A stretch of 55,035 bases of DNA from Minisyncoccota bacterium. Lineage in GTDB: Bacteria > Patescibacteriota > Minisyncoccia > Phycocordibacterales > UBA918. Within the stretch, counting starts at the first letter, position 1. Each line of letters opens with the position of its first letter. The notes under the pieces were generated by a model. The model did not search any database. It had not been told where the DNA came from and saw only the letters and a program-made list of their open reading frames with translations. This document shows positions 1 through 55,035 of the stretch, piece by piece. The DNA lies in the NCBI GenBank assembly GCA_041688155.1, contig JBDNIW010000013.1, positions 1-55,035 of the forward strand. Reading direction: 5' to 3'. Both the position numbers and the translations under genes were made by a program.

Positions 1-438
1 AAAACCATCAAGAAAGTCGGTGAAGATATCGAAGGATTCAAGTTCAATACGGCTGTCAGCGCCCTGATGATATTTATTAACGTCGCAGAGAAGGAAGGAC
101 TGAGTGACGACACCTACGCTGCCTTTCTACGTTTGCTAGCGCCGTTTGCACCACACCTGTGTGAAGAACTATGGCGCACGCACGGTAAGACTGACAGTAT
201 CCACCTCGCAGACTTTCCAACCTACGAGTCTGACCTTGCCAAAGACACCGCTGTCACCATCGGTGTGCAGATCAACGGTAAAATGCGGGGAGAAATTACC
301 ATCGCGCCTGACGCCAGTGAAGCCGAAGCGGTGACAGCAACCAACGACAACCCACAGATACAGACCAAGTTGGGTGAGGGTACGACCGTCAAAATCATCT
401 ACGTTCCCGGCCGAATCCTCAACTTTATCCAAAAATAA
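1..438 (+). CDS. leuS: leucyl-tRNA synthetase, C-terminal fragment (5' end outside window)
   Basis: Frame 1 open from base 1; FKFNTAVSALMIF...LAPFAPHLCEELW and C-terminal domain typical of LeuRS; stop TAA 436-438. Confidence 0.85.
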   Translation, partial: KTIKKVGEDIEGFKFNTAVSALMIFINVAEKEGLSDDTYAAFLRLLAPFAPHLCEELWRTHGKTDSIHLADFPTYESDLAKDTAVTIGVQINGKMRGEITIAPDASEAEAVTATNDNPQIQTKLGEGTTVKIIYVPGRILNFIQK

Positions 439-455
439 TAGGGGATAGCAAAGTG

Positions 456-484
456 TTGACCTTTCTTCGCACACATGTTATAAA
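456..484 (+). promoter_or_regulatory. sigma-70-type promoter TTGACC-17 nt-TATAAA with TG extension
   Basis: Read directly; about 60-nt leader containing hairpin CCTGAC-aaca-GTCAGG before ATG 548. Confidence 0.55.
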
Positions 485-547
485 TGTAGCCACGCATTGA
501 GTTACTCCTGACAACAGTCAGGCAACTTATCACAACGAATTAGAGAT

Positions 548-1573
548 ATGATTTCATTTAAACCAGAGCAAGTAACAACCACACTACTTGAAGCGCTGCC
601 TGAACGGGCGCGTGACGTGTTGCAAAAACGCTACGGTCTGAACCCAGACGGCGAAACGTACACCCTTGAAGCCATCGGACAGAGCTACGGGATTACCCGA
701 GAACGAGTGCGTCAAATCGAGAACTACGGCATCCAGACCATTCAAAAGTCGGACATCTACAAGAAGCACGTTGACTTGCTCAACGAACTGCACGTATTAA
801 TCCAACAGCTCGGTGGTGGTCTAATTGCAGAACACGTTCTGCTCGACGAATTGTCAGCCGACCCACTGGTACGGAATCATCTCTATTTCCTCCTAGTGGT
901 TGGCGACCCATTCTATCGTAGTAAAGAAAACCCGCAGTACGCTCACCGGTGGTTTACCGAGCAAAAAATGGCAGACGGTGTAGAGAAAGCACTGCGCTCT
1001 GTCCGCAAGGGTCTCAAACGAGACGAGCTCGTCAGCGAAGCCGAAATCGTCAGTCGTTTCCGGGCTGAGTTAGCTGAGATTGCTGAATCTCACAACGAAG
1101 ACGTTCTGATGCGATGGCTCAAAATCTCAAAGCAAATTGGTCAGAACCCACTAGGGGACTGGGGACCATCAGATAGCCCAAACATCCGGGTCAAGGGTAT
1201 TCGCGACTACGCCTACCTCGCGGTCAAGCGACACGGTTCACCGATGCACTTCCGCGAAGTCGCCCAAACTATCAACGATTTATTTTCCCACAAGGCACAC
1301 ATCGCGACCACGCATAACGAATTGATCAAAGATGCTCGGTTTGTGCTCGTCGGACGCGGTCTATACGCGCTCTCAGAGTGGGGCTACACCGCTGGAGTGG
1401 TTAAAGAAGTGCTTCGAGAAATCCTCGAAGCCGAAGGTCCACTCTCGCGCGAAGAAATCATCGACAAAGTCCGTAAAGAACGCTACGTCAAAGACAATAC
1501 CATTTTGGTCAATCTACAGGACGCTAATTTGTTCAAGAAGCTAGCTAACGGTTCCTACACCATTGCTGAATAA
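548..1573 (+). CDS. sigma-70 region-4-like HTH protein with C-terminal HARE-HTH-like domain
   Basis: N-terminus LPERARDVLQKRYGL..TLEAIGQSYGITRERVRQIE matches sigma-70 region 4.2; C-terminus HGSPMHFREV...KDARFVLVGRGLYALSEW resembles RpoE-delta/HARE-HTH pattern. Confidence 0.6.
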   Translation: MISFKPEQVTTTLLEALPERARDVLQKRYGLNPDGETYTLEAIGQSYGITRERVRQIENYGIQTIQKSDIYKKHVDLLNELHVLIQQLGGGLIAEHVLLDELSADPLVRNHLYFLLVVGDPFYRSKENPQYAHRWFTEQKMADGVEKALRSVRKGLKRDELVSEAEIVSRFRAELAEIAESHNEDVLMRWLKISKQIGQNPLGDWGPSDSPNIRVKGIRDYAYLAVKRHGSPMHFREVAQTINDLFSHKAHIATTHNELIKDARFVLVGRGLYALSEWGYTAGVVKEVLREILEAEGPLSREEIIDKVRKERYVKDNTILVNLQDANLFKKLANGSYTIAE

Positions 1574-1582
1574 TAACAACTA

Positions 1583-1623
1583 CTACCAAGACGGCGGGGA
1601 CAGAGTCCCCGCCGTCTTGGTAG
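1583..1623 (+). terminator. 19-bp perfect hairpin (CTACCAAGACGGCGGGGAC-aga-GTCCCCGCCGTCTTGGTAG)
   Basis: Read directly; 10 nt after stop of 548-1573; no clear T-run. Confidence 0.55.
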
Positions 1624-1629
1624 TTCTAG

Positions 1630-1638
1630 TGCTACAAT
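1630..1638 (+). promoter_or_regulatory. extended -10 TGcTACAAT, 9 nt before ATG 1648
   Basis: Read directly. Confidence 0.5.
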
Positions 1639-1647
1639 ACTCGAACC

Positions 1648-2985
1648 ATGAAGGATTTTTTTAGTAGTATTTTTGGGGTTATTCTAATCCCAATTTGCTT
1701 TGGGGCCATTGCAATAATCTGGTGGGTCTTGTTCCGCAACACGGATTTTTCTATTGCTACAACTGTTGGATTTGGGTTATTGCTGTTACCGCTATTCTTG
1801 CCGTTTATATTGTACTATCTGACCTACGATCGGTGGATGGAATTTGTTCATGGAATGTTTAGCTACGAGCAAGGTCGTACCACGTTGCGTATCAAACTCC
1901 CTCAAGAGGTCCTCAAATCGCCCGAGGCGATGGAAAGTGTATTTGCTCAAATTTATAACCCCAACGGATCAGACACACTATGGCAGGCGTACATCGATGG
2001 CAAGTGTCCACTAGTGAGTAGTTTTGAGATTGTGTCTATCGGTGGGGACGTCCGGTTTTATGCCAATGTACCTCGCAAGAAAATTAAAAACGCTCTTGAG
2101 GCACAGCTCTACGCGCAGTACCCAGGTATAGAAATCGAAGAGGAGTTACTCGATTACACCACAGAGGTACAATGGAAGGAAGGTGAGATGGACCTAATGT
2201 CATTTCACATTGTTAAAAAGGTCGACGATGTATTACCTATCAAAACTTATATCGACTATGGTCACGACAAAACGCCCAAAGAGGAGTTAAAGTTCGAACC
2301 GATGGCACCACTAATCGAACACATGAGCAAGGCCAAACTACACGAGCGCCTGTACGTGCAGATCCTCTGCACACCCCACGCCAAAAAAGAATTCAAAGGT
2401 GGCTCCCGGGTAACCAAGGGCACCTGGGAACAAGCTGCGACAGACAAAATAAACGACATGCTCAAACGGGACCGACCAAAAAGCGCTGACCCAAATGAGC
2501 CCGATGACCGACCCACACTGACCATGCACGAGCGCGACACCGTGGCTGCAATCGAACGCAACGTCGGCAAATACGCCTACGAGGTTGGGATCCGAGCCAT
2601 GTACATCACGCTTGACGCCACCCAGTTTGACGGCGAGATGATTGGTCCGATGCTCAAATCATTCTCCCAGTACGATATCCTTAACCGTAACGGATTGGCT
2701 GTGCGCTACAAAACCGAGATTGACTACGCGATGTTCAGAGATTACTCTGGTGGTAAGCAAAAGAAAATGAAGATGGATGAGTTGGAGGCCTATAAAATGC
2801 GCACATACTCAATCCCTGACACACCAAAAGACCAAGTGCACCAACCTAAAGTTATGTCAGTGGAAGAGCTGGCCACCATTTACCACATCCCCGGCAGTTC
2901 AGTTCTAACCCCTGGCCTCAGCCGTATCTCATCTACCCGCCGCAACGCACCCAGCAACCTACCTACCGGCGAACTACCTATCTAA
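1648..2985 (+). CDS. hypothetical membrane protein (two N-terminal TM helices)
   Basis: 445-aa ORF with hydrophobic N-terminus; promoter directly upstream; no family recognised. Confidence 0.55.
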   Translation: MKDFFSSIFGVILIPICFGAIAIIWWVLFRNTDFSIATTVGFGLLLLPLFLPFILYYLTYDRWMEFVHGMFSYEQGRTTLRIKLPQEVLKSPEAMESVFAQIYNPNGSDTLWQAYIDGKCPLVSSFEIVSIGGDVRFYANVPRKKIKNALEAQLYAQYPGIEIEEELLDYTTEVQWKEGEMDLMSFHIVKKVDDVLPIKTYIDYGHDKTPKEELKFEPMAPLIEHMSKAKLHERLYVQILCTPHAKKEFKGGSRVTKGTWEQAATDKINDMLKRDRPKSADPNEPDDRPTLTMHERDTVAAIERNVGKYAYEVGIRAMYITLDATQFDGEMIGPMLKSFSQYDILNRNGLAVRYKTEIDYAMFRDYSGGKQKKMKMDELEAYKMRTYSIPDTPKDQVHQPKVMSVEELATIYHIPGSSVLTPGLSRISSTRRNAPSNLPTGELPI

Positions 2986-2991
2986 TTTTCT

Positions 2992-4035
2992 ATGGAACCA
3001 GAACCACTTATTGCACCCGTAGCGGACGTACCTGAACTATCTACACCAGAACCAATCCCCAAGCGCCGTCGCTGGCTACGGTGGCTATGTTGGTTTCTGG
3101 GTGGCAAAGTGGTTGTACTAGCGCTGTTATTTATCAGTTTTTACCTGTTATACCAACCACCAGCTGATTTTCAACCTCAGACTATTACTATCGAGCCAGG
3201 CGAGAGTGTCTTCTCGATTGCTCAGCAACTCACCCAGCAACAAATCGTCCGGTCGGAACTCATCCTGTTTACTATATTGCGCTACTGGCAAGACCCCACC
3301 CAGATTAAAGCCGCGACCTATACGTTTGAAGAACCGCAAACAGCATTTGAGGTGGCAGAGCTACTTGTAGAGGGCGAGTTTGGTAATAACCTGACCACTC
3401 TGACGTTCATTGAGGGAATGCGAATCCAAGAGTTTGCCGTCCGTGCGAGTGCGAGTTTGCAGAACGTGACCGAGGCTGAGTTCCTGGAACTAACAGCTGG
3501 ACTGGAGGGTCAACTGTTTCCCGAAACATACTATGTGCCGGCTGACTTTACTACTGCTCAACTGATTGTATTGATGTTCGACACTCATGTCGATGTTTTA
3601 GCGGAATTACTCGCCAGTAGCACCACGAGTCTAACCACACCAGAGATACTCATCCTAGCATCGATTGTCGAGCGCGAAGCCAACACGCCGGAATCAAAAG
3701 CGTTGGTCGCGGGGATATTTCTCAACCGGATGGCTATCGGCATGCCCCTCCAGGCGGATGCGTCGATAGAATACGTCATCGACGCACCGCTCGGGGAGCT
3801 GGCACCAGGGCAGCTCGCCGCTGAGTTGCGTGAGCTCGATAGTCCCTACAACACTTACCGTAACCCAGGTTTGCCGCCAACCCCTATCGGGAACCCTGGT
3901 CGGATGGCGCTCGCGGCTGTGATCAACCCGACCCCGTCAGGGTATTTCTACTACATTACGGGGAACGATGGCGAGTTTTATTACGCTCGTACATATGATG
4001 AACACCTCGTTAATATTGAAAGACACCTGCGGTAA
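2992..4035 (+). CDS. mltG: endolytic murein transglycosylase MltG (YceG-like)
   Basis: N-terminal TM; LASIVEREA...GIFLNRM...LQADASIEY...SPYNTYRNPGLPPTPIGNPG motifs. Confidence 0.9.
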   Translation: MEPEPLIAPVADVPELSTPEPIPKRRRWLRWLCWFLGGKVVVLALLFISFYLLYQPPADFQPQTITIEPGESVFSIAQQLTQQQIVRSELILFTILRYWQDPTQIKAATYTFEEPQTAFEVAELLVEGEFGNNLTTLTFIEGMRIQEFAVRASASLQNVTEAEFLELTAGLEGQLFPETYYVPADFTTAQLIVLMFDTHVDVLAELLASSTTSLTTPEILILASIVEREANTPESKALVAGIFLNRMAIGMPLQADASIEYVIDAPLGELAPGQLAAELRELDSPYNTYRNPGLPPTPIGNPGRMALAAVINPTPSGYFYYITGNDGEFYYARTYDEHLVNIERHLR

Positions 4036-4051
4036 TGGTAGCCTGCTGGCA

Positions 4052-5116
4052 ATGGATACACCCAACCAAACAGTTTTTGTCGGCCTCTCTGGTGGGGTTG
4101 ATAGTTCGGTCGCAGCCGTGCGGCTGCTGGCTGCTGGCTACAACGTGGTCGGGGTGTTTATCAAAGTCTGGCACCCAGACTTTATGGTTTGTAATTGGGA
4201 ACAGGAGCGACTCGATGCGATGCGGGTGGCGGCGCATTTGGGAATTCCGTTTTTGACCTGTGATGCTGAGGCTGCCTACCGCGATGACGTGGCGCACTAT
4301 TTTATTCAAGAGTACCGGGCAGGTCGGACACCGAACCCTGACGTGATGTGCAACCAATACGTTAAGTTTGGACGGTTCTTGGATTTTGCTCTTGATAAGG
4401 GTGCTGATTTTATTGCCACCGGCCACTATGCACAGCGGCTAGCAGGGGGGCGGGGTGCCGAGCTGCACCGCGGGGTCGACGCAGGGAAAGACCAAACCTA
4501 TTTTCTCTGGACGCTCTCGCAAACACAACTCGACCGGACGTTGTTCCCCGTTGGCGATACTCCTAAAGAACAAATCAGGCGAGAGGCTGAAGCGGCTGGA
4601 ATTCCAGTTGCTCAAAAAAAAGATAGCCAGGGCATCTGCTTTCTCGGACACGTTGATATACCGGAATTCCTCGCACACTATATAGATCTCATACCCGGGC
4701 AAGTCAAGAACGTCGACGGAGTAGTAATTGGTGATCACAAAGGTTCACTGGTATATACCCTTGGGCAGCGTCACGGGTTTACTATCACCAGTCAGAACAT
4801 CAACCGCCAGCCTTATTTTGTGGTTGGCAAAAACGACAATACTAATGAACTAACGGTCGCGACTGAACTGTCCACCTTACCAAAGAGTGTAAATCTTAAA
4901 TTACATAATGTAGTAACGAGAACCACTCTCACCGCAGACGAACCAGTCGAATTACAAATCCGCTACCGCCAAACTCCAATCAGCGCCACCATAGTGCAGG
5001 TTTGGAACGACTCGATTACGCTCCGGCCAACCGTCACAATGGAACAACCCGCCGCTGGACAATCCTGTGTACTGTATCGCGGTTCATTGTGCCTGGGAGG
5101 TGGTATCATAGAGTAA
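4052..5116 (+). CDS. mnmA: tRNA 2-thiouridine(34) synthase MnmA
   Basis: VFVGLSGGVDSSVAA PP-loop, DQTYFL, ICFLG motifs; start moved to ATG 4052 because the longer ORF overlaps mltG. Confidence 0.9.
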   Translation: MDTPNQTVFVGLSGGVDSSVAAVRLLAAGYNVVGVFIKVWHPDFMVCNWEQERLDAMRVAAHLGIPFLTCDAEAAYRDDVAHYFIQEYRAGRTPNPDVMCNQYVKFGRFLDFALDKGADFIATGHYAQRLAGGRGAELHRGVDAGKDQTYFLWTLSQTQLDRTLFPVGDTPKEQIRREAEAAGIPVAQKKDSQGICFLGHVDIPEFLAHYIDLIPGQVKNVDGVVIGDHKGSLVYTLGQRHGFTITSQNINRQPYFVVGKNDNTNELTVATELSTLPKSVNLKLHNVVTRTTLTADEPVELQIRYRQTPISATIVQVWNDSITLRPTVTMEQPAAGQSCVLYRGSLCLGGGIIE

Positions 5117-5959
5117 ATGCCCATTAAAATTACCAAAGCCGACGGAACGGTCGAATACTTTAAACTGGAGAAACTCCGCCGCTCGCTGCGTCGCTCTGGC
5201 GCTCGTCCAGAAGAAGTTAATCACGTCATGGCTGAGCTAACGCCAACTCTGCGCGACGGTATCAGTACGCAGGAAATCTATCGCAACGCCTTCAAGCTCC
5301 TCAACAATAGCAGTTCACCGGTAGCAGCTCGGTATTCACTTAGGAGAGCGCTCTTTAACCTCGGCCCCACGGGGTTTCCGTTTGAGAAATTCATCGCGCG
5401 GTTGTTTGCTCTTGACGGCTACACGACTGACACTGGTCGAATGATCCAAGGCAAGTGTGCCGAACACGAAATAGACATCGCCGCTTACAAAGCTGACCAT
5501 AGTTTTGTCGGAGAGGCTAAATTTCACGCTCGCCCTGGCGTTAAGTCAGACCTACAGGTTGCAATGTACTCGTATGCCCGACTGCTCGACCTACGAGACA
5601 CTAAAATTTGCCACGAGGACATCTGTGGTATCAAAGAATTCTGGCTGATCACCAATACCAAGTTCACCTCCACCGCCCTTGAATACGGTACGTGTGTTGG
5701 CCTCAAACTACTCAGCTGGGACTACCCCCGCCATGACAACCTGCACGACCGTATTCAGCGTGCCGGCATCTATCCGATTACTGTGCTGCAGGGATTATCA
5801 TCTAAACAAGCTCGGATATTGATTGAACGCGACATCATCCTCTGTAGTGATTTGGTCGCCCAACCGCACACGTTAAACCAACTCCACCTCGGGAACCAAC
5901 AACATGAAGCGGTACTGCAAGAAGCCCGCAATCTTTGTCGTCAAAACAGCACGGCCTAA
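5117..5959 (+). CDS. ATP-cone domain fused to PD-(D/E)XK (Mrr-like) nuclease domain
   Basis: N-terminus IKITKADGTVEYFKLEKLRRSLRRSG (ATP-cone); HEIDIAAYK...FVGEAKF nuclease core; ATG abuts the mnmA stop. Confidence 0.7.
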   Translation: MPIKITKADGTVEYFKLEKLRRSLRRSGARPEEVNHVMAELTPTLRDGISTQEIYRNAFKLLNNSSSPVAARYSLRRALFNLGPTGFPFEKFIARLFALDGYTTDTGRMIQGKCAEHEIDIAAYKADHSFVGEAKFHARPGVKSDLQVAMYSYARLLDLRDTKICHEDICGIKEFWLITNTKFTSTALEYGTCVGLKLLSWDYPRHDNLHDRIQRAGIYPITVLQGLSSKQARILIERDIILCSDLVAQPHTLNQLHLGNQQHEAVLQEARNLCRQNSTA

Positions 5960-6044
5960 AACATAAACTGTCAATACTTTTGTCAAAAAAAGCCTGTGGT
6001 ATACTCGGGTTATTACTTATTACCGCAATTCATAAATATTTCGT

Positions 6045-6593
6045 ATGGCAGCAGCAGAACAACAGCAGCAGCAAGATGGCTCAAAAACACTCGTATCATT
6101 TGTAGTCGGACTTCTTATCGGTGGTATGCTTGTCTGGGCATTTTCAGGTCCTACAGCTACCGCACCGACAGACCAAGCAACGACAGATGAGGCGACTGAA
6201 ATGACTGAAGAAGCTACGGATGAATCAACTGACGCTAGCGAAACAGACGCAGACACCCCAGCAGTGGTAACTCTACCAGTTGGAAATGGGTCAATCATTG
6301 TCAACGATCAACCAGCGAGTGCAAGCATTGTGCTTGACCGCGCAACCTACCCAGTAAGTGAGGGTTGGATTGGCGTACGTGATTACAACAATGGACAGCT
6401 CGGGTTCATCCTTGGAGTAGTTCGCTTTAGTGAAGCTGGTGCTTTGGTACCAGAAAACATCATTTTGCAACGGCCAACTCAAGTTGGTCAGGAGTACGCC
6501 GTAGTGGTGTTCACTGAAGATGGTGACAACACCTTCAACCCTGCTGGAGACGTGCAAGTCGACCAAATCTTCTCCACTTTTACCGCACAATAG
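6045..6593 (+). CDS. membrane-anchored exported protein with acidic T/E/D linker, unknown function
   Basis: poly-Q N-terminus, one TM helix, acidic low-complexity linker, beta-rich C-terminal domain; terminator follows. Confidence 0.55.
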   Translation: MAAAEQQQQQDGSKTLVSFVVGLLIGGMLVWAFSGPTATAPTDQATTDEATEMTEEATDESTDASETDADTPAVVTLPVGNGSIIVNDQPASASIVLDRATYPVSEGWIGVRDYNNGQLGFILGVVRFSEAGALVPENIILQRPTQVGQEYAVVVFTEDGDNTFNPAGDVQVDQIFSTFTAQ

Positions 6594-6613
6594 TCAATAC
6601 TTAGTATCAAACA

Positions 6614-6644
6614 CAGCTAAACGGCCTAGCCGTTTGGCTGTTTT
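6614..6644. terminator. intrinsic terminator between convergent genes
   Basis: CAGCTAAACGGC-cta-GCCGTTTGGCTG followed by TTTT. Confidence 0.7.
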
Positions 6645-6655
6645 CGTATAGCAGA

Positions 6656-7378
6656 TTACGCCTTGTGCAGCTGCAGCAACCAGAAGTTACGTTTGTACTT
6701 TCTATCACCAACTGTAGTGTAATGAGTTTCTTTGGTGAGTTTGTCGATGACAAAATGGGTTTGGTACACATCAAGAATATCTGCTTCAGTAAACACCCGC
6801 TCAACCAAACCCCAGTCTGGTTGTAGGTATGTATCAGGCTCCAGGCCAGCGTGTGCCAGCAACAACTGCTTGGCATTACTATCGCCATCTTTGCACAGGG
6901 CGCGGACGAACATCTGCCCACCAGACTTCAGTACTCGGGCTGATTCATGGAGGTATACCGAGCGCTCAGGAGCGGTGAGTGAGTTTGAAGAGGTGACATC
7001 GATAATGAGATCAAACACAGCATCCGGGAAATTGTAGACAGTTCCGATAGAGCCCTCCGTAATACGCACTGAGCCAGCAACTGAACCAACACCGACCCTA
7101 GCCTGCTCAATCCGCGCTCGAGCGGTCGCCACAGCGTTAGCAGCGATTTCTATTCCCTCAACTATTGCTCCAAGCTCCGCCAAATAGAGGGCATTTTTAC
7201 CTTCACCACTACCCAGGTCCAATACTTTGAGGTCATGAAGCGGCAGATCGCGACCCCGCAAGTCACGAACCTTGATGACTTGCTTGACCCACTGTAAAAA
7301 GGCCTTGGCTGGTTTAGTACCAGTCATCAATCTCCGTCGGGCGTATTCTTCTTCCCAGGCTTGCTTGGCTGGTTTCAT
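6656..7378 (-). CDS. class I SAM-dependent methyltransferase
   Basis: VLDLGSGEGKNALYLAELG SAM-binding motif I; start set to ATG 7378, 6 nt after a TGCTACAAT -10. Confidence 0.8.
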   Translation of the reverse strand: MKPAKQAWEEEYARRRLMTGTKPAKAFLQWVKQVIKVRDLRGRDLPLHDLKVLDLGSGEGKNALYLAELGAIVEGIEIAANAVATARARIEQARVGVGSVAGSVRITEGSIGTVYNFPDAVFDLIIDVTSSNSLTAPERSVYLHESARVLKSGGQMFVRALCKDGDSNAKQLLLAHAGLEPDTYLQPDWGLVERVFTEADILDVYQTHFVIDKLTKETHYTTVGDRKYKRNFWLLQLHKA

Positions 7379-7384
7379 AGTGCG

Positions 7385-7393
7385 ATTGTAGCA
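7385..7393 (-). promoter_or_regulatory. extended -10 TGcTACAAT, 6 nt before ATG 7378
   Basis: Reverse complement of ATTGTAGCA. Confidence 0.5.
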
Positions 7394-7402
7394 GGAAAAT
7401 TC

Positions 7403-7411
7403 TGTTATACT
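7403..7411 (+). promoter_or_regulatory. extended -10 TGtTATACT, 8 nt before ATG 7420
   Basis: Read directly; divergent from the 7385-7393 element. Confidence 0.5.
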
Positions 7412-7419
7412 ACATCTAT

Positions 7420-8211
7420 ATGGCTGGATACACGTACAAATACAACCCGAACCGTTCTGCCGAGTGGAACTATGGTGGTGCAAAATGGAAATTATCACGC
7501 TCCAAAATTGATTTTTTTAAGGAGTGTCCGCGCTGTTTCTGGGTGGACAATGTGCTGGGAACTAAGCGGCCAGGGTTTCCTTCATTTAACCTCAATATCG
7601 CCGTTGATGAACTATTCAAAAAGGAATTCGATGTGTACCGCGCAGACCAGACTCCACACCCACTCATGGAGCAGTACGGCATCGATGCCGTGCCGTTCCA
7701 GCATCCAGATCTGGACACCTGGCGCGATCCGTTTGTCGCTATTATGCACCGACACGAGCCAACTGGCATGATGATCAGTGGGGGAGTTGACGACATTTGG
7801 GTGAACCCCGCCGGGAACCTCATCATCGTCGATTATAAGGCCACCTCAAAAGATAGCCGGATTGACAAGCTCGGCGACAGTCCCTGGGAGCAGCAGTACA
7901 CTCGCCAACTCGGGGTGTATAAGTGGCTCCTGGAGCAAAACGGCTTTACCGTTGAGGACACTGGCTACCTGGTGTATGCTAACGCTGACAAGTCTCTGCC
8001 TGAGTTTGGCGATACGTTACAGTTTGAAACTACCGTCATACCGGTAGAGGCCGTGACCGATTGGATCGAACCGACACTGAGCGAGATCAAAGCCTGCCTG
8101 GACCAAAAAACCATCCCAGAAATTGGGGAATCATGCGAATTCTGCCCCTACCGAGAAGCTTGCGGGAAGAAATTACTCAAAATCCACAACCAGACGAAGA
8201 AATCTATCTAA
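7420..8211 (+). CDS. PD-(D/E)XK nuclease, Cas4/RecB-like with Fe-S cysteine cluster
   Basis: CPRC near N-terminus, IIVDYK core, QLGVY, C-terminal CEFCPYREAC (CxxCx5C). Confidence 0.75.
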   Translation: MAGYTYKYNPNRSAEWNYGGAKWKLSRSKIDFFKECPRCFWVDNVLGTKRPGFPSFNLNIAVDELFKKEFDVYRADQTPHPLMEQYGIDAVPFQHPDLDTWRDPFVAIMHRHEPTGMMISGGVDDIWVNPAGNLIIVDYKATSKDSRIDKLGDSPWEQQYTRQLGVYKWLLEQNGFTVEDTGYLVYANADKSLPEFGDTLQFETTVIPVEAVTDWIEPTLSEIKACLDQKTIPEIGESCEFCPYREACGKKLLKIHNQTKKSI

Positions 8212-8216
8212 CCCTC

Positions 8217-8474
8217 ATGTCTAACTTTACCATCGGTGTTAAAAATATTGTTGCCAACATACCCAAAGGCTCAGTCATGACCTATAAAGCTGTGGCGGTG
8301 GCGGTGGGAAACCCCAACGCTGCTCGAGCAGTGGCGAATGTAATGAAAGCTAACTATGATCTGACTGTGCCGTGTCATCGCGTCATCCGCAGCGATGGGG
8401 GACTCGGTGGCTACAACCGTGGTGGCACTGGTGTAAAAGCTGCATTACTCAAGCGTGAAGGTGTAGTATTATAA
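8217..8474 (+). CDS. MGMT-family DNA-binding domain protein (minimal O6-alkylguanine transferase-like)
   Basis: 85 aa; GSVMTYKAVA...NPNAARAVANV...VPCHRVIRSDGGLGGY with PCHR active-site motif. Confidence 0.8.
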   Translation: MSNFTIGVKNIVANIPKGSVMTYKAVAVAVGNPNAARAVANVMKANYDLTVPCHRVIRSDGGLGGYNRGGTGVKAALLKREGVVL

Positions 8475-8481
8475 AATACCT

Positions 8482-9072
8482 ATGTATACATTCAAAGTTG
8501 AGCAAGCCATTCAGGCGGCGGCGGTATTACACCAAGACCATCAACGCAAAGGGGCGGTACCAATCCCGTATATTACTCATCTGGTCGCCGTCATGCTGAT
8601 TTTGCGTGACTATACCAGTGATGAAGACACGTTGGTCGCGGCGCTCTTACATGACACCCTTGAGGATACCGACTACACAGCAGAAGAGATGCGAGTTGAC
8701 TTTGGTGAGACCGTCACCACTATTGTCACCACCCTGACGGAACCTAAATTTGATCGGGAGCAAAAACTGCCGTGGCGAGAGACTAAGTTCCGCTACGCCA
8801 AACAAATCAAATACGGCCCACTGGCTGCTGTGCATATTGCCGCAGCTGACAAGTCTCACAATTTTCGCAGCATCGTCGAGGAATACCACGACGACCCTAA
8901 CCGCTTTATGCAGGATTTTGGGAAAAACCTCGATGAGCGCCTTGACGCGTATCAAACCATCGCCAATTCTATCAACAGCCGCCTCAAAGATGGTATAGTG
9001 CACGAATTCAACCACACCTTTGCCGCCTATAAACAATTCATCCTCAATGTCCAAACCAACAAAGAAGGGTAG
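8482..9072 (+). CDS. HD-domain protein, RelA/SpoT-type (p)ppGpp hydrolase-like
   Basis: YITHLVAV...LVAALLHDTLEDTDYT..FGETV pattern of SpoT/Mesh1 HD hydrolases. Confidence 0.75.
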   Translation: MYTFKVEQAIQAAAVLHQDHQRKGAVPIPYITHLVAVMLILRDYTSDEDTLVAALLHDTLEDTDYTAEEMRVDFGETVTTIVTTLTEPKFDREQKLPWRETKFRYAKQIKYGPLAAVHIAAADKSHNFRSIVEEYHDDPNRFMQDFGKNLDERLDAYQTIANSINSRLKDGIVHEFNHTFAAYKQFILNVQTNKEG

Positions 9073-10873
9073 CGCTTTCAATTATACCCCAAACTACAAT
9101 CTACCCACATTGCCAAAAAAAATCCCCACCAAATGGGATATGACTGGTTTGTATTATACCTCTGTATCTGACCCGCAAATTGAAAAAGACGTTGTGGGCA
9201 CAGAGAAGTTATACAAAAGCTTTGTAAAAAAGTACCAAGGATCTGACTTTACATCTAACCCAAAGACGCTCAAAGCTGCCCTACTGCAACTAAACACTCT
9301 CGAAGCCAATGGAATCAGCGGAAAACCCACCCGCTATTTGTCACTCCTGACAGCACTCAATGCTAACGACGAGGTGGCAACCAAACGACTAGCGCTCCTG
9401 GGTCAACGCCTCACCAAAGTTGGAAACAGTCTCTTATTTTTCGGGCTTGAACTGGCAAAAACTAACAAGGAAAACCAACGGCGGCTACTGAACGCACCTG
9501 AACTGACTGACTTTACTTATTATCTAAAAGGGGTGTTTGAAAATGCTAAGTACCAATTGACCGAACCAGAAGAAAAAATCATCCGGTTACTAGGCAATTG
9601 TTCATACAGCATGTGGGTTGATGCGACTGAGAAAATGATCAGTAACAAAAGTGTACCCTACAAAGGAAAAGAAATTCCAGTTAACGAAGCCCTCAACACA
9701 ATCACCACTCTACCGTTTCAAGAGCAACAAACGTTCTGGGAAGCAACTATGAAAGTCGTCGCAACCCTGGATGAGGTGGTTGAACATGAACTGACTGCCA
9801 TTTGTACACGAGTAAAAATCAGCGATGAACTCCGGGGCTATAAAAAGCCCTACAGCGCCTCAGTTATAGACAAAGAAGACGACGAAAAAAGTGTCGAAGC
9901 TCTCATTACGGCGGTCAGCACCAAGGGTTTTAACCTCAGTAAAAAATTCTATCAACACAAAGCCAAGTTGCATGGTTTGAAACAGATGGAGTACGGCCAA
10001 CGCAATGCGGTACTAGGTTCGCCAGCAATCATTGACTTCGCCCAATCAACCGAGATCTGTCGTGATGTGTTCTACGGGGTTGACCCCCAGTACGGTGAGA
10101 TTTTTGACAAAATCCTCACTAACGGGCAGATCGATGTCTACCCCAAAAAAGGTAAGGGCGGTGGCGCATTTATGTCGGCTGGTACCAACCAACCAACCCA
10201 AGTATTTCTCAATCATACCAACACAATCAACTCACTGGAAACCTACGCACATGAAATGGGACACGCTATCCACTCTGAGCGATCAAAAATCCAGCCAGTA
10301 CACTACGACAGTTACTCACTCACAACAGCTGAGACGGCGAGTACCTTGTTTGAAGGATTGCTTTTTGATGCTGTGCTCGCACAATCAACCCCTGACCAGC
10401 AAGCAACCCTACTCCACAACAAACTTATCGGTGATATTGCCACCATTCAGCGGCAAATAGCCTTTCATAATTTTGAGCTTGAGATGCACCTGAGCGTACG
10501 AGAACAGGGAGCTGTCACCAAAACTGACCTCAACACGATGATGCAAAAACACCTCAAGTCGTATTGCGGACCTGGCGTGAATGTTACCGAACTAGATGGC
10601 AACTCGTATATCTACGTTGGTCATTTTCGTTATAATTTCTACGTCTACACATACGTGTTTGGCATCCTCATGAGCAGTATCATGGCCGAGAAGTTTGCGG
10701 CCGAAAACAGTTACGCTGTAAAAATCGACCAATTTCTCACCGCTGGTGGGAGTGATAACGTCGCCAACATCTTCAAGTCAATTGGGATTAATACCAAGAA
10801 AGTTGAGACGTTTGAGTATGGTCTGATCAAAATGGAACAAGAAATCAAACTGCTCCAAAAACTTACTCAGTAA
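9047..10873 (+). CDS. pepF: oligoendopeptidase F family (M3B) metallopeptidase
   Basis: HEMGHAIH zinc motif and M3B-like length; start uncertain (9020 or 9047), overlaps previous gene. Confidence 0.8.
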   Translation: MSKPTKKGSAFNYTPNYNLPTLPKKIPTKWDMTGLYYTSVSDPQIEKDVVGTEKLYKSFVKKYQGSDFTSNPKTLKAALLQLNTLEANGISGKPTRYLSLLTALNANDEVATKRLALLGQRLTKVGNSLLFFGLELAKTNKENQRRLLNAPELTDFTYYLKGVFENAKYQLTEPEEKIIRLLGNCSYSMWVDATEKMISNKSVPYKGKEIPVNEALNTITTLPFQEQQTFWEATMKVVATLDEVVEHELTAICTRVKISDELRGYKKPYSASVIDKEDDEKSVEALITAVSTKGFNLSKKFYQHKAKLHGLKQMEYGQRNAVLGSPAIIDFAQSTEICRDVFYGVDPQYGEIFDKILTNGQIDVYPKKGKGGGAFMSAGTNQPTQVFLNHTNTINSLETYAHEMGHAIHSERSKIQPVHYDSYSLTTAETASTLFEGLLFDAVLAQSTPDQQATLLHNKLIGDIATIQRQIAFHNFELEMHLSVREQGAVTKTDLNTMMQKHLKSYCGPGVNVTELDGNSYIYVGHFRYNFYVYTYVFGILMSSIMAEKFAAENSYAVKIDQFLTAGGSDNVANIFKSIGINTKKVETFEYGLIKMEQEIKLLQKLTQ

Positions 10874-10876
10874 GAG

Positions 10877-10885
10877 TGCTATAAT
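10877..10885 (+). promoter_or_regulatory. extended -10 TGcTATAAT, 9 nt before ATG 10895
   Basis: Read directly. Confidence 0.5.
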
Positions 10886-10894
10886 CCATCCACT

Positions 10895-11167
10895 ATGAGC
10901 ATGCTATTTTTAGGAATGACGTTAAGTGTTATTGGTAAAGGGATGCTCGGGCTGGCCATCATCTGGGTTCATGTGACTATGGCAACCGAACGCACGATTG
11001 ACGAGCAGGTAATCAGAGCCTTTCGGCGAGAAACTGTCATTACCATTCTGGCGCTGTTTCTGATTTTCTCGGGTTACGTTTTAGAAATTATCGGACTAGG
11101 AGGCTTTGGCACCATGATCGCATGCACGGGAGCGGAATGCGCTGCCATGTTGGGTGGAGCGCTCTAA
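10895..11167 (+). CDS. small hypothetical membrane protein
   Basis: 90-aa ORF, two hydrophobic helices; TGcTATAAT 9 nt upstream; terminator downstream. Confidence 0.5.
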   Translation: MSMLFLGMTLSVIGKGMLGLAIIWVHVTMATERTIDEQVIRAFRRETVITILALFLIFSGYVLEIIGLGGFGTMIACTGAECAAMLGGAL

Positions 11168-11169
11168 AC

Positions 11170-11197
11170 AAAAAAGCCGCCTATAGGCTGCTTTTTT
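11170..11197 (+). terminator. intrinsic terminator (A-tract/hairpin/T-tract)
   Basis: AAAAAAGCCGCC-tata-GGCTGCTTTTTT, one mismatch. Confidence 0.7.
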
Positions 11198-11207
11198 GGT
11201 ACAGCTA

Positions 11208-11216
11208 TAGTACAAT
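11208..11216 (+). promoter_or_regulatory. -10 TAgTACAAT, 7 nt before alaS ATG 11224
   Basis: Read directly; follows terminator. Confidence 0.45.
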
Positions 11217-11223
11217 CTCGGGC

Positions 11224-13161
11224 ATGACTGGAAACGAAATCCGAAGCAAATATTTAGCATTTATGGAAAGAAATGGCCACGCGGCGGTTCCCTCTAGTGC
11301 GCTCGTGCCAGAAAATGATCCTACCACCTTGTTTACCGGTAGCGGTATGCAACCACTGGTGCCCTATTTGATGGGAGAAACTCACCCCAAAGGTACTCGG
11401 ATCGTGAACAGTCAAAAGTGCTTCCGGGCAGCGGATATCGAGGAAGTCGGTGACACCAGCCACACGACGTTTTTTGAAATGCTCGGCAACTGGTCACTGG
11501 GGGATTATTTTAAAGCTGAGCAGATAGAGTGGATTGCTAGTTTTTACCTCGATGAGATTGGTCTCGACCCAGAAAAATTCTACATCACCGCGTTTATCGG
11601 TGACGAAGCCACTGGTGTACCCAAAGACACCGAGGCCGTTGAAATCTGGCAATCAATCCTGCGAGCTCGAGGATTGAGCCATGAAGCAGTTGAACTAGGC
11701 TCCGCTGCAGACGCGAGTAAACGCGGCATCAAACCTGGTGAACGGATTTTTTACTACGATGCTGCCGAAAACTGGTGGAGTCGGGTTGGCAAACCAGAAA
11801 ACATGCCTTTAGGTGAGATCGGTGGTGGAGACAGTGAGATGTTTTATGACTTTGGTACTCCGCATGACACAAAGTTTGGCGAACATTGCCATCCGGCGTG
11901 CGACTGCGGGCGATTTATGGAGATTGGCAACAACGTGTTTATGGAGTACATCAAAACCGAAAGCGGGTTTGAGCCACTGCCGGCCAAAAACATTGATTTC
12001 GGCGGGGGACTAGAGCGCATCGCCGCAGCCAGTATCAACTCACCCGACGTATACAAAGTTGACCTACTCTGGACGGTGATCGAGCAAATTGCCAGGCTAT
12101 CGGGGAAGCAATACGATGAGAATCTTGAGGCTTTTAGAGTAATTACCGATCACATAAGGGGGGCTGTGTTTATGATTGGAGATGGTGTACAGCCAGGCAA
12201 CACTGATCAAGGCTACTTTGTACGACGGTTACTGCGTCGAGCGGTGCGGTTTGCTGATCTCCTTGAGGTCCCAGCTGGCGAATTTGCTAATCTGGCCAAA
12301 AGTGTGATTATGTCGTACCAATCCCACTACACCAACCTGGCCGACAGAGAAGCCGAGATCATTGCGGCCATCAGTACCGAAGAAGCTCAATTCCGCAAAA
12401 CCCTCGAAAACGGCCTCAAACAATTCAATAAAATATCCCTCCAAGTGCACGTCGACACCAAAATGGTTGACGGAAAAAAAGTCATTGACAAATCAACTGC
12501 CCATGGAATCAAATCAATCGGTGCCCAAAATGCTTTTGATCTATTTACAACGTACGGATTCCCAATCGAATTAACGCAAGAGATCGCAACTGAGAAGGGT
12601 CTAGTGGTAGACCTTAATGGATTCCAAAAACTAATGGAAGGGCACCGGGCACTATCACGCGCCGGCGCTGAGCATAAATTCAAAGGTGGGTTGGCTGATA
12701 GTTCAGAGGTTGTGGTGCAATACCACACTGCGACCCACTTGCTTCTCTCGGCGCTGCGTCACCACCTGGGAGACCACGTTCACCAAGCTGGTAGCAACAT
12801 CACGAGCGAACGGATGCGCTTTGATTTCACTCACACAGAGAAAGTGGAACGAGATAGGCTCGACCAGATTGAAAACTGGGTTAATGAGGCGATCAAAGCC
12901 GGTGGAGTTGTGACAACTGACATGATAAGTAAAGACGCCGCGCAAGCAGACGAGACCATCGAGGCTAGTTTCTGGGACAGGTATCCAGATGAGGTCAAGG
13001 TCTACAGCATGACCGGAAACGGCGGGACTATCTACTCCCGAGAACTATGCGGTGGTCCTCACCTGCAAAACTTCACCGAGTTCAGTGACCTCACCTTTAA
13101 AATTACCAAAGAAGAATCCTCGGCAGCCGGAATACGCCGCATCAAGGCCGTGCTCGAATAA
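11224..13161 (+). CDS. alaS: alanyl-tRNA synthetase (short form ending after editing domain)
   Basis: FTGSGMQPL, KCFRA.DIEEVGDTSHTTFFEMLGNWS, HTATHLL, CGGPH motifs; start at ATG 11224 after terminator and -10. Confidence 0.9.
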   Translation: MTGNEIRSKYLAFMERNGHAAVPSSALVPENDPTTLFTGSGMQPLVPYLMGETHPKGTRIVNSQKCFRAADIEEVGDTSHTTFFEMLGNWSLGDYFKAEQIEWIASFYLDEIGLDPEKFYITAFIGDEATGVPKDTEAVEIWQSILRARGLSHEAVELGSAADASKRGIKPGERIFYYDAAENWWSRVGKPENMPLGEIGGGDSEMFYDFGTPHDTKFGEHCHPACDCGRFMEIGNNVFMEYIKTESGFEPLPAKNIDFGGGLERIAAASINSPDVYKVDLLWTVIEQIARLSGKQYDENLEAFRVITDHIRGAVFMIGDGVQPGNTDQGYFVRRLLRRAVRFADLLEVPAGEFANLAKSVIMSYQSHYTNLADREAEIIAAISTEEAQFRKTLENGLKQFNKISLQVHVDTKMVDGKKVIDKSTAHGIKSIGAQNAFDLFTTYGFPIELTQEIATEKGLVVDLNGFQKLMEGHRALSRAGAEHKFKGGLADSSEVVVQYHTATHLLLSALRHHLGDHVHQAGSNITSERMRFDFTHTEKVERDRLDQIENWVNEAIKAGGVVTTDMISKDAAQADETIEASFWDRYPDEVKVYSMTGNGGTIYSRELCGGPHLQNFTEFSDLTFKITKEESSAAGIRRIKAVLE

Positions 13162-13207
13162 ACATCCCCACATTGGAACAACAATCACCCCCGGCCGTCA
13201 TTGTTCT

Positions 13208-13216
13208 TGCTATACT
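13208..13216 (+). promoter_or_regulatory. extended -10 TGcTATACT, 8 nt before ATG 13225
   Basis: Read directly. Confidence 0.5.
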
Positions 13217-13224
13217 GTTGATAT

Positions 13225-14400
13225 ATGTTGTTTTCTCGCGGCGCTGCTAGCGGCTATACTCTTTTGGTTGACGTTGGGTCAGGCAGTATTGGATTGGCGG
13301 TGGTTGCGGGTGACAGTAAGGTAGATTTTGTTTGGTCGCACCGTGAGCACACACCGCTCAAAGTCACCGATTCAATTACTGAGAGCAGCAAGGCGGTCAT
13401 CACTGCCATCATGAACGCGCTGTTGATCTTTGAGTCGGAGGGCAGGCCAGCGCTGTTGACACATGACGCGTCAGCTCGAATTACCACCATCCAGGCTACT
13501 GTGGCGGCACCATGGTCCTACACCGTAGCCAGAACAGTGACGTTTAGTAACGACGAGCCATTTGTAATTACTAAGGATTTACTAGAGAACTTAGCCAAAA
13601 CCGCCGCTGATCAAGCAATCGCTGAGTTTAGTGCAGAGCATTCATTAACGAGCTTGGGTGTACAAGAAACAAGCCGAACCATTCTCGACGCTCATGCCAA
13701 CGGCTACCGCATCACTACGCCAAACAAACAGCAAGCAACCCAGCTGTGTGTTACGCACGTCAGCACGTTCATCCGAAAAGAGATAGTTGTCAGTCTAACA
13801 AAACTCCAAGAAAAACTTTTTGCTGAAGTACCGCTTGAAATCACATCGTTTATGCTGGCTAACTATTATGTTACCGATGCAATCCAAGCAACTAGTGATG
13901 ACTATTGTCTAGTTGATGTGACTAATGAAGCCACTGAATTAGGAATCGTTAGACAGAATACTTTACAATACAGCACTCATATAGCGTTTGGACGCGCGTC
14001 GCTCGCCCGGGAAGTAAGTGCTGCAACCGAAGTAACTATGCATGAGGCGTTTACCAGCATCAGAACTCTCCATCAACAAGAAAATCTACATGACGACATC
14101 GCAGCAGCATTGGCGGCCTACCAAGACCAACTGATTTTGTTATTCAAAGAAACTGGCGACCGCCTCACTATCCCAAAACACATCTACCTCCAAGCCGATG
14201 CTGGTCTGGCTGACTTCTTTGCTCCGATGGTGGAGAGAGCTGGTAAAGCAGCTAGCAAGGGGAATGTCCTAGTAACGCCACTGACCCCAAGCAAACTTAA
14301 GTATGACGGCACATTAAGTGTTTCAACTGATACTGCTCTACTGGTCGCAAAAAGCTTTTTCCACACAAAACCGTCGAGGACTTATTTTCTTTACTTATAA
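13225..14400 (+). CDS. hypothetical protein, possible actin-like (ASKHA) ATPase fold
   Basis: LLVDVGSGSIGLAVV and CLVDVTNEATELGIV resemble phosphate-1/2 motifs of FtsA/PilM-type proteins; weak. Confidence 0.5.
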   Translation: MLFSRGAASGYTLLVDVGSGSIGLAVVAGDSKVDFVWSHREHTPLKVTDSITESSKAVITAIMNALLIFESEGRPALLTHDASARITTIQATVAAPWSYTVARTVTFSNDEPFVITKDLLENLAKTAADQAIAEFSAEHSLTSLGVQETSRTILDAHANGYRITTPNKQQATQLCVTHVSTFIRKEIVVSLTKLQEKLFAEVPLEITSFMLANYYVTDAIQATSDDYCLVDVTNEATELGIVRQNTLQYSTHIAFGRASLAREVSAATEVTMHEAFTSIRTLHQQENLHDDIAAALAAYQDQLILLFKETGDRLTIPKHIYLQADAGLADFFAPMVERAGKAASKGNVLVTPLTPSKLKYDGTLSVSTDTALLVAKSFFHTKPSRTYFLYL

Positions 14401-14418
14401 AAGCTATACTATATCTAT

Positions 14419-15759
14419 ATGTCGCAAAAATGGAACCTACAAGATATCCGCCCAGCTGGTGAAGTCCGCCCCAAGCGACCAGTTATACAAAAACCACGAT
14501 CCACGGGAGGAGGATCAACAGACTCAGAAACAGTCCCCACGCGTCAACGACTAATGTCTCGTCCGCTTAATAATGATCCACGAATTGTTATTACAGACGG
14601 CACCAAAAAAGATCGCAATCGATTAACTCTAGCCATTACTTTCTTTGTCGTAATTGTTGGTGCAGCGACTTTGCTCAGCGGTTTGCTTGGTAAAACCGAA
14701 CTAACTATCTATCCAGAATTCAGAGACCCCAACATTAACGCTGAGTTCACCGCGTTTCCAACTCCAACCGATGGTGCCCTCAGTTACGAAATCATGACCC
14801 TCGAAGAAACCCGTGAGAGTCAGGTGCAGGCGAGTGGTTCGATTGACGTCGAAGAACAGGCCACTGGTGTTCTTGAAATCAGTAAAAGCACCCCCGGGGC
14901 GGAGCGCTTAATCAAAAACACCCGATTCCGCAGTCCTAATGGACTGGTCTACCGGATTCAAGAATCAGTTGTTGTACCTGGGGCTATCAATGGCAACGAT
15001 GGCACAATCCAAGCCGAAGTATTTGCTGATGATGTTGGTGAACAATACAATCTCTCAGCTGGCACAACGTTTGACATCCCCGGCTTTCAGGAGGGTGGGT
15101 TCACCGATTTATTTAACGCCATCAAGGCTCGAAACCTAGCGGCGATTGCTGGAGGGTTTGATGGTCCACAGTTCCAAATTGACGATGGGGAGCTAAACAC
15201 TGCCAGACAAGCAATCCAGATTGAACTGCGCAATGCACTCCTGGAGAAAATAGCTGCTAACAAACCAGCCGGTATGATTGCGTTCCCTGGAGCGGTAGCT
15301 ATCACCTACAACCAACTACCAGCTATCGAGTATGACCAAGATCGCGTCACCATCCGGGAGCAAGCCATCCTGCAGGTACCATTATTCACGGCGGGTGATT
15401 TTGGGACTTTTATTGCACAAGAAACCGTCGCCACGTACTCAGGTGGACCTGTCCGCGTCGACGATCCTAGCCAGCTGATATTTAACTACAGCTCAGCTAC
15501 CACCAGCAACAGCGTGCTTGCTAATATTGAATCCTTAACCTTTAGCCTGACTGGAAAGCCACGACTGATCTGGGAGTACGACGCCGAAAAACTCAAAGCT
15601 GACCTGGCTGGTCTACCTAAAACTGCCATAGCAAACGCCATCACCGCCTACCCAGGTATCGACCGAGCGCGCGTCCAAGTCACACCATTTTGGAAAAGAA
15701 CCTTTCCTGAGAGTGTAGAGGCGATTCAAATCATTGAAGTCATCGATGCCACCAATTAG
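14419..15759 (+). CDS. hypothetical single-pass membrane protein with large extracytoplasmic domain
   Basis: 446-aa ORF; basic N-terminus, one TM (LTLAITFFVVIVGAATLLSGLL); no family recognised. Confidence 0.5.
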   Translation: MSQKWNLQDIRPAGEVRPKRPVIQKPRSTGGGSTDSETVPTRQRLMSRPLNNDPRIVITDGTKKDRNRLTLAITFFVVIVGAATLLSGLLGKTELTIYPEFRDPNINAEFTAFPTPTDGALSYEIMTLEETRESQVQASGSIDVEEQATGVLEISKSTPGAERLIKNTRFRSPNGLVYRIQESVVVPGAINGNDGTIQAEVFADDVGEQYNLSAGTTFDIPGFQEGGFTDLFNAIKARNLAAIAGGFDGPQFQIDDGELNTARQAIQIELRNALLEKIAANKPAGMIAFPGAVAITYNQLPAIEYDQDRVTIREQAILQVPLFTAGDFGTFIAQETVATYSGGPVRVDDPSQLIFNYSSATTSNSVLANIESLTFSLTGKPRLIWEYDAEKLKADLAGLPKTAIANAITAYPGIDRARVQVTPFWKRTFPESVEAIQIIEVIDATN

Positions 15760-15797
15760 TTGTCCGCACAGCTTTTGTTGACGCATATATCATCGTC

Positions 15798-15806
15798 TGG
15801 TACACT
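15798..15806 (+). promoter_or_regulatory. extended -10 TGgTACACT, 12 nt before infA ATG
   Basis: Read directly. Confidence 0.45.
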
Positions 15807-15818
15807 CAGCCAGTTCAA

Positions 15819-16046
15819 ATGGATCAAGATACTAACACCGAAGCTGAGGAGCTCGTATACGGCATTGTAGAGGAAGCGTTACCGAACACGCATTTTCGAG
15901 TTGTCGTAGAAGGAGAGCCTGAGCCAGTGCTAGCGTATCTCTCTGGTCGCATGCGCCGCTTTCGTATCCGCGTTCTCGTGGGTGACAAGGTAGGTCTAGT
16001 TATCGATCCATATGGAGGCAAGGCACGCATCACTAAGCGTAACTAA
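15819..16046 (+). CDS. infA: translation initiation factor IF-1
   Basis: [17 protein letters not shown]...[19 protein letters not shown]1-like IF-1 pattern. Confidence 0.9.
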
Positions 16047-16051
16047 ACATT

Positions 16052-16165
16052 ATGAAAGTACAATCATCAGTAAAACCAATGTGTAAGGATTGTCAGGTAG
16101 TAAAACGCTCTGGCGTAGTTCGAGTTACCTGTAAAAATCCCCGACACAAACAGCGTCAAGGCTAA
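16052..16165 (+). CDS. rpmJ: 50S ribosomal protein L36
   Basis: Not in ORF track (37 aa): [37 protein letters not shown] translated by hand; canonical position after infA. Confidence 0.9.
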
Positions 16166-16176
16166 TCAATTATCAT

Positions 16177-16554
16177 ATGCGAATTTCTGGTATAACTATT
16201 CCTGACGAAAAACACTTATCGTATGCGCTTACAGCAGTATATGGTATAGGGTTTACTCGGGCAAAAACTATCTTGACTGAGCTCAACGTTGAGCACACCA
16301 AGAAGGCTACCGATCTGACCACAGATCAAGAAAACGCCATCCGCGAAAAAATTGAATCTTTTACCATCGAAGGTGAACTCAAGCGAACTGTCGCTGGAAA
16401 CATCAAGCGATTAAAAGACATCAAATCGTATCGTGGCTCACGGCATGCCAAAGGGCTTCCAGCTCGAGGACAAAACACCAAGACTAACGCCCGCACGCTC
16501 AAGGGAGCTAAAAAGACTATGGGTAGTGGTCGTCGTAAACTTGAGAAGACGTAG
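16177..16554 (+). CDS. rpsM: 30S ribosomal protein S13
   Basis: MRISGITIP...YGIG...YRGSRHAKGLPARGQNTKTNART. Confidence 0.95.
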   Translation: MRISGITIPDEKHLSYALTAVYGIGFTRAKTILTELNVEHTKKATDLTTDQENAIREKIESFTIEGELKRTVAGNIKRLKDIKSYRGSRHAKGLPARGQNTKTNARTLKGAKKTMGSGRRKLEKT

Positions 16555-16589
16555 GTCGTCTCTCTATTATTAATTTCGTACATGAACCT

Positions 16590-17021
16590 ATGGGTAAGAA
16601 ACGAACAGTAAAAAAATCTGGTGGATCAGACGTAGCGGGAACCTCCCGAGCGTTAAATCGTATCCCTAAGCGAAAGCTTCCAAGTGGTACACTAAACATC
16701 CTCGCCACTTTTAACAACACACTACTCACGTTGTGTGATGCTAAAGGTAACGCCGTGATGTCAGCATCCTCTGGCGCGCTAGGATTCAAAGGTGCACGTA
16801 AGAGTACACCATTTGCAGCAGCTAAAGTCGGTGAGATCATCGGTGAAAAAGCCGGGCAGATGGGCATGAAAGACGCAGAAGTAGTTGTCCGCGGAGTTGG
16901 TGCCGGACGAGAGTCAGCCTTGCGTGCTTTCTCTGGTCAAGGTATCAGTATCAGCAAGATCACTGATAAAACTCCCGTACCATTTAATGGCCCGCGCCCT
17001 CCTAAGGCACGACGCGTATAA
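16590..17021 (+). CDS. rpsK: 30S ribosomal protein S11
   Basis: ATFNNTLLTL.D..GN....SSG..GFKGARKSTPFAA pattern; position in alpha operon. Confidence 0.95.
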   Translation: MGKKRTVKKSGGSDVAGTSRALNRIPKRKLPSGTLNILATFNNTLLTLCDAKGNAVMSASSGALGFKGARKSTPFAAAKVGEIIGEKAGQMGMKDAEVVVRGVGAGRESALRAFSGQGISISKITDKTPVPFNGPRPPKARRV

Positions 17022-17031
17022 TTTGTAATAT

Positions 17032-17646
17032 ATGATCATTGGACCAAAATACAAAATTGCCAAACGACTCGGTGCTCCGATCTTTGAAAAGACTAAAACT
17101 GCAAAGTTTGAACAGTCTTTACAACGATCACTCGGGAACCAACGTCGTGGACGAAGGCCAGGGCAAATGTCTGACTACAAACGTCAGCTCATCGAAAAGC
17201 AAAAAATGCGATTTACCTACGGTATTTCTGAGAAGCAGCTCCGCAAGTACGTAAATGAGGCGGTTGAAAAAAGTAACCAACCAGTAGCACTCCTCATGGA
17301 CCGACTAGAGTCGCGCCTAGACAACATCATCTATCGTATGGGACTAGCCAAAACCCGACAGATGTCACGTCAGATGGCATCACACGGTCATTTCTGTGTC
17401 AACGGAAAGAAGATGACTATCCCTTCGCACAAAGTAAAACCAGGCGACATCATCAGTGTCCGAGAGGGTAGTCGACAAAGTGTTCTATTTATTGGACTAG
17501 ACGAATCATACGAAGCGGCATCTGTGCCAGCTTGGGTGACGTTTGATATCAAGAAGATGGAAGGAGAAATGAAAACTGCCCCGGTATATAATCCGGTCGA
17601 GACGCTCTTTGATCCAGAGCAGGTGATGGAATACTACAGTCGATAG
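17032..17646 (+). CDS. rpsD: 30S ribosomal protein S4
   Basis: SDYKRQLIEKQKMRFTYGISEKQ...RLDNIIYRMGLA..R.MSRQ...HGH. Confidence 0.95.
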   Translation: MIIGPKYKIAKRLGAPIFEKTKTAKFEQSLQRSLGNQRRGRRPGQMSDYKRQLIEKQKMRFTYGISEKQLRKYVNEAVEKSNQPVALLMDRLESRLDNIIYRMGLAKTRQMSRQMASHGHFCVNGKKMTIPSHKVKPGDIISVREGSRQSVLFIGLDESYEAASVPAWVTFDIKKMEGEMKTAPVYNPVETLFDPEQVMEYYSR

Positions 17647-17681
17647 AAATAGTAGTAATTAGTAAAATAAGTAATTGCATT

Positions 17682-18641
17682 ATGTTGGAAACAAACGTCA
17701 CACTACCATCAAAGCCACGAGTGGTTAGCGAAGAAGATTTCAAAGGAGTTTTTGAAATCGATGGTCTGTACCCTGGGTACGGACATACGCTTGGTAACTC
17801 CCTTCGTCGCATCATCCTATCGTCTCTGCCAGGAGCCGCTATCACGCAGGTCAAAATCGATGGCGTTGAGCACGAATTCTCAACTCTGTCAGGAGTTAAG
17901 GAAGACGTTCTTACTATCCTGCTCAACCTAAGACGAGTACGGCTACAGCTCCACGGAGACGAGCCAATGACAGTGACCCTCAAAACTTCCGGCGCTGGTA
18001 TTGTGACAGCAAAAGACATTGTCACGCCATCTCAAGTTGAGATTCTCAACCCAGAGCAACACATTGCCGAAATCACCAACAAAACTGCAAAACTGAACAT
18101 CGAAATTACGGTAGAAAATGGTCTCGGCTACGTACCTCGTGAAGTCCACCAAAAAAACAAAGTCGAAATCGGCACGATTGCGCTTGATGCCGTGTTTACA
18201 CCAATCAGACGCGCTAACTACGAGGTAGAAAACATGCGTGTCGGTGACCGAACCGATTACAACCGTTTGCGTTTAGTAATCGAGACTGACGGCACGTACT
18301 CTGCCCGAGAAGCGCTTGAGAAGTCTATCGAAGTCATGATCCACCAACTGAAATCAATTATCGGTTTCCAGGATCAAAAGGAAGTAAAAACTCCCGAAGC
18401 ACCAACAGCAGCTGAAGATACAAAAAATGAGCCAGATCCAGAAGTACTCAAAACGCGAATTGAGACACTAGATTTATCCGCTCGCACCTTACAAGCACTC
18501 GAGGACGCTAGCATCCGAACCATCGGAGGTCTTGTCAGAAAGAAAAAAGATGATATCCTAGCGCTCGACGGCATCGGACCAAAAGGAGTAGCCGAAGTAG
18601 AAACTCTCCTTGGCCAGATGAACCTCACTCTTGAAGTATAA
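17682..18641 (+). CDS. rpoA: DNA-directed RNA polymerase alpha subunit
   Basis: GYGHTLGNSLRRIILSSLPGAAIT N-terminal domain and C-terminal LDLSARTLQALEDASIRTIGGL domain. Confidence 0.95.
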   Translation: MLETNVTLPSKPRVVSEEDFKGVFEIDGLYPGYGHTLGNSLRRIILSSLPGAAITQVKIDGVEHEFSTLSGVKEDVLTILLNLRRVRLQLHGDEPMTVTLKTSGAGIVTAKDIVTPSQVEILNPEQHIAEITNKTAKLNIEITVENGLGYVPREVHQKNKVEIGTIALDAVFTPIRRANYEVENMRVGDRTDYNRLRLVIETDGTYSAREALEKSIEVMIHQLKSIIGFQDQKEVKTPEAPTAAEDTKNEPDPEVLKTRIETLDLSARTLQALEDASIRTIGGLVRKKKDDILALDGIGPKGVAEVETLLGQMNLTLEV

Positions 18642-18646
18642 TTATT

Positions 18647-19000
18647 ATGAAGCACGCTAATAAAAACCGAACCCTAGGACGATCTCGCTCACAGCGAACG
18701 GCTCTGTTACGTGGTCTGTCAGTCTCACTTATCCGGGACGGTCAAATCACCACCTCTCTGGCCAAAGCCAAAGAGATCCAACCTCGAATCGAGAAACTAG
18801 TTACACATGCCAAAACAGACAGTGTGGCATCACGTCGCCTGGTGGCGAGCAAGCTGGGTGAACCGCAAGACATCACTATCCAAAAACTGTTTGGCGAAAT
18901 CGCTCCCAAATTTGCTGACCGCAACGGAGGCTACACTCGAGTGATCAAACTAGGTCAAACTGGTGGTCGGCCAGAAGCAGTAATCGAGTTTGTCGCCTAA
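18647..19000 (+). CDS. rplQ: 50S ribosomal protein L17
   Basis: LGRSRSQRTALLRGL...ITTSLAKAKE..P..EKLVT...GGYTRV. Confidence 0.95.
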   Translation: MKHANKNRTLGRSRSQRTALLRGLSVSLIRDGQITTSLAKAKEIQPRIEKLVTHAKTDSVASRRLVASKLGEPQDITIQKLFGEIAPKFADRNGGYTRVIKLGQTGGRPEAVIEFVA

Positions 19001-19009
19001 CTTCTGCCT

Positions 19010-19390
19010 ATGACTAAAAAAATCGAATCATTTAAAAAAGCCACAGGAGACACCTACACTATTGACGCTGCTGACAAGCGAATGGGGAGAGTAGCTACAG
19101 AAGCTGCCACTATATTGATGGGTAAAAACCGCGCTGATTTTGCTAAACACGAAATGTCAGACGTCGTAGTTACCATCACCAACGCTGGTAAACTGGACAT
19201 CCCAGAAAAGAAAAAGGCGGAAATCTATCAGTCTTTCTCTGGGTGGCCAGGTGGGCGCAAAACAGAAACTTTGGAGCACCTGCGCGTGCGCCGAGGGATT
19301 GCTGAGGTAATGCACCGAACAATCGGCGGCATGCTTCCACAAAACAAACACAAGAAGCGACTTTTAAAACAATTAATAATTACTGAGTAA
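19010..19390 (+). CDS. rplM: 50S ribosomal protein L13
   Basis: ID A.. .GR.A...A..L.GK pattern, GMLPQNK; followed by rpsI. Confidence 0.9.
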   Translation: MTKKIESFKKATGDTYTIDAADKRMGRVATEAATILMGKNRADFAKHEMSDVVVTITNAGKLDIPEKKKAEIYQSFSGWPGGRKTETLEHLRVRRGIAEVMHRTIGGMLPQNKHKKRLLKQLIITE

Positions 19391-19391
19391 T

Positions 19392-19793
19392 ATGGCTATT
19401 GCAACCTACATCGAAGGCATCGGACGGCGAAAGACTGCGTCTGCTCGGGTGCGGCTTACGCCAGCTGACAAAACCACCGTAGTCGTCAACGACAAGGCAA
19501 TCGAAGCCTATTTCCCAGTTTTAGCGCACCAGAAAGACATCATGTCTGTCCTTGAGACAGCTGACGCTGGTATTGAGAACTACACCATCACCGCCAAGGT
19601 ACACGGTGGCGGTACGTCTTCACAAGCCGAAGCTATCCGACTCGGGATTGCTCGGTCACTAGTGAAGGAAAAGATAGAACGACGAGGAGTACTCAAGGCC
19701 CTTGGATTCCTCAAACGAGATCCACGGTCAGTAGAACGAAAGAAGCCGGGACTACGGAAGGCTCGAAAACGAGCAGCTTGGTCTAAACGGTAG
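19392..19793 (+). CDS. rpsI: 30S ribosomal protein S9
   Basis: GRRKTASARVRL...GGG.SSQAEAIRLGIARSL...RDPR..ERKKPG..KARK..WSKR. Confidence 0.95.
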   Translation: MAIATYIEGIGRRKTASARVRLTPADKTTVVVNDKAIEAYFPVLAHQKDIMSVLETADAGIENYTITAKVHGGGTSSQAEAIRLGIARSLVKEKIERRGVLKALGFLKRDPRSVERKKPGLRKARKRAAWSKR

Positions 19794-19811
19794 AAATCTA
19801 CCGTTTAGACC
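19780..19811 (+). other. 14-bp perfect hairpin spanning the rpsI stop codon and the 5' consensus of repeat unit A
   Basis: GGTCTAAACGGTAG-aaat-CTACCGTTTAGACC. Confidence 0.7.
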
Positions 19812-19923
19812 GGTCCTAGCGAGAGCTAGGAATCGTCGATGTTTACGAGACGATAGGAGGGAACAAATATTATTACGTTCTGGGTCGTCCAACAAAGCCA
19901 CCAATCTCTGGTGGTTTTTGTTT
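19798..19923 (+). ncRNA. structured repeat unit A (hairpin CCTAGC-GAGA-GCTAGG, hairpin ATCGTC..GACGAT, TAGGAGGGAA, terminator)
   Basis: First of 4 tandem paralogous units; ends with CCACCA-atctc-TGGTGG hairpin (19898-19914) plus T-run. Confidence 0.55.
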
Positions 19924-20039
19924 ACTCCGGTCCCGAAGGGATCGCCGATATGAAGCGAAGCGGAAGCAGGCGAAGGTGGGAACCGAGTATCAAACTATGC
20001 TGAAGAAAAAGAGAGTCACCCTGACTCTCTTTAGCGTTT
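19924..20039 (+). ncRNA. structured repeat unit B (divergent: TCCC-GAA-GGGA, TCGCC..GGCGA, AGGTGGGAA, terminator)
   Basis: Same architecture with different but still complementary stems; AGAGAGTCA-ccc-TGACTCTCT hairpin 20010-20030. Confidence 0.5.
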
Positions 20040-20157
20040 ACTCCAATCCTAGCGAGAGCTAGGAATCGTCGATGTTTACGAGACGATAGGAGGGAAGAAC
20101 GTCACATTGTGACAGGCGTCCATCGAAGCCACCAAACATTGGTGGCTTTCTCCGTTT
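20040..20157 (+). ncRNA. structured repeat unit C
   Basis: Near-identical core to unit A; AAGCCACCA-aacat-TGGTGGCTT hairpin 20126-20148 plus T-rich tail. Confidence 0.55.
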
Positions 20158-20313
20158 AGACCGGTCCTAGCGAGAGCTAGGAATCGCCGATGTTTACAAG
20201 GTGAATGCTGAAAGCAGAGAGGGTGCCCTGGGGTACGAGACGATAGAAGGGAAGAACGTCAGTCTAGTGACAGGCGTCCAGCAGAGCCACCATGTACGGT
20301 GGCTTTTGTTTTG
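20158..20313 (+). ncRNA. structured repeat unit D (with ~40-nt insertion in second hairpin)
   Basis: Same 5' core; insertion 20195-20233; AGCCACC-atgtac-GGTGGCT hairpin 20285-20304 plus TTTTGTTTTG. Confidence 0.55.
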
Positions 20314-20372
20314 TCTCACTGTAAAATTTGTATCCGCCGCTGGACATTTAACAGCTCACAAAACCACACTTC

Positions 20373-20401
20373 TTTACAGCAATCTCGTTTAGCTTTATAA
20401 T
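20373..20401 (+). promoter_or_regulatory. sigma-70-type promoter TTTACA-17 nt-TATAAT, 9 nt before grpE ATG
   Basis: Read directly. Confidence 0.55.
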
Positions 20402-20410
20402 GCATGTCGT

Positions 20411-21016
20411 ATGGTGAATAATGATAATGACAACAACGAAGAATACGAGGACATCACTGACGAACTGACAGATACGACTGAACCGGATATTGAAGACATT
20501 GAAGAAGCTGAAGCTGGAAAACTTAAAAAATTACGAGACAAATTAAAGACGGCCGATGAAGGCAAACGTTCGGCTCTCGAGGAGCTGGCTAGCGTGCGCG
20601 CTGACTTCCTTAATGCTCGTCGCAGACTAGAGGAAGACACCAAGCGCACCATCGAGCGCAAGACCATCAGACACATGGAAGCACTGCTACCCCTGGCCGA
20701 TAGCTTCCATATGGCAATGGCTAATAGGGAAGTATGGGAGAAAGCAGACCCCATCTGGCGTAAAGGCGTCGAAGGGATCAACGCGCAACTAATGCAGATC
20801 CTCCGCGATAACGGCGTGACAGCCGTCGACCCAACCGGAGAAGTGTTCGACCCCGCCAAGCACGAGGCCATCGGCACAACCCCCGTGTCAGAAAATCTGG
20901 TAGATACCGTAGTACTAGTTATGCAGCAAGGCTATGAGATGACCATTGGCAGCAAGACAGAATTGATCAGACCAGCCCGCGTAACTACCGGAACATTGCA
21001 AGAATCAGAAGACTAA
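20411..21016 (+). CDS. grpE: nucleotide exchange factor GrpE
   Basis: Acidic N-terminus, coiled coil, LLPLADSF..A, DPTGEVFDPAKHEAIG. Confidence 0.9.
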   Translation: MVNNDNDNNEEYEDITDELTDTTEPDIEDIEEAEAGKLKKLRDKLKTADEGKRSALEELASVRADFLNARRRLEEDTKRTIERKTIRHMEALLPLADSFHMAMANREVWEKADPIWRKGVEGINAQLMQILRDNGVTAVDPTGEVFDPAKHEAIGTTPVSENLVDTVVLVMQQGYEMTIGSKTELIRPARVTTGTLQESED

Positions 21017-21047
21017 AGACTACTAGCTAACCACTAAAAACTATCAT

Positions 21048-22973
21048 ATGGCAAAAATATTAGGAATCGACCTTGGAACCACCAACTCAGCAATCGCAGT
21101 GATTGAAGCTGGTGAACCAGTCATCATCGAAAACAGTGAGGGTGCGCGAACCACGCCGTCTATCGTTGCAATCAGTAAAGCCAACGAACGACTGGTGGGG
21201 CAGATTGCCAAGCGGCAAGCCGTGACCAACCCCACCAACACAATCTACGGGATCAAGCGGTTCATGGGGCATGACTTCACCGACGAGGTAGTCCAAAAAG
21301 ACATCGACGTTGTCCCGTACACTATCAAGAAAAGTGAATCCGGTGGCGTCATCGTCGAGCTCGACGGTAAGGACTACCGCCCAGAAGAAGTCTCTGCGAT
21401 GATCCTCAGCAAACTAAAAGCCGACGCGGAAGCAAAACTAGGGGAGAAAATTACCGAAGCGGTGATTACCGTACCGGCGTACTTTAATGACTCTCAACGC
21501 AAAGCCACCCAAGACGCTGGTAAGATTGCAGGACTAGACGTCAAGCGAATCATCAACGAACCAACTGCTGCAGCGCTCGCGTACGGATTCAACAAGAAAA
21601 AAGAAGAGAAAATTGCCGTGTACGACTTTGGTGGTGGAACTTTTGATGTCACTATCCTCGAAGTAGGGGACGACGTAGTAGAGGTCCAAGCGACCGACGG
21701 AAACGCCCACATGGGTGGGCGAGATATCGACCAAGCGGTCGTGCGACACCTGATTGCAGAATTCAAGAAGTCAGACGGAGTAGACCTCGGTAAAGACAAA
21801 CTAGCTCTGCAGCGACTAGACGAGGCAGCTGAAAAGGCCAAGCTGGAACTGTCGAGTACTACCGAAAGTAACATTAACATTCCATTTATCTCTCAGGGTG
21901 CTGATGGACCACTCCACTTCGACGTAACTCTGACCCGATCAAAACTAGAAGAACTAGCGCACGAATACATCGACAAATCGATTGAAATCACCAAGCGCGC
22001 GCTCGAAGCGGCTGGTGTCAAAAAAGAAGACATCAACGAAGTGATCCTAGTGGGAGGACAAACCCGGATGCCAGCGATTCAAAAAGCCGTCAAGGATTTG
22101 TTTGGCAAGGAACCAAACCGGACCATCAACCCAGACGAGGTAGTGGCGCTCGGGGCAGCGATTCAGGCCGGGATTTTCCAAGGTGACGTCCAAGACATCA
22201 CCCTGGTTGATGTGATTCCACTATCACTTTCAATTGAGACGATGGGCAGTGTGGCGACCAAACTGATCGAGAAAAACACGCACATCCCCACCAAGAAATC
22301 CCAAACGTTTTCAACCGCGGCCGATAACCAAACCTCAACCGAAATCCACGTCGTGCAAGGCGAACGACCAATGGCGGCTGACAACAAATCCCTGGGAAAG
22401 TTTGTCCTAGACGGCATCCCACCGGCACCCCGTGGCGTCCCACAGGTAGAGGTCACGTTTGACGTCGATAGTAACGGTGTGCTCAACGTCACGGCCAAAG
22501 ACAAATCAACCGGCAAGGAACAATCAATCAAAATCGAAGCTAGTTCTGGTCTGACCGAGGAGGACATCGAGAAAATGAAGTCAGAAGCCGAAGAGCATGC
22601 CGGTGAAGACGCCAAAAAGAAGGAACTGATTGAGGCGCGCAACCTGGCTGAACAGCTCGTGTACACTGCCGAAAAATCAGTCAAAGACCACGCTGACGAC
22701 ATTCCAGCTGAAACCAAAGAGGATATAGAAACTAAAATCAAAGCGGTAAACGAAGCGAAAAGTGGTGAGGACAAAGCAATGATCACCACAGCGATCGAAG
22801 CCCTATCGGAATCACTCCAGAAAATCGGTGAGATCATGCAGAAAGCCGCCGAGGCAGCTCAGGCTGGTGCAGCTGATGGTGCCAAAACTGATGAAAGTAA
22901 GTCCGACGAACCCAAAGTTCATGAAGCAGAAGAGGTGAAGGAAGATAAGGATGAGACTGAAGATAAAAAATAG
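21048..22973 (+). CDS. dnaK: molecular chaperone DnaK (Hsp70)
   Basis: [29 protein letters not shown] signature motifs. Confidence 0.97.
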
Positions 22974-23267
22974 TTGGTGAGGATGAGTAACAGTGTGACA
23001 ATCTTTTCGGCGGCACACTCGACTCCTGACGCCGCTTGATGCACACACTAAATAACCGTTGCGGTGAGGCTGACAATCATTACGGCTGACTGATAAAAGT
23101 ACTACTAGACCATAAAACAGGAAAGCCATCTCAGCGAGTGATTAGGATGTACACTCAGGAAGAATGATTAGAGTGTAATCATGAAAACCTCGCCAGACTA
23201 TTGCAAAACCAACGTTACCGCCACTCATGGAACCAGAACCCAACTGAACTCTTGCAAAACCAACATT
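22972..23267 (+). repeat. composite inverted-repeat intergenic element, copy 1 (dnaK|dnaJ)
   Basis: Left arm from GTTGGTGAGG..CAGTGTGACAATCTTTTCGG; right arm TACACTC..GAGTGTA..CCTCGCCAGACTATT; conserved right flank CCCAAC..AACTCTTGCAA. Confidence 0.7.
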
Positions 23268-23280
23268 GAACGCGTACCAT
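23252..23280 (+). promoter_or_regulatory. TTGCAA-17 nt-TACCAT, 10 nt before dnaJ ATG
   Basis: Read directly; the -35 lies in the conserved right flank of repeat copy 1. Confidence 0.4.
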
Positions 23281-23290
23281 TGCTACACAT

Positions 23291-24346
23291 ATGAAAGACT
23301 ACTACGAAATCTTGGGACTTAAAAAAGGCGCTAGTAAAGACGAGGTAAAAAAGGCCTTTCGTAAAAAAGCGGCTGAGCACCACCCCGACAAAAAAACTGG
23401 TAACGAAGAAAAATACAAAGAGGTCACCGAGGCCTACGCGGTACTTAATGACGACAAGAAAAAAGCTGAGTACGATACCTACGGTCAGTCGTTCAACGGT
23501 GCTGGTGGCGGGCAAGGTGGTGGCGGTGGATTTGATTTCTCTGGGTTCCAGCAGGGTGGGGTAGAGTTCGATATGAATGATATCTTTTCTCAGTTTGGAT
23601 TTGGTGGTGGTGGTCGACAACAAGCTAAACGTGGTCGAGACATCTCGATTGACATCAACCTCAAGTTTGAAGATGCGGTGTTTGGAGTCACGCGCAAGGT
23701 ACTCCTAACCAAAAACAACACCTGTACAACCTGTAAGGGTGACGGTGCCAAACCAGGCACCGCGCTTGAGAACTGTACAACCTGTAATGGCCAAGGCCGC
23801 GTCCGTGAACAACGGCAAAGCTTCATGGGACCAGTGGATACGGTGCGCGAATGCAACACTTGTAACGGTACTGGTAAAGTACCTAAGGAACGTTGTGGTA
23901 CCTGTGCTGGTGCTGGTGTAGCCAAAGCCGAAGAAGAAATCGGTATCAAAATCCCAGCCGGGATTCAGAACGGGGAAGTCATCCGCATGACCAGTCGCGG
24001 GGAAGCGGTGCCAGGTGGGCAGTCAGGTGACCTATACATCAAAATCCACGCTGAACCACACAAAACTATCAAGCGTGATGGCACAACACTATCGAGCACA
24101 CTACCAATCAAGCTCACTGACGCCCTGCTTGGCGCCATGTACAGCGTGCAGACCCTTGATGGAGCAGTAGACATCCGCATCCCAGCCGGTGTCACCCACC
24201 ACGAACTCATCCGCATCAAAGAAAAAGGTGTCCCGAGTGACCGGGGTCGTGGCGACTTTATGGTCAAAGTGAGTGTCGAAACTCCAAAGAAGTTGTCTGC
24301 GAAAGCCAGGAAGCTGGTAGAGGAGTTGCAAGGGGAAGGAATATAA
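23291..24346 (+). CDS. dnaJ: molecular chaperone DnaJ
   Basis: J-domain HPD (EHHPDKK), G/F region, four CxxCxGxG zinc-finger repeats. Confidence 0.95.
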   Translation: MKDYYEILGLKKGASKDEVKKAFRKKAAEHHPDKKTGNEEKYKEVTEAYAVLNDDKKKAEYDTYGQSFNGAGGGQGGGGGFDFSGFQQGGVEFDMNDIFSQFGFGGGGRQQAKRGRDISIDINLKFEDAVFGVTRKVLLTKNNTCTTCKGDGAKPGTALENCTTCNGQGRVREQRQSFMGPVDTVRECNTCNGTGKVPKERCGTCAGAGVAKAEEEIGIKIPAGIQNGEVIRMTSRGEAVPGGQSGDLYIKIHAEPHKTIKRDGTTLSSTLPIKLTDALLGAMYSVQTLDGAVDIRIPAGVTHHELIRIKEKGVPSDRGRGDFMVKVSVETPKKLSAKARKLVEELQGEGI

Positions 24347-24358
24347 CCTGAGCCGTGT

Positions 24359-24597
24359 AACTTGGTGAGAAATAGTGTGACGGTCTTTTCGGTTACTTGC
24401 TCGACTCGCGTTCGCTCCCTGAGCAAACAAACCAAACGCCCGTTGTGGTATAGCCGGTGTACTTTACCGCTGACTAAATGTAAACGCTTGAATCACTTAC
24501 GCGCTGAGAACTACAGCGAATGTTATCGCATGCACGAGGGAGTTCGACACGCGCGTATCGCCGATATGCTCGCCCGACTATTTCATGCCAACACTCC
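24359..24597 (+). repeat. composite inverted-repeat intergenic element, copy 2 (dnaJ|yigZ-like)
   Basis: Left arm AATAGTGTGACGGTCTTTTCGG..TTGCTC[18 nt]GAGCAA..CCGTTGTGG; right arm shortened but ends GCTCGCCCGACTATTTC. Confidence 0.7.
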
Positions 24598-24621
24598 GCC
24601 AGTCTAGTACTATTGCAGACA

Positions 24622-25035
24622 ATGTCCCAACCGCCCCGATTTGATTTTGAAGATAAGAAAATTCCTCAGACTGAGTTTGTTTTACATGAGCAGATTATCT
24701 CTGACCGGGGGAGTCGATACTCGGTGTCGGTGGGGCGGGTGCAGGGACGGGCAGACATCAAGCTGTTTTTGCAACGGTTGAAGCAAAACAAAAAATACGC
24801 TACGGCTACCCACAACAGCTGGGCTGCGCGCATTTCACAAGACGGTCTGATTTATGAAACCAAGTCAGACGACGGTGAGACTGGCGCCGGGATGGTGATC
24901 CTCCGCATCATGCAAAAAGAACAAGTGAACGACTGCGTCATCTGTGTGACTCGCTGGTTTGGCGGCACCAAACTAATGGGCGACCGATTCAAACATGTGC
25001 AGGACGCCACAAAGTACGCAATTAATCAGTTATAA
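24622..25035 (+). CDS. IMPACT/YigZ family (UPF0029) protein
   Basis: DRGSRYS...ATHNSWAAR...SDDGETGAGMVIL...VTRWFGGTKLMGDRF; start set at ATG 24622 downstream of the repeat element. Confidence 0.8.
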   Translation: MSQPPRFDFEDKKIPQTEFVLHEQIISDRGSRYSVSVGRVQGRADIKLFLQRLKQNKKYATATHNSWAARISQDGLIYETKSDDGETGAGMVILRIMQKEQVNDCVICVTRWFGGTKLMGDRFKHVQDATKYAINQL

Positions 25036-25042
25036 TTAAAGT

Positions 25043-25528
25043 ATGGACTGGGGATTAATTATTGTTTTTTTATTTGAGATTTCTTATCTCTTGGCAGTGT
25101 TCATGTTGTTTATGGTTTGGGCGACAATCCGGGGGAGGCAAGCAATGATTAATCTTATTATTGGCCTCTATTTAGCGCTTTTGTTACTGGTTGAATTTCC
25201 CCACACCAGTTACCTAACAGATAATCTTGGCAGTGGCCTTGCACAATCGGTTGGTAAACTGATGCTGTTTGCAGTGTTTACTATCTTGATGACCTGGCTT
25301 TGCTACCGGATAATGCCGGATGAATTCCAGGAGAAGAAATTCGAAAGTTACTTTAAAAAGTTCTTGCTTGCTGGTGCTGCGAGTATCCTAGTGATGGCGT
25401 TTAGTTTCCACGTCTTACCAGTAACGGAATTTCTCACCCCGGGCACCCCGCTGCAGACATTATTTGCACCAGAAGGCTACTTTTTTTGGTGGCTAATGGT
25501 ACCTCTAGTAATCCTTTTTTTGTTGTAA
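25043..25528 (+). CDS. hypothetical integral membrane protein
   Basis: 161-aa ORF with about 4 hydrophobic helices. Confidence 0.5.
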   Translation: MDWGLIIVFLFEISYLLAVFMLFMVWATIRGRQAMINLIIGLYLALLLLVEFPHTSYLTDNLGSGLAQSVGKLMLFAVFTILMTWLCYRIMPDEFQEKKFESYFKKFLLAGAASILVMAFSFHVLPVTEFLTPGTPLQTLFAPEGYFFWWLMVPLVILFLL

Positions 25529-25620
25529 CGCAGTAATTTTTGCTATCAACAGACGTTTTGTATGTAGTTAAACCAATCTATGTTTTAATACATTCCCGTT
25601 AGAAGAAATGAGGGATAAGA

Positions 25621-26127
25621 ATGACAACTACAATATGTTTTGCAGACAAAAAGTTTGCAGAATGTGTCGACTTTTGTTTGGCACTGGATAAAAAATGTTT
25701 TCCACAACAAATGTGGTTAGACAACGATGAAATAGATAGCCTACTGGAGGCAGAGGCTTGGGTAACAACTCTGACATATAATCGACTAGAGATTGGTCTC
25801 GCTATTATAATTCCAGAAATAGCAGCCGGCAAACTACTTGAAGACATCGATAGACAATTTACACCTACCAGACTAGGGGCATATTCATACTCAGAGGCAA
25901 TAGATCCCCAATTCCAAAGACGGGGTATCGGTCCTCTTCTTCTAAAGGAAACTCAGCTCTTTACATCCCGACGTGGATTCACGACCCTGTCGGCACATGT
26001 TCGCACTAAATTCAGGTGGAACGAAACACGGAATAGACACCTAGAGGTGATTGAAAGTCGACCAGTCGAAGACTTCTGGCCGGCCACTCTACAAGAGCCA
26101 GTTATGTTCCAAGACGCTTGCATTTAG
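25621..26127 (+). CDS. GNAT family N-acetyltransferase
   Basis: QFQRRGIGPLLLKE acetyl-CoA motif A; GAGGG Shine-Dalgarno-like site 7 nt upstream. Confidence 0.7.
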   Translation: MTTTICFADKKFAECVDFCLALDKKCFPQQMWLDNDEIDSLLEAEAWVTTLTYNRLEIGLAIIIPEIAAGKLLEDIDRQFTPTRLGAYSYSEAIDPQFQRRGIGPLLLKETQLFTSRRGFTTLSAHVRTKFRWNETRNRHLEVIESRPVEDFWPATLQEPVMFQDACI

Positions 26128-26132
26128 TATAA

Positions 26133-26160
26133 AGCTACCAGCTTGACTGGTAGCTTTTTA
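26133..26160 (+). terminator. intrinsic terminator after GNAT gene
   Basis: AGCTACCAG-cttga-CTGGTAGCT followed by TTTTTA. Confidence 0.75.
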
Positions 26161-26190
26161 TATATACGCTCTTTGATTACACAAAGAAAA

Positions 26191-26216
26191 GACTGCACAG
26201 GAATATCTGTGCAGTC
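26191..26216 (-). terminator. intrinsic terminator after EamA transporter gene
   Basis: GACTGCACAG-gaatat-CTGTGCAGTC; T-rich tract on the minus strand (TCTTTTCTTTG). Confidence 0.7.
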
Positions 26217-26220
26217 ATTT

Positions 26221-27216
26221 TTAAAACTCAATCCCAGTATCTACCAGAATATAAGCACCAACCCCTGTCAGAACTAGGGCAATGGAGAATTGCGCCAACT
26301 CCTTTCGAGTATATACGATTCGCTTTTCAATAAGCACACTAAGCACCAACACGTAAAAAGCTTGATAGGTGTTAGTTGTCATAACAAACGCCGCAGTCGA
26401 GATTAGTGCCGCGTAGCCAATAGCGACGTTGGCTACGTTGTATAAGCTTTCGTTAAGCACATTCAAACTCAACAACTTGACCCCTAACTTGCGTGATTCC
26501 CAGAACGCTCTGCGGTACTGGGGGATGAACACAAGAATGAGAAATCCAAGCATAACCATTACCACTCCCTCAAAGAAAATGGAACGTACCAAGCTTTCTT
26601 CAAGCGCTACCTTTTTGAACAACACTGTCTCAGCTGCCCAAAAAATTGACGCCGGCACCATTAAACTTATAGTACCCCAACTTATAATTCGATTACCGTC
26701 ATCATCCTCTCTGAATGAAACATAACCGGTACCCAAAAGAATAAGGATCATGGCAATCAATTGTAGAGATGAGATAGCCTCGCCTAGGACGAACCACCCG
26801 CCTATTCCCGTAAATACTGGAACAAGTTGGTAGAAGATAATTACAACAACCGCCTCTTCGCGTGCCATGGCATATAGATAACACCCCAAAACCAAGACGT
26901 TGAGTACAGCAACAATTACCAAAATGGAAATGTTGATGTCTTCATCACTCAATGGTTGAGCGTTGAGCACATATTGTGCCAAGGCTTCTGGCAGATTTAC
27001 AATCGCTGAAAAGTCGCTCCAAAATTCAAGTCCAGTGATTGGGCTCGAAATTATAAGGACCACAAGAACGATGCTCGTTAAGAGTGTGGAATAAAGGATT
27101 AGAGTCCCAGGTCCATACTTATCTAAGTGTTTTTCGAGAATGTGCTTGTCGATTTGATTTGTACAAGCATATAGAAAGGACGCAAGTTGCGCCCAGATAA
27201 ATGATCCAAGCAGCAT
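26221..27216 (-). CDS. EamA/DMT family transporter
   Basis: About 10 TM helices in two halves; start at ATG 27216 preceded by GGGAGG. Confidence 0.65.
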   Translation of the reverse strand: MLLGSFIWAQLASFLYACTNQIDKHILEKHLDKYGPGTLILYSTLLTSIVLVVLIISSPITGLEFWSDFSAIVNLPEALAQYVLNAQPLSDEDINISILVIVAVLNVLVLGCYLYAMAREEAVVVIIFYQLVPVFTGIGGWFVLGEAISSLQLIAMILILLGTGYVSFREDDDGNRIISWGTISLMVPASIFWAAETVLFKKVALEESLVRSIFFEGVVMVMLGFLILVFIPQYRRAFWESRKLGVKLLSLNVLNESLYNVANVAIGYAALISTAAFVMTTNTYQAFYVLVLSVLIEKRIVYTRKELAQFSIALVLTGVGAYILVDTGIEF

Positions 27217-27302
27217 TTGCCGACCTCCCAAGTTGCGTTACGATCTAAAATGACTATAACACAATTATCTATAAATTCAAGCAGTGTACCGGTATTTACA
27301 TT

Positions 27303-28181
27303 ATGAATTTTTGTGTTACTTTTCACAAGACACAACCACCCCCTGTGATCGGTGGAACTAACCACAAAAATTGCGACTACATGATTGATGACTACACTTA
27401 CAATACAGACAAAATTATATCTGGGCTATTTTGTCCTTCAATTGATGAGGCCGTGGCCGAAATTGAAAACAGACGTAAGAACCCAGATCTTGCTAAAAAA
27501 GTAGCTGACTATCTTCAAAATGACATACCGGAACACTTTTCGCGAAGTAGGCCAATTTTTTATTTTTCAAGACATCTCGCAACGCCAAACTTTGAAACTG
27601 AACAAGTGATAGAAATTACAAAACTTCACAATCTTGCTCTTGTTATCGGGGAAGATATAAAAGGAATATTTGTGGCCAACAATGAACTGAAAATTTCTCT
27701 TGCTAAGCTACCAGTAGTTAGTGGATTTTCCAGAAGGGGTGATGAGATTATCGAGAATGTAACAATTGTCGATTTCTCAACTAACCAAGGGAAACCTATG
27801 GATGAGATCTTGACAAAATCCGGTGAAACCTTATCGAACTTCCACCACAACCTGTTCAAGTCTGTATACCCAGATTTACCGGAAATTATAGACGAATCAC
27901 AGTGGATAGATCGAAACAACAGGAATGATATCCAAGAGCAATATAAAAAAATGCTAGCCCTGCTATGCGTGCACGGAATTATGTTTGAATCGTATGTGCC
28001 AAACGAATCTAAATTTGTTTCAGAGGTTGTAAAGCCAGCATTCGACGCTATTGAGAAAGAAATTGGAGTCCGCCCTCTAATTGTAGAGCATATATCATCA
28101 GATTTAGAACAAACCAGAAACTGGAACTCATATCCAAACAATGTGTATGACTTTGTTCAAGAGAGAACTAATTTTAAATAA
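27303..28181 (+). CDS. hypothetical protein, no recognisable domain
   Basis: 292-aa ORF in AT-rich stretch; alternative start ATG 27381. Confidence 0.5.
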   Translation: MNFCVTFHKTQPPPVIGGTNHKNCDYMIDDYTYNTDKIISGLFCPSIDEAVAEIENRRKNPDLAKKVADYLQNDIPEHFSRSRPIFYFSRHLATPNFETEQVIEITKLHNLALVIGEDIKGIFVANNELKISLAKLPVVSGFSRRGDEIIENVTIVDFSTNQGKPMDEILTKSGETLSNFHHNLFKSVYPDLPEIIDESQWIDRNNRNDIQEQYKKMLALLCVHGIMFESYVPNESKFVSEVVKPAFDAIEKEIGVRPLIVEHISSDLEQTRNWNSYPNNVYDFVQERTNFK

Positions 28182-28187
28182 TCCGTC

Positions 28188-28196
28188 TGCTACAAT
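28188..28196 (+). promoter_or_regulatory. extended -10 TGcTACAAT, 6 nt before SET gene ATG
   Basis: Read directly. Confidence 0.5.
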
Positions 28197-28202
28197 GCAG
28201 TT

Positions 28203-28820
28203 ATGAAGAATACTAAAACCCCACAAATGTTCTCTTGGATGCATCCAGACCTGACGATTAAACTCACAAAGAAATACGGCAAGGCTAATCTCGCTAAAAG
28301 TGTTGACGGGCAGAAAGAATACATTAAAATTTCCGGAGACGGAAATGCCGTTTTTGCAAAAAAAGACATCAAAAAAGATAGTATTCTTTTTGTTATGGGT
28401 GGGTACATACTCGACATAGAGGCTGAAAATAAATTAACTGGGATTGTTTCAGACAAACCAATTGAACTATCTGAAAATTTCTCTATTGGACCAAGAAAGG
28501 CTTCAGATTTACCAAAAATGCCCCAACATTATGTGAATCACAGCTGCGAACCAAATACCGGATTCGACGGTCAAGTTTTTATGGTTGCGATGAAGAAAAT
28601 AAAAAAAGGCGACGAAATTGTTTACGATTACGGCATGATTATGCATACCAACAAGGCTAGTAACAGCTACTTTGAATTCGACTGTGTTTGTGGAAAGAAA
28701 GCGTGTAGAGGCAAAATTGGTGAAAATGATTGGAAGAATCTCAAGCTACAAAAGAAGTATGATGGCTATTTCCAGCACTACCTACAGAAAAAAATAAATA
28801 AGCTGTTTACACGAAAGTAA
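28203..28820 (+). CDS. SET-domain protein-lysine methyltransferase-like
   Basis: NHSCEPN, EIVYDYG, and post-SET-like CVCGKKACRG motifs. Confidence 0.8.
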   Translation: MKNTKTPQMFSWMHPDLTIKLTKKYGKANLAKSVDGQKEYIKISGDGNAVFAKKDIKKDSILFVMGGYILDIEAENKLTGIVSDKPIELSENFSIGPRKASDLPKMPQHYVNHSCEPNTGFDGQVFMVAMKKIKKGDEIVYDYGMIMHTNKASNSYFEFDCVCGKKACRGKIGENDWKNLKLQKKYDGYFQHYLQKKINKLFTRK

Positions 28821-28857
28821 ATTTCGTAAAAAGCTGTATACTATAAATATTACTTTC

Positions 28858-29229
28858 GTGTATAAATTTATATCTAAACATATTCTAAGCTTGGTGCTTA
28901 TTCCAACACTAATGCTCGTAATAGCAGCGAGTTACTTCAGGTTTTTTGTATTACAAGACTACCTAATTGCCTATGAGGGCCACTGTGATCCTATAACACA
29001 TTCATGTTATGTGTGGTGTGAAGATTTAAATAATGATGATAGCTGTTTTTATTACTCAGTAATCGAACGCCAGGCATACGAAATAGCAAAAAAATGTGAT
29101 CTCGATCTTTCCGAGTGCGACGCTGCATATAAATGTCAAGAAGATGTTGCAATCTGTTCTATACACTACTGTGATCCCAGCGTCGACGGAGAAGAATCCT
29201 GCGACATAATTAATGCAGAGAGGCTATGA
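28858..29229 (+). CDS. small membrane-anchored cysteine-rich protein
   Basis: GTG start; one TM helix then 12 Cys in about 90 aa; stop overlaps ATG of the kinase gene (ATGA). Confidence 0.5.
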   Translation: MYKFISKHILSLVLIPTLMLVIAASYFRFFVLQDYLIAYEGHCDPITHSCYVWCEDLNNDDSCFYYSVIERQAYEIAKKCDLDLSECDAAYKCQEDVAICSIHYCDPSVDGEESCDIINAERL

Positions 29230-30905
29230 TTTGCTACTATTTCGAACAACCTACGTACTTATTTTTTGGCAACGATGTACCAGGCTTGCTCTACTACTCA
29301 CACCTACCGGTGTCCCTCCTAGCTTTGTTAATAGGCTTCTTTGTTTTCTTTAGTGCTCCTCAGCAATTGCTCAACAGGCTACTATTTTATATAACAATAT
29401 GCTTTGCAATCTGGGCAGGTTTAAATCTTATCACTTGGACCAACATTAATAGTGACACATTGCTATTTTCATGGTCTATCCTAGGTATATTGCAAGGACT
29501 ATTATCAATACTATGCATTTACTTAGTTACGGTATTTTTAACAAAAAAAGATGTCGGATTACCCACAAAGTTGGCCTATTTGGTGCTACTAGTGCCAGTG
29601 TTAATATTTGCACCAAGTATCGCAAACCTAAGTGGTTTTGATGTAGCTGATTGTGACGCATTTAAGTACGAAGGTTTACCTTACGTAATTTACTACACAG
29701 GATTAGGATTGTTAGCAATTGTGTGGATTGTCATCCTCGCGATAAAGCACTACATTTTAGAAACCAACACCCAAAAAAGAGGGGAGATAGTTTTGATGAG
29801 TTCAGGAGTCTCATTATTTCTGTTCAGTTTCTTTTTTATTGTTTTTCTCGCCGCTTATTTAGCTGAACCGGGTATTTTGAATGATTCGTCACTTGAGCTT
29901 TATGGGATGTTTGGGATGCCTGTATTTATGTTGTTCATGGGTATTTTAATCGTCCAATCCAAAACTTTTAGGGTTACCGTAATTGCACCAACAGCTCTGG
30001 TAATAGCGCTGACAGCGCTGACAGCAGCACAGTTTACTTATGTTCAGACTACAACCGGGCAAATCTTAACTGGTATAACAGTTATTCTGGTAGTGATATC
30101 AGGACTCTTTCTCATTAGAAGTGTTCGCAAAGAAATTAAACAACGTGTACAACTTCAACTCCTAACCTCCCAGTTAGAGGAGGCAAATCTACGACTACAG
30201 GCCCTTGATAAACAAAAGTCAGAATTTGTTTCGATTGCATCTCACCAACTACGTAGTCCACTGACTGCTATGCGAGGATATGCTTCACTGCTGATGGAGA
30301 ATAATTTTGGCGATATTCCAACCAAAGCCCGGGAGCCCCTGGAACGGATCGAGACGTCAGCCCGGCAGATGGCGCTCGTCATCGAAGACTACCTCAACAT
30401 CTCACGGATAGAGTCTGGCAATATGAAATATGAAAAGGCGGACTTTAACCTGCGTGACGAGGTGGAACGTATTTGCGATGATATCCGGCCAGCAGCGCTC
30501 AAGCAAGGACTAGTGTTATTGTTCCGAACTAATCTGACCAGCACAGGAATTGTTAACGCTGACGTGGGTAAAACTGTACAAATTGCCCATAACCTGATTA
30601 ACAATGCTATCAAATACACTAAGAAAGGTACTATCACTGTACTGGTGCGTGATGACGTCAAAAGCAAGAAAATATTTTTAGCTGTGACTGACACTGGAAT
30701 AGGGCTGTCACAAGCCACAATCAACATTTTGTTCCAAAAATTCAGCCGCGCAGAAGACGCCAATACAAACAATTCGACGGGGACAGGTTTAGGACTGTTT
30801 GTGGCCCAAAAAATGGCAGGGGCCATGGGTGGTACGGTTTCCGCGCACTCTGAGGGTGAAGGGAAGGGATCACGATTTACCTTCACCCTCCCACTAGAAA
30901 TGTAG
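29226..30905 (+). CDS. sensor histidine kinase with multi-pass membrane N-terminal domain
   Basis: H-box SIASHQLRSPLTAMRGY, N-box HNLINNAIKYT, G1 DTGIGL, G2 GTGLGL. Confidence 0.85.
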   Translation: MICYYFEQPTYLFFGNDVPGLLYYSHLPVSLLALLIGFFVFFSAPQQLLNRLLFYITICFAIWAGLNLITWTNINSDTLLFSWSILGILQGLLSILCIYLVTVFLTKKDVGLPTKLAYLVLLVPVLIFAPSIANLSGFDVADCDAFKYEGLPYVIYYTGLGLLAIVWIVILAIKHYILETNTQKRGEIVLMSSGVSLFLFSFFFIVFLAAYLAEPGILNDSSLELYGMFGMPVFMLFMGILIVQSKTFRVTVIAPTALVIALTALTAAQFTYVQTTTGQILTGITVILVVISGLFLIRSVRKEIKQRVQLQLLTSQLEEANLRLQALDKQKSEFVSIASHQLRSPLTAMRGYASLLMENNFGDIPTKAREPLERIETSARQMALVIEDYLNISRIESGNMKYEKADFNLRDEVERICDDIRPAALKQGLVLLFRTNLTSTGIVNADVGKTVQIAHNLINNAIKYTKKGTITVLVRDDVKSKKIFLAVTDTGIGLSQATINILFQKFSRAEDANTNNSTGTGLGLFVAQKMAGAMGGTVSAHSEGEGKGSRFTFTLPLEM

Positions 30906-30970
30906 TAACGACTCACCCCTATCTATGTAACCAGTATCTGTAGACTACGATACGTACCAGCTATAACAAT

Positions 30971-30979
30971 TGCTATACT
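30971..30979 (+). promoter_or_regulatory. extended -10 TGcTATACT abutting ATG 30980, 9 nt before ATG 30989
   Basis: Read directly. Confidence 0.45.
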
Positions 30980-32194
30980 ATGGTTGTTATGATTACCAAA
31001 TCAGCCGACGCACTAGAACGAGTGCGAAGCGTCAGTTTTGCTATTTTGTCGATTGTGAGCGTCGGAGCACTGCTAGGTAATGTGATACTCAATCCCACAA
31101 CTAATAATTTAAGCTGCAACATCATCCACAGCAACCTCGATGCTCTCCTTACTATTGGCTTATGGATTTTAGCTATTGCAGCTAGCCTGGGAGCACTCTC
31201 TGCTACCCATCACCAACTACAGCCACCTGAACGGTACAAACGTTGGTTAGTGTGGCTTATATATGCGGCTAGCATCCCAGCGCTCTTACTGCTCCCAAGC
31301 AGCCTGAGTATCAACGGCGCGGTTAGCGCTTGTGCGACTAGTATTTTTTTCACCTACCTCACCTGGTACATGATGGGGGTTATTGCAGCCGCGGCGCTCT
31401 GCTGTATCCATATATTGATCAATGGGGTCAAACACCAAGAGCAGCGAGCAGACAATCTGGCAATAACGGCTGGTACGGCCAACGCGCATTTGCAGCACAG
31501 CAACACCAACCACAACTCGCAACTCGTCACCACGATTAAACAGCTCCGGACACCACTGACTAACCTACGAGTGCAGATTGAATCGCTCCTCGCTACAGAC
31601 ACTCCGACAGATACCGAGCAAGCCAAAGCTGCGCTGCTTAAAATCAATGACGCTGCCGGAATGATGGCGGTCACCTTAGAAACTCACCTAGATTTGGCCA
31701 AAGCTGAGTCAGGCAGCCTCGAGTTGAACCTCATCGACCTCAACCTGCGGGACATGGTCGAGCATATCTGCGACGAGTTGCGTCCAGTTATCCTCAAACA
31801 AAGCCTTATACTGCTACTACGTACCAACTTAACGAGCCAGAGCATTGTCCAAGCCGACCGTACTAAGATTCATCAGATACTTCGCACCCTCATTTTGCAC
31901 GCACAAGAGAACACCAGCCGCGGCACAATCACCGCGTTTGTGCGAGACGATGCGGACAAGAAAACAATCCACGTCGATATCCTCGACACTGGTACTGGCA
32001 TGAATAGCGACGACCTAGGAACACTATTTACCACGCACGCCAGCAGCAATTCAACCAGCAATTCTGACACCAGCAATCTCAAGCTTTGCCTGGCACAAAA
32101 ACTAGCCGAAGCAATGCGAGGAACTATCACCGCTCATTCCAATGGGAAAGGGAAGGGGTCTAGATTTACTCTAACATTACCGCTGGAGATGTAA
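30980..32194 (+). CDS. histidine-kinase paralog with degenerate catalytic motifs (pseudokinase candidate)
   Basis: Aligns with previous kinase but H-box is TIKQLRTPLT (His to Lys), N-box Asn lost, G2 is TSNLKLCL; C-terminus GKGSRFTLTLPLEM almost identical; start may be ATG 30989. Confidence 0.7.
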   Translation: MVVMITKSADALERVRSVSFAILSIVSVGALLGNVILNPTTNNLSCNIIHSNLDALLTIGLWILAIAASLGALSATHHQLQPPERYKRWLVWLIYAASIPALLLLPSSLSINGAVSACATSIFFTYLTWYMMGVIAAAALCCIHILINGVKHQEQRADNLAITAGTANAHLQHSNTNHNSQLVTTIKQLRTPLTNLRVQIESLLATDTPTDTEQAKAALLKINDAAGMMAVTLETHLDLAKAESGSLELNLIDLNLRDMVEHICDELRPVILKQSLILLLRTNLTSQSIVQADRTKIHQILRTLILHAQENTSRGTITAFVRDDADKKTIHVDILDTGTGMNSDDLGTLFTTHASSNSTSNSDTSNLKLCLAQKLAEAMRGTITAHSNGKGKGSRFTLTLPLEM

Positions 32195-32256
32195 GGCCGA
32201 GGTTGAACACTGACCGAGTTTGTTTTACCAGCATTTGTTAGGTATTATGAGAACGT

Positions 32257-33252
32257 ATGAATGAACCAAAACCGAGGCTCCTCACTGGCCTACAATCGTC
32301 TGGTACCCTCCACATCGGGAACTATTTTGGTGCGCTCAAGCCGTTCCTGGAGATGTACGAGCAATACGACAGTTACCTGATGGTGGCCGACTACCACGCC
32401 CTCACATCGTTGCGTGACCCAGTACAGATGCATGAGAATATCATCAATGTAGTCAAGGATTACCTGGCGGTTGGGGTCGACCCTGAGAAATGCGTCATGT
32501 TTCGACAGTCAGATAACCAGGACCACATGGAACTGGGCTGGGTGTTCAACTGCCTGGTGACGATGCCGTTTCTCATGCAAGGCCACGCGTACAAAGACAA
32601 AGTTGCCAAAGGCCTAGAACCCAACGCTGGACTAGCCACCTACCCGATGCTGCAAGCCGCTGACATCACGCTGTATAACATCGACGTCGTGCCAGTTGGG
32701 GAGGACCAGCGGCAACATCTGGAATATACCCGTGAAGCGGTGGGGAAGTTTAACCGGGCGTTTGGGGAAAGAAGAGTGCCATCAGGAGTCACCTATGGTG
32801 ATGAAGATATTATCCCAGTCCTTAAAGAGCCAAAAGAAATGATCATCGACGGCGTCGGGGTTGTCCCCGGCACCGACGGTGAGAAAATGAGTAAGAGCAA
32901 AGGTAACACCATCCCACTATTTGGAACTCCAGCCGAGATTGAAAAAGCCGTGATGGGGATTGTGACAGACAGTAGCGGAGATAAACCAGAACACGTCTAC
33001 GCCATCCACCGATTACTCAAATCTGCTGCTGAGCTTGACCCAATCTACGAGCAAAATAGAGGCCGCTACGGCGAACTCAAGAAACTCCTCACCGCCGACC
33101 TAGAAGCATTCATTGCCCCGATGCGCGCTCGCCGGGACGCCATCACCGATGATCAGGTCAAGACAGTCCTCGCCGCCGGTGTCGCCCGGGCCAAAACCAC
33201 TTCCAATCAAACTATCAACCAAGTCCGCACCGCTATCGGTGTCAATCTATAA
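32257..33252 (+). CDS. trpS: tryptophanyl-tRNA synthetase
   Basis: GTLHIGNYFG (HIGH) and KMSKS motifs; 331 aa. Confidence 0.9.
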   Translation: MNEPKPRLLTGLQSSGTLHIGNYFGALKPFLEMYEQYDSYLMVADYHALTSLRDPVQMHENIINVVKDYLAVGVDPEKCVMFRQSDNQDHMELGWVFNCLVTMPFLMQGHAYKDKVAKGLEPNAGLATYPMLQAADITLYNIDVVPVGEDQRQHLEYTREAVGKFNRAFGERRVPSGVTYGDEDIIPVLKEPKEMIIDGVGVVPGTDGEKMSKSKGNTIPLFGTPAEIEKAVMGIVTDSSGDKPEHVYAIHRLLKSAAELDPIYEQNRGRYGELKKLLTADLEAFIAPMRARRDAITDDQVKTVLAAGVARAKTTSNQTINQVRTAIGVNL

Positions 33253-33254
33253 GT

Positions 33255-33551
33255 ATGGAAAGGTACGAGAGAATTCCAGTGAGCAAAACTGAAATCGATG
33301 GAGTGGTAGACGCTCTTTGCTCTGAACATGATTGTCAAATTAAATACTTACCTGGCCACCTAGATGACGATAGAACCTGGAAGATCAGACCAATATTGCC
33401 GACGGGAGAGATAGACCTTGAAGCCTTTGCACAGGAACTAGCAGATCGGTTGAATTTTAACGAAGATACAGATTTCTTTGTACAAGTTACAGACATGTTA
33501 GGAGAAACGAATAAACCCTATATTACAATCGAAAAATTAACTAACGAATAA
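33255..33551 (+). CDS. hypothetical acidic protein
   Basis: 98-aa ORF tightly packed between trpS and aspS. Confidence 0.45.
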   Translation: MERYERIPVSKTEIDGVVDALCSEHDCQIKYLPGHLDDDRTWKIRPILPTGEIDLEAFAQELADRLNFNEDTDFFVQVTDMLGETNKPYITIEKLTNE

Positions 33552-33553
33552 AT

Positions 33554-34912
33554 ATGGAACGGACACTAATTGCAGAATTGAATACTAAAAAAGGTGAGAC
33601 GGTATCCATTAACGGCTGGGTATCAGTGCGGCGAGACCAAGGTAAGATGGCGTTTTTTGATTTCCGCGACCGCTCTGGCACGGTGCAAGGCGTGGTGTTT
33701 GGTAAGCCAGAGGTGCTCGAGATAGCTAAAACCGCCCGTCCAGAATCATCTGTTGCTATTACAGGTATTGTCAACGCTCGCCCAGAAAAGATGATCAACG
33801 ATAAGGTCGAGAATGGAGACATCGAATTAGAGATCACCGAAATTGAGATTTTGAACCAAGCTGCTGAACTTCCATTCGACTTAGAGGCTGACATGAAGTT
33901 AGAAACGATTTTAGACAACCGACCACTCACAGCCAAGACTCAGCGGGCAAGAGATATATTTAAAGTATCAGCTACTATTGTGCAGGCCTATCGATGGGCA
34001 CTAATCTCACGTGATTACACCGAATTCCAAGCGCCGGCGCTCGTTGGGAGCGATGCTGAAGGTGGGGCTGAAGTATTCAAAGTAGAGTACTTCAAAGACC
34101 GTACTGCTAACCTAGCAACCAGCCCGCAGTTGTACAAAGAAATCATGACCGGTGCCCTTGAACGAGTGTTCACTATTGCTAAGATTTTCCGGGCTGAAAA
34201 GAGTGCTACTACTCGCCACCTTTCCGAGATCACGCAGATGGACTTTGAACTATCGTTTATTAAAGACCACAATGACGTTATGGACGTACTCGAAGCCGTC
34301 ACGCGCGAGACAGTCCTAGCTGTAGCAGACCAACACCCAGCGGTGTTTGAGCGGTTTGGAACGAGCGTGCCACTACTCCCAAGTGATCAGTACCCACGAC
34401 TGACCCTACTAGAAGTCCAACAAATCCTCAAAGATAAATTCGATATCGACGCCATCGGTGAAACTGATATGGAACCCGAGCATGAACGACTGATCTGCCA
34501 GTGGGCTAAAGAAGAGCGGGGGAGTGACTTCGTGTTTGTGACAGAATTCCCTACCAAAAAACGAGCCTTTTACACCTACCCAGACCCAAGTAACCCCGAC
34601 GTCTCACGTAGCTTTGACCTCCTATTCCGCGGCCTAGAGATCAACTCAGGCGCCCAGCGGTACCATGATCACGCCGAAATGTCGGCCGAGATCACCGCTC
34701 GCGGCATGGACCCAGAAAACTTCAATTTCTACCTGATGATGCACAAGTACGGCGTCCCACCACACGGTGGATGTTCAACCGGACTAGAGCGCTTCACCGC
34801 TCGCATGCTCGAACTACCGAACGTCAAAGAAGCCGTACCGTTCCCCCGAGACATCAACCGGATTGATGTGTTGTTGAGTTCAACCGACGAGAAGACTGAA
34901 GAAGTGCAGTAA
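33554..34912 (+). CDS. aspS: aspartyl-tRNA synthetase, short archaeal/eukaryal-type (no GAD insertion)
   Basis: OB-fold N-terminus, LATSPQLYKE, FRAEKS..TRHL.E, GLERF class II motifs; 452 aa. Confidence 0.85.
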   Translation: MERTLIAELNTKKGETVSINGWVSVRRDQGKMAFFDFRDRSGTVQGVVFGKPEVLEIAKTARPESSVAITGIVNARPEKMINDKVENGDIELEITEIEILNQAAELPFDLEADMKLETILDNRPLTAKTQRARDIFKVSATIVQAYRWALISRDYTEFQAPALVGSDAEGGAEVFKVEYFKDRTANLATSPQLYKEIMTGALERVFTIAKIFRAEKSATTRHLSEITQMDFELSFIKDHNDVMDVLEAVTRETVLAVADQHPAVFERFGTSVPLLPSDQYPRLTLLEVQQILKDKFDIDAIGETDMEPEHERLICQWAKEERGSDFVFVTEFPTKKRAFYTYPDPSNPDVSRSFDLLFRGLEINSGAQRYHDHAEMSAEITARGMDPENFNFYLMMHKYGVPPHGGCSTGLERFTARMLELPNVKEAVPFPRDINRIDVLLSSTDEKTEEVQ

Positions 34913-34920
34913 GCTGTTTA

Positions 34921-35216
34921 AGTTGGGGATGGTTAATAATATCGTGACGCTCTTTTTGGCGGCACACTCGACTCGCTCACCGCTCCCTGAGTGCACACAC
35001 CAAACAACCGTTGTGGTACTGCTGATGTACTTTACTAGCTGACAAGCTACGTGTAGTTAAACACATTCGACCTATTACATTATCGAGCACAAAAATAACC
35101 ACGGGAGTGTTTAGTTTGTATACTCAGGGAGCGAATGCGAGTCGAGTATGCAACCGAAAAGCGCGCCCGTACTATTTGTAATACCAAATCCCAACGCAAC
35201 TCTTGCAACCTCAACG
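34921..35216 (+). repeat. composite inverted-repeat intergenic element, copy 3 (aspS|aminopeptidase), best preserved
   Basis: About 97-nt arms 34921-35017 and 35099-35195 are imperfect reverse complements; spacer has TACTTTACTAGCTGAC. Confidence 0.75.
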
Positions 35217-35231
35217 CCAACGCAGCGAGTT

Positions 35232-35240
35232 TGATATACT
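35232..35240 (+). promoter_or_regulatory. extended -10 TGaTATACT, 9 nt before ATG 35250
   Basis: Read directly. Confidence 0.5.
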
Positions 35241-35249
35241 ACTCACACT

Positions 35250-36479
35250 ATGAAACAATCCTACCGACCGTCAGACTCCATTCTAGCAAAATACGCTGAA
35301 TTACTCGTTAAATTCGGTTTGCAGAGTAGGGACGGTAAACAGCTTAAAAAAGGCGCTGTGGTTCAATTTACCGTCCCTGAAGTAGCTAAACCACTGTACT
35401 TTCACCTACAAACTGCAATCCTTAAAGCTGGCTACCATCCACTGGGGGTGTTTATCCCGAGTAATGATACCGAGTATAACTTTGCTAAAAATGTGTTTGA
35501 TCACGCCAACAAAAATCAACTAGAGTTTTACGCTGATAAATACTACACCGGCATGATTGACCAGGTCGACGCAACTATTTACATAATTGCCGACACCGAC
35601 CCGCACGCATTAGCTGAGGTCGACTCAAAAAAAATCATGATGCGAGGAGCTGCGATGAAACCGGCCAAAGACCTACGTTTCAAAAAAATTGATGCCGGAA
35701 AAATGACTTGGACTATTGCACTCTACGGCACTAATGCAGCTGCGAAAGAAGCCGGTCTGAGCCCTAAAGAGTTCTGGAATCAAATCATCAACGCCTGTTA
35801 TCTAGATGCAGACAACCCGGTAGCTGAATGGAAGAAAATCAACACTATTGTACAAAAAACTGCTCAGAAACTGACTGATTTACAAATCAAATCGGTCCAT
35901 ATGGTGGGTGCTGATGTTGATCTCCACATCGGGATTGGTAAAAACCGTGCCTGGCGCGCTGGTGGAGGCAATAATATCCCGTCATACGAAGTCTTCACTT
36001 CTCCAAATTTCCGCGAGGTCGACGGCTGGATTAAATTCGATCAACCGCTATTGCAGTACGGTGCCAAAATTGAAGGTATTGAACTAACGTTTAAGGCTGG
36101 AAAAGTAGTCAAGGCTACCGCAACCAAAAACGAAAAGCTCCTGAAAGCCATGATCAAAAACAAAGGTGGCAACCAGGTAGGGGAGTACTCACTCACTGAC
36201 AGCCGAATTTCTCGGATCACAAAATTCATGGCTAACACCCTCTACGACGAAAACGTCGGTGGCAAGTACGGCAACTCTCACATCGCCCTCGGCTCCGCCT
36301 ACCGAGACTGCTACGTGGGTGATCCAACCAAAAACACAGATGAGCAGTGGGAAAAGCTAGGCTATAACGACTCAGTCGTCCATAGCGACATAGTAACGAC
36401 GAACGACCGCACAGTCACCGCCACCTTATACGACGGGACTGAGCAAGTGATTTATGAGAAAGGGCAGTTTACGGTTTAG
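35250..36479 (+). CDS. M29 family aminopeptidase (AmpS/PepS-like)
   Basis: 409 aa; EVFTSP, GGKYGNSHIALG motifs typical of thermophilic metalloprotease M29. Confidence 0.8.
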   Translation: MKQSYRPSDSILAKYAELLVKFGLQSRDGKQLKKGAVVQFTVPEVAKPLYFHLQTAILKAGYHPLGVFIPSNDTEYNFAKNVFDHANKNQLEFYADKYYTGMIDQVDATIYIIADTDPHALAEVDSKKIMMRGAAMKPAKDLRFKKIDAGKMTWTIALYGTNAAAKEAGLSPKEFWNQIINACYLDADNPVAEWKKINTIVQKTAQKLTDLQIKSVHMVGADVDLHIGIGKNRAWRAGGGNNIPSYEVFTSPNFREVDGWIKFDQPLLQYGAKIEGIELTFKAGKVVKATATKNEKLLKAMIKNKGGNQVGEYSLTDSRISRITKFMANTLYDENVGGKYGNSHIALGSAYRDCYVGDPTKNTDEQWEKLGYNDSVVHSDIVTTNDRTVTATLYDGTEQVIYEKGQFTV

Positions 36480-36484
36480 CTAGC

Positions 36485-36493
36485 TGCTATACT
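36485..36493 (+). promoter_or_regulatory. extended -10 TGcTATACT, 7 nt before scpA ATG
   Basis: Read directly. Confidence 0.5.
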
Positions 36494-36500
36494 TTACCTG

Positions 36501-37250
36501 ATGGAAACCGTTACTCTTGACTTGGAGAAATTTGCTATCAAAACGGCGGTGTTTGAGGGGCCTTTGGAATTGTTGATTGAGTTGGTGGAGAAGCGGAAGC
36601 TGCTGATTAACGACATCTCACTCGCGGCAGTGACTGATGAATACATGCAGCGCGTGTCGCTGATGCAGGAATTATCACTCCCTAACACCGTACAGTTCGT
36701 GACATTGGCGGCGACGCTGCTGTTGATCAAATCTAAATCCCTGCTGCCGGTACTAGAACTGACGGAAGAAGAGGAGGGGAGTATCGAAGATTTGACCGAA
36801 CGACTACGCCAGTACCAGGTGTACCGAGACGCCGCAGCACCAATCAATGTCATGTTTGGGCACGCAATGGTCTACGAGGCTCAGTACACGCCGCCACGCG
36901 AGCCGTTGTTTGTGACCGACGGGTACTGTGAGCAGAGTGCGCTAACTGAGGCGATGAGCCGCGTCTTGCACAACCTTCCGCGTGAGACAGTCCCCAAAGC
37001 CCGCGCCACCGTCCGGCCAACTATCAGTCTTGAAGAGATGATGACCAATCTCAAAAACCGCATCGACAGGCAGCTGCGTACAAGGTTCTCCGACCTGCGC
37101 CGCGACGAACCCGACCATAAAAACGTCATCGTCGGGTTCCTCGCTATCCTGGAGCTATTCAAACAAGGCAACATTTTGGTTATACAAGACGGACGGTTCA
37201 CTGACATTCACCTAGAGTCGGAGAAAAGTGGTACGCCGATGTATTATTAG
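36501..37250 (+). CDS. scpA: segregation and condensation protein A
   Basis: FEGPLELLIELVEKRKLLINDISLAAVTDEYM kleisin N-terminus. Confidence 0.9.
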   Translation: METVTLDLEKFAIKTAVFEGPLELLIELVEKRKLLINDISLAAVTDEYMQRVSLMQELSLPNTVQFVTLAATLLLIKSKSLLPVLELTEEEEGSIEDLTERLRQYQVYRDAAAPINVMFGHAMVYEAQYTPPREPLFVTDGYCEQSALTEAMSRVLHNLPRETVPKARATVRPTISLEEMMTNLKNRIDRQLRTRFSDLRRDEPDHKNVIVGFLAILELFKQGNILVIQDGRFTDIHLESEKSGTPMYY

Positions 37251-37252
37251 AC

Positions 37253-37530
37253 GGTTGGTGGTAGTGATTACGTTGGTGCTTAGTGCGTAATAATGTGACG
37301 GTCTTTTCGACAGCGCCCTCGATTCGCTTAGGCTCTCTGAGGGCATCTCCCAAACACCCGTTGTTGGTATTGCTCAGGTTCTTTACTGGCTGACTGAACA
37401 TAAAACCGGAAAGTTCCTATTAGACCTCGTGTCCACACGCAACCACCAAGGGAGTTTGGTTTGTTTACTCAGAGAGCGGAGCGAGTCGAGTAAATAACCA
37501 AAAAGCTCGCCCCACTATTGCAGCACCAGC
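37253..37530 (+). repeat. composite inverted-repeat intergenic element, copy 4 (scpA|scpB)
   Basis: Left arm TAATAATGTGACGGTCTTTTCGA..GCCCTC[18 nt]GAGGGC; right arm TTTACTC[17 nt]GAGTAAA..AAAAGCTCGCCCCACTATT. Confidence 0.75.
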
Positions 37531-37597
37531 TCCGCTGGCAGGTTCCTATACCACTGACAGCCACTGTGATTTAGCCACGGTTTCACCTCGTCACTTG

Positions 37598-37606
37598 TGC
37601 TATATT
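37598..37606 (+). promoter_or_regulatory. extended -10 TGcTATATT, 10 nt before scpB ATG
   Basis: Read directly. Confidence 0.5.
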
Positions 37607-37616
37607 TTACCTACCT

Positions 37617-38144
37617 ATGCCGTTAACCTCATTAATCGAAGGTGTTTTGTTTTACACCGGTGCACCGCTAAAGAAATCGAAATTGATCGAGATGTTTGCG
37701 GTGGGTGAGGCTGATTTTGCCGTGGCAGTGGCAGCTCTGAAGCAGCGCCTGGAGGCTGGTGGGGTGCGACTGCTCGAGACCGACAGCGAACTGCAACTGG
37801 TGACTGCGCCAGAGATGAGCGAAGTGATAGAAACAGTACGCAAAGGCGAGCTGTCGCAAGACATCGGTAAAGCCGGGGCTGAAACACTTGCTATCGTACT
37901 GTACCGCGAACCTATCAGCCGGGGGGAGATTGACCGCATTCGTGGGGTCAACTCAGCATTTATCTTGCGGAACCTCATGACCCGTGGGTTGATTGAACGG
38001 CAAGCTATCCGCAACTCGCACCAATTTCGAATCACGCCTGCGCTACTACAGCACCTAGGGGTTACACACAAACACGAGCTGCCGCACTTTGGGGAGTTTA
38101 TGACCGCAATTGATGCGTTTTCTGCGCAACCTGATACTGTATGA
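37617..38144 (+). CDS. scpB: segregation and condensation protein B
   Basis: LIEGVLFYTGAPL...GAETLAIVLYREPISRGEIDRIRGV winged-helix pattern. Confidence 0.9.
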   Translation: MPLTSLIEGVLFYTGAPLKKSKLIEMFAVGEADFAVAVAALKQRLEAGGVRLLETDSELQLVTAPEMSEVIETVRKGELSQDIGKAGAETLAIVLYREPISRGEIDRIRGVNSAFILRNLMTRGLIERQAIRNSHQFRITPALLQHLGVTHKHELPHFGEFMTAIDAFSAQPDTV

Positions 38145-39130
38145 GTATGCCCTTAATATCAGTTGAGCAACCCAGCCAGAAAAACCGCTTCCCGATAGTG
38201 GGGCAGTTGGTGGTGTTATCGCTTATCCTAGCGGTGACGTTTGGATCACTCTGGTGGTTGAGTCCGACCCGGGGCGTGAGCGGTGCGGACGTGGATTCGC
38301 GCCCAACCATCGACCTGACCGACGTTGTGCCAACTGACACCACCGAGCAAATCAAAGATGTCTCAATCAGCGCGAGAGCGGCCTACGTCTGGGATGTCCG
38401 CGGACAGCGAGCGCTGTACAAGAAAAACGAATCCGCCGTTCTACCGATTGCCTCTATCACTAAACTCATGACCGCGATGGTCACCCACGAGTTGATCACC
38501 GACCTGACCAACGTCTCGGTACCAGCGGTCGCTATCCGACAAGAAGGCAATAGTGGTCTACTTGAAGGCGAGACATTGACCATAGAAGAGCTCAACCAGT
38601 TAGCGCTGCTGTCATCGTCAAATGACGCAGCGTTTGCGCTGGCGAACACTGCCGGGGCCCTACTTGGCGATCGTGACCCAGCCCGACAGTTTATTGCGGC
38701 TATGAACATCCGGGCGAGTGAATTACAATTACCATCACTCTCGTTTGCCAACACTACCGGGCTAGACGAAAGTACTACCAAACCGGGTGGTGTCGGCAAC
38801 GCCAAAGACGTTAGTTTTTTACTCGAACACATCATCGAAGAATACCCCGAAATAATTGCCATTACGACTGAGCCAACCTCCCGGGTATATAACACCAACG
38901 GTATGTTCCATGACGCTGAGAACACCAATGTCATTGCCGGTCGTATCCCAAACCTACTCGCCTCCAAAACTGGTTATACTGACCTGGCTGGTGGGAACCT
39001 CACCGTTGCGTTTGACCTGGGGCTTGACCGACCAATTATTATCACAGTGCTAGGATCAACCCGTGACGCACGGTTTACCGACGTGCTGACACTACTCAGT
39101 GCGGTGCAGGACTCAGTACTAACTGAATAA
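38141..39130 (+). CDS. D-alanyl-D-alanine carboxypeptidase (S11, PBP5-like)
   Basis: SITK (SxxK), SSND (SxN), KTGYT (KTG) motifs; N-terminal TM; ATGA overlap with scpB. Confidence 0.85.
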   Translation: MSMPLISVEQPSQKNRFPIVGQLVVLSLILAVTFGSLWWLSPTRGVSGADVDSRPTIDLTDVVPTDTTEQIKDVSISARAAYVWDVRGQRALYKKNESAVLPIASITKLMTAMVTHELITDLTNVSVPAVAIRQEGNSGLLEGETLTIEELNQLALLSSSNDAAFALANTAGALLGDRDPARQFIAAMNIRASELQLPSLSFANTTGLDESTTKPGGVGNAKDVSFLLEHIIEEYPEIIAITTEPTSRVYNTNGMFHDAENTNVIAGRIPNLLASKTGYTDLAGGNLTVAFDLGLDRPIIITVLGSTRDARFTDVLTLLSAVQDSVLTE

Positions 39131-39134
39131 TACT

Positions 39135-40193
39135 ATGACTAACACCCTCGTTGCAGTCCTAACTCCGGCACTCCTGACATTCTTCATAGGAATTTTGATC
39201 ACTCCAGTCATCACGCATTTTTTGTACAAACACAAAGTCTGGAAGAAAACCGGTGGCAAAATTGCTATCGGTGGTCACGCAGCAACTGAGTTCAACCGCC
39301 TCAAAGGGGGCACCGAAACACACACGCCACGGATGGGCGGGATTGTTATCTGGGCCAGTGTGCTACTAACGCTAGTTGGGTTATATCTACTATCAGTTGT
39401 ATTGCCTGACTCAATCATGGCGGAGTTCAACTTTCTCAGTCGATCACAGACTCTAATCCCTGCTGGAGCGCTGTTTATCGGCGCGGCCCTTGGGTTTCTC
39501 AACGACGTCTACGACGTGACCCACGGTGGCATAGGGATGCGGCTGAGCGCGCGTTTGGGGATTATCACGGTACTAGCGGCTACGCTTGGGTGGTGGTTTT
39601 ATGACAAACTAGGTGTCACGGCGGTTAACATTCCCTATGATGGCTCGATTGAACTCGGGATACTGATTATTCCGTTTTTTGTGTTGCTGACACTAATGCT
39701 CTACGCGAGTGGCGTGATTGATGGGATAGACGGGTTATCTGGTGGCGTGTTTGCGAGCGTATTTGGTGCCTACGCAGGGATTGCTTTGGTCCAGAACCAG
39801 ATTGGACTAGCGACGTTTTGCGCGGCGGTGGTTGGTGGGATTTTGGCGTTTTTGTGGTTCAACATCCCACCAGCCCGGTTTTGGATGACTGAAACTGGAT
39901 CTATGGCACTCACCCTCGCGCTCGCGGTCGTGGTGTTTATGACTGACTCACTCGGGGACGGTAACGGGGTAGCGCTAATGTTTATCGTCGCTCTACCGCT
40001 CTTAGTAACGGTAGCTTCGGTTGTATTGCAACTCCTCTATCGCAAACTAACCGGTAAAAAACTACTGCGGATTGCTCCGCTTCATCACCACTTTGAAGCT
40101 ATCGGCTGGTCATCAGAAAAAGTCACCATGCGCTACTGGATCATCAGCATTATTTGCGCCATGGTTGGGGTCATAATCGCGACCAGCGCATGA
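39135..40193 (+). CDS. mraY: phospho-N-acetylmuramoyl-pentapeptide transferase
   Basis: 10-TM protein, NDVYD, GIDGLSGG, PLHHHFE motifs. Confidence 0.9.
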   Translation: MTNTLVAVLTPALLTFFIGILITPVITHFLYKHKVWKKTGGKIAIGGHAATEFNRLKGGTETHTPRMGGIVIWASVLLTLVGLYLLSVVLPDSIMAEFNFLSRSQTLIPAGALFIGAALGFLNDVYDVTHGGIGMRLSARLGIITVLAATLGWWFYDKLGVTAVNIPYDGSIELGILIIPFFVLLTLMLYASGVIDGIDGLSGGVFASVFGAYAGIALVQNQIGLATFCAAVVGGILAFLWFNIPPARFWMTETGSMALTLALAVVVFMTDSLGDGNGVALMFIVALPLLVTVASVVLQLLYRKLTGKKLLRIAPLHHHFEAIGWSSEKVTMRYWIISIICAMVGVIIATSA

Positions 40194-41305
40194 GTACCAA
40201 CAACCGCAAACCACTCGGGGTCGATACGATTTTTCTGTCGCTTATAGTCACTTTAGTGACGATTGGTTTTTTGATATTCTCTTCAGCCTCACTTGGCCTA
40301 CTGGCACGTGGTGGAGCTAGTTTTAGCTCGGTAGCGTTCAGTCAGTTCACTTTCGGGATTCTCGGTGGGGGAGCGGCATTACTCATACTAAGCAACGTCC
40401 ACTACCGCCACTACCGTAAATACGCGATGTATATTTTTATAATCGGATTACTGCTAACACTCTCAGTGTTTATCCCTGGACTCGGGATGACACACGCGGG
40501 GGCAACGCGTTGGTTAGATCTCGGGGTTACTACCGTACAACCATCAGAATTCCTTAAAATCGCCTACATCATTTACCTGGCTACCTGGCTATCTGGAATG
40601 CACAAACACGTCGAAGATTGGCGATATGGCCTGGTACCGTTTGGCATCGTCAGTGGTATCACTGGGGTAGTGATGTTACTACAGCCAGATACCGACACGT
40701 TCCTAGTTATGGCCACTGGCGGGCTGGCGATGTTTGTGGTGGCAGGTGCACGAGTGCGTGATCTCTTTTTGCTTGTATTGTGCGGCGTGGCGCTGATAGC
40801 CACGATTGCATTTATGCGACCGTACGTGATGGACCGGTTGACCACGTTTCTCGATCCGACCGCAGACCCACTTGGTAGTGGCTACCAAATCAGTCAGTCA
40901 CTGATTGCCGTTGGGTCAGGCGGCATCGCTGGGCGCGGGTTTGGGCAAAGTATCCAGAAATTTGAATACCTACCCGAGCCAATTGGGGACTCAATTTTTG
41001 CGGTGTTTAGCGAGGAGTTTGGCTTTCTGGGAGTTACAGTCTTGATTGGGTTGTTCCTAGCGTTTGCACTGCGCGGCTACAAAATAGCCCAAAATGCCTC
41101 TGATATGTTTGGGGTGCTGCTCGTCACCGGTATCATCACACTTATTATGGCCCAAGCGTTTTTGAATATGGGTGCGATGTTGGCTGTAGCACCGTTGTCA
41201 GGTTTGCCCTTGCCGTTTATTAGTCACGGTGGGACGGCGCTCTTGGCAACGTTAGCGGCGCTGGGGATTGTGCTCAATGTGTCCAAATATCGTCTACGCC
41301 GGTAA
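40190..41305 (+). CDS. ftsW: SEDS family peptidoglycan glycosyltransferase FtsW/RodA
   Basis: QPSEFLKIAYIIYLA, PEPIGDSIFAV, PFISHGGTA motifs; ATG overlaps mraY TGA. Confidence 0.85.
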   Translation: MSTNNRKPLGVDTIFLSLIVTLVTIGFLIFSSASLGLLARGGASFSSVAFSQFTFGILGGGAALLILSNVHYRHYRKYAMYIFIIGLLLTLSVFIPGLGMTHAGATRWLDLGVTTVQPSEFLKIAYIIYLATWLSGMHKHVEDWRYGLVPFGIVSGITGVVMLLQPDTDTFLVMATGGLAMFVVAGARVRDLFLLVLCGVALIATIAFMRPYVMDRLTTFLDPTADPLGSGYQISQSLIAVGSGGIAGRGFGQSIQKFEYLPEPIGDSIFAVFSEEFGFLGVTVLIGLFLAFALRGYKIAQNASDMFGVLLVTGIITLIMAQAFLNMGAMLAVAPLSGLPLPFISHGGTALLATLAALGIVLNVSKYRLRR

Positions 41306-41312
41306 TACTACG

Positions 41313-41321
41313 TGGTAGACT
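41313..41321 (+). promoter_or_regulatory. extended -10 TGgTAGACT, 8 nt before murG ATG
   Basis: Read directly. Confidence 0.45.
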
Positions 41322-41329
41322 AGTGGTAT

Positions 41330-42439
41330 ATGAGAATTGGACTAGTAGGTGGTGGTTCTGGGGGGCATTTTTACCCGCTAATGGCGGTGGCGGATGAACT
41401 GAACCAAGCTGCTGTACAACCAAAACTGTATTACTTTGGTCCATCACCATACAGCCCAGACGAGCTACAAAACTACCAGATAGAATACGTCTATTGCCCA
41501 GCGGGGAAGCTGCGGCGCTATATTTCCATCCAAAATTTCTTTGATCTGTTTCGTACGTTTTACGGCTTCTTTGTCGCTGTTTTTAAGCTCTACATAATCT
41601 ACCCAGACGTCATATTTAGCAAGGGCAGCTACACGGCTGTTCCCATCTTGCTGGCAGCCAAAATTTTGATGATTCCGGTAGTAATCCATGAGTCAGACAC
41701 CAGTCCCGGCAAAGCCAATGAACTAGCGAAGAATTTTGCTCGTTACATCGCCGTTGCGTACGACGAAGCAGCAACATTTTTTCCAGCTGACAAAACTGCT
41801 CTCACCGGCATCCCATTGCGGTCTGAACTCAAACAAATACTAGACGACCCATTTGCGGTTATCGGTATCCCCAACGACAAACCGCTGATCTATGTAACCG
41901 GGGGTTCCCAAGGTGCCGAGCGAGTTAATGAAATTATCCTACGGAGCTTACTTGACTTACTGCCGCACTATCGGATTTTTCATCAAACTGGACCCCAAAT
42001 CAGCGATATTCAAAGTACCGCTCAAAGCCTGTTACAGGACACTGGACTAGATTCAAGTTACTACTTAGCAGAAACGGTGCCAGTACAAACAGTTTCAGCT
42101 TTAATGCAGGCAGCCAGCCTTGTCATCACCCGGGCTGGAAGTACAACGTTGTTTGAATTGGCTTATTTTGGGACGCCAGCTATCATTATCCCAATCCCAG
42201 AAGACGTGAGCCGTGACCAACGCACCAACGCGTACACCTATGCGCGCAATGGGGGAGCGAGTGTACTTGAGGAGCACAACCTCACCACAAACTTGCTCAC
42301 GCAAGAAGTACGAGCTATTATAGACGACCAAGCCAAACACGCTGCAATGTCGACCTCAGCCAAAGCCTCATTTATTCCTGATGCCGCGAGCAAACTTGCG
42401 ACAATCATAATCTCAATCGGAACCGAACATGGATCATAA
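41330..42439 (+). CDS. murG: UDP-GlcNAc:lipid I GlcNAc transferase MurG
   Basis: GGSGGHFYP N-terminal motif, C-terminal RAGSTTLFEL. Confidence 0.9.
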   Translation: MRIGLVGGGSGGHFYPLMAVADELNQAAVQPKLYYFGPSPYSPDELQNYQIEYVYCPAGKLRRYISIQNFFDLFRTFYGFFVAVFKLYIIYPDVIFSKGSYTAVPILLAAKILMIPVVIHESDTSPGKANELAKNFARYIAVAYDEAATFFPADKTALTGIPLRSELKQILDDPFAVIGIPNDKPLIYVTGGSQGAERVNEIILRSLLDLLPHYRIFHQTGPQISDIQSTAQSLLQDTGLDSSYYLAETVPVQTVSALMQAASLVITRAGSTTLFELAYFGTPAIIIPIPEDVSRDQRTNAYTYARNGGASVLEEHNLTTNLLTQEVRAIIDDQAKHAAMSTSAKASFIPDAASKLATIIISIGTEHGS

Positions 42440-43862
42440 AAACGTCGTCACCAGATACGCCCCATCCCCTACGGGGTTCCAGCACATTGGTGGCATCCGC
42501 ACTGCCTTGTTTGCCTACCTTTGGGCCAAGAAAAACAACGGAATATTTATATTGCGAATTGAAGACACTGACAAAAGTCGCGAGGTTGACGGGGCGATTC
42601 AGCATACGATTGATGCCCTAAACTGGCTAGGAATCACCTATGAATTTGGTCCCGACAAACCATCACCTGACATCGGGTCGTTCCTCCAGTCTGACCGACT
42701 CGCTATCTACAAACAATACGCCCAAAAACTAATTGACCACGGTCACGCGTATCCTGACCCCTACACGAGCGAGGAACTAATGGCTTTTCGAGACGCAGCC
42801 CAAGCGGCCAATCGACCCTTTTTGTTTCGAGAGCATCGACCAACAACGTTTGGAACCTGGGACGAAAAGCAACCATTGCGCTTCAAAACCCCCCAAATCA
42901 AACGCTACACCTGGCATGATGCCGTTCGAGGCGAGCTTACCGCCGGAGAAGAAGCACTCGATGATTTTATCCTCATCAAGGCTGATGGGTATCCAACCTA
43001 TAACTTTGCTCATATTGTCGACGACCAAGAGATGGGTGTTACCCACGTGATGCGAGGACAGGAGTTTATCTCTAGCACACCAAAATACCTCAGTCTCTAT
43101 GACGCACTTGGTATTCCATACCCAGTATTTGTCACTTTGCCACCCATCATGGCGGCTGACGGCAAGAAAAAACTAGGCAAACGTGACGGAGCGAAAGACA
43201 TCCTTGAATATCGTACTGACGGTTATCTACCAGCAGCTATGCGCAATTTTTTAGCTCTCATTGGCTGGAATCCAGGCGGTGAACAAGAACTATTCAGTGA
43301 TGAGGAATTGGTCAGCAACTTTACCCTAGAAAAAATTCAGAAGTCTGGCGGTGCCTTTAACGAAGAAAAGCTCCAGTGGATGAATAAAGAGTATCTTGGA
43401 AGCCTGTCAATTGAAGATCGTACAGCGTACCTAATTGCGGCCCTACCAGATTACGATGTTGATAAACTAACCAAGCTAACCCCCACCATCCTCGAACGAG
43501 TGCACAACCAGATTGAAATCAAACTGGCAGCGGCGGCTGGGGAATACACTTGGGCGTTTGATACTCCAGAGTACGATGCAGACATACTCAAATGGAAAAA
43601 CGACGACAGCCTCACCAACGCGTTGCCGCGATTACAGCAAGCAGCCCTGCTCTTGGCGGACGCCGATTTTACTTCAACTGAGACAATCAAAGCTGCCGTA
43701 TGGTCGTACGCTGAGACAGTGGGGAAGGGGGAACTATTGTGGCCCTTGCGCGTATCACTCTCAGGTAGAGCACAATCACCAGACCCATTTACCTGCGCCT
43801 ATGTGCTTGGTAAAGCGGAAACCCTAGCCCGCATCACTACGGCGTGTGCTAAAATAGCTTGA
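42429..43862 (+). CDS. gltX: glutamyl-tRNA synthetase
   Basis: RYAPSPTGFQHIGGIRTALF (HIGH region), KLGKRDG (KMSKS-like). Confidence 0.9.
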   Translation: MDHKNVVTRYAPSPTGFQHIGGIRTALFAYLWAKKNNGIFILRIEDTDKSREVDGAIQHTIDALNWLGITYEFGPDKPSPDIGSFLQSDRLAIYKQYAQKLIDHGHAYPDPYTSEELMAFRDAAQAANRPFLFREHRPTTFGTWDEKQPLRFKTPQIKRYTWHDAVRGELTAGEEALDDFILIKADGYPTYNFAHIVDDQEMGVTHVMRGQEFISSTPKYLSLYDALGIPYPVFVTLPPIMAADGKKKLGKRDGAKDILEYRTDGYLPAAMRNFLALIGWNPGGEQELFSDEELVSNFTLEKIQKSGGAFNEEKLQWMNKEYLGSLSIEDRTAYLIAALPDYDVDKLTKLTPTILERVHNQIEIKLAAAAGEYTWAFDTPEYDADILKWKNDDSLTNALPRLQQAALLLADADFTSTETIKAAVWSYAETVGKGELLWPLRVSLSGRAQSPDPFTCAYVLGKAETLARITTACAKIA

Positions 43863-45163
43863 TGCAGAAACGAGTGCTTGTAGCCTTTGTTATCGGACTG
43901 GTGCTACCAGTCTCTTTTTCGTACACCCATCATGCGCTTGCGCAAAGCGAGATTGCTGAACTACGTGACCAGATTCTTGAGCGCGGTGACCGGTTGACCG
44001 ACATCGAAGCTGAGATTGCCCGCTTTGAAGCCGAGCTGCTCGAGGTGGGAGCAGAGAAGCAAACCCTCCAGTCAGCCATCAACCGCCTTGAAACCGAGCG
44101 TAAAAAAGTCAACGCCGAGATCAGTAAAACTGAATCCTTAATTTCTTCCACTGATTTGGAAATCAGTGGGATTATACTTGAGGTAAGTAGAACTGAAGCT
44201 GACCTCGAGCGCACGGAAGCTGCCATCGGCGACATCATCCGCTCGCTCTACCAAGCTGGAGAACAGTCAATGGTCGAAGTGTTGCTGCGCAACCAGCGCT
44301 TATCAGAGTTTTGGACCGAAATCGACACCTTTGACAGTATCAAAAGCGAAATGGCATACAAAGTAGCCACCCTCAGCCAACTACAGCAGGTACTAGAAGA
44401 ACGACAAGGTCTAAGTGAGTCAAAGCGCAATGACTTGAGTTCGCTCAAAGACCAGTACACTGACCAAAACTCCGTGCTCGTTAACAGTCGAGCGGAGCAA
44501 TCCGAGCTGTTGTCTGCTACGAAAAATGAAGAGGCTGAATATCAAGCACTACTTGCGACACAAGAAGCCGCCCGGGAAGAAATCCGCCGTGAGTTGCGAG
44601 ACTTTGAATCCAAACTTCAATTTATCCTTGATCCCAACACTATCCCGGCACCGGGGACACCAGTGTTCAACTGGCCCTTGCAAAACGTCATCATCACCCA
44701 ATTGTTCGGGGGGACAGAGTTCGCCGCTCGTAACCCCGGCATCTACGGTCGGCCATATCACCCGGGGGTCGATTTTGGCGCACCACGCGGCACACCAATT
44801 CTAGCTCCGCTAGCTGGGACCGTCCGGGCCGTCGGAAACACTGATGCTGTCCCCGGCTGTTTCTCTTGGGGCAAATGGACGTTGATTGATCATGCCAACG
44901 GTCTATCATCAATGTATGCCCATCAAGACGTTATCGGGGTGACTCCAGGACAAAAAGTATCAACCGGCGAGATCATTGGGTACATCGGCAACACCGGACT
45001 ATCGACTGGTCCACACCTCCACTTCACTGTGTACGTCAAAGAGGCAGTCAGTGTCCGTCGCTTCAACGAAATCAAAGCCGTCACCGGCTGCGGACCAGCC
45101 ACTACTCCAACCGCAGCCACCTCAGCCTACATCGACCCAATGCTCTACCTACCACCGAGGTAA
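43862..45163 (+). CDS. M23 family metallopeptidase with N-terminal coiled coil (EnvC-like)
   Basis: Signal/TM, long coiled coil, HPGVDFGAPRGTP and GNTGLSTGPHLHF motifs; ATG 43862 overlaps gltX stop. Confidence 0.85.
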   Translation: MQKRVLVAFVIGLVLPVSFSYTHHALAQSEIAELRDQILERGDRLTDIEAEIARFEAELLEVGAEKQTLQSAINRLETERKKVNAEISKTESLISSTDLEISGIILEVSRTEADLERTEAAIGDIIRSLYQAGEQSMVEVLLRNQRLSEFWTEIDTFDSIKSEMAYKVATLSQLQQVLEERQGLSESKRNDLSSLKDQYTDQNSVLVNSRAEQSELLSATKNEEAEYQALLATQEAAREEIRRELRDFESKLQFILDPNTIPAPGTPVFNWPLQNVIITQLFGGTEFAARNPGIYGRPYHPGVDFGAPRGTPILAPLAGTVRAVGNTDAVPGCFSWGKWTLIDHANGLSSMYAHQDVIGVTPGQKVSTGEIIGYIGNTGLSTGPHLHFTVYVKEAVSVRRFNEIKAVTGCGPATTPTAATSAYIDPMLYLPPR

Positions 45164-45901
45164 GTAGAATAATATGGTGGGTTTATTATAAAGTACGTTG
45201 CAAGTGAATGTCGCACATTATTTTGTTTACCAACTAACAGGGGAGTGGGGACTCGGAAAGTTGATCAGTAAGCTGTCTACTGGTCAAGAGCCATCTGGTC
45301 ATCATCGTCAGAATTTAGTGGTTTGGTTCTAGTAATAAATGACGAAATTCGACTAGTTGATTTAAATTGATAATTTTTTTAATTATTAATTTTAAAATTA
45401 TTTTCTTTAAAGTACAGGCACCAGCAGCCGACTCAAACAAACCTGTGAGCGTAGCAATGCTTGATTACTACCGGTGCCGCTACACAAGCAAAACCCAAGG
45501 CAACCATCAACATCCTCTACGCGGATACAGAAGCCTTACAATCGATTCTAGAGCCTTGTATAGGCTGGTCACTGATAACCACAGGTGGACCCAGGAGCCC
45601 GCGTAGCAAAAAACAGGCTGTATAGGGTGCGTAGCTAAATGGGGTAAAAACTGAAAGAGGCAAAAGTAGGGGTAATCAACCTATGGAGTACCCACACTCA
45701 TGATAATAGACTCCCAGGCGCTTATACACAGACTAACTGTAGGCAGCCTTGCCAGACTATCAGTACCTTGGTAATTTATATAGTATAACTGAGCATTAGA
45801 GTTATTATACTCAGTTACTGTGGGGAGGGAGGGAGGGCTCGTGTAAGGCTGCTATAGTATCTGTAGAGCCACCCCACTCTCAGCGCACCCTGAATTTATT
45901 T

Positions 45902-46858
45902 ATGACTAAAAAACCCCACCCACCCACCCTACCGTACCTCGATGATTTTTTGCTGCACATCCAGGCGAACAATTATTCGCCAGAGACTTTATACAACTAC
46001 GAACGCGATTTGCTCACATTTGACTTTTTCTTGAAAAATGAGCTGTCCTCTCTCCCCTTCACCAAAATCACCAAAAAAACCATCGAGCAGTTCAAAGCGT
46101 ACCTGAACTCAAACGACCGAAAAACGGCTGGTGGAGAGTTGGCCCAAAAACGACTCGCCAGTGCCTCTATCAACCGTACCCTGACATCACTGCGGCGCTA
46201 CCTAAATTTCCAGGTCGACATGGACTACCCGTGCCCGATAGTCCCCAGCTCAATTAAACTCCTCCGGATGGGTAAGAAACACGGGCAGGTTGCCCAGATG
46301 TCAGAGTTGGTCAAACTGATTGAAGCCCCAATGACCTACGAGCAAGATAAAGTAATCGCCCTGCGTAACCGTGCGATGCTTGAGACGCTGTTCGCTAGCG
46401 GGATGCGTATCTCAGAGCTTATCAACCTCAAAAAAATCCAACTTGACCAGTCTGGCAAAATATTTATCGAGGGCAAGGGTAAAAAGCAACGCTTTATCTA
46501 CCTGACTGACCGCGCCAAAACGCACATCGATAATTATCTTGCTCAGCGAGAAGATGATCAACCCTACCTGTTTATCGCTAAACGTGGCCTCAACGCCGCC
46601 GACAAAACCAAGCCGATCAGTCCCAACTACCTCCAAATGAAGATCAAACAGTACCGCGAGTTACTCGGCATCAACATCCCCACCAGCGCACACTCACTCC
46701 GCCACGGCTTCGCCACGTACCTCGCCGAGCAAGGCGCCAACCCCGCTGCCCTACAGGTACTCCTGGGTCACGAGTCACTCGAGACCACCACCAGATACGT
46801 CCACGCCAGCGACCGCTACGCCGAAGACACCCACAAGCAGTTCCACCCGTTAAAATAG
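45902..46858 (+). CDS. tyrosine site-specific recombinase, XerC/XerD family
   Basis: SAM-like N-domain; RNRAMLETLFASGMRISEL and HSLRHGFATYLAEQGA...LLGHESLETTTRYVH catalytic motifs. Confidence 0.9.
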   Translation: MTKKPHPPTLPYLDDFLLHIQANNYSPETLYNYERDLLTFDFFLKNELSSLPFTKITKKTIEQFKAYLNSNDRKTAGGELAQKRLASASINRTLTSLRRYLNFQVDMDYPCPIVPSSIKLLRMGKKHGQVAQMSELVKLIEAPMTYEQDKVIALRNRAMLETLFASGMRISELINLKKIQLDQSGKIFIEGKGKKQRFIYLTDRAKTHIDNYLAQREDDQPYLFIAKRGLNAADKTKPISPNYLQMKIKQYRELLGINIPTSAHSLRHGFATYLAEQGANPAALQVLLGHESLETTTRYVHASDRYAEDTHKQFHPLK

Positions 46859-46901
46859 CGAAGTTGATTTACTACAGTGGTAAAAATAACCATCAATCTA
46901 T

Positions 46902-46939
46902 ATACAATCTATGTATCGCACCTGATACATAGATTGTAT
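46902..46939. repeat. perfect palindrome: 16-bp arms around 6-bp spacer (ATACAATCTATGTATC GCACCT GATACATAGATTGTAT)
   Basis: Read directly; 44 nt after recombinase stop, 24 nt from convergent MFS gene end; candidate recombinase core site or bidirectional terminator. Confidence 0.8.
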
Positions 46940-46962
46940 GTCTGTAGATCAGAGGTTTGTTA

Positions 46963-48168
46963 TTAGGCTCTTTGCGCGGCATACACCATATTCAATGCCA
47001 ATGACGCAGCGACCGCAATAAAGAACGTCCACCCAATGGGGATAAATAACGTGAGAATGGCGGTGACCAAAAGCGCACTCGCTCGTCCGAGGTGATTAGC
47101 CATTTCCCGGATGACGGTGTACTCATCGACCAGACTGCCTTGGTCAGCTGACATGTCATAGACGATGGCGCTAAATGGTGTGTGGGAGAATATCCGCACG
47201 ATGTTGTGATACAGCCCAACGAAGAATACCTGAGCGGCTGAGAGAACAAAAATCTTGAGGATCCAACCAACGGCGTAGAGGAAGCTCCCTACTCTGAGTG
47301 TCCTGGTTTTATCGTGCCCTTTCCCATCGAGGTACCGTCCAAGGATTAACTGCAACACAATCGTCACCCCCACGATAATGGTTGAAATGGCACCAATGCT
47401 AAACAAATCCCCATCAAGAATGGTGTAGAGGAAAATCGGCCACACGATGATGTTGACGATGGTCTCGGCACCATTAGCAAACTCCCCCACCATCAGACCC
47501 CGCTGCCTTTTTGATCTGAACTGACGCCAGGTTTCCCGCCATGACCAATCAAAGTGAGTTGGTGTTTCTGGTACGTAGGAATAAGAGATGGTCGCTGCGA
47601 TCAGCAACACGATGATTGTTCCAAACAACGCACTGTAACCAGCGTTAGCAACAATAAACCCCGCCGCAATCGGGCCGATAGCACCCATAAACGCAATGGC
47701 GGCAAACGATAAACTCACTTGTTTCCCCCGCTTCTTCGCCGTGGTAAACAACGCAAAATCCGTATGAAAAGGCACCCAGTGAAATAACCGAAATGCGATG
47801 ATAGCAGCCGCCAACGGCCACATCAACGTTAGGATGTTCTCGGGCGTGAGGTAGAACAAAAATACATAAGTAATGATGCTGCAGATACCAGACAACACGA
47901 GTGTTTTACTGAACCCGAGTCGGTTAGTTATACTCATACTTGGCACTAGCAGTAACGCGTACATCAACGACAAAAACGCGTAGTATCCACCCACCACAAA
48001 GAACGACTGGTTGGTCGTTTCGTACAGAAAGATTGGCACAAATATTCCCGCCAGCGCGGCCGCTGCACCATGAATCAGCCGCTTGCTGATAAACAGCTGC
48101 ATAAACCCAGTGTCTCGTTTTTGGAAGCGGCCCTTGGTGTCACGCAGCGAGTTGATAGTGGATTCCAT
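46963..48168 (-). CDS. MFS transporter
   Basis: 401 aa, about 12 TM helices. Confidence 0.7.
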   Translation of the reverse strand: MESTINSLRDTKGRFQKRDTGFMQLFISKRLIHGAAAALAGIFVPIFLYETTNQSFFVVGGYYAFLSLMYALLLVPSMSITNRLGFSKTLVLSGICSIITYVFLFYLTPENILTLMWPLAAAIIAFRLFHWVPFHTDFALFTTAKKRGKQVSLSFAAIAFMGAIGPIAAGFIVANAGYSALFGTIIVLLIAATISYSYVPETPTHFDWSWRETWRQFRSKRQRGLMVGEFANGAETIVNIIVWPIFLYTILDGDLFSIGAISTIIVGVTIVLQLILGRYLDGKGHDKTRTLRVGSFLYAVGWILKIFVLSAAQVFFVGLYHNIVRIFSHTPFSAIVYDMSADQGSLVDEYTVIREMANHLGRASALLVTAILTLFIPIGWTFFIAVAASLALNMVYAAQRA

Positions 48169-48170
48169 GT

Positions 48171-48638
48171 TTATTGTTCCTGCGTAGCTAGCTTACAAAT
48201 ACGGTCAAAGTGGATTTTCTTGATTGGAAAAACGGACAGCCGATTCCCCAGCATCACTAGCGGCATAGTTGCAAACGCCGGATCAAGTTTTATTTCAGCC
48301 AAGCTTACCAAACGAGGTAGATGTTCGACATACTTCATGTCCACACATAACCAGCGTGGGTTATCCGGATCGCTTTTGGGGTCAGGGTGCTCTGATTGGG
48401 GATCAAACTGGGTGGGGTCTGGATAAGCTTTACTATTCACTTTCATTACGCCCACACACCCCGTCTCTGTCTTGGCATTGCTATGATAAAAAATAGCCAA
48501 GTCCCCGACCTCTATCTGGTCCCGCATCATATTGCGCACCTGATAGTTACGAGTCCCATCCCAGTGTTCAACTTTGTCCCGCTTCAAGTCATCAATCGAG
48601 TAACAATCAGGTTCAGATTTCATCAGCCAGTAGGTCAT
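48171..48638 (-). CDS. EVE (PUA-like) domain protein
   Basis: MTYWLMKSEPDCYSIDDL......WDGTRNYQVRNMMRD...GDLAIFYHSN pattern. Confidence 0.8.
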   Translation of the reverse strand: MTYWLMKSEPDCYSIDDLKRDKVEHWDGTRNYQVRNMMRDQIEVGDLAIFYHSNAKTETGCVGVMKVNSKAYPDPTQFDPQSEHPDPKSDPDNPRWLCVDMKYVEHLPRLVSLAEIKLDPAFATMPLVMLGNRLSVFPIKKIHFDRICKLATQEQ

Positions 48639-48648
48639 AGATACTGAA

Positions 48649-48657
48649 ATACTACCA
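48649..48657 (-). promoter_or_regulatory. extended -10 TGgTAGTAT, 10 nt before EVE gene ATG 48638
   Basis: Reverse complement read directly. Confidence 0.5.
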
Positions 48658-48693
48658 CAACAAACCCCGCTCTTTTAGAGCGGGGTTTGTTGT
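48657..48693 (-). terminator. hairpin after lysozyme-like gene
   Basis: ACAACAAACCCCGCTC-tttta-GAGCGGGGTTTGTTGT. Confidence 0.6.
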
Positions 48694-48696
48694 ATT

Positions 48697-49041
48697 TTAG
48701 TTTGCCAGCGCAAGTTGGGAATTGCCCCAACATGGGCGGCTGGCGCTCCAAGGTTGTAGTCCTTGTCGCTCGTAGAGATTACGAGCGTAGGCCATGTTGT
48801 GGTAGAAATCTTCAAGATCGAGGTCAAGTGAGTCGGCGTAGCTTTGGTGATAATGGGTGTTGATTTGCATCACTCCGGTATCACGGTTGTCTACTACCCC
48901 ACGCAAGACTGATCCGTCAGCCAATGTATGACGAAAGGTTGACTCACACCGAGCGACCTCGGCCATCACGGGAATATCTTTAAAATACTCTCGCACCAGC
49001 TCTTCGGTTCGCCCAACGGTCATTTCTCGCGTCGCTACCAC
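48697..49041 (-). CDS. lytic transglycosylase/lysozyme-like (SLT-type) protein; 5' end unresolved
   Basis: CESTF...DTGVMQIN...YARNLY; the frame stays open upstream to 49152 and encodes a signal-peptide-like segment with no ATG/GTG/TTG. Confidence 0.6.
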   Translation of the reverse strand: MVATREMTVGRTEELVREYFKDIPVMAEVARCESTFRHTLADGSVLRGVVDNRDTGVMQINTHYHQSYADSLDLDLEDFYHNMAYARNLYERQGLQPWSASRPCWGNSQLALAN

Positions 49042-49149
49042 TACTTCTGCTTGTCCGATGTTTCCAAATGCACTTTCGGGGATTTCTACTGCTGATGCAG
49101 TTGAAATCGACAGGATTGCTAGGATGACAGTGGATATAATAAGCCAATG

Positions 49150-49412
49150 GTCTTATAGATAAATGTCGACACCCACGAGTGAGTATAGGTCGGAGGACTC
49201 AGATGAGCGCCCCTTCCCCGACAACCGAACAACTCTATCATGAATTGCGGATATTTATTACTATAGCAGAGTAGTGACTAAATGTCAATACATGTGTCTC
49301 GTAGTGGATACGTTCCACTAGATTAAGGAAGAAATAATGTTGGGATATGTACTCAGGGAGACACGATTCGAGTGTCATCCGGAAAAGCTCGCCCGACTAT
49401 TACGACCATTAC
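49150..49412 (+). repeat. composite inverted-repeat element, copy 5 (right arm clear, left part degraded)
   Basis: 49337-49412 GTACTC AGGGAGACACGATTC GAGTGT..GGAAAAGCTCGCCCGACTATTACG matches right arms of copies 2-4; left half only loosely similar. Confidence 0.5.
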
Positions 49413-49439
49413 CTTGAAAGCATGATTGCGCCAGCCAGC

Positions 49440-50198
49440 CTACTCTTTCTTTGGGTTCATCATCTGCGTCACTCCCTCTACCGCGCGCAGCACTTCTATT
49501 GGTAGCGCAAATATGACCGTGTTGGATTGGTCTGATGACAAGTCATTGAGGGTTTGGAGGGTTCGTAGGTGCAGTGCTCCAGGCGATTCTGACAGCATCC
49601 TGGCTGCCTTAGCGATGTTTTCGGCTGCTGTTACCTCCCCTTCGGCGTTGATGATCACAGCCCGTCGCTCCCGTTCAGCTTCTGCTTGCTTGGCGATGGT
49701 TCGTTCCATGTCTTCTGGGAGGAAAAAGTCTTTCAGCTCAACGTTGTCTACCTTGATTCCCCACTTGTCAGTCTCGGCGTCGATGATAGTGCGGATTTTG
49801 TCTGATAACTCCTCGCGGTTGGAGAGCACTTCGTCCAGCTCGGCTCCACCAACAATGTTGCGCATCGTAGTCTGAGCTAGTTGCGAGACCGCGTAGCGGA
49901 AATCCTCTACCTCGAGAATTGCCCGCGCCGCGTCGGACACTTTGTAATAAATCACCGCGTTGATACTAGCTGACACGTTGTCGCGGGTGATGACTTTTTG
50001 GTCGGGCACATCGACAGCTTTGACTCGCAAGTCGACTTTGGTCATGTTCTGAAAAATGGGCACGATAATACTCCAACCCGGCTTACGCAAACTACTATAT
50101 TGTCCCATCGTAAGTACGACACCGCGTTCGTACTGTTTAACTTCTCGTAGAAACGAAATTGCAACGACTAGAACTACAATTAAAATAATCCAACCCAT
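49440..50198 (-). CDS. SPFH/band-7 (stomatin-like) protein
   Basis: N-terminal TM, VDLRV...TRDNV...YKV..A SPFH core, C-terminal coiled region. Confidence 0.85.
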   Translation of the reverse strand: MGWIILIVVLVVAISFLREVKQYERGVVLTMGQYSSLRKPGWSIIVPIFQNMTKVDLRVKAVDVPDQKVITRDNVSASINAVIYYKVSDAARAILEVEDFRYAVSQLAQTTMRNIVGGAELDEVLSNREELSDKIRTIIDAETDKWGIKVDNVELKDFFLPEDMERTIAKQAEAERERRAVIINAEGEVTAAENIAKAARMLSESPGALHLRTLQTLNDLSSDQSNTVIFALPIEVLRAVEGVTQMMNPKKE

Positions 50199-50238
50199 AA
50201 TGTGATGTTAGGTAATAAGTACCCCCAGTATAGCAATG

Positions 50239-51078
50239 TTAGATACGTCTAGCTAGGAGTGCTAATCCGCCCCACAGCCCCGCTTCGTCACCAAGTTTCG
50301 CTTGTACAATCAGGGGCGTCGCCTCAAACCCATCGAGTGCCTCTGCCGTTGCTTTACGGATAGTGTCAATTTTGATGGCTGGATCACCGATGATCATCGA
50401 TCCTCCGAGCACAATCGCATCTGGCGACCAGTAAAGGATGGTGTTTCGTAACCCTTGAGCCAAGTAGCCGGCCAGGTCGTCCCACAGTACATCGCTTTGT
50501 GGAATCTCATAGGGCTCGACGCCCATACGGTTTTTGACCGCGGTGCCTGAGACCATGTTTTCCAGCGTCGGGGTAATGTCTTCCCCCATGATAGTTCGAT
50601 CAATATCGAGAATCTGGTGTCCCGGCTCAAACCCAACATCAGCGTGGTCAATCTCACCATTCTCGATTTTGGCTCCACCAACGCCAGTACTGACGGTATG
50701 GTATGCCACGATTTCGAGTCCAGCACCAGCGCCAAATGTCGCCTCCCCTACCCCTGCAATGGCGGTGTCATTCTCCAGGAACACCGGGATATCACCAAAC
50801 TCATTTTGCAGGTACCCCACTACTGATTCGCCGGCCCATTTGGTCAATATGCCATCGTTCTCGATTCCAGATTTATCCTCCGCCAGTCGTCCCCGGATTC
50901 CACCCGCAATCGCTGTCACGTCACTGGTCATACTGTTTACTGTTTCCACAAACAATTTCATCCCAGCGTTAAATGTCACGGGGGTTTTGTATGATTTTAC
51001 TTCACTAAATGTCTTGAGGTCAGTTGAGGTGGCAATGCGAGTTTTGGTCCCACCGATGTCAAATACTACGTATGTCAT
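50239..51078 (-). CDS. ROK family sugar kinase (glucokinase-like)
   Basis: VFDIGGTKTRIA and ENDTAIAGVGE, VSTGVGG motifs. Confidence 0.75.
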   Translation of the reverse strand: MTYVVFDIGGTKTRIATSTDLKTFSEVKSYKTPVTFNAGMKLFVETVNSMTSDVTAIAGGIRGRLAEDKSGIENDGILTKWAGESVVGYLQNEFGDIPVFLENDTAIAGVGEATFGAGAGLEIVAYHTVSTGVGGAKIENGEIDHADVGFEPGHQILDIDRTIMGEDITPTLENMVSGTAVKNRMGVEPYEIPQSDVLWDDLAGYLAQGLRNTILYWSPDAIVLGGSMIIGDPAIKIDTIRKATAEALDGFEATPLIVQAKLGDEAGLWGGLALLARRI

Positions 51079-51096
51079 AGAGTGATTTTATCACGA

Positions 51097-52359
51097 TTAT
51101 AATCCCAAAATAGTTCGCGTCTTGTCTTTATACAACTCAACATTTGGCTGATCAAAGGCATCGATCCCAAGCAGCTCAGCTACATACATAGTCTCACGCA
51201 TCCGCATACCCATAAACAACCCAACCGAGTACGGCAACTCTTCGTCAAAAATAGTTGTTCGATACGGCAGGCGTTTCGCTTGATATGCGCCGATAACGCC
51301 ACCATAGATAGCAGTGGCGATTTCTTGCATACTGAACTTGGAAAGACCTTTGGCTAGGCCTTTTTTAGGAATGTCGTAATCAGAAGCCTCATCATCAAAC
51401 GTCACAAAATCAGTGTACGTCGGTAGCAATCCGCTCATCTGCAGTTGACCAGTCGAGTGCAGCTCGACAGCGGTTGTAATGGTGGGTACAAATCCCTGGG
51501 TTAGTTTTTTGTTTTTCTTGGTATGGGTTTTGCCGAGGCTTTCGGCCTGCAACTGACGATACCAGGCACCCAGTTTGAAGAGTCGGGGCTCAAACGCGAA
51601 GAAATTGTAGTGGGTGTATTTCTTACCTAGGTAGACAGCGAGGCGCGCGGCACTTTCAACCGTTACTGTTTCAAACTGCTCTTTGTTGGCATCGAGCAGT
51701 CCCTCAATAAAACTATCAACGTTGTGTCCAAGGAGCGCTAGTGGAACCAGTCCAGCTTCGGTACCAACTGAATAACGACCTCCGACACTACTGGGCATGG
51801 TGACACAGGTAGATTTATATCGTTTTCCTGCCTTTAGAAAATCTGTGCCCTGAGTACCGATAAAAATAGTTTGTTTATAGATTGCCGCTCCAAATCGTTG
51901 TTCAAGAGCATTGAGAAGCACGCCAGCATTAGTGAGTACTTCGGTGGTTGCGCCTGACTTACTACTTACACACACAGCGATATCAGAAACCTTTTTAACT
52001 CGTTTCAAATTCTTGAGTAGTTCGTCTATCTGATACGGTGCAATTGTATTGAGACTGTGTAGCTGAACGTTTTTTTCTCCGAGGATGGCGTGAACCGCTT
52101 CGACACCCAGACTCTGGCCACCAATCCCAACTAGGATAAGGTGTTTGATACCGGCCAAATCCCTACGTACACCATCTACGACGTCATGCACAGCCGCATC
52201 CGCCGCGTGCACGAGTGAGTATTCTGGGTGTGTAGTATCGTGTTGCGCTAGTACATTGGTGACCCTGGTCCGGTAGTCACCAAGCGCTCTGACGTTTTTG
52301 GCCACCTTGCGTTCAAATCCGCGAGCTGTACTGTCAATATCAAAATAAGAAAATAACAT
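51097..52359 (-). CDS. pgi: glucose-6-phosphate isomerase
   Basis: VGIGGQSLG and SKSGATTE motifs; 420 aa. Confidence 0.85.
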   Translation of the reverse strand: MLFSYFDIDSTARGFERKVAKNVRALGDYRTRVTNVLAQHDTTHPEYSLVHAADAAVHDVVDGVRRDLAGIKHLILVGIGGQSLGVEAVHAILGEKNVQLHSLNTIAPYQIDELLKNLKRVKKVSDIAVCVSSKSGATTEVLTNAGVLLNALEQRFGAAIYKQTIFIGTQGTDFLKAGKRYKSTCVTMPSSVGGRYSVGTEAGLVPLALLGHNVDSFIEGLLDANKEQFETVTVESAARLAVYLGKKYTHYNFFAFEPRLFKLGAWYRQLQAESLGKTHTKKNKKLTQGFVPTITTAVELHSTGQLQMSGLLPTYTDFVTFDDEASDYDIPKKGLAKGLSKFSMQEIATAIYGGVIGAYQAKRLPYRTTIFDEELPYSVGLFMGMRMRETMYVAELLGIDAFDQPNVELYKDKTRTILGL

Positions 52360-52362
52360 AGA

Positions 52363-53127
52363 TTAGACTTGGCGGACGTTTTTAATTTTCTTCACTTCCT
52401 TGGTGATGTATTTCATCGCCTCTGGGACACTATCAACCAGTACAAACAGATCGAGATCTTCCGGGCTAATGGTAGCGTGCTTCTCCAGCAACTCTTCTTT
52501 GAACACCTTTATCAGCGGCTCCCAGAAGTCTTTCCCGTACAGCACGATAGGGACTGGTTCGATTTTTTTGGTCTGAATCAGGGTTACGATTTCAAAAAAC
52601 TCATCGAGCGTACCAAACCCACCAGGGAAATAGACGTACACTTCAGACGCAAACGTCAACATCACTTTGCGCGAGAAAAAGAAGTCAAAATTCAGGGACT
52701 GGTTGGTGTACGGGTTCAGCTTTTGCTCAAACGGCAACTGGATGTTTAACCCCACTGACTTGCCACCGACTTTGAAAGCACCAACGTTTGATGCTTCCAT
52801 GATTCCCGGCCCACCACCTGAGATAATCGAGAAGCCATCTTTGGCCATCCTGGCGGCTAACTCCTCGGCTGCTTTGTAGTACTTGTTGTCTGGCGTCAAC
52901 CGCGCACTGCCCCAGAACGTCGCCGCTAGCCCGTGGTCGCGCAACAGTTCAAACCCTTGCACGAACTCAGCCATGATGCGGAACACCCGCCACGACTGCA
53001 CCGCGTCGCCCTGGGTACTGTCGGGGTCAAGCAACTCACTGACGATGCGACAGTGGGCAGCGGCAGCGGCCTGGCTTGATAATTTTGTATTTTTCTTAGC
53101 TGTCCGCCTTTTTTTATCCAATATCAT
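52363..53127 (-). CDS. LOG family (TIGR00730) nucleotide phosphoribohydrolase-like protein
   Basis: GGGPGIMEA and PGGFGTLDE motifs. Confidence 0.85.
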   Translation of the reverse strand: MILDKKRRTAKKNTKLSSQAAAAAHCRIVSELLDPDSTQGDAVQSWRVFRIMAEFVQGFELLRDHGLAATFWGSARLTPDNKYYKAAEELAARMAKDGFSIISGGGPGIMEASNVGAFKVGGKSVGLNIQLPFEQKLNPYTNQSLNFDFFFSRKVMLTFASEVYVYFPGGFGTLDEFFEIVTLIQTKKIEPVPIVLYGKDFWEPLIKVFKEELLEKHATISPEDLDLFVLVDSVPEAMKYITKEVKKIKNVRQV

Positions 53128-53133
53128 GCTGTC

Positions 53134-53142
53134 ATTCTAACA
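53134..53142 (-). promoter_or_regulatory. extended -10 TGtTAGAAT, 6 nt before LOG gene ATG 53127
   Basis: Reverse complement read directly. Confidence 0.5.
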
Positions 53143-53147
53143 TCAGG

Positions 53148-53741
53148 CTAGAGCCACGGGATATCATACTGCTCGAATTCGGGGAGAAGTTTCTGATCGT
53201 AGAGCAGACGAGAAGTAACCTCAGCGTGCCAGAGGGCACCGTTCATCGCGTTATGCGGATCGAGCTCCTTTTCTAAACCGCAATAGTTGAGGATAGCTTT
53301 GGAGTTAAGCGCAGTACGCCTGTGTTTGATGTCAACCGGTGGTACGCTACCAGATTTGATGACATGCATCCAGCACAGCGTATGGACATCGATGGTGCGG
53401 TACGCTAGGTTCCAGTTGAGCTTCCCACGCCTGGCAGCTGCCTGCAGCATGTTGTGATCAAACGGCACATTTTGCCCCGTCAGTGTCCGCTCGGGCAAAT
53501 CTTGCGACCACTTGAGGAACGCCGCAACCAGTTCCGCTTCGGATTGTTTAGCCGGATCAGTTGCCTGCTCCATCGTAAACCCATTGACCTCAAGCGCCTC
53601 ATCCATAATCTCCGCTCCTGCCCAAATTCGACATTCTCCGTAAAACCGATTGGACGGATTCCGGAAATCCAGCGCCCCAATGGAGAGAATCGAGTGTAAA
53701 TCTGGCCGCAGCCCTGAGCATTCTGTATCAATAATTAACAT
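53148..53741 (-). CDS. DEDD-type 3'-5' exonuclease (DnaQ-like)
   Basis: IIDTECSGL (ExoI), NVPFDHNML (ExoII), HNAMNGA (ExoIII-like). Confidence 0.7.
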   Translation of the reverse strand: MLIIDTECSGLRPDLHSILSIGALDFRNPSNRFYGECRIWAGAEIMDEALEVNGFTMEQATDPAKQSEAELVAAFLKWSQDLPERTLTGQNVPFDHNMLQAAARRGKLNWNLAYRTIDVHTLCWMHVIKSGSVPPVDIKHRRTALNSKAILNYCGLEKELDPHNAMNGALWHAEVTSRLLYDQKLLPEFEQYDIPWL

Positions 53742-53747
53742 AGTGTC

Positions 53748-53756
53748 AGTATATCA
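53748..53756 (-). promoter_or_regulatory. extended -10 TGaTATACT, 6 nt before exonuclease ATG 53741
   Basis: Reverse complement read directly; overlaps stop of upstream gene. Confidence 0.5.
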
Positions 53757-54128
53757 CTCGAACTGGCAATTCCCCGCTGGGCCATAACCGGCGGCTTGAG
53801 CTTCTTGAATGGAGTTAAAGTAGATTTTATTCTCTTCGTTGATAGTTTTGGCACCACTACAAGTTAACAGGTGATATTTGGTGCCGTTGACCGACGCCAC
53901 TACCGTTTGAACCACTGTTTCTATAGGGTCGTTTGTAGTAGTTGCAGGCTCGACTGGCTGGCTTGGGGCGTCAGTAAATATAATTCCAGCTGAGTTTTGC
54001 TGTGCTGGTGCAACTGCTGGCTGGACAGAATACCGCCCCAGCACAAACGCACATACGCCAATGGCACAAAACAGCAGCGCCAAGAAAAACCGGTCTGACT
54101 GTATGAGGTACTTGAGTTTTTTGTCCAT
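53754..54128 (-). CDS. membrane-anchored protein with small C-terminal Cys-containing (Ada-Zn-binding/sunset-like) domain
   Basis: TM helix; KYHLLTCSGAK...FNSIQEAQAAGYGPAGNC; start set at ATG 54128. Confidence 0.45.
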   Translation of the reverse strand: MDKKLKYLIQSDRFFLALLFCAIGVCAFVLGRYSVQPAVAPAQQNSAGIIFTDAPSQPVEPATTTNDPIETVVQTVVASVNGTKYHLLTCSGAKTINEENKIYFNSIQEAQAAGYGPAGNCQFE

Positions 54129-54176
54129 ATATCGTATACTGCTGCCCGTTAATACTACCATTTATCACATAGCACT

Positions 54177-54461
54177 ATGGCAAAGAAAAAAGCTGGCGGA
54201 ACAGCCAAGAACCTGCGCGACTCCCAACCAAAATACCTGGGTATCAAGCGCGCAGACGGTCAAGCCGTCAAAGTAGGTGAAATCATCGTGCGTCAGCGCG
54301 GCACCAAAGTCGAAGCAGGAAAAGGAGTGAAACTGTCAAAAGATCACACGATTTTTGCTATGCAAGATGGTGTCGTAGCGTTTCGCGACATGCGAAAGAC
54401 GCGGTTTAACGGCAAAACTGTAAGCAAGAAAGCCGTTGACGTTGTATTGGTGGCTGCGTAG
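54177..54461 (+). CDS. rpmA: 50S ribosomal protein L27
   Basis: [40 protein letters not shown]. Confidence 0.95.
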
Positions 54462-54480
54462 TCACACTCCAACAAGATAC

Positions 54481-54512
54481 AAAAGACCGGCACCTATGGC
54501 GCCGGTCTTTTG
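54481..54512. terminator. bidirectional intrinsic terminator between rpmA and the PPIase gene
   Basis: AAAAGACCGGC...GCCGGTCTTTT. Confidence 0.75.
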
Positions 54513-54526
54513 TATATTATGAGTAC

Positions 54527-55035
54527 CTACTCTTTAATGGTTGCTCGTTCGATGACTACCGGGTCCAGGGGTTGGTCGCTTGGGCCGGTTGCTACTACTG
54601 CAATCGCATCAACAATATCCATTCCGGCGACTACCTGCCCGAACACCGGGTGTTTTGATTGGGCTGGCGGTTTGTCAAAATCTAGGTTGGTGTTATCGCT
54701 CAGGTTAATGAAAAACTGACTACCGCCGCTATTGGGACCACTGTTGGCCATTGAGAGTGAGCCGCGGACGTTTGATAGTTTCTCACCAGCGATGTGTTCG
54801 TCAGGGATACTGTACCCTGGGCCACCCGTACCGTAGCGTCCAACCTCATCGGTTTTAGTAATCGGGTCTCCGCCTTGAATCATAAAGCCCTCAATGACTC
54901 GGTGGAATTTGATTCCGTCATAGAATCCTTCGTTGACTAGTTTCATAAAATTGCCCGCCGTAATTGGCATGGCGTCGTCATATAGCTCGATCTCGATTAC
55001 TCCTTGGTTGGTTTCTAGTACAGCAATTGGGTTCA
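54527..55035 (-). CDS. cyclophilin-type peptidyl-prolyl isomerase (5' end outside window)
   Basis: GFYDGIKFHRVIEGFMIQGGDP, SMANSGPNSGGSQFFI; frame stays open upstream of ATG 54970 (..ETNQGVIEIELYDDAMP..). Confidence 0.85.
   Translation of the reverse strand, partial: NPIAVLETNQGVIEIELYDDAMPITAGNFMKLVNEGFYDGIKFHRVIEGFMIQGGDPITKTDEVGRYGTGGPGYSIPDEHIAGEKLSNVRGSLSMANSGPNSGGSQFFINLSDNTNLDFDKPPAQSKHPVFGQVVAGMDIVDAIAVVATGPSDQPLDPVVIERATIKE

Follow-up and report, generated by a model that had tools for sequence, protein, structure and literature searches.

A tandem array behind rpsI consists of copies of an undescribed, conserved and folded RNA module of operon ends

In the window, that is, the whole stretch of DNA analysed here (55,035 nucleotides), rpsI is the final gene of the ribosomal-protein operon rpsM-rpsK-rpsD-rpoA-rplQ-rplM-rpsI. 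The spacer between rpsI and grpE (20411-21016) holds an array of four paralogous units, each 116-156 nt long, and the array as a whole spans 19780-20316. The features of the locus are listed below.

19392 to 19793, plus strand: rpsI, ribosomal protein S9, taken from the list of open reading frames and from the Pfam annotation that the identical gene has on public contigs.
19780 to 19811, plus strand: helix P1, the "stop-codon clamp", seen as a perfect inverted repeat (I2), in the fold and by covariation in 19 loci.
19798 to 19920, plus strand: unit A (covariance-model match of 77 bits; fold z -3.0; terminator scan), with its box at 19798-19811, the junction GGU, P2 at 19814-19820/19825-19831 with a GAGA loop, P3 at 19832-19837/19849-19854, the purine tract AGGAGGGAA at 19855-19863 followed by a variable hairpin, and a terminator at 19894-19918 plus U run.
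19920 to 20036, plus strand: unit B, the diverged "B type" (22.6 bits, E about 1e-3; inverted repeat I9), with its box at 19920-19928, P2 at 19931-19934/19938-19941 with a GAA loop, P3 at 19942-19946/19969-19973, the tract AGGUGGGAA at 19974-19982, and a hairpin at 20008-20018/20022-20032 with an interrupted U tract.
20031 to 20154, plus strand: unit C (78.9 bits; fold z -4.9), with its box at 20031-20044, P2 at 20047-20053/20058-20064, P3 at 20065-20070/20082-20087, the tract at 20088-20096, P4 at 20099-20103/20115-20119, and a hairpin at 20126-20135/20139-20148 with a weak U tract.
20149 to 20316, plus strand: unit D (56.7 bits; terminator scan; alignment), with its box at 20152-20162, P2 at 20165-20171/20176-20182, P3 at 20183-20188/20239-20244 (one C.A mismatch; loop enlarged by a 39-nt insertion), the tract AGAAGGGAA at 20245-20253, P4 at 20256-20260/20273-20277, a terminator at 20283-20306, and a trailing box-like remnant GTTTTGTCT at 20308-20316.
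20373 to 20401, plus strand: the grpE promoter TTTACA-17-TATAAT (promoter scan, 11 of 12 matches), which is the downstream limit of the element.

The preliminary description of this DNA had proposed four tandem paralogous RNA units between rpsI and grpE with a shared 5' box, and both points were confirmed. A single covariance model built from homologues recovered exactly four sites in the window, which are units A, B, C and D, and nothing else in the 55 kb matched the unit. The 5' box pattern had four exact matches in the 55 kb; when one mismatch was permitted, only one further, unrelated site appeared, with 0.18 matches expected by chance. The core of hairpin 1 occurred three times in the window against 0.01 expected. 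The start of the element, formerly placed at 19798, was moved to 19780, inside rpsI, because unit A's 5' box provides the 3' strand for a perfect hairpin whose 5' strand is the rpsI end. More than 40 loci from metagenomes and MAGs contained relatives; the hosts are Patescibacteria, probably Saccharibacteria. The description of the units as structured RNA, conserved in evolution and located in the 3' UTR of a ribosomal-protein operon, is supported.

P2 pairs over 7 bp around a GNRA tetraloop, and P3 has 6+3 bp with an internal loop between the two parts. Across 53 distinct homologues, 95.9% of the cells of these two hairpins were paired, compared with at most 49% in slid controls, and nine of the 16 pairs had changed on both sides; hairpins 1 and 2 stand as they were first drawn. 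Compensatory changes support three helices, P1, P2 and P3. The pairing of P2/P3 cells was 96.1% in internal units and 95.7% in first units, indicating that the core is maintained without P1. Among the stem cells there were 12 G.U pairs and no A.C pairs, together with seven C.A pairs that all fell at one position. The C.A mismatch in P3 of D-type units would read as G.U on the opposite strand, which counts against the reading favored below, whereas the G.U and A.C counts speak for it. P4 also changed together on its two strands (ACGUC/GGCGU versus AUGUA/UACAU), as judged by eye from the sequences rather than by a pair count. A mutual-information scan recovered only the known helices, and it cannot decide on pseudoknots of the purine tract since the tract is invariant.

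Unit B had been described as diverged, with both stems rebuilt from different sequence, and the homologues agree: B-type units were conserved in at least nine loci, and the UCCC-GAA-GGGA of hairpin 1 has a compensatory variant, UGGC-GAA-GCCA, in L066. B-type units also contain GCGAAGC, a very stable DNA mini-hairpin motif. The insertion of roughly 40 nt noted in the hairpin-2 loop of unit D is kept in other strains, and D-type units occur in L002, L003 and L039 as well. Two further candidates were dropped. The conserved CGUCC motif ahead of the terminators was considered as a partner for the 3' strand of P3 and rejected, as CGUCC stays constant while P3 varies, and a DNA-level protein operator of the HrcA/CIRCE kind was rejected as the stems covary rather than keep their sequence.

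The 5' strand of P1, GGUCUAAACGGUAG (19780-19793), is the end of the rpsI coding sequence, comprising the last four codons (W, S, K and R) and the UAG stop codon, and its 3' strand, CUACCGUUUAGACC (19798-19811), is the 5' box of unit A. The stem has 14 bp, a 4-nt loop and a stability of about -25 kcal/mol. Because this hairpin was overlooked, the box had been treated as an internal motif of every unit; the first box is instead a strand of P1 that covaries with the rpsI end. In the 19 loci compared, 95.9% of P1 was paired, 10 of the 14 pairs had changed on both sides, and none of 500 shuffles matched this. The helix tracked synonymous codon choice, as AGU/UCU/UCA, CGN and UAA/UAG were each mirrored in the box. 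Besides GGUCUAAACGGUAG/CUACCGUUUAGACC of the window, the ORF ends with matching boxes included GGAGUAAACGCUAA/UUAGCGUUUACUCC in L002, GGAGUAAACGAUAA, and ends in ...CGGUAA or ...CGGUAG, and in L021 the change of Lys AAA to AAG at the rpsI end was mirrored by a box change from GUUUAC to GCUUAC. Units inside an array have the box without the partner strand of P1; the box of unit C is the exact complement of the rpsI end of other strains, matching that of L002.

A helix with coding sequence as one of its strands is the most unusual property of the module. Synonymous choice in the universally conserved C-terminus of S9 (W-S-K-R-stop) tracks a non-coding partner, and the arrangement is rebuilt at other genes, which makes this a clear case of RNA structure constraining synonymous sites. 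A mutational process could also keep P1 perfectly paired without selection on RNA, one example being template-switch correction of quasi-palindromes in DNA; the near-constant geometry of 14 bp plus 4 nt argues for function, short of proving it.

Near-identical unit bodies were also found after murF and two other ORFs, and there the box complements the end of that ORF. P1 reads GGAAGGAAAAGCCC-UAAU-GGGCUUUUCCUUCC after murF in L050 and has a compensatory pair change, GUCC/GGAC, in the murF locus L066. After an ORF of no known function in L051 it reads GGAUAAUGUUUGCC-UAAU-GGCAAACAUUAUCC, and L049 shows the same arrangement of ORF end and box after another ORF. The bodies at the murF locus were 93-95% identical to those at rpsI loci and their boxes were unrelated, which shows the body to be a portable module and P1 to be locus-specific. 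The number of copies ranged from 0 to 4 per strain, even among relatives with identical or near-identical S9, so that the element is dispensable or its dose is flexible. Strains with identical S9 had two, three or four units in differing order.

As to transcription signals, the claim that each unit has its own intrinsic terminator held in part. Units A (19894-19918) and D (20283-20306) passed the terminator scan; units B and C, in which strong GC hairpins precede U tracts that are interrupted, did not pass. The units after murF lack terminators of their own, which places the terminator outside the conserved core. In agreement with the earlier reading, the promoter scan showed no sigma-70-like site in or before any unit, and grpE has its own promoter at 20373-20401, which is kept in relatives both with and without units. 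The ATG of grpE (20411) lies 9 nt past the -10 box with no SD, giving a nearly leaderless mRNA, so that read-through RNA into grpE would probably be poorly translated. In L051, hsp20 similarly has a TATAAT just ahead of its ATG.

The purine tract AGGAGGGAA was invariant across all gene contexts, and in the full module the conserved tract reads A-U-A-G-G-A-G-G-G-A-A. It is complementary to the canonical anti-SD of the textbook 16S 3' end, CACCUCCU, which may not be the host's own; the AGGUGG of the B type fits this textbook anti-SD in a shifted register. The tract starts no conserved ORF, as frames, starts and lengths differ: the potential starts past it vary in codon, frame and length, with AUG-UAG in L040 and L064, ACG in most loci, and AUU or GUG elsewhere. 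Coding potential was dropped as an explanation of the units, since the overlapping ORFs (30 aa, 63 aa, and 50 aa on the minus strand) were not conserved, and the compensatory stem changes are a further argument against coding. The statement that the window genes otherwise lack SD sites was broadly right: an SD-like 4-mer lay upstream of 9 of 58 window ORFs, and in many ORFs the start lies 7-10 nt past a TANNNT box. Because the window genes are mostly SD-less and leaderless, a perfect AGGAGG is out of the ordinary, and it raises the question of how the anti-SD is used in such a genome. The tract had been called unpaired, which was not borne out by the thermodynamic fold of the whole 3' region, where the prediction has it mostly paired.

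An SD-like sequence that starts no gene is also found in the STAB-SD of the Bacillus cryIIIA and aprE leaders (GAAAGGAGG there, AUAGGAGGGAA here). STAB-SD presumably recruits the 30S subunit by way of the anti-SD, which would protect the RNA. It lies in the 5' UTR and blocks 5'-to-3' decay of the downstream mRNA, whereas the present tract, between conserved hairpins, belongs to the 3' UTR behind the operon's last ORF and has no long RNA downstream that it could protect.

Patescibacteria are episymbionts with tiny genomes that lack many classical regulators, and to our knowledge almost nothing is known of RNA-based regulation in these (CPR) bacteria. The motif had not been recognised as a known riboswitch, and the search of Rfam 15 agreed with this: at the gathering score there were no matches in the entire window, with E values up to 10 the region 19700-20450 gave noise (the best match, BjrC68, had 16.9 bits against a cut-off of 39), and six related loci gave no relevant match. 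No tRNA or tmRNA was found in the window, and a literature search for an rpsI 3' element or a CPR RNA motif found no relevant description. The module therefore adds a covariation-backed RNA family absent from Rfam, with a covariance model and about 50 distinct examples. TIGR arrays, found in CPR bacteria and phages, are likewise tandem RNA-coding repeats in Patescibacteria; their units have 36 nt, with 8-12-nt repeats and 9-nt spacers, beside a Tas (Nop-domain) gene (PMC12045711). We dropped this candidate, as the units here have 116-156 nt and terminators, lie between rpsI and grpE, and have no adjoining tas gene.

We tentatively favor, at somewhat less than even chances, a reading of the array as a modular cis-acting RNA element of the operon 3' UTR that has been duplicated in tandem. 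It would be transcribed as the 3' UTR of the ribosomal-protein operon ending with rpsI and would mark the 3' end of that operon. A complete module comprises P1 (14 bp), a 3-nt joint GRU, P2, P3 and the purine tract, followed in rpsI arrays by a variable hairpin and an intrinsic terminator. Extra copies may have been made by unequal recombination between boxes, which would explain two, three or four units in varied order at identical S9. The active part would be the P2-P3-purine core, presumably a binding site for a conserved trans partner; this partner is most plausibly the anti-SD end of 16S rRNA on the 30S subunit, or else an RNA-binding protein. Through P1, the first module would be tied to the stop codon. 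The ribosome that terminates there would melt P1 and leave P2 and P3 folded, and an mRNA no longer translated would form P1 again. The outcome could be a defined, exonuclease-resistant end of the operon mRNA that depends on ribosome traffic, and the terminators would stop transcription ahead of the leaderless grpE promoter.

The stop-codon clamp may point to a mechanism for sensing translation termination where an operon ends. A bolder form of this idea, which we consider unlikely, is that the module represents a new operon-end riboregulator, in which a portable core (P2, P3 and the tract) capturing the 30S subunit or another conserved factor, in a bacterium whose messages are otherwise translated leaderless and SD-less, is combined with a locus-specific stop-codon clamp. 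As every terminating ribosome would have to open P1, the state of the clamp would report upstream translation. Loci would then exchange bodies while the clamp is rebuilt for each ORF end. The element might act on the stability of the mRNA 3' end, on the release of ribosomes behind the last cistron, or by titrating free subunits.

Another explanation, somewhat doubtful in our view, is that the units form a trans-acting family of "sibling" sRNAs, or a sponge, that originated from the 3' UTR. Termination at its own hairpin, with processing after P1 or the preceding terminator, would free each unit as a discrete RNA of about 115-155 nt, and its tract would pair with pyrimidine-rich targets or titrate the 30S subunit or a GGA-binding protein (CsrA), with more copies giving a higher dose. 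Sibling sRNAs are known to occur in tandem (LhrC1-4 in Listeria; Qrr). The array resembles these and the 3'-UTR sRNAs CpxQ and SroC in lying downstream of an ORF, in its terminators or terminator-like hairpins, in its tandem paralogous copies, and in a conserved tract that may be single-stranded and act as a seed. Consistent with such a family, each unit of the rpsI arrays ends in a terminator-like hairpin, P2 and P3 are intact in internal units without P1, the tract is the most conserved element outside the helices, and the copy number varies as it would for a dosage element. The LhrC and Qrr copies carry their own promoters, however, and none precedes any unit here; the murF units also lack the terminators that would release them. 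A covarying tie to the stop codon in four gene contexts would be needless for a purely trans-acting RNA, and we know of no 3'-UTR sRNA that pairs its 5' end with a stop-codon region through covarying synonymous sites. Possible trans targets of the tract inside the window were dropped, as only two 8-nt complements were present (one in the RPPK codons of rpsK) against about one expected, which is the chance level. Nor does titration of CsrA fit well: CsrB and RsmZ carry many GGA motifs in hairpin loops, whereas here GGA occupies the 3' strand of P2 and the tract that follows P3, and the loops are GNRA or variable.

It is quite unlikely that the units are a selfish or mobile DNA element of the REP or MITE type that sits beside gene 3'-end hairpins and spreads by recombination or transposition, with stems kept as single-stranded DNA hairpins for a recombinase and any RNA effects incidental. 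Like the REP/BIME elements of enterobacteria, which often occur in tandem clusters, the array is extragenic at a gene 3' end, clustered and variable in copy number between strains, with hairpins that come directly behind the stop codon where an operon ends. REPs protect the mRNA upstream of them from 3' exonucleases and interfere with terminating ribosomes when about 15 nt or less from the stop codon. Such effects on mRNA stability and terminating ribosomes were reportedly described by Newbury (1987) and by Liang and Deutscher (2015). Mobility would account for near-identical bodies with locus-specific flanks at different loci, for the fast turnover of copy number among strains with identical S9, and for box direct repeats that flank every body and leave a trailing remnant past the last unit (L050, L066, L041, L055, and 20308-20316 in the window). 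The spacer between rpsI and grpE is a cassette-gene hot spot, the B type has GCGAAGC mini-hairpins, and the one Y1 transposase gene seen (Y1_Tnp) lies 3.5 kb from the murF locus in L067. L067 itself, however, bears no unit. No Y1 transposase gene adjoins the array in the window. REPs are single palindromes of about 35 nt, mobilised by RAYT transposases and present in hundreds of copies; the module described here has 70-150 nt and three helices, one of them with a GNRA loop, plus the invariant purine tract, its first helix includes coding sequence, and it occupies one or few loci per genome, always in sense. The copy number is very low: the 55-kb window has a single locus, the related loci (282 kb in all) have one per contig, and each contig appeared only once in the metagenome scan. 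The orientation is always that of the upstream gene, with hairpin and U-run terminators following in the rpsI arrays, and the GNRA loops, tandem G.A pairs and invariant, non-palindromic tract indicate RNA. The motif pattern had no matches in viral contigs, and a phage origin was dropped on this ground. Should the module turn out to be a mobile repeat of the REP kind, CPR bacteria would gain their first described family of this type.

Very unlikely is a riboswitch-like or translation-sensing attenuator, in which the box would have two alternative partners, the ORF end (P1) or the tract and following sequence (P1'), so that P1' closes a three-way junction and a ligand or a ribosome at the stop codon sets termination or read-through into downstream genes, chaperones in several loci (grpE-dnaK in many, hsp20 in L051). 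RNAalifold proposed the box:tract pairing in the GAAC subtype and the B type, the tract at the murF loci (GGAGGGAGAA, GGAAGGAA) resembles the ORF end (GGAAGGAAAAG) and could pair with the box over 8-10 bp, and P1' would overlap P4 by 3 nt. Nevertheless, box:tract duplexes were no more stable than those with shuffled tracts, P1' showed neither cognate preference across contexts nor covariation, and it was poor for units A and D of the window, so we left this helix as unproven. Tandem riboswitches and terminator attenuators (glycine, TPP) are comparable in having domains of two or three helices, conserved junction residues, a terminator and a tandem layout; the array differs from them in its lack of an Rfam match or a supported alternative pairing, in its 0-4 copies among close strains, and in its place after an ORF and before a gene with its own promoter. 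The earlier suggestion of serial attenuators for grpE is also unlikely, because grpE has its own conserved promoter and a near-leaderless ATG, because the module also follows murF and other ORFs, and because the terminator hairpins are autonomous, with no antiterminator or other structure competing with them found. The units moreover stay behind rpsI where cassette genes displace grpE (L010, L021, L042, L045). The downstream genes have their own promoters and leaderless starts and differ between loci; besides the chaperone genes, the neighbours were cassette ORFs, an opposite-strand gene of the YbjN family, a gene of the Usg family, and an uncharacterised ORF of 524 aa.

As shown in the following list, the array of four tandem paralogous units (A-D) lies in a spacer of 617 nt between rpsI and grpE.

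19392-19793, rpsI (S9), last gene of the rpsM-rpsK-rpsD-rpoA-rplQ-rplM-rpsI operon
20373-20401, grpE promoter, TTTACA-17-TATAAT, from the promoter scan
20411-21016, grpE, downstream of the rpsI array, with dnaK next

The preliminary description had taken these for four real structured units, and the results agreed: the box pattern that opens each unit, GTTTASWCCRRTCC, had exactly 4 matches in 55 kb (one more, unrelated site with 1 mismatch allowed; 0.18 expected), the units could be aligned end to end, and a covariance model recovered all four. The hairpin-1 core occurred 3 times against 0.01 expected, single-sequence folds of A-D gave z-scores of -3.0, -3.0, -4.9 and -1.5, and the insertion of about 40 nt ascribed to unit D measured 39 nt. 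An intrinsic terminator had been claimed for every unit; the hairpins of A and D were accepted by the terminator scan, and in B and C strong GC hairpins are followed by interrupted U tracts. The promoter scan found no promoter-like site before any of the four units, as had been noticed, and no Rfam family matched the array, either with the gathering threshold or with E values up to 10; the preliminary description had likewise recognised no known riboswitch. Behind the last unit lies a box remnant (20308-20316), and arrays at three other loci (L041, L055 and L050) also end in a partial box; every unit body, meaning the unit without its box, is thus bordered by box-like direct repeats. The array end of L055 additionally carries a decayed further unit.

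A feature absent from the preliminary description is a helix, P1, formed by the ORF end and the box. The repeat finder showed positions 19780-19794 and 19797-19811 to be perfect inverted repeats of each other: the last rpsI codons, UGG UCU AAA CGG UAG, base-pair with the box of unit A. The fold has a stem of 14 bp, a loop of 4 nt and an energy of about -25 kcal/mol; this stem-loop geometry recurs in nearly all cases. In strains with a B-type unit first (the diverged kind named after unit B), rpsI ends in UGG AGU AAA CGC UAA and the first box is UUAGCGUUUACUCC, which is also the box of internal unit C in the window; compared with the window, three synonymous rpsI sites are different, and the box is altered to match. 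Matching boxes also accompany the rpsI ends ...CGA UAA, ...CGG UAA, ...CGG UAG and UCA AAA CGA UAA, and where the Lys codon AAA has become AAG, the box reads GCUUAC in place of GUUUAC. Among 19 distinct P1 sequences, one of them from a murF context, 95.9% of cells were paired compared with at most 53% for a slid partner strand, both sides had changed in 10 of 14 pairs, and 0 of 500 shuffles, a control that ignores sequence relatedness, reached the P1 values. Stronger evidence than the shuffles comes from the slid controls and from the variety of pair types. The Ser, Arg and stop-codon columns covary within rpsI loci alone. P1 is built from whichever ORF end adjoins the unit, and a purely mutational origin of the perfect helix, by correction of DNA quasi-palindromes, is possible.

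At a more distant locus (L013, S9 71% identical; 3390-3650), a terminator is enclosed between the rpsI end GUCCAAGC and its pairing partner GCUUGGAC. A different repeated element (GACRGSCGGAGC..., hairpin, CGAGCGAGCCCGGGC) is then present twice, the second time with a copy of the rpsI end (CCAAAGCGUUAA) in front, and this element was undetected by R1, the covariance model of the unit core. Pairing of the rpsI end with a box downstream of it may predate the unit family.

R1 was built from 14 diverse units and matched 67 units (53 distinct) in 44 sources; within the window it found nothing besides A-D, and the homologues elsewhere showed covarying P2 (hairpin 1) and P3 (hairpin 2). In these two hairpins 95.9% of cells were paired compared with at most 49% in slid controls, with both-side changes in 9 of 16 pairs, and they gave the top signals of a mutual-information scan, with no pseudoknot among its signals. 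P2 occurs as CCUAGC/GCUAGG, CCCAGC/GCUGGG, CCUGAC/GUCAGG, UCUGGAC/GUCCAGA and, with tandem G.A pairs, CCGACC/GGGAGG, all with GAGA or GUGA loops; P3 occurs as AUCGUC/GACGAU, AUUCUC/GAGAAU and AUCCUC/GAGGAU, and its inner 3-bp helix covaries too. The purine tract after P3 is an invariant AUAGGAGGGAA (B type, AGGUGGGAA; unit D of the window, AGAAGGGAA). Its complementarity to the canonical anti-SD is perfect, and the B-type variant is still complementary in a shifted register. In one subtype a further hairpin follows, P4 (ACGUC...GGCGU), with a compensatory AUGUA...UACAU in L062 and L064, judged by eye without a pair count. The reading of unit B as diverged with a rebuilt hairpin was confirmed: model scores for the B type are low, yet the type is conserved across at least 9 loci, and its short P2 has a compensatory variant, UGGC-GAA-GCCA, in L066. 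Internal and first units keep P2/P3 pairing equally (96.1% and 95.7%), indicating that the core is maintained without P1.

After the tract, an AUG stands at ideal spacing in some units (L040 ~1064-1076, L064 ~1340-1352, L062 ~5050-5075), with an immediate stop in L040 and L064 ('start-stop', AGGAGGGAAGA-AUG-UAG); most units have ACG in this position. Perfect 8-nt complements of the tract, CCCUCCUA, occur in sense RNA at 16998-17005 and 29315-29322 of the window, a count equal to chance expectation; one of them covers RPPK codons at the rpsK end, just before rpsD.

Relatives' loci were collected from GTDB genomes, from S9 homologues 83-91% identical, and by a degenerate motif scan of JGI metagenomes (27 loci). 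Three motif-scan loci sit after ORFs other than rpsI. The gene upstream in L048/L050 is murF, according to Pfam domains of its homologues, and P1 there reads GGAAGGAAAAGCCC-UAAU-GGGCUUUUCCUUCC; its loop contains the stop codon, and the tandem copies behind it number 2.2. L066 (MurF 89% identical) has a compensatory P1 change, GUCC/GGAC, accompanying a Pro-to-Ser change, and B-like units instead, and in more distantly related murF loci there is a plain terminator and no unit. L051 has GGAUAAUGUUUGCC-UAAU-GGCAAACAUUAUCC after an ORF without assigned identity, and in L049 P1 lies just past the stop codon of a 181-aa ORF with no Pfam match. The murF unit body of L050 is 93-95% identical to rpsI-locus bodies (L062, L064) and their boxes share nothing, which makes the body a portable module. 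The units of L051 (reverse strand of the stored locus, ~300-790 in unit orientation) are directly upstream of a leaderless hsp20 (Pfam HSP20, E 1e-11), so that chaperone neighbours occur in two independent contexts, hsp20 here and grpE-dnaK at rpsI loci; this may be coincidence, since rpsI and grpE are adjacent in unit-free strains too.

The number of units changes rapidly among relatives. An identical S9 protein was found on at least 24 public contigs with spacers that are not alike: one is the same as the window, one has two units, and several have four, reordered with the B type first. The best-named relative is a Candidatus Saccharibacteria MAG (S9 86% identical), and close relatives L011, L020, L024 and L026-L033 have zero units. 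Where cassette ORFs lie between rpsI and grpE (L010, L021, L042, L045), the units remain by rpsI. In all contexts P1 is only partly repeated in internal copies, which have its loop-proximal part and its 3' strand; this pattern fits unequal recombination between boxes and also duplication at insertion.

The element, found at operon ends, is an RNA-type structure that is conserved, oriented, modular, linked to the stop codon and duplicated in tandem, with terminators after units in rpsI arrays. We tentatively propose that it acts in cis as part of the operon 3' UTR. Because the P2-P3-tract core is conserved even in internal copies, we infer that it is the functional unit. The core would probably bind a conserved partner, for which the 30S subunit is the leading candidate because of the complementarity between tract and anti-SD, and an RNA-binding protein the alternative. 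P2 starts 21 nt past the stop codon; each terminating ribosome would have to melt P1, with P2 and P3 beyond its reach, and P1 would re-form on idle mRNA, where it could define a protected 3' end retaining the stop codon or serve as a readout of ribosome traffic.

Released sibling sRNAs or a sponge, a rather doubtful explanation, would suit the terminators and the conserved tract but not the absent promoters or the P1 clamp. A REP/MITE-like mobile element is improbable: portability, flanking direct repeats and turnover speak for it, while very low copy number, strict orientation and RNA-type features speak against it. A Y1 transposase gene (IS200/IS605-type, PF01797; L067 14832-15389) bears on this explanation but offers no link; it lies 3.5 kb downstream of a unit-free murF locus. 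A riboswitch-like or translation-sensing attenuator, in which the box would pair with either the ORF end or the tract, is very unlikely, as the box:tract pairing predicted by RNAalifold is not supported by energies, cognate preference or covariation, and genes downstream carry promoters of their own.

The grpE promoter noticed earlier was present as described, and window genes mostly lack SD sites, as had been stated, with an SD-like 4-mer upstream of only 9 of 58 ORFs. Many genes start 7-10 nt past a -10-like TANNNT box (e.g. 10895, 13225, 14419, 17032, 20411, 28203, 35250, 36501). From these sites, many window mRNAs are predicted to be leaderless, and the organism seems to depend for the most part on such mRNAs and on coupled re-initiation within operons. 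The grpE start is of the leaderless kind, and RNA reading through from rpsI would bear it as an internal, SD-less start; the suggested serial attenuators of grpE are therefore unlikely.

In its proposed working the element would come closest to REP elements or 3'-UTR stabilisers and sRNAs, plus a STAB-SD-like tract, but across these the defining features of copy number, promoters and position failed. It belongs to no Rfam family, no description of it was found in the literature, and we rate its broader kind as structured 3'-UTR or terminator-associated RNA elements. Identity as a TIGR array was rejected for the rpsI-grpE units. The clearly unusual feature of the element is a helix that is half coding sequence, follows synonymous codon choice by covariation and is formed anew at different genes.

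The rpsI-grpE spacer of relatives is variable, with 0-2 small cassette ORFs of 47-112 aa (L021 2700-3400, L023, L025, L026, L028, L042, L045), which have strong AAGGAG ribosome-binding sites, unlike core genes. A conserved stretch (...CGTTT..GATATCAGGGTTG...) and a promoter of its own precede each cassette ORF, a terminator comes after it, and some products resemble ribbon-helix-helix proteins. Upstream of the grpE promoter (L021 ~3290-3370; L023, L024, L034) there is also a conserved element of ~85 nt, CACAACGGGUGUUUGG-[covarying hairpin]-GCGAAAAGCCCGUC, absent from the window and without an Rfam match. The arms of the hairpin bear CIRCE-like half sites, GCACUC ... GAGUG, ~19-22 nt apart rather than 9; the element may be an HrcA operator of unusual form or else a structured RNA.

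Follow-up and report, generated by a model that had tools for sequence, protein, structure and literature searches.

An apparently undescribed family of palindromic intergenic repeats in a probable member of the CPR/Patescibacteria

Several kinds of palindromic intergenic repeat can be compared with the elements described here. REPINs are REP doublets that form hairpins in single-stranded DNA or mRNA, with RAYT enzymes as the transposases (Bertels & Rainey 2011, PMC3116915), and the REP unit itself is a palindrome of 20–40 bp that usually carries a GTAG or CGTC head (PMC3733652). REPINs occur in high copy number, enriched in extragenic space, and their genomes encode a cognate RAYT, typically with repeats on both sides of the gene. 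MITEs are shorter than 500 bp, AT-rich, inserted into intergenic DNA that is AT-rich as well, bounded by terminal inverted repeats and flanking direct repeats, and related to a parent insertion sequence (PMC10969869). ERIC/YPAL, Correia and QMITE2 repeats provide a further comparison (reviewed in PMC10969869, PMC2229807 and PMC3184786); stem-loops of this sort alter mRNA decay in other systems, by way of RNase III or E. Here, we describe five related elements in a window of 55,035 nt, by which we mean the whole stretch of DNA that was analysed. They apparently constitute a previously undescribed family of a familiar kind rather than a new kind of system, selfish in nature and now decaying.

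The elements resemble REPINs in that two inverted palindromic units enclose a less conserved spacer, with the whole able to form a hairpin. Moreover, they are extragenic, singlets resembling decayed remnants occur beside doublets, the stems display compensatory changes, and target-site duplications are absent. They differ from REPINs in the unit, which according to module alignments comprises ~88 nt, has three stems and a loop of 17 nt, and is devoid of a GTAG/CGTC head, and in the doublet, which measures 240–275 bp as compared to ~70–110 bp. No RAYT gene was found beside any copy, only very few copies are known (five in ~68 kb), and the host is a probable CPR bacterium, whereas REPINs belong to proteobacteria. 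With MITEs the elements share size, inverted termini, lack of a transposase gene or coding capacity, intergenic location and a stable predicted transcript structure. Conversely, they are not AT-rich, and no target-site duplication is seen, which is still compatible with a MITE given that the copies are old and no exact empty site is available. The likeness to ERIC/YPAL, Correia and QMITE2 lies in noncoding, imperfect palindromes of 100–300 bp in transcribed intergenic regions or 3′ UTRs, in presence or absence at orthologous sites, and in long stem-loops of the predicted transcripts. Set against ERIC/YPAL and MITEs, the elements lack any similarity to curated RNA families (ERIC/YPAL being likened by description), any target-site duplication, IHF site or promoter consensus, and a G+C content below the genome average; their inverted repeat extends over ~100 nt per arm, each arm itself being a hairpin.

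The ends of IS200/IS605 elements likewise feature subterminal imperfect hairpins that are read on one strand, and no target duplication is formed. However, their left- and right-end hairpins share a strand whereas the modules here are inverted, and no conserved cleavage tetranucleotide is seen at the boundaries of the present elements. Integron attC sites are imperfect palindromes of 57–141 bp that form the 3′ end of mobile cassettes and carry a GTTRRRY motif, with IntI encoded nearby. An attC identity was rejected: the elements measure 240–275 bp, they are flanked by core genes whose synteny is conserved (dnaK, dnaJ, aspS, scpA/B), the terminal GTTGGGG and GTTGGTG do not fit GTTRRRY, and the sole tyrosine recombinase is Xer-like and distant. 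Retron and DGR readings were ruled out by anatomy and gene context.

Five copies in a compact gene array

The window (48% G+C) is a compact and mostly co-directional gene array with the order ribosomal proteins, grpE-dnaK-dnaJ, yigZ/Impact, two histidine kinases, trpS, aspS, M29 aminopeptidase, scpA-scpB and mraY-ftsW-murG; its GC skew was uninformative. By TrpS (78% identity), the nearest named relative bears the label ‘Candidatus Paceibacteria bacterium’, and the host is probably a member of the CPR/Patescibacteria. The window proteins recur unchanged on contigs of several independent assemblies (JGI, ENA, Logan). As an independent Logan contig is 100% identical across 21,230 nt including copies c3 and c4 (Table 1), the repeats are no assembly artefact. 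For comparative purposes, syntenic loci of relatives were chosen via TrpS homologues at 79–90% TrpS identity, and these are referred to by L numbers below.

An earlier note on this DNA had described a five-copy family with a common architecture. This is borne out by the core motif, the family profile and the alignments, which together exclude chance. The core motif CTCGAYTCGC-N2-7-GCTCYCTGAG occurs five times in the window versus 0.00 expected, AATAGTGTGACGGTCTTTTCGG occurs three times at up to three mismatches versus 0.00 expected, and the matches of an nhmmer family profile within the window are confined to these five loci. The loci align through left arm, spacer and right arm, and they were also recovered as direct and inverted repeat families. 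In pairwise alignments against shuffled controls, all ten pairs exceeded each of 100 neighbour-preserving shuffles (z 4.9–12.8). The boundaries proposed earlier were roughly right, with corrections to the end of c3 (35195 instead of 35216) and the starts of c1 (22973) and c4 (37254). Copy c1 overlaps the dnaK stop codon TAG by one base, the G. Tail repeats at 23181–23213, 23232–23264 and 35183–35215 are 70–79% identical according to a repeat search.

Table 1. Coordinates of repeat copies, modules and motifs in the window; bit scores refer to covariance model R1
Feature	Position	Strand	Remarks
c1, dnaK–dnaJ	22973-23213	+	doublet; left-module core mutated, right module degraded; terminus GTTGGTG at 22973; nhmmer 1e-56
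c1 left module	22981-23067	+	68 bits
c1 spacer motif	23080-23090	+	TTAC-N2-3-GCTGAC beside left module; regex scan
c1 right module	23126-23210	-	64 bits
Tail 3′ of c1	23214-23264	+	right-terminus motif repeated, ..CCCAAC..AACTCTTGCAAAACCAAC; common to c3 tail (35183-35215)
c2, dnaJ–yigZ/Impact-like	24359-24597	+	left module is best model match; right module degraded, core CTCAG deleted; orthologue L047:1095-1328
c2 left module	24363-24451	+	98 bits
c2 spacer motif	24464-24474	+	as in c1
c2 right module	24508-24590	-	55 bits
c3, aspS–M29 aminopeptidase	34922-35195	+	best-preserved doublet; 9 nt past aspS stop; termini GTTGGGG ... CCCAAC; orthologue in L046
c3 left module	34930-35019	+	91 bits; example module, three stems closing conserved ~17-nt loop ACUCGC-N-GCUCCC
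c3 spacer motif	35032-35043	+	as in c1
c3 right module	35096-35184	-	76.5 bits
c4, scpA–scpB	37254-37530	+	intact doublet; 3 nt past scpA stop; left terminus GTTGGTG duplicated (37254, 37272); orthologue L047:14740-15000
c4 left module	37281-37369	+	83 bits
c4 spacer motif	37383-37394	+	as in c1
c4 right module	37440-37527	-	85 bits
c5, between minus-strand Band7/SPFH (49440-50198) and orf114 (48697-49041)	49150-49412	+	nhmmer 2e-41
c5 spacer motif	49258-49278	+	contains insertion
c5 right module	49324-49409	-	50.5 bits

The copies are 239–277 bp long. Their ORFs are short and non-conserved, with frames broken between copies, in agreement with the noncoding nature claimed before; an 81-aa ORF read from c2 had no homologue in a protein database search. 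The longest yigZ ORF, starting at 24520, enters the right arm of c2. The ORFs of relatives comprise 136–141 aa, and the true yigZ start is probably the ATG at 24622. When c5 was aligned with c3 and the orthologue L062, its right module and spacer motif were found to be kept and its left module to be destroyed. No known family had been named for the repeat, and none emerged from Rfam, which gave zero window matches at gathering score and none over the copies at E ≤ 10.

Further copies were not found in 8.4 kb downstream of the window; upstream, the contig stops after 4.2 kb. When the GTDB representative genomes were scanned for the core motif of 20 bases, 44 single matches in unrelated phyla were obtained, which is about the number estimated for chance, and none was two-armed. 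The family is therefore absent from the species representatives or diverged there. The strict two-arm pattern detected one locus in JGI metagenomes, the aspS–M29 orthologue L046, and the only match in IMG/VR was chance-like and rejected by the covariance model. As far as the available data show, the family appears to be restricted to a narrow clade.

Inverted doublets of a hairpin module

The elements start with GTTGG(T/G)G and end with C(A/C)CCA(A/G)C, and complementarity runs inward for ~100 nt. Two modules flank a spacer of 50–80 nt with TTAC-N-GCTGAC on one side. This motif, noted before as conserved, is present in five of five copies, and its asymmetry gives the doublet its polarity. The earlier note also rightly distinguished left arms from right ones (GTGACGGTC versus GGGCGAGC), and the change is compensated within each arm. 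Left modules carry ACGG/CCGT and right modules GCGAG/CTCGC, which keeps the stem of each module and spoils left–right complementarity. Because of this within-arm compensation, each arm is a hairpin module of its own and the element an inverted doublet instead of a simple long inverted repeat. The module is an imperfect hairpin of ~88 nt, one being readable per strand: R1 matches each module on one strand only, and the two matches fall on opposite strands in c1–c4, L046, L047 and L067. Owing to the inverted arrangement of the modules, a single long hairpin encompassing the entire element is possible as well. The G+C content of the modules is 0.42–0.59, compared to 0.48 for the window.

In the left module of c3, stem 1 is formed by AAUAUCGUGACG and CGUUGUGGUA, with abundant G–U pairs. 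Stem 2 of the module pairs UUU.GG with CC.AAA, and stem 3 pairs CACUCG with UGAGUG. The drawn consensus structure comprises 26 pairs, stem 1 reading AAUAGUGUGACGG / CCGUUGUGGUAUU, and five stem positions are mostly G–U on the sense strand. As regards the nucleic acid involved, the consecutive G–U pairs of stem 1 are equally compatible with RNA and with single-stranded DNA.

The long hairpin spans ~250 nt in c3 and c4. For c3, the fold amounts to −102.3 kcal/mol as RNA (z −7.5), −115.7 on the minus strand (z −9.9) and −54.6 with DNA parameters (z −6.9), and the RNA MFE of c4 is −93.9 kcal/mol (z −4.6). The doublet of L067 also yields a long hairpin (z −5.0). In c2 (z −0.6) and c1 (z −1.7) it is not significant, a consequence of the degraded right arms; including c5, where the left arm is lost, the long hairpin is missing from three of the five window copies. 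The 65 pairs of c3 were evaluated on an alignment of eight full copies, i.e. the five of the window and three orthologues from relatives. Left-by-right pairing was found in 73.1% versus 72.9% after shuffling, with 214 of 500 shuffles as high, and no covariation measure stood out. The arms pair through descent from a palindrome, not through maintained pairing.

The modules behave differently. RNAalifold gave weak consensus structures on whole elements and on 18 modules alike, and for this reason the module structure was drawn by hand and tested by shuffling. The alignment consisted of 18 arms, with right arms reverse-complemented and three single arms from relatives added. Here, 78.7% of the cells are paired versus 70.3% in shuffles (0/500), the covariation score is 0.305 versus 0.156 (0/500), and 11 pairs show double changes versus 7.6 (10/500); slid-structure controls reach ~40% pairing. 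With 12 non-redundant modules, a small sample of related members, and shuffles confined to the left-type and right-type clades, the signal holds (0/2000). Five new modules from L066–L068, absent from model building, scored 57–95 bits with R1, and the alignment enlarged by them left the signal unchanged (79.5% versus 70.9% paired). The drawn pairs are weak in energy, with a mean of −2.4 kcal/mol, and the MFE of the whole module is about −20. In summary, covariation is carried by the module hairpin and not by the long hairpin.

Position, turnover and drift among relatives

Every copy is preceded by a stop codon and followed by the −10-like box (TGCTATATT, TATACTAC) that belongs to the next gene. 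Empty junctions show that intergenic spacers in this clade comprise 51–78 nt, and the copies occupy the sole dispensable stretch of these very short spacers. Co-transcription with the upstream gene is probable, as the copies sit inside co-directional gene arrays; ERIC and Correia serve as the basis of this analogy, and of the one concerning mRNA 3′ ends that is discussed below (PMC10969869).

At the aspS–M29 junction, the doublet is found in the window and in L046, and L047, L050 and L053 are empty, with 62–78 nt that include an intrinsic terminator. In L067, the whole doublet is inverted: the spacer motif reads GTCAGCAGTAAAG, and the right-type module comes first, followed by an intact terminator. 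Between scpA and scpB, the window and L047 have a doublet, L052, L053 and L067 have empty spacers of 51–53 nt (53 nt in L052 and L053), and L055 holds a 120-nt single-module insert exactly between the stop codon and TGGGTAC, the start of the empty spacer. The degraded doublet between dnaK and dnaJ in the window corresponds to an empty spacer of 70 nt in L050 and to a truncated module plus spacer motif in L067. Neither a doublet nor an empty site was seen between rpsI and grpE, where L050 and L067 each have one module in minus orientation and the window has a different repeat. According to R1, no copy of the family exists in L053. Among close relatives, the history of the copies includes gains and losses, shortening to single modules and one inversion. 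In principle, presence and absence could reflect deletions only. No target-site duplication is visible at c1, c3, c4 or the L055 insert, the filled and empty genomes being too diverged for base-exact comparison; in old MITE copies, such duplications fade (PMC10969869).

The orthologues allow the divergence of resident copies to be gauged. Copy c4 and its L047 orthologue are 91% identical, with values of 0.86 and 0.92 at 4-fold-degenerate sites of scpA and scpB, and c2 is 79% identical to its L047 orthologue, with 0.75 at such sites of dnaJ. Across eight orthologous module pairs, the change rate is 0.103 in stems and 0.110 in unpaired columns. These pairs contain 37 changed stem pairs, among which none is compensatory; in 10, one change leaves pairing intact, and 22 are broken or repaired. 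Thus, the resident copies are old and drift at about the neutral rate, and the compensatory pattern must have arisen earlier, when the family was spreading. Paralogous modules are 60–81% identical and cluster by locus rather than by genome, so that no recent burst has taken place. The orthologue of c3 in L046 is 96% identical and situated inside a recombination block with 93–98% identity overall, so this comparison permits no conclusion about selection. Mosaic recombination among relatives is evident from 4-fold identities that range from 0.44 to 1.00 between neighbouring genes.

These data bear on the view, put forward before as one of two options, that the repeat is a structured RNA of the 3′ UTR. 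Such an RNA could serve the host as a cis-acting stabiliser, a terminator or attenuator, an RNase site or a small RNA, selected within operons such as dnaK-dnaJ and scpA-scpB. In its favour, the copies begin 0–15 nt past stop codons in co-directional arrays, and the L067 element at aspS–M29 precedes the aspS gene’s own terminator and should hence be transcribed. The predicted RNA hairpins are very stable, c3 sits where relatives carry an intrinsic terminator, and the modules covary and include the five mostly G–U positions on the sense strand, which are typical of RNA. However, orientation is not fixed. The earlier statement that the element always runs from left to right on the + strand is accurate for all five window copies; with respect to transcription it fails, since c5 is reversed, and the L067 doublet is inverted. 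Singlets exist in both orientations relative to transcription, at least two of four being antisense: those of L050 and L067 at rpsI–grpE, and that of L055 at scpA–scpB. The need for one fixed RNA sense is not supported. Moreover, the element is wholly missing from orthologous junctions of close relatives, resident copies drift neutrally with an identity near that of 4-fold sites, stems evolve as fast as loops with 0/37 compensatory pairs, and three of five long hairpins are gone. A promoter and terminator scan within the copies found neither a terminator-like T run nor a promoter consensus, and Rfam gave no match. A host function of this kind is considered unlikely.

The shared orientation of the window copies could also be suggestive of DNA sites bound by a protein, be it a nucleoid protein, an Xer-type recombinase or a replication or segregation factor, which would have spread by recombination instead of transposition. 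The loop sequence is conserved, as is the spacer motif, mosaic recombination occurs between the relatives, and a tyrosine recombinase gene with an Xer-like domain layout is present in the window (45902–46858). Still, this gene is far from the repeat copies and nothing ties it to them, copies are missing at orthologous sites of relatives and decay neutrally, and orientation is reversed in L067. With just five copies, a common orientation (1 in 16) is weak evidence. Architectural sites thus represent a highly improbable explanation.

Mobilisation and meaning

The general class of the family, a non-autonomous and once-mobile palindromic intergenic repeat, can be assigned with good confidence. The best explanation overall is, on balance probably, an old and lineage-restricted repeat of the MITE/ERIC/REPIN kind. 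Presence or absence at orthologous junctions, single and truncated copies, near-neutral divergence and the lack of an Rfam match all agree with the REPIN/ERIC-like mobile repeat that had been suggested as the other option.

What copied the repeat was addressed by Pfam and NCBIfam scans, which verified the earlier statement that the window encodes no transposase; none of any kind was found in the ~12 kb of added flanks either. Two genes of relatives were considered as candidates. L053 encodes a weakly matching Y1/RAYT-like protein in a gene that is flanked by hairpins, and such enzymes therefore occur in the clade. As mobiliser it was rejected, as these hairpins are unrelated to the repeat and absent from the window. 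L047 contains an active-looking IS30-family element with a clean GTACC duplication, the sole insertion sequence seen in the clade, so DDE transposases operate in the clade as well. Its ends are unrelated to the repeat (alignment scores 9–12, i.e. noise level), and it was rejected as the parent.

The main alternative would be mobilisation by a parent insertion sequence of the DDE type. The repeat would then be a conventional MITE, a deleted derivative with long terminal inverted repeats whose double-stranded ends were recognised by the DDE transposase, and the module hairpins would be a by-product of nested repeats. A length below 500 bp, inverted termini, noncoding sequence, intergenic location and a stable transcript structure are in line with this (PMC10969869), as is the IS30 element of L047 with its duplication. 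Conversely, no copy is flanked by a target-site duplication, no parent insertion sequence was found and the IS30 inverted repeats are unrelated, and in G+C content the elements match the genome and are not AT-rich. A DDE mechanism leaves unexplained why compensation within the arms weakens left–right complementarity. We regard a conventional MITE as a rather improbable origin.

The module covariation suggests another route for the old, non-autonomous repeat. If compensation took place during the spread of the family, the copying agent would have recognised the shape of the module hairpin on a single strand. Shape selection, strand-specific modules, inverted doublets next to singlets and the absence of duplications are reminiscent of REP/REPIN-RAYT and IS200 transposition (PMC3116915). 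The mobiliser is therefore tentatively envisaged as a trans-acting, hairpin-recognising transposase for single-stranded DNA of the HUH/Y1 type (RAYT or IS200-like), which may be encoded elsewhere in the genome or lost; this assignment is possible rather than likely. That the module is the recognition hairpin of a still-active, large-unit REPIN/RAYT-like partnership with a domesticated Y1/HUH transposase in the CPR, a phylum from which no such partnership is known, or else a strand-specific functional RNA hairpin, appears doubtful. In the latter case, the inverted doublet would ensure that transcription in either direction yields one sense copy.

Once inserted into a 3′ UTR, a copy of the decaying repeat may influence its host. 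A very stable hairpin there might act as a barrier to exonucleases or dampen read-through, or it might recruit RNase III or E. By analogy with the repeats cited above, an effect on host mRNA is plausible, as a side effect and not as the element’s reason to exist. The copies thereby provide a small natural experiment on the tolerance of long hairpins in operon mRNAs. A more practical aspect concerns annotation, as automated gene prediction lets the yigZ and M29 ORFs run into the repeat.

Genomes of the CPR/Patescibacteria are small and tightly packed, which makes a selfish repeat of 240–275 bp wedged between core genes unusual there. Within its clade, the family is a marker for genome dynamics at strain or species level. 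At present, the repeat can be seen as an element of an ordinary kind that happens to occupy a new host; the discovery of a cognate transposase that recognises the hairpin would carry REPIN-like biology over to a new phylum and to units of far greater size.

Gene starts and insertions at the repeat-bearing junctions

Two called genes run into the palindromic repeat, in each case extended upstream by gene callers and the longest-ORF rule. For yigZ/Impact (24520-24621), 171 aa were called in the window compared with 136-141 aa in relatives, and the true start is probably ATG 24622. Likewise, the M29 aminopeptidase of L067, a syntenic locus from a relative (L067:12456-12623), was called at 465 aa versus 409 aa; here, the true start is probably at MKQSYRP. 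In relatives without the repeat, the dnaJ–yigZ and aspS–M29 gaps hold small ORFs, for which Pfam gave no match, or the common hairpin AACGGCCGGGG..CCACACCGGCCGTT. Thus, these junctions gather insertions of varied kinds.

Features of the window and of syntenic loci (L) from relatives
Feature	Position	Details
rpsI–grpE gap	19794-20410	617 nt; three tandem modules
Tandem module 1	19799-19925	
Tandem module 2	20032-20150	
Tandem module 3	20150-20310	
Non-coding gap	45164-45901	738 nt; upstream of Xer-like recombinase
Xer-like tyrosine recombinase	45902-46858	
Y1/RAYT-like gene with flanking hairpins	L053:1992-2716	gene 2049-2663, minus strand, 204 aa
IS30-family insertion sequence	L047:3959-5026	transposase L047:4107-5024; NF033563, E 4.9e-54
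Small ORF or hairpin	L050:4084-4242	
Small ORF or hairpin	L052:4332-4796	
Small ORF or hairpin	L053:1171-1452	
Small ORF or hairpin	L055:6524-6709	
Small ORF or hairpin	L056:10067-10273	

Known and possible mobile-element genes

The L053 gene, inserted between yigZ and orf161 and absent from the window, is weakly similar to REP-associated tyrosine transposase/IS200 Y1 transposase (NF047646, E 9.6e-6, scoring 25.5 bits against a required 80; PF01797, E 0.006). Near-perfect hairpins with the core ACAGGGGTCGAACCCCTGT lie on either side. The IS30-family element of L047 is bounded by the inverted ends TTCAATTC..CTGAACCGCAAC, with GTACC duplicated, and comparison with the window shows a clean insertion, the empty site lying within 27200-27330 of the window, inside ..GCAGTGTACCGGTATTTACA... 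In the window, gene orientation switches from + to - at ~46.9 kb, just downstream of the Xer-like recombinase; this region may represent a terminus, a dif region or what is left of an integrated element.

Tandem modules upstream of grpE

The three rpsI–grpE modules, a different repeat from the ~88-nt module, share the CCTAGCGAGAGCTAGG and TCGTCGATGTTTACGAGACGA hairpins, and each finishes in a terminator-like GCCACC...GGTGGC hairpin and T run. Folding z was -3.0 for module 1 and -4.5 for module 2, and no Rfam match was found. In relatives, the gap differs in sequence. One possibility is that the modules are small-RNA genes arranged in tandem; another is that they are leader elements ahead of grpE-dnaK-dnaJ.

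Mosaic divergence

Divergence between the window and L047 is strongly mosaic (genes between 23291 and 42439), with 4-fold-site identity in neighbouring genes ranging from 0.44 (orf161) to 1.00 (orf168, histidine kinase), and aspS of L046 carries a highly diverged central block. This pattern shows that members of the population often undergo homologous recombination.

Follow-up and report, generated by a model that had tools for sequence, protein, structure and literature searches.

Does the repeat between scpA and scpB in this Paceibacteria-like chromosome owe its shape to the long palindrome formed by its two inverted arms, or to a smaller hairpin within each arm, and, in the latter case, on which strand and in which molecule does that hairpin act? 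The question was raised by a preliminary description of the window (the whole stretch of DNA analysed here, 55,035 nt), which reported six hairpins of the form NNNCTC-loop-GAGN'N'N' in repeat arms whose outer stems differ between copies but stay complementary. Direct reading of the letters places all six where they had been reported, at homologous positions in nine arms. The reported loop length of 17-19 nt is right for five of them, the copy at 23150 having a loop of 14 nt. These motifs exceed chance expectation: the window contains 6 matches to the loop pattern CTCGANTCG-N3-8-CTCYCTGAG versus 0.00 expected, and perfect 6-bp hairpins of this form number 10 on both strands versus a mean of 2.25 in Markov simulations. 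Their 5 sites in the window are all inside repeat arms.

The window comes from a bacterial chromosome, and nearly all of its core genes are on the + strand: alaS, infA, rpsM, rpsK, rpsD, rpoA, rplQ, rplM, rpsI, grpE, dnaK, dnaJ, genes for two histidine kinases, trpS, asnS, an M29 peptidase gene, scpA, scpB, a D-Ala-D-Ala carboxypeptidase gene, a mraY-like gene, ftsW, murG, gltX and others. No tRNA genes were found in it. The nearest named DnaJ proteins come from MAGs of 'Candidatus Paceibacteria', Kaiserbacteria and Nomurabacteria, and an identical DnaJ is encoded on the JGI metagenome contigs Ga0209491_10000063 (168 kb) and Ga0105055_10000650.

Several features of this region are of interest in their own right. 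The rpsI-grpE spacer (19795-20311) holds three tandem units of about 125-165 nt. Two hairpins are found in each, one of them capped by GAGA (CCTAGC-GAGA-GCTAGG), together with a terminator-like GCCACCA..TGGTGGCTTTT. A fourth, differing unit (19921-20031) is conserved in a relative (L124, 6636-6745). These units have no match in Rfam and are candidate tandem small-RNA genes. A perfect palindrome of 20+20 nt with a 3-nt loop, between two + strand genes (1582-1624), is probably a terminator or an operator. A stand-alone gene for a PD-(D/E)XK / Cas4-like nuclease is found at 7420-8211, and the window has no CRISPR array or other cas genes. Finally, a low-GC island at 26000-30000 (0.37-0.41, versus 0.46-0.52 elsewhere) encodes an EamA transporter, a SET-domain protein and others of unknown function; it is a variable region, and its gene content differs among relatives (L124, L127, L130, L131 and L175).

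The repeat family is intergenic and takes up about 2% of this 55-kb core-gene region. Its nine arms make four full elements and one half element (Table 1), and the covariance model built for the arm finds exactly these nine and nothing else in the window at E below 0.5. The left arm of E1, the right arm of E2 and E5, of which the right arm alone remains, are degenerate or decaying. The copies within the window are just 60-87% alike, which argues against a recent burst in this lineage.

Table 1. Repeat elements, arms and hairpins; positions are those of the window unless a related locus (L) is named
Feature	Coordinates	Strand of model match	Context or sequence	Evidence
E1	22967-23221		between dnaK and dnaJ	nhmmer
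E1 left-arm core	22999-23065		hairpin broken	cmsearch 45.6 bits
E1 right-arm core	23128-23192			cmsearch 49.2 bits
E2	24347-24600		after dnaJ	nhmmer
E2 left-arm core	24381-24449			cmsearch 82.5 bits
E2 right-arm core	24510-24572		degenerate	cmsearch 34.1 bits
E3	34913-35187		between asnS and M29 aminopeptidase gene	nhmmer element and arm profiles
E3 left-arm core	34948-35017			cmsearch 78 bits
E3 right-arm core	35098-35165			cmsearch 69.4 bits
E4	37263-37534		between scpA and scpB	nhmmer profiles; Pfam hits of flanking genes
E4 left arm	37280-37393			nhmmer element and arm profiles
E4 right arm	37436-37524			nhmmer element and arm profiles
E4 left-arm core, P1-P5	37299-37367	+		cmsearch 69.5 bits, E 3.6e-17
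E4 right-arm core	37442-37509	-		cmsearch 68 bits
E5, half element	49247-49406		centre and right arm	nhmmer
E5 core	49327-49391			cmsearch 22.5 bits, E 4.8e-4
Hairpin, E1 right arm	23150-23156/23171-23177		TACACTC/GAGTGTA	letters read directly
Hairpin, E2 left arm	24397-24402/24421-24426		TTGCTC/GAGCAA	letters read directly
Hairpin, E3 left arm	34965-34969/34989-34993		CACTC/GAGTG	letters read directly
Hairpin, E3 right arm	35120-35125/35144-35149		ATACTC/GAGTAT	letters read directly
Hairpin, E4 left arm (focal)	37315-37320/37339-37344		GCCCTC/GAGGGC; P4 and apical part of the arm	letters read directly; within the E4 left-arm core match
Hairpin, E4 right arm	37464-37470/37488-37494		TTTACTC/GAGTAAA	letters read directly
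Cargo-side hairpin, L151	1120-1180		CCGRAG-N7-CTYCGG	
Cargo-side hairpin, L141	6490-6550		CCGRAG-N7-CTYCGG	
Cargo-side hairpin, L162	1885-1945		CCGRAG-N7-CTYCGG	
Cargo-side hairpin, L149	4043-4100		CCGRAG-N7-CTYCGG	

Relatives of these arms were collected with a pattern that specified only flanks and loop and allowed any letters in the two stem halves, which gave 42 metagenome loci, and further arms were taken from loci around orthologous dnaJ genes. An arm profile run on the window and the related contigs gave 126 hits, 87 of them unique, and our alignment (A4) holds 71 distinct arm cores. A looser pattern (16 specified bases and a gap) was rejected, as it returned 119 chance hits in unrelated phyla; these loci became the negative control, in which the covariance model matches the loop segment only, at 21.5 bits or less.

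The element consists of two differentiated, non-coding arms of about 110 nt each in inverted orientation. Left-type arms read ..GTGACGGG..CCCGTTG..CTTTACTGCTGA and right-type arms ..GGGGCGAG..CTCGCTG..TTTGCAATGCTGA, and they occur as convergent pairs of one left-type and one right-type arm in nearly every element. Blocks of conserved sequence (AATAG, CTTTTCG, the loop, CCAAAC, GTTGTGGT and CTTTACTGCTGA) surround the variable stems. The arm core is an imperfect stem-loop of about 70 nt with 21 pairs in five helices. P1 has 4-5 bp (columns 1-4 of the alignment with 65-68) and pairs CG[G/A]G with C[C/T]CG; the signature that tells left-type from right-type arms is a G-C/A-U switch in this helix, i.e. 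compensated pairs. P2 has 3 bp (TTT/AAA), and P3 has 5 bp (columns 11-15 with 55-59), in forms such as GCAAG/CTTCC, GGTTA/AAACC, GGCAG/ATGCC and GGGAG/CTCCC. P4, of 7 bp (columns 17-23 with 46-52), is the NNNCTC/GAGNNN hairpin of the preliminary description. Above it, a conserved internal loop (GACTC/TCCCT) lies beneath P5, an apical helix of 2 bp (columns 30-40 and 31-39) that closes a loop of 4-7 nt.

Left-type arms have, at their outer edges, 1-3 additional units of 25 nt in tandem. Examples of such units, with a consensus of about TTGGGTGAGGAATAGnGCGGCG in 2-4 copies, are found in three relatives (L162 2682-2754, L158 330-460 and L141 6665-6750), and Tandem Repeats Finder gives a period of 25 and 2.9 copies for the outer edge in L162. 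These units may serve as a series of protein-binding sites, or they may be left over from successive duplications of the end. The inverted repeat fades outwards into degenerate versions of them, and no sharp element boundary can be defined. At the other end of the arms, the minimal element centre is TGCTGA-CAGATCAA-TCAGCA, and a perfect 15-bp palindrome, CTAGGTGTCACCTAG, recurs in element centres.

The pairs of the arm core covary well beyond what composition would give. In the 71 cores, 83.5% of the cells of the 21 pairs are paired, versus 70.0% after shuffling, a value that none of 500 shuffles reached, and versus 26-43% when the partners were slid by 1-3 columns. Two-sided changes occur in 17 pairs (11.5 expected, 0/500 shuffles), and the covariation score is 0.30, versus 0.10 in shuffled and 0.08 or less in slid alignments. 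RNAalifold recovered P1 unprompted. Because the arm sequences are related, we also placed the substitutions on a neighbour-joining tree. Pairs 14-56, 19-50, 3-66 and 13-57 changed together on 6, 5, 6 and 3 branches and rank within the top 3, 4, 15 and 38 of 1263 column pairs for co-substitution. The top-ranked column pairs outside the structure tested at that point were 30-40 and 31-39, which led to the discovery of P5; pair 30-40 switched from G-C to C-G four times on the tree. Overall, 26 double substitutions from one Watson-Crick pair to another, over 12 pairs, map to single branches.

Individual copies show how this variation arises. P4 exists in at least 10 distinct complementary versions, some of them joined by one-step intermediates (TTCACTC/GAGTGAA, TTCACTC/GAGTAAA, TTTACTC/GAGTAAA). 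The right arm of E1 has CGAG..CTCG in the window and CCAG..CTGG in orthologous copies (L175 and L142), a compensated transversion pair seen in a strain whose DnaJ is 97% identical to that of the window. The inner CTC/GAG, which had been taken as invariant, is not: a large subfamily has GCCCGA...AAGGGC, and the two innermost pairs are broken in 13 of the 71 arms.

Is it then the local fold or the long palindrome that is preserved? The stems of the two arms of E4 are not complementary to each other, as the preliminary description pointed out, and the family shows the same tendency. At the 16 variable stem columns of 34 distinct elements, left:right complementarity is 39%, versus 86% for local pairing, and it reaches 79% at the other core columns. 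This difference (0.39 versus 0.86) indicates that selection acts on the local fold, as had been proposed, and the covariation behind it survives the shuffled, slid and tree-aware controls. For a whole short element in single-stranded form, the minimum-energy fold is the long left:right hairpin (-94 to -103 kcal/mol, with z-scores of -4.6 to -6.8). The folds of single arms as DNA are weak (-8 to -12 kcal/mol, with z-scores of -0.1 to -1.7) and indistinguishable in stability from those of shuffles; the case is therefore built on covariation rather than energy. The fold is real, it is kept by compensatory substitutions, and the selected unit is the arm.

Imperfect pairs show which strand folds. 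When all arms are read in left-arm orientation, 1097 cells of the 21 pairs are Watson-Crick, 151 are A·C and 19 are G·U, and 52 events on the tree enter or leave A·C states versus 19 for G·U states. Both arm types show the asymmetry: once two conserved C·A positions are excluded, A·C outnumbers G·U by 58 to 8 in left-type and by 33 to 8 in right-type arms. An A·C cell becomes G·U (G·T) when the complementary strand is read, so wobbles are tolerated on the strand whose loop reads AGGGAGCG..GCGAGTC. This strand runs 5' to 3' from the element centre to the outer tip in both arms, and is thus the + strand of the window for right arms and the - strand for left arms. The arms of one element lie on opposite chromosomal strands, and strand-specific mutation bias cannot therefore cause the asymmetry.

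Folding predictions agree with this assignment. RNAalifold gives -14.1 kcal/mol in the antisense orientation and -7.1 in the sense orientation, and folds with DNA parameters reproduce P1-P5 for the right arms of E3 and E4 on the + strand and for the left arm of E3 on the - strand. For the left arm of E4 the wobble asymmetry says that the - strand folds. The assignment could be weaker if the conserved C·A and T·C mismatches were recognition bulges on the other strand, as conserved mismatches are in E. coli REP sequences (PMC8266576). The T·G pairs on the + strand that were said to extend the right-arm stems of E3 and E4 do exist (TGTATACTC/GAGTATGCA and TTGTTTACTC/GAGTAAATAA), but the suggestion drawn from them, that the hairpins act in a + strand transcript, suits right arms only. 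The wobbles of left arms are on the - strand, and a single + strand transcript is insufficient for both arms. Single-stranded DNA at each end of the element is a more economical reading than one transcript.

The elements come and go. They are always intergenic, usually start 6-30 nt past a stop codon and may point either way between co-directional genes; this mixed orientation was considered as a clue and set aside as uninformative. The dnaK-dnaJ spacer is empty, at about 70 nt, in five relatives (L124, L127, L130, L138 and L156). In the window, L142 and L175 it is occupied by E1, oriented left to right; L164 and L169 have instead an element from a different stem subfamily, oriented right to left, and L146 and L165 have a solo arm. 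E3 is missing from the orthologous site of L124, and there are no arms within 20 kb in L127 and L130-L132. Orthologous left arms of E2 differ at at least 5 stem positions between strains whose flanks are 90-98% identical. We saw no direct repeat at the element edges that would indicate a target-site duplication, but these edges are blurred by the degenerate 25-nt units, and identity in the flanks of the available empty sites is only about 70-85%.

Some elements carry genes. The arms are separated by 10 nt up to 1.3 kb, and the longer gaps hold diverse small ORFs, of which one is uridine-kinase-like, one has an H-NS C-terminal domain and the rest have no Pfam hits. About 11 of 13 such ORFs point from the left-type to the right-type arm. 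Gaps can differ greatly between relatives: in L173 and L157 they measure 539 and 108 nt between shared arms whose flanks are 92-94% identical, and downstream of the same gene for a 486-aa membrane protein the same arms enclose unrelated cargo in L141, L151/L163 and L162. In the last of these, a RelBE-like pair (1185-1742) separates two cargo units; this is a RelB/DinJ-like and RelE/YafQ-like toxin-antitoxin pair judged by sequence appearance only, and its position recalls the toxin-antitoxin cassettes of integron arrays. Cargo begins directly after ..CTTTACTGCTGA, often with TTGACA-like boxes. Its other end, immediately ahead of TCAGCATTGCAAA, is often formed by a small covarying hairpin and then AATCGTAGATCAA. 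This cargo-side hairpin and AATCGTAGATCAA, next to the inner end of the right-type arm, are present in about 8 of 15 cargo-bearing elements (examples in Table 1).

We found no transposase, HUH enzyme or recombinase beside any element of the window or the 42 related loci. Transposase and RAYT genes are absent from the 55-kb window and from the 25 Pfam families most often met in 148 neighbouring proteins. Likewise, the 562 kb of related loci contain no autonomous insertion sequence with the same ends, all cargo being non-transposase. The sole recombinase candidate in the window is a gene for an Xer-like tyrosine recombinase (45902-46858), 2.4 kb from the half element; this gene is found in the window only and in none of the other loci, and we rejected the idea that a tyrosine recombinase travels with the arms. 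Directly upstream of it are 740 nt without genes (45163-45901), with an AT-rich run at 45330-45410 and no hit in an RNA family search. The elements contain no sigma-70-like promoters or intrinsic terminators. Rfam gives no match in the whole window at the gathering threshold and nothing on the elements at E up to 10, and a search of a phage collection gave no match. The heptamer CACCAAC/GTTGGTG was rejected as a special target motif, as it is common in coding sequence (33 copies).

Our preferred reading, to which we give a probability of about one half, is that each arm is a structure recognised as single-stranded DNA, and that the two of them mark the ends of a mobile or recombining element that is non-autonomous and resembles the REPIN/BIME, MITE or attC kinds. 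Folding on opposite strands, in mirror symmetry about the centre, is the arrangement that a DNA element would need at its two ends. The folded species would be single-stranded DNA or an extruded cruciform at each element end, and an enzyme acting in trans, encoded elsewhere in the genome, would recognise the arm by its shape together with the conserved loop and flanking motifs. Such recognition has known analogues: RAYT/TnpA-REP recognises REP hairpins, TnpA the ends of IS200/IS605, and integron integrases the folded attC sites. Once its stems no longer paired, a lineage would stop propagating. A need for pairing in propagation would explain the paired stems of well-preserved copies, the discrete stem subfamilies and the decay of some resident copies.

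A different view of the same arms is possible if unlikely, namely that the hairpins act as RNA. The elements would be co-transcribed with flanking genes or cargo, and the arm in folding orientation would form a stem-loop at the 3' end with a role in stabilisation, processing or insulation of the message, as reported for REP/BIME, ERIC and Correia elements. G·U-type asymmetry and covariation in several helices are typical of structured RNAs, and every element of the window sits in a transcribed-looking spacer close to a stop codon, usually 6-30 nt after it and between co-directional genes. The direction of about 11 of 13 cargo ORFs, from left to right, would put the folding right arm at the 3' end of the cargo message, and TTGACA-like boxes stand at the start of the cargo. 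Yet the asymmetry affects both arms on opposite strands, so that half of the signal would require antisense transcription, for which no promoter was seen. The occurrence of elements in both orientations between co-directional genes, the absence of a U-tract after the hairpin and the lack of an Rfam match also speak against this view, as does the decay of several resident copies (the left arm of E1, the right arm of E2), which would not be expected if every locus served the host. Mutation might also produce complementarity without any selection, by intra-strand template switching (quasipalindrome correction) or by gene conversion between copies. One study documents that template switching creates and maintains hairpins and mimics compensatory change (10.1101/2021.04.15.439925, PMC8794818), and the E2 left-arm differences, at at least 5 stem positions, resemble replacement more than point mutation. 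We find this origin improbable: templated copying would yield perfect pairs without strand bias, but one-sided intermediates are common and biased towards the wobble-compatible state (52 versus 19 events), conserved bulges and internal loops persist uncorrected, and five helices covary independently, down to single pairs such as 30-40.

Even less credible is that the arms bind proteins as double-stranded DNA, as operators, nucleoid-protein or partition sites made of half-sites for a dimer, with no folding at all; we regard this as very improbable. Conserved blocks do surround the variable stems, and the 25-nt units at the outer edges resemble iterated binding sites. However, duplex binding conserves sequence, and predicts neither half-sites that covary through at least 10 complementary stems nor the asymmetry between A·C and G·U. 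A last alternative keeps the single-stranded fold but changes its use. The arms might be two differentiated recombination sites, rather than transposon ends, that together form a chromosomal gene-cassette platform of Patescibacteria, a proposal that we consider doubtful and make tentatively. Accessory genes with their own promoters (for uridine-kinase-like, H-NS-domain and lipoprotein-like proteins and unknowns, with the RelBE-like pair between two cassettes) would be inserted, lost and exchanged at the fixed junction ..CTTTACTGCTGA / (C)AGATCAA-TCAGCATTGCAAA. The minimal 'empty' site, TGCTGA-N8-TCAGCA, resembles a tyrosine-recombinase core flanked by structured accessory arms, and the whole would be akin to an integron or to pdif modules, with inverted paired sites and no linked integrase.

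How do the elements compare with known systems? They share several features with REP, BIME and REPIN sequences, which are also dispersed, intergenic and non-coding and consist of two inverted hairpin units with a variable linker, with two unit types per doublet (in E. coli, y with z1 or z2). REP hairpins are recognised in single-stranded form, on one strand, with a requirement for conserved mismatches, and the REP literature describes compensatory changes and an alternative 'clover' fold of two local hairpins proposed as the active form (PMC3116915; PMC8266576). Two inverted units that form a long doublet hairpin, as in REPINs, are also found here (-94 to -103 kcal/mol). REP units have 20-50 nt, whereas ours have about 70-110 nt and five helices; REP sequences have GTAG directly before the stem, whereas our arms have AATAG 5-6 nt outside P1, on the poorly folding strand; and compensation in REPINs was reported in the long doublet hairpin, whereas here it lies inside each arm. 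The arms of some of our elements are, unlike those of REPINs, 0.3-1.3 kb apart and enclose genes, and the host, unlike those in reports on REP and REPIN, is of a Patescibacteria lineage. The RAYT/TnpA-REP gene of REP and REPIN systems is single-copy and usually flanked by REP sequences.

Like MITEs and mobile insertion cassettes (MICs), the elements are non-autonomous, end in inverted repeats, lack a transposase and exist in short forms without ORFs and longer forms with passenger genes; for MITEs and MICs, both forms are presumed to be mobilised in trans (PMC3129680). But we identified no parent insertion sequence, and the inverted repeats are about 110 nt long, internally structured and unlike at the two ends; the terminal repeats of typical MITEs are conserved in sequence without covariation, in contrast to these arms. 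The likeness to attC sites lies in a fold that is kept while its sequence varies, in an excess of G:T pairs on one strand, in the proposed recognition as folded single-stranded DNA with unpaired features, as in attC, and in the small, exchangeable gene cassettes, one array of which holds a putative toxin-antitoxin pair. In attC sites, G:T mispairs are in excess on the recombinogenic strand (1.24 versus 0.39 per site; PMC5027507); the comparable figures for our arms are about 2.1 versus 0.27 per arm. However, the RYYYAAC/GTTRRRY boxes of attC are absent, the flanks of the stem being CG(G/A)G..C(C/T)CG, and GTTGTGG does not fit GTTRRRY. Integron cassettes have one direct attC site each, whereas here two inverted sites alternate in orientation and type; unlike integron cassettes, ours appear to bring their own promoter-like boxes, and there is no intI/attI platform and no integrase near the arrays.

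Finally, IS200/IS605 ends have subterminal imperfect hairpins that are read as single strands by a Y1 HUH transposase, without target-site duplication. This reading of single-stranded hairpins is also discussed in PMC8266576. In IS200/IS605 the end hairpins are on the same strand and the ends are not inverted, whereas here homologous hairpins lie on opposite strands, and neither tnpA nor tnpB is present. The element lacks the defining sequence features of REP/REPIN, of IS200/IS605 and of attC, and we therefore do not file the element as a member of any of them.

Overall, this repeat family provides unusually clean covariation evidence for a selected single-stranded fold of a DNA repeat, with its folding strand. 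Patescibacteria (CPR) have small and compact genomes that are thought to be poor in mobile DNA. If the arms act as RNA, they would represent a new class of structured RNA absent from Rfam. If, instead, they are read by an enzyme acting in trans, they would reveal an undescribed system of single-stranded-DNA transposition or cassette exchange in an uncultured phylum, and the covariance model would give a sequence handle with which to look for the enzyme by phylogenetic profiling.
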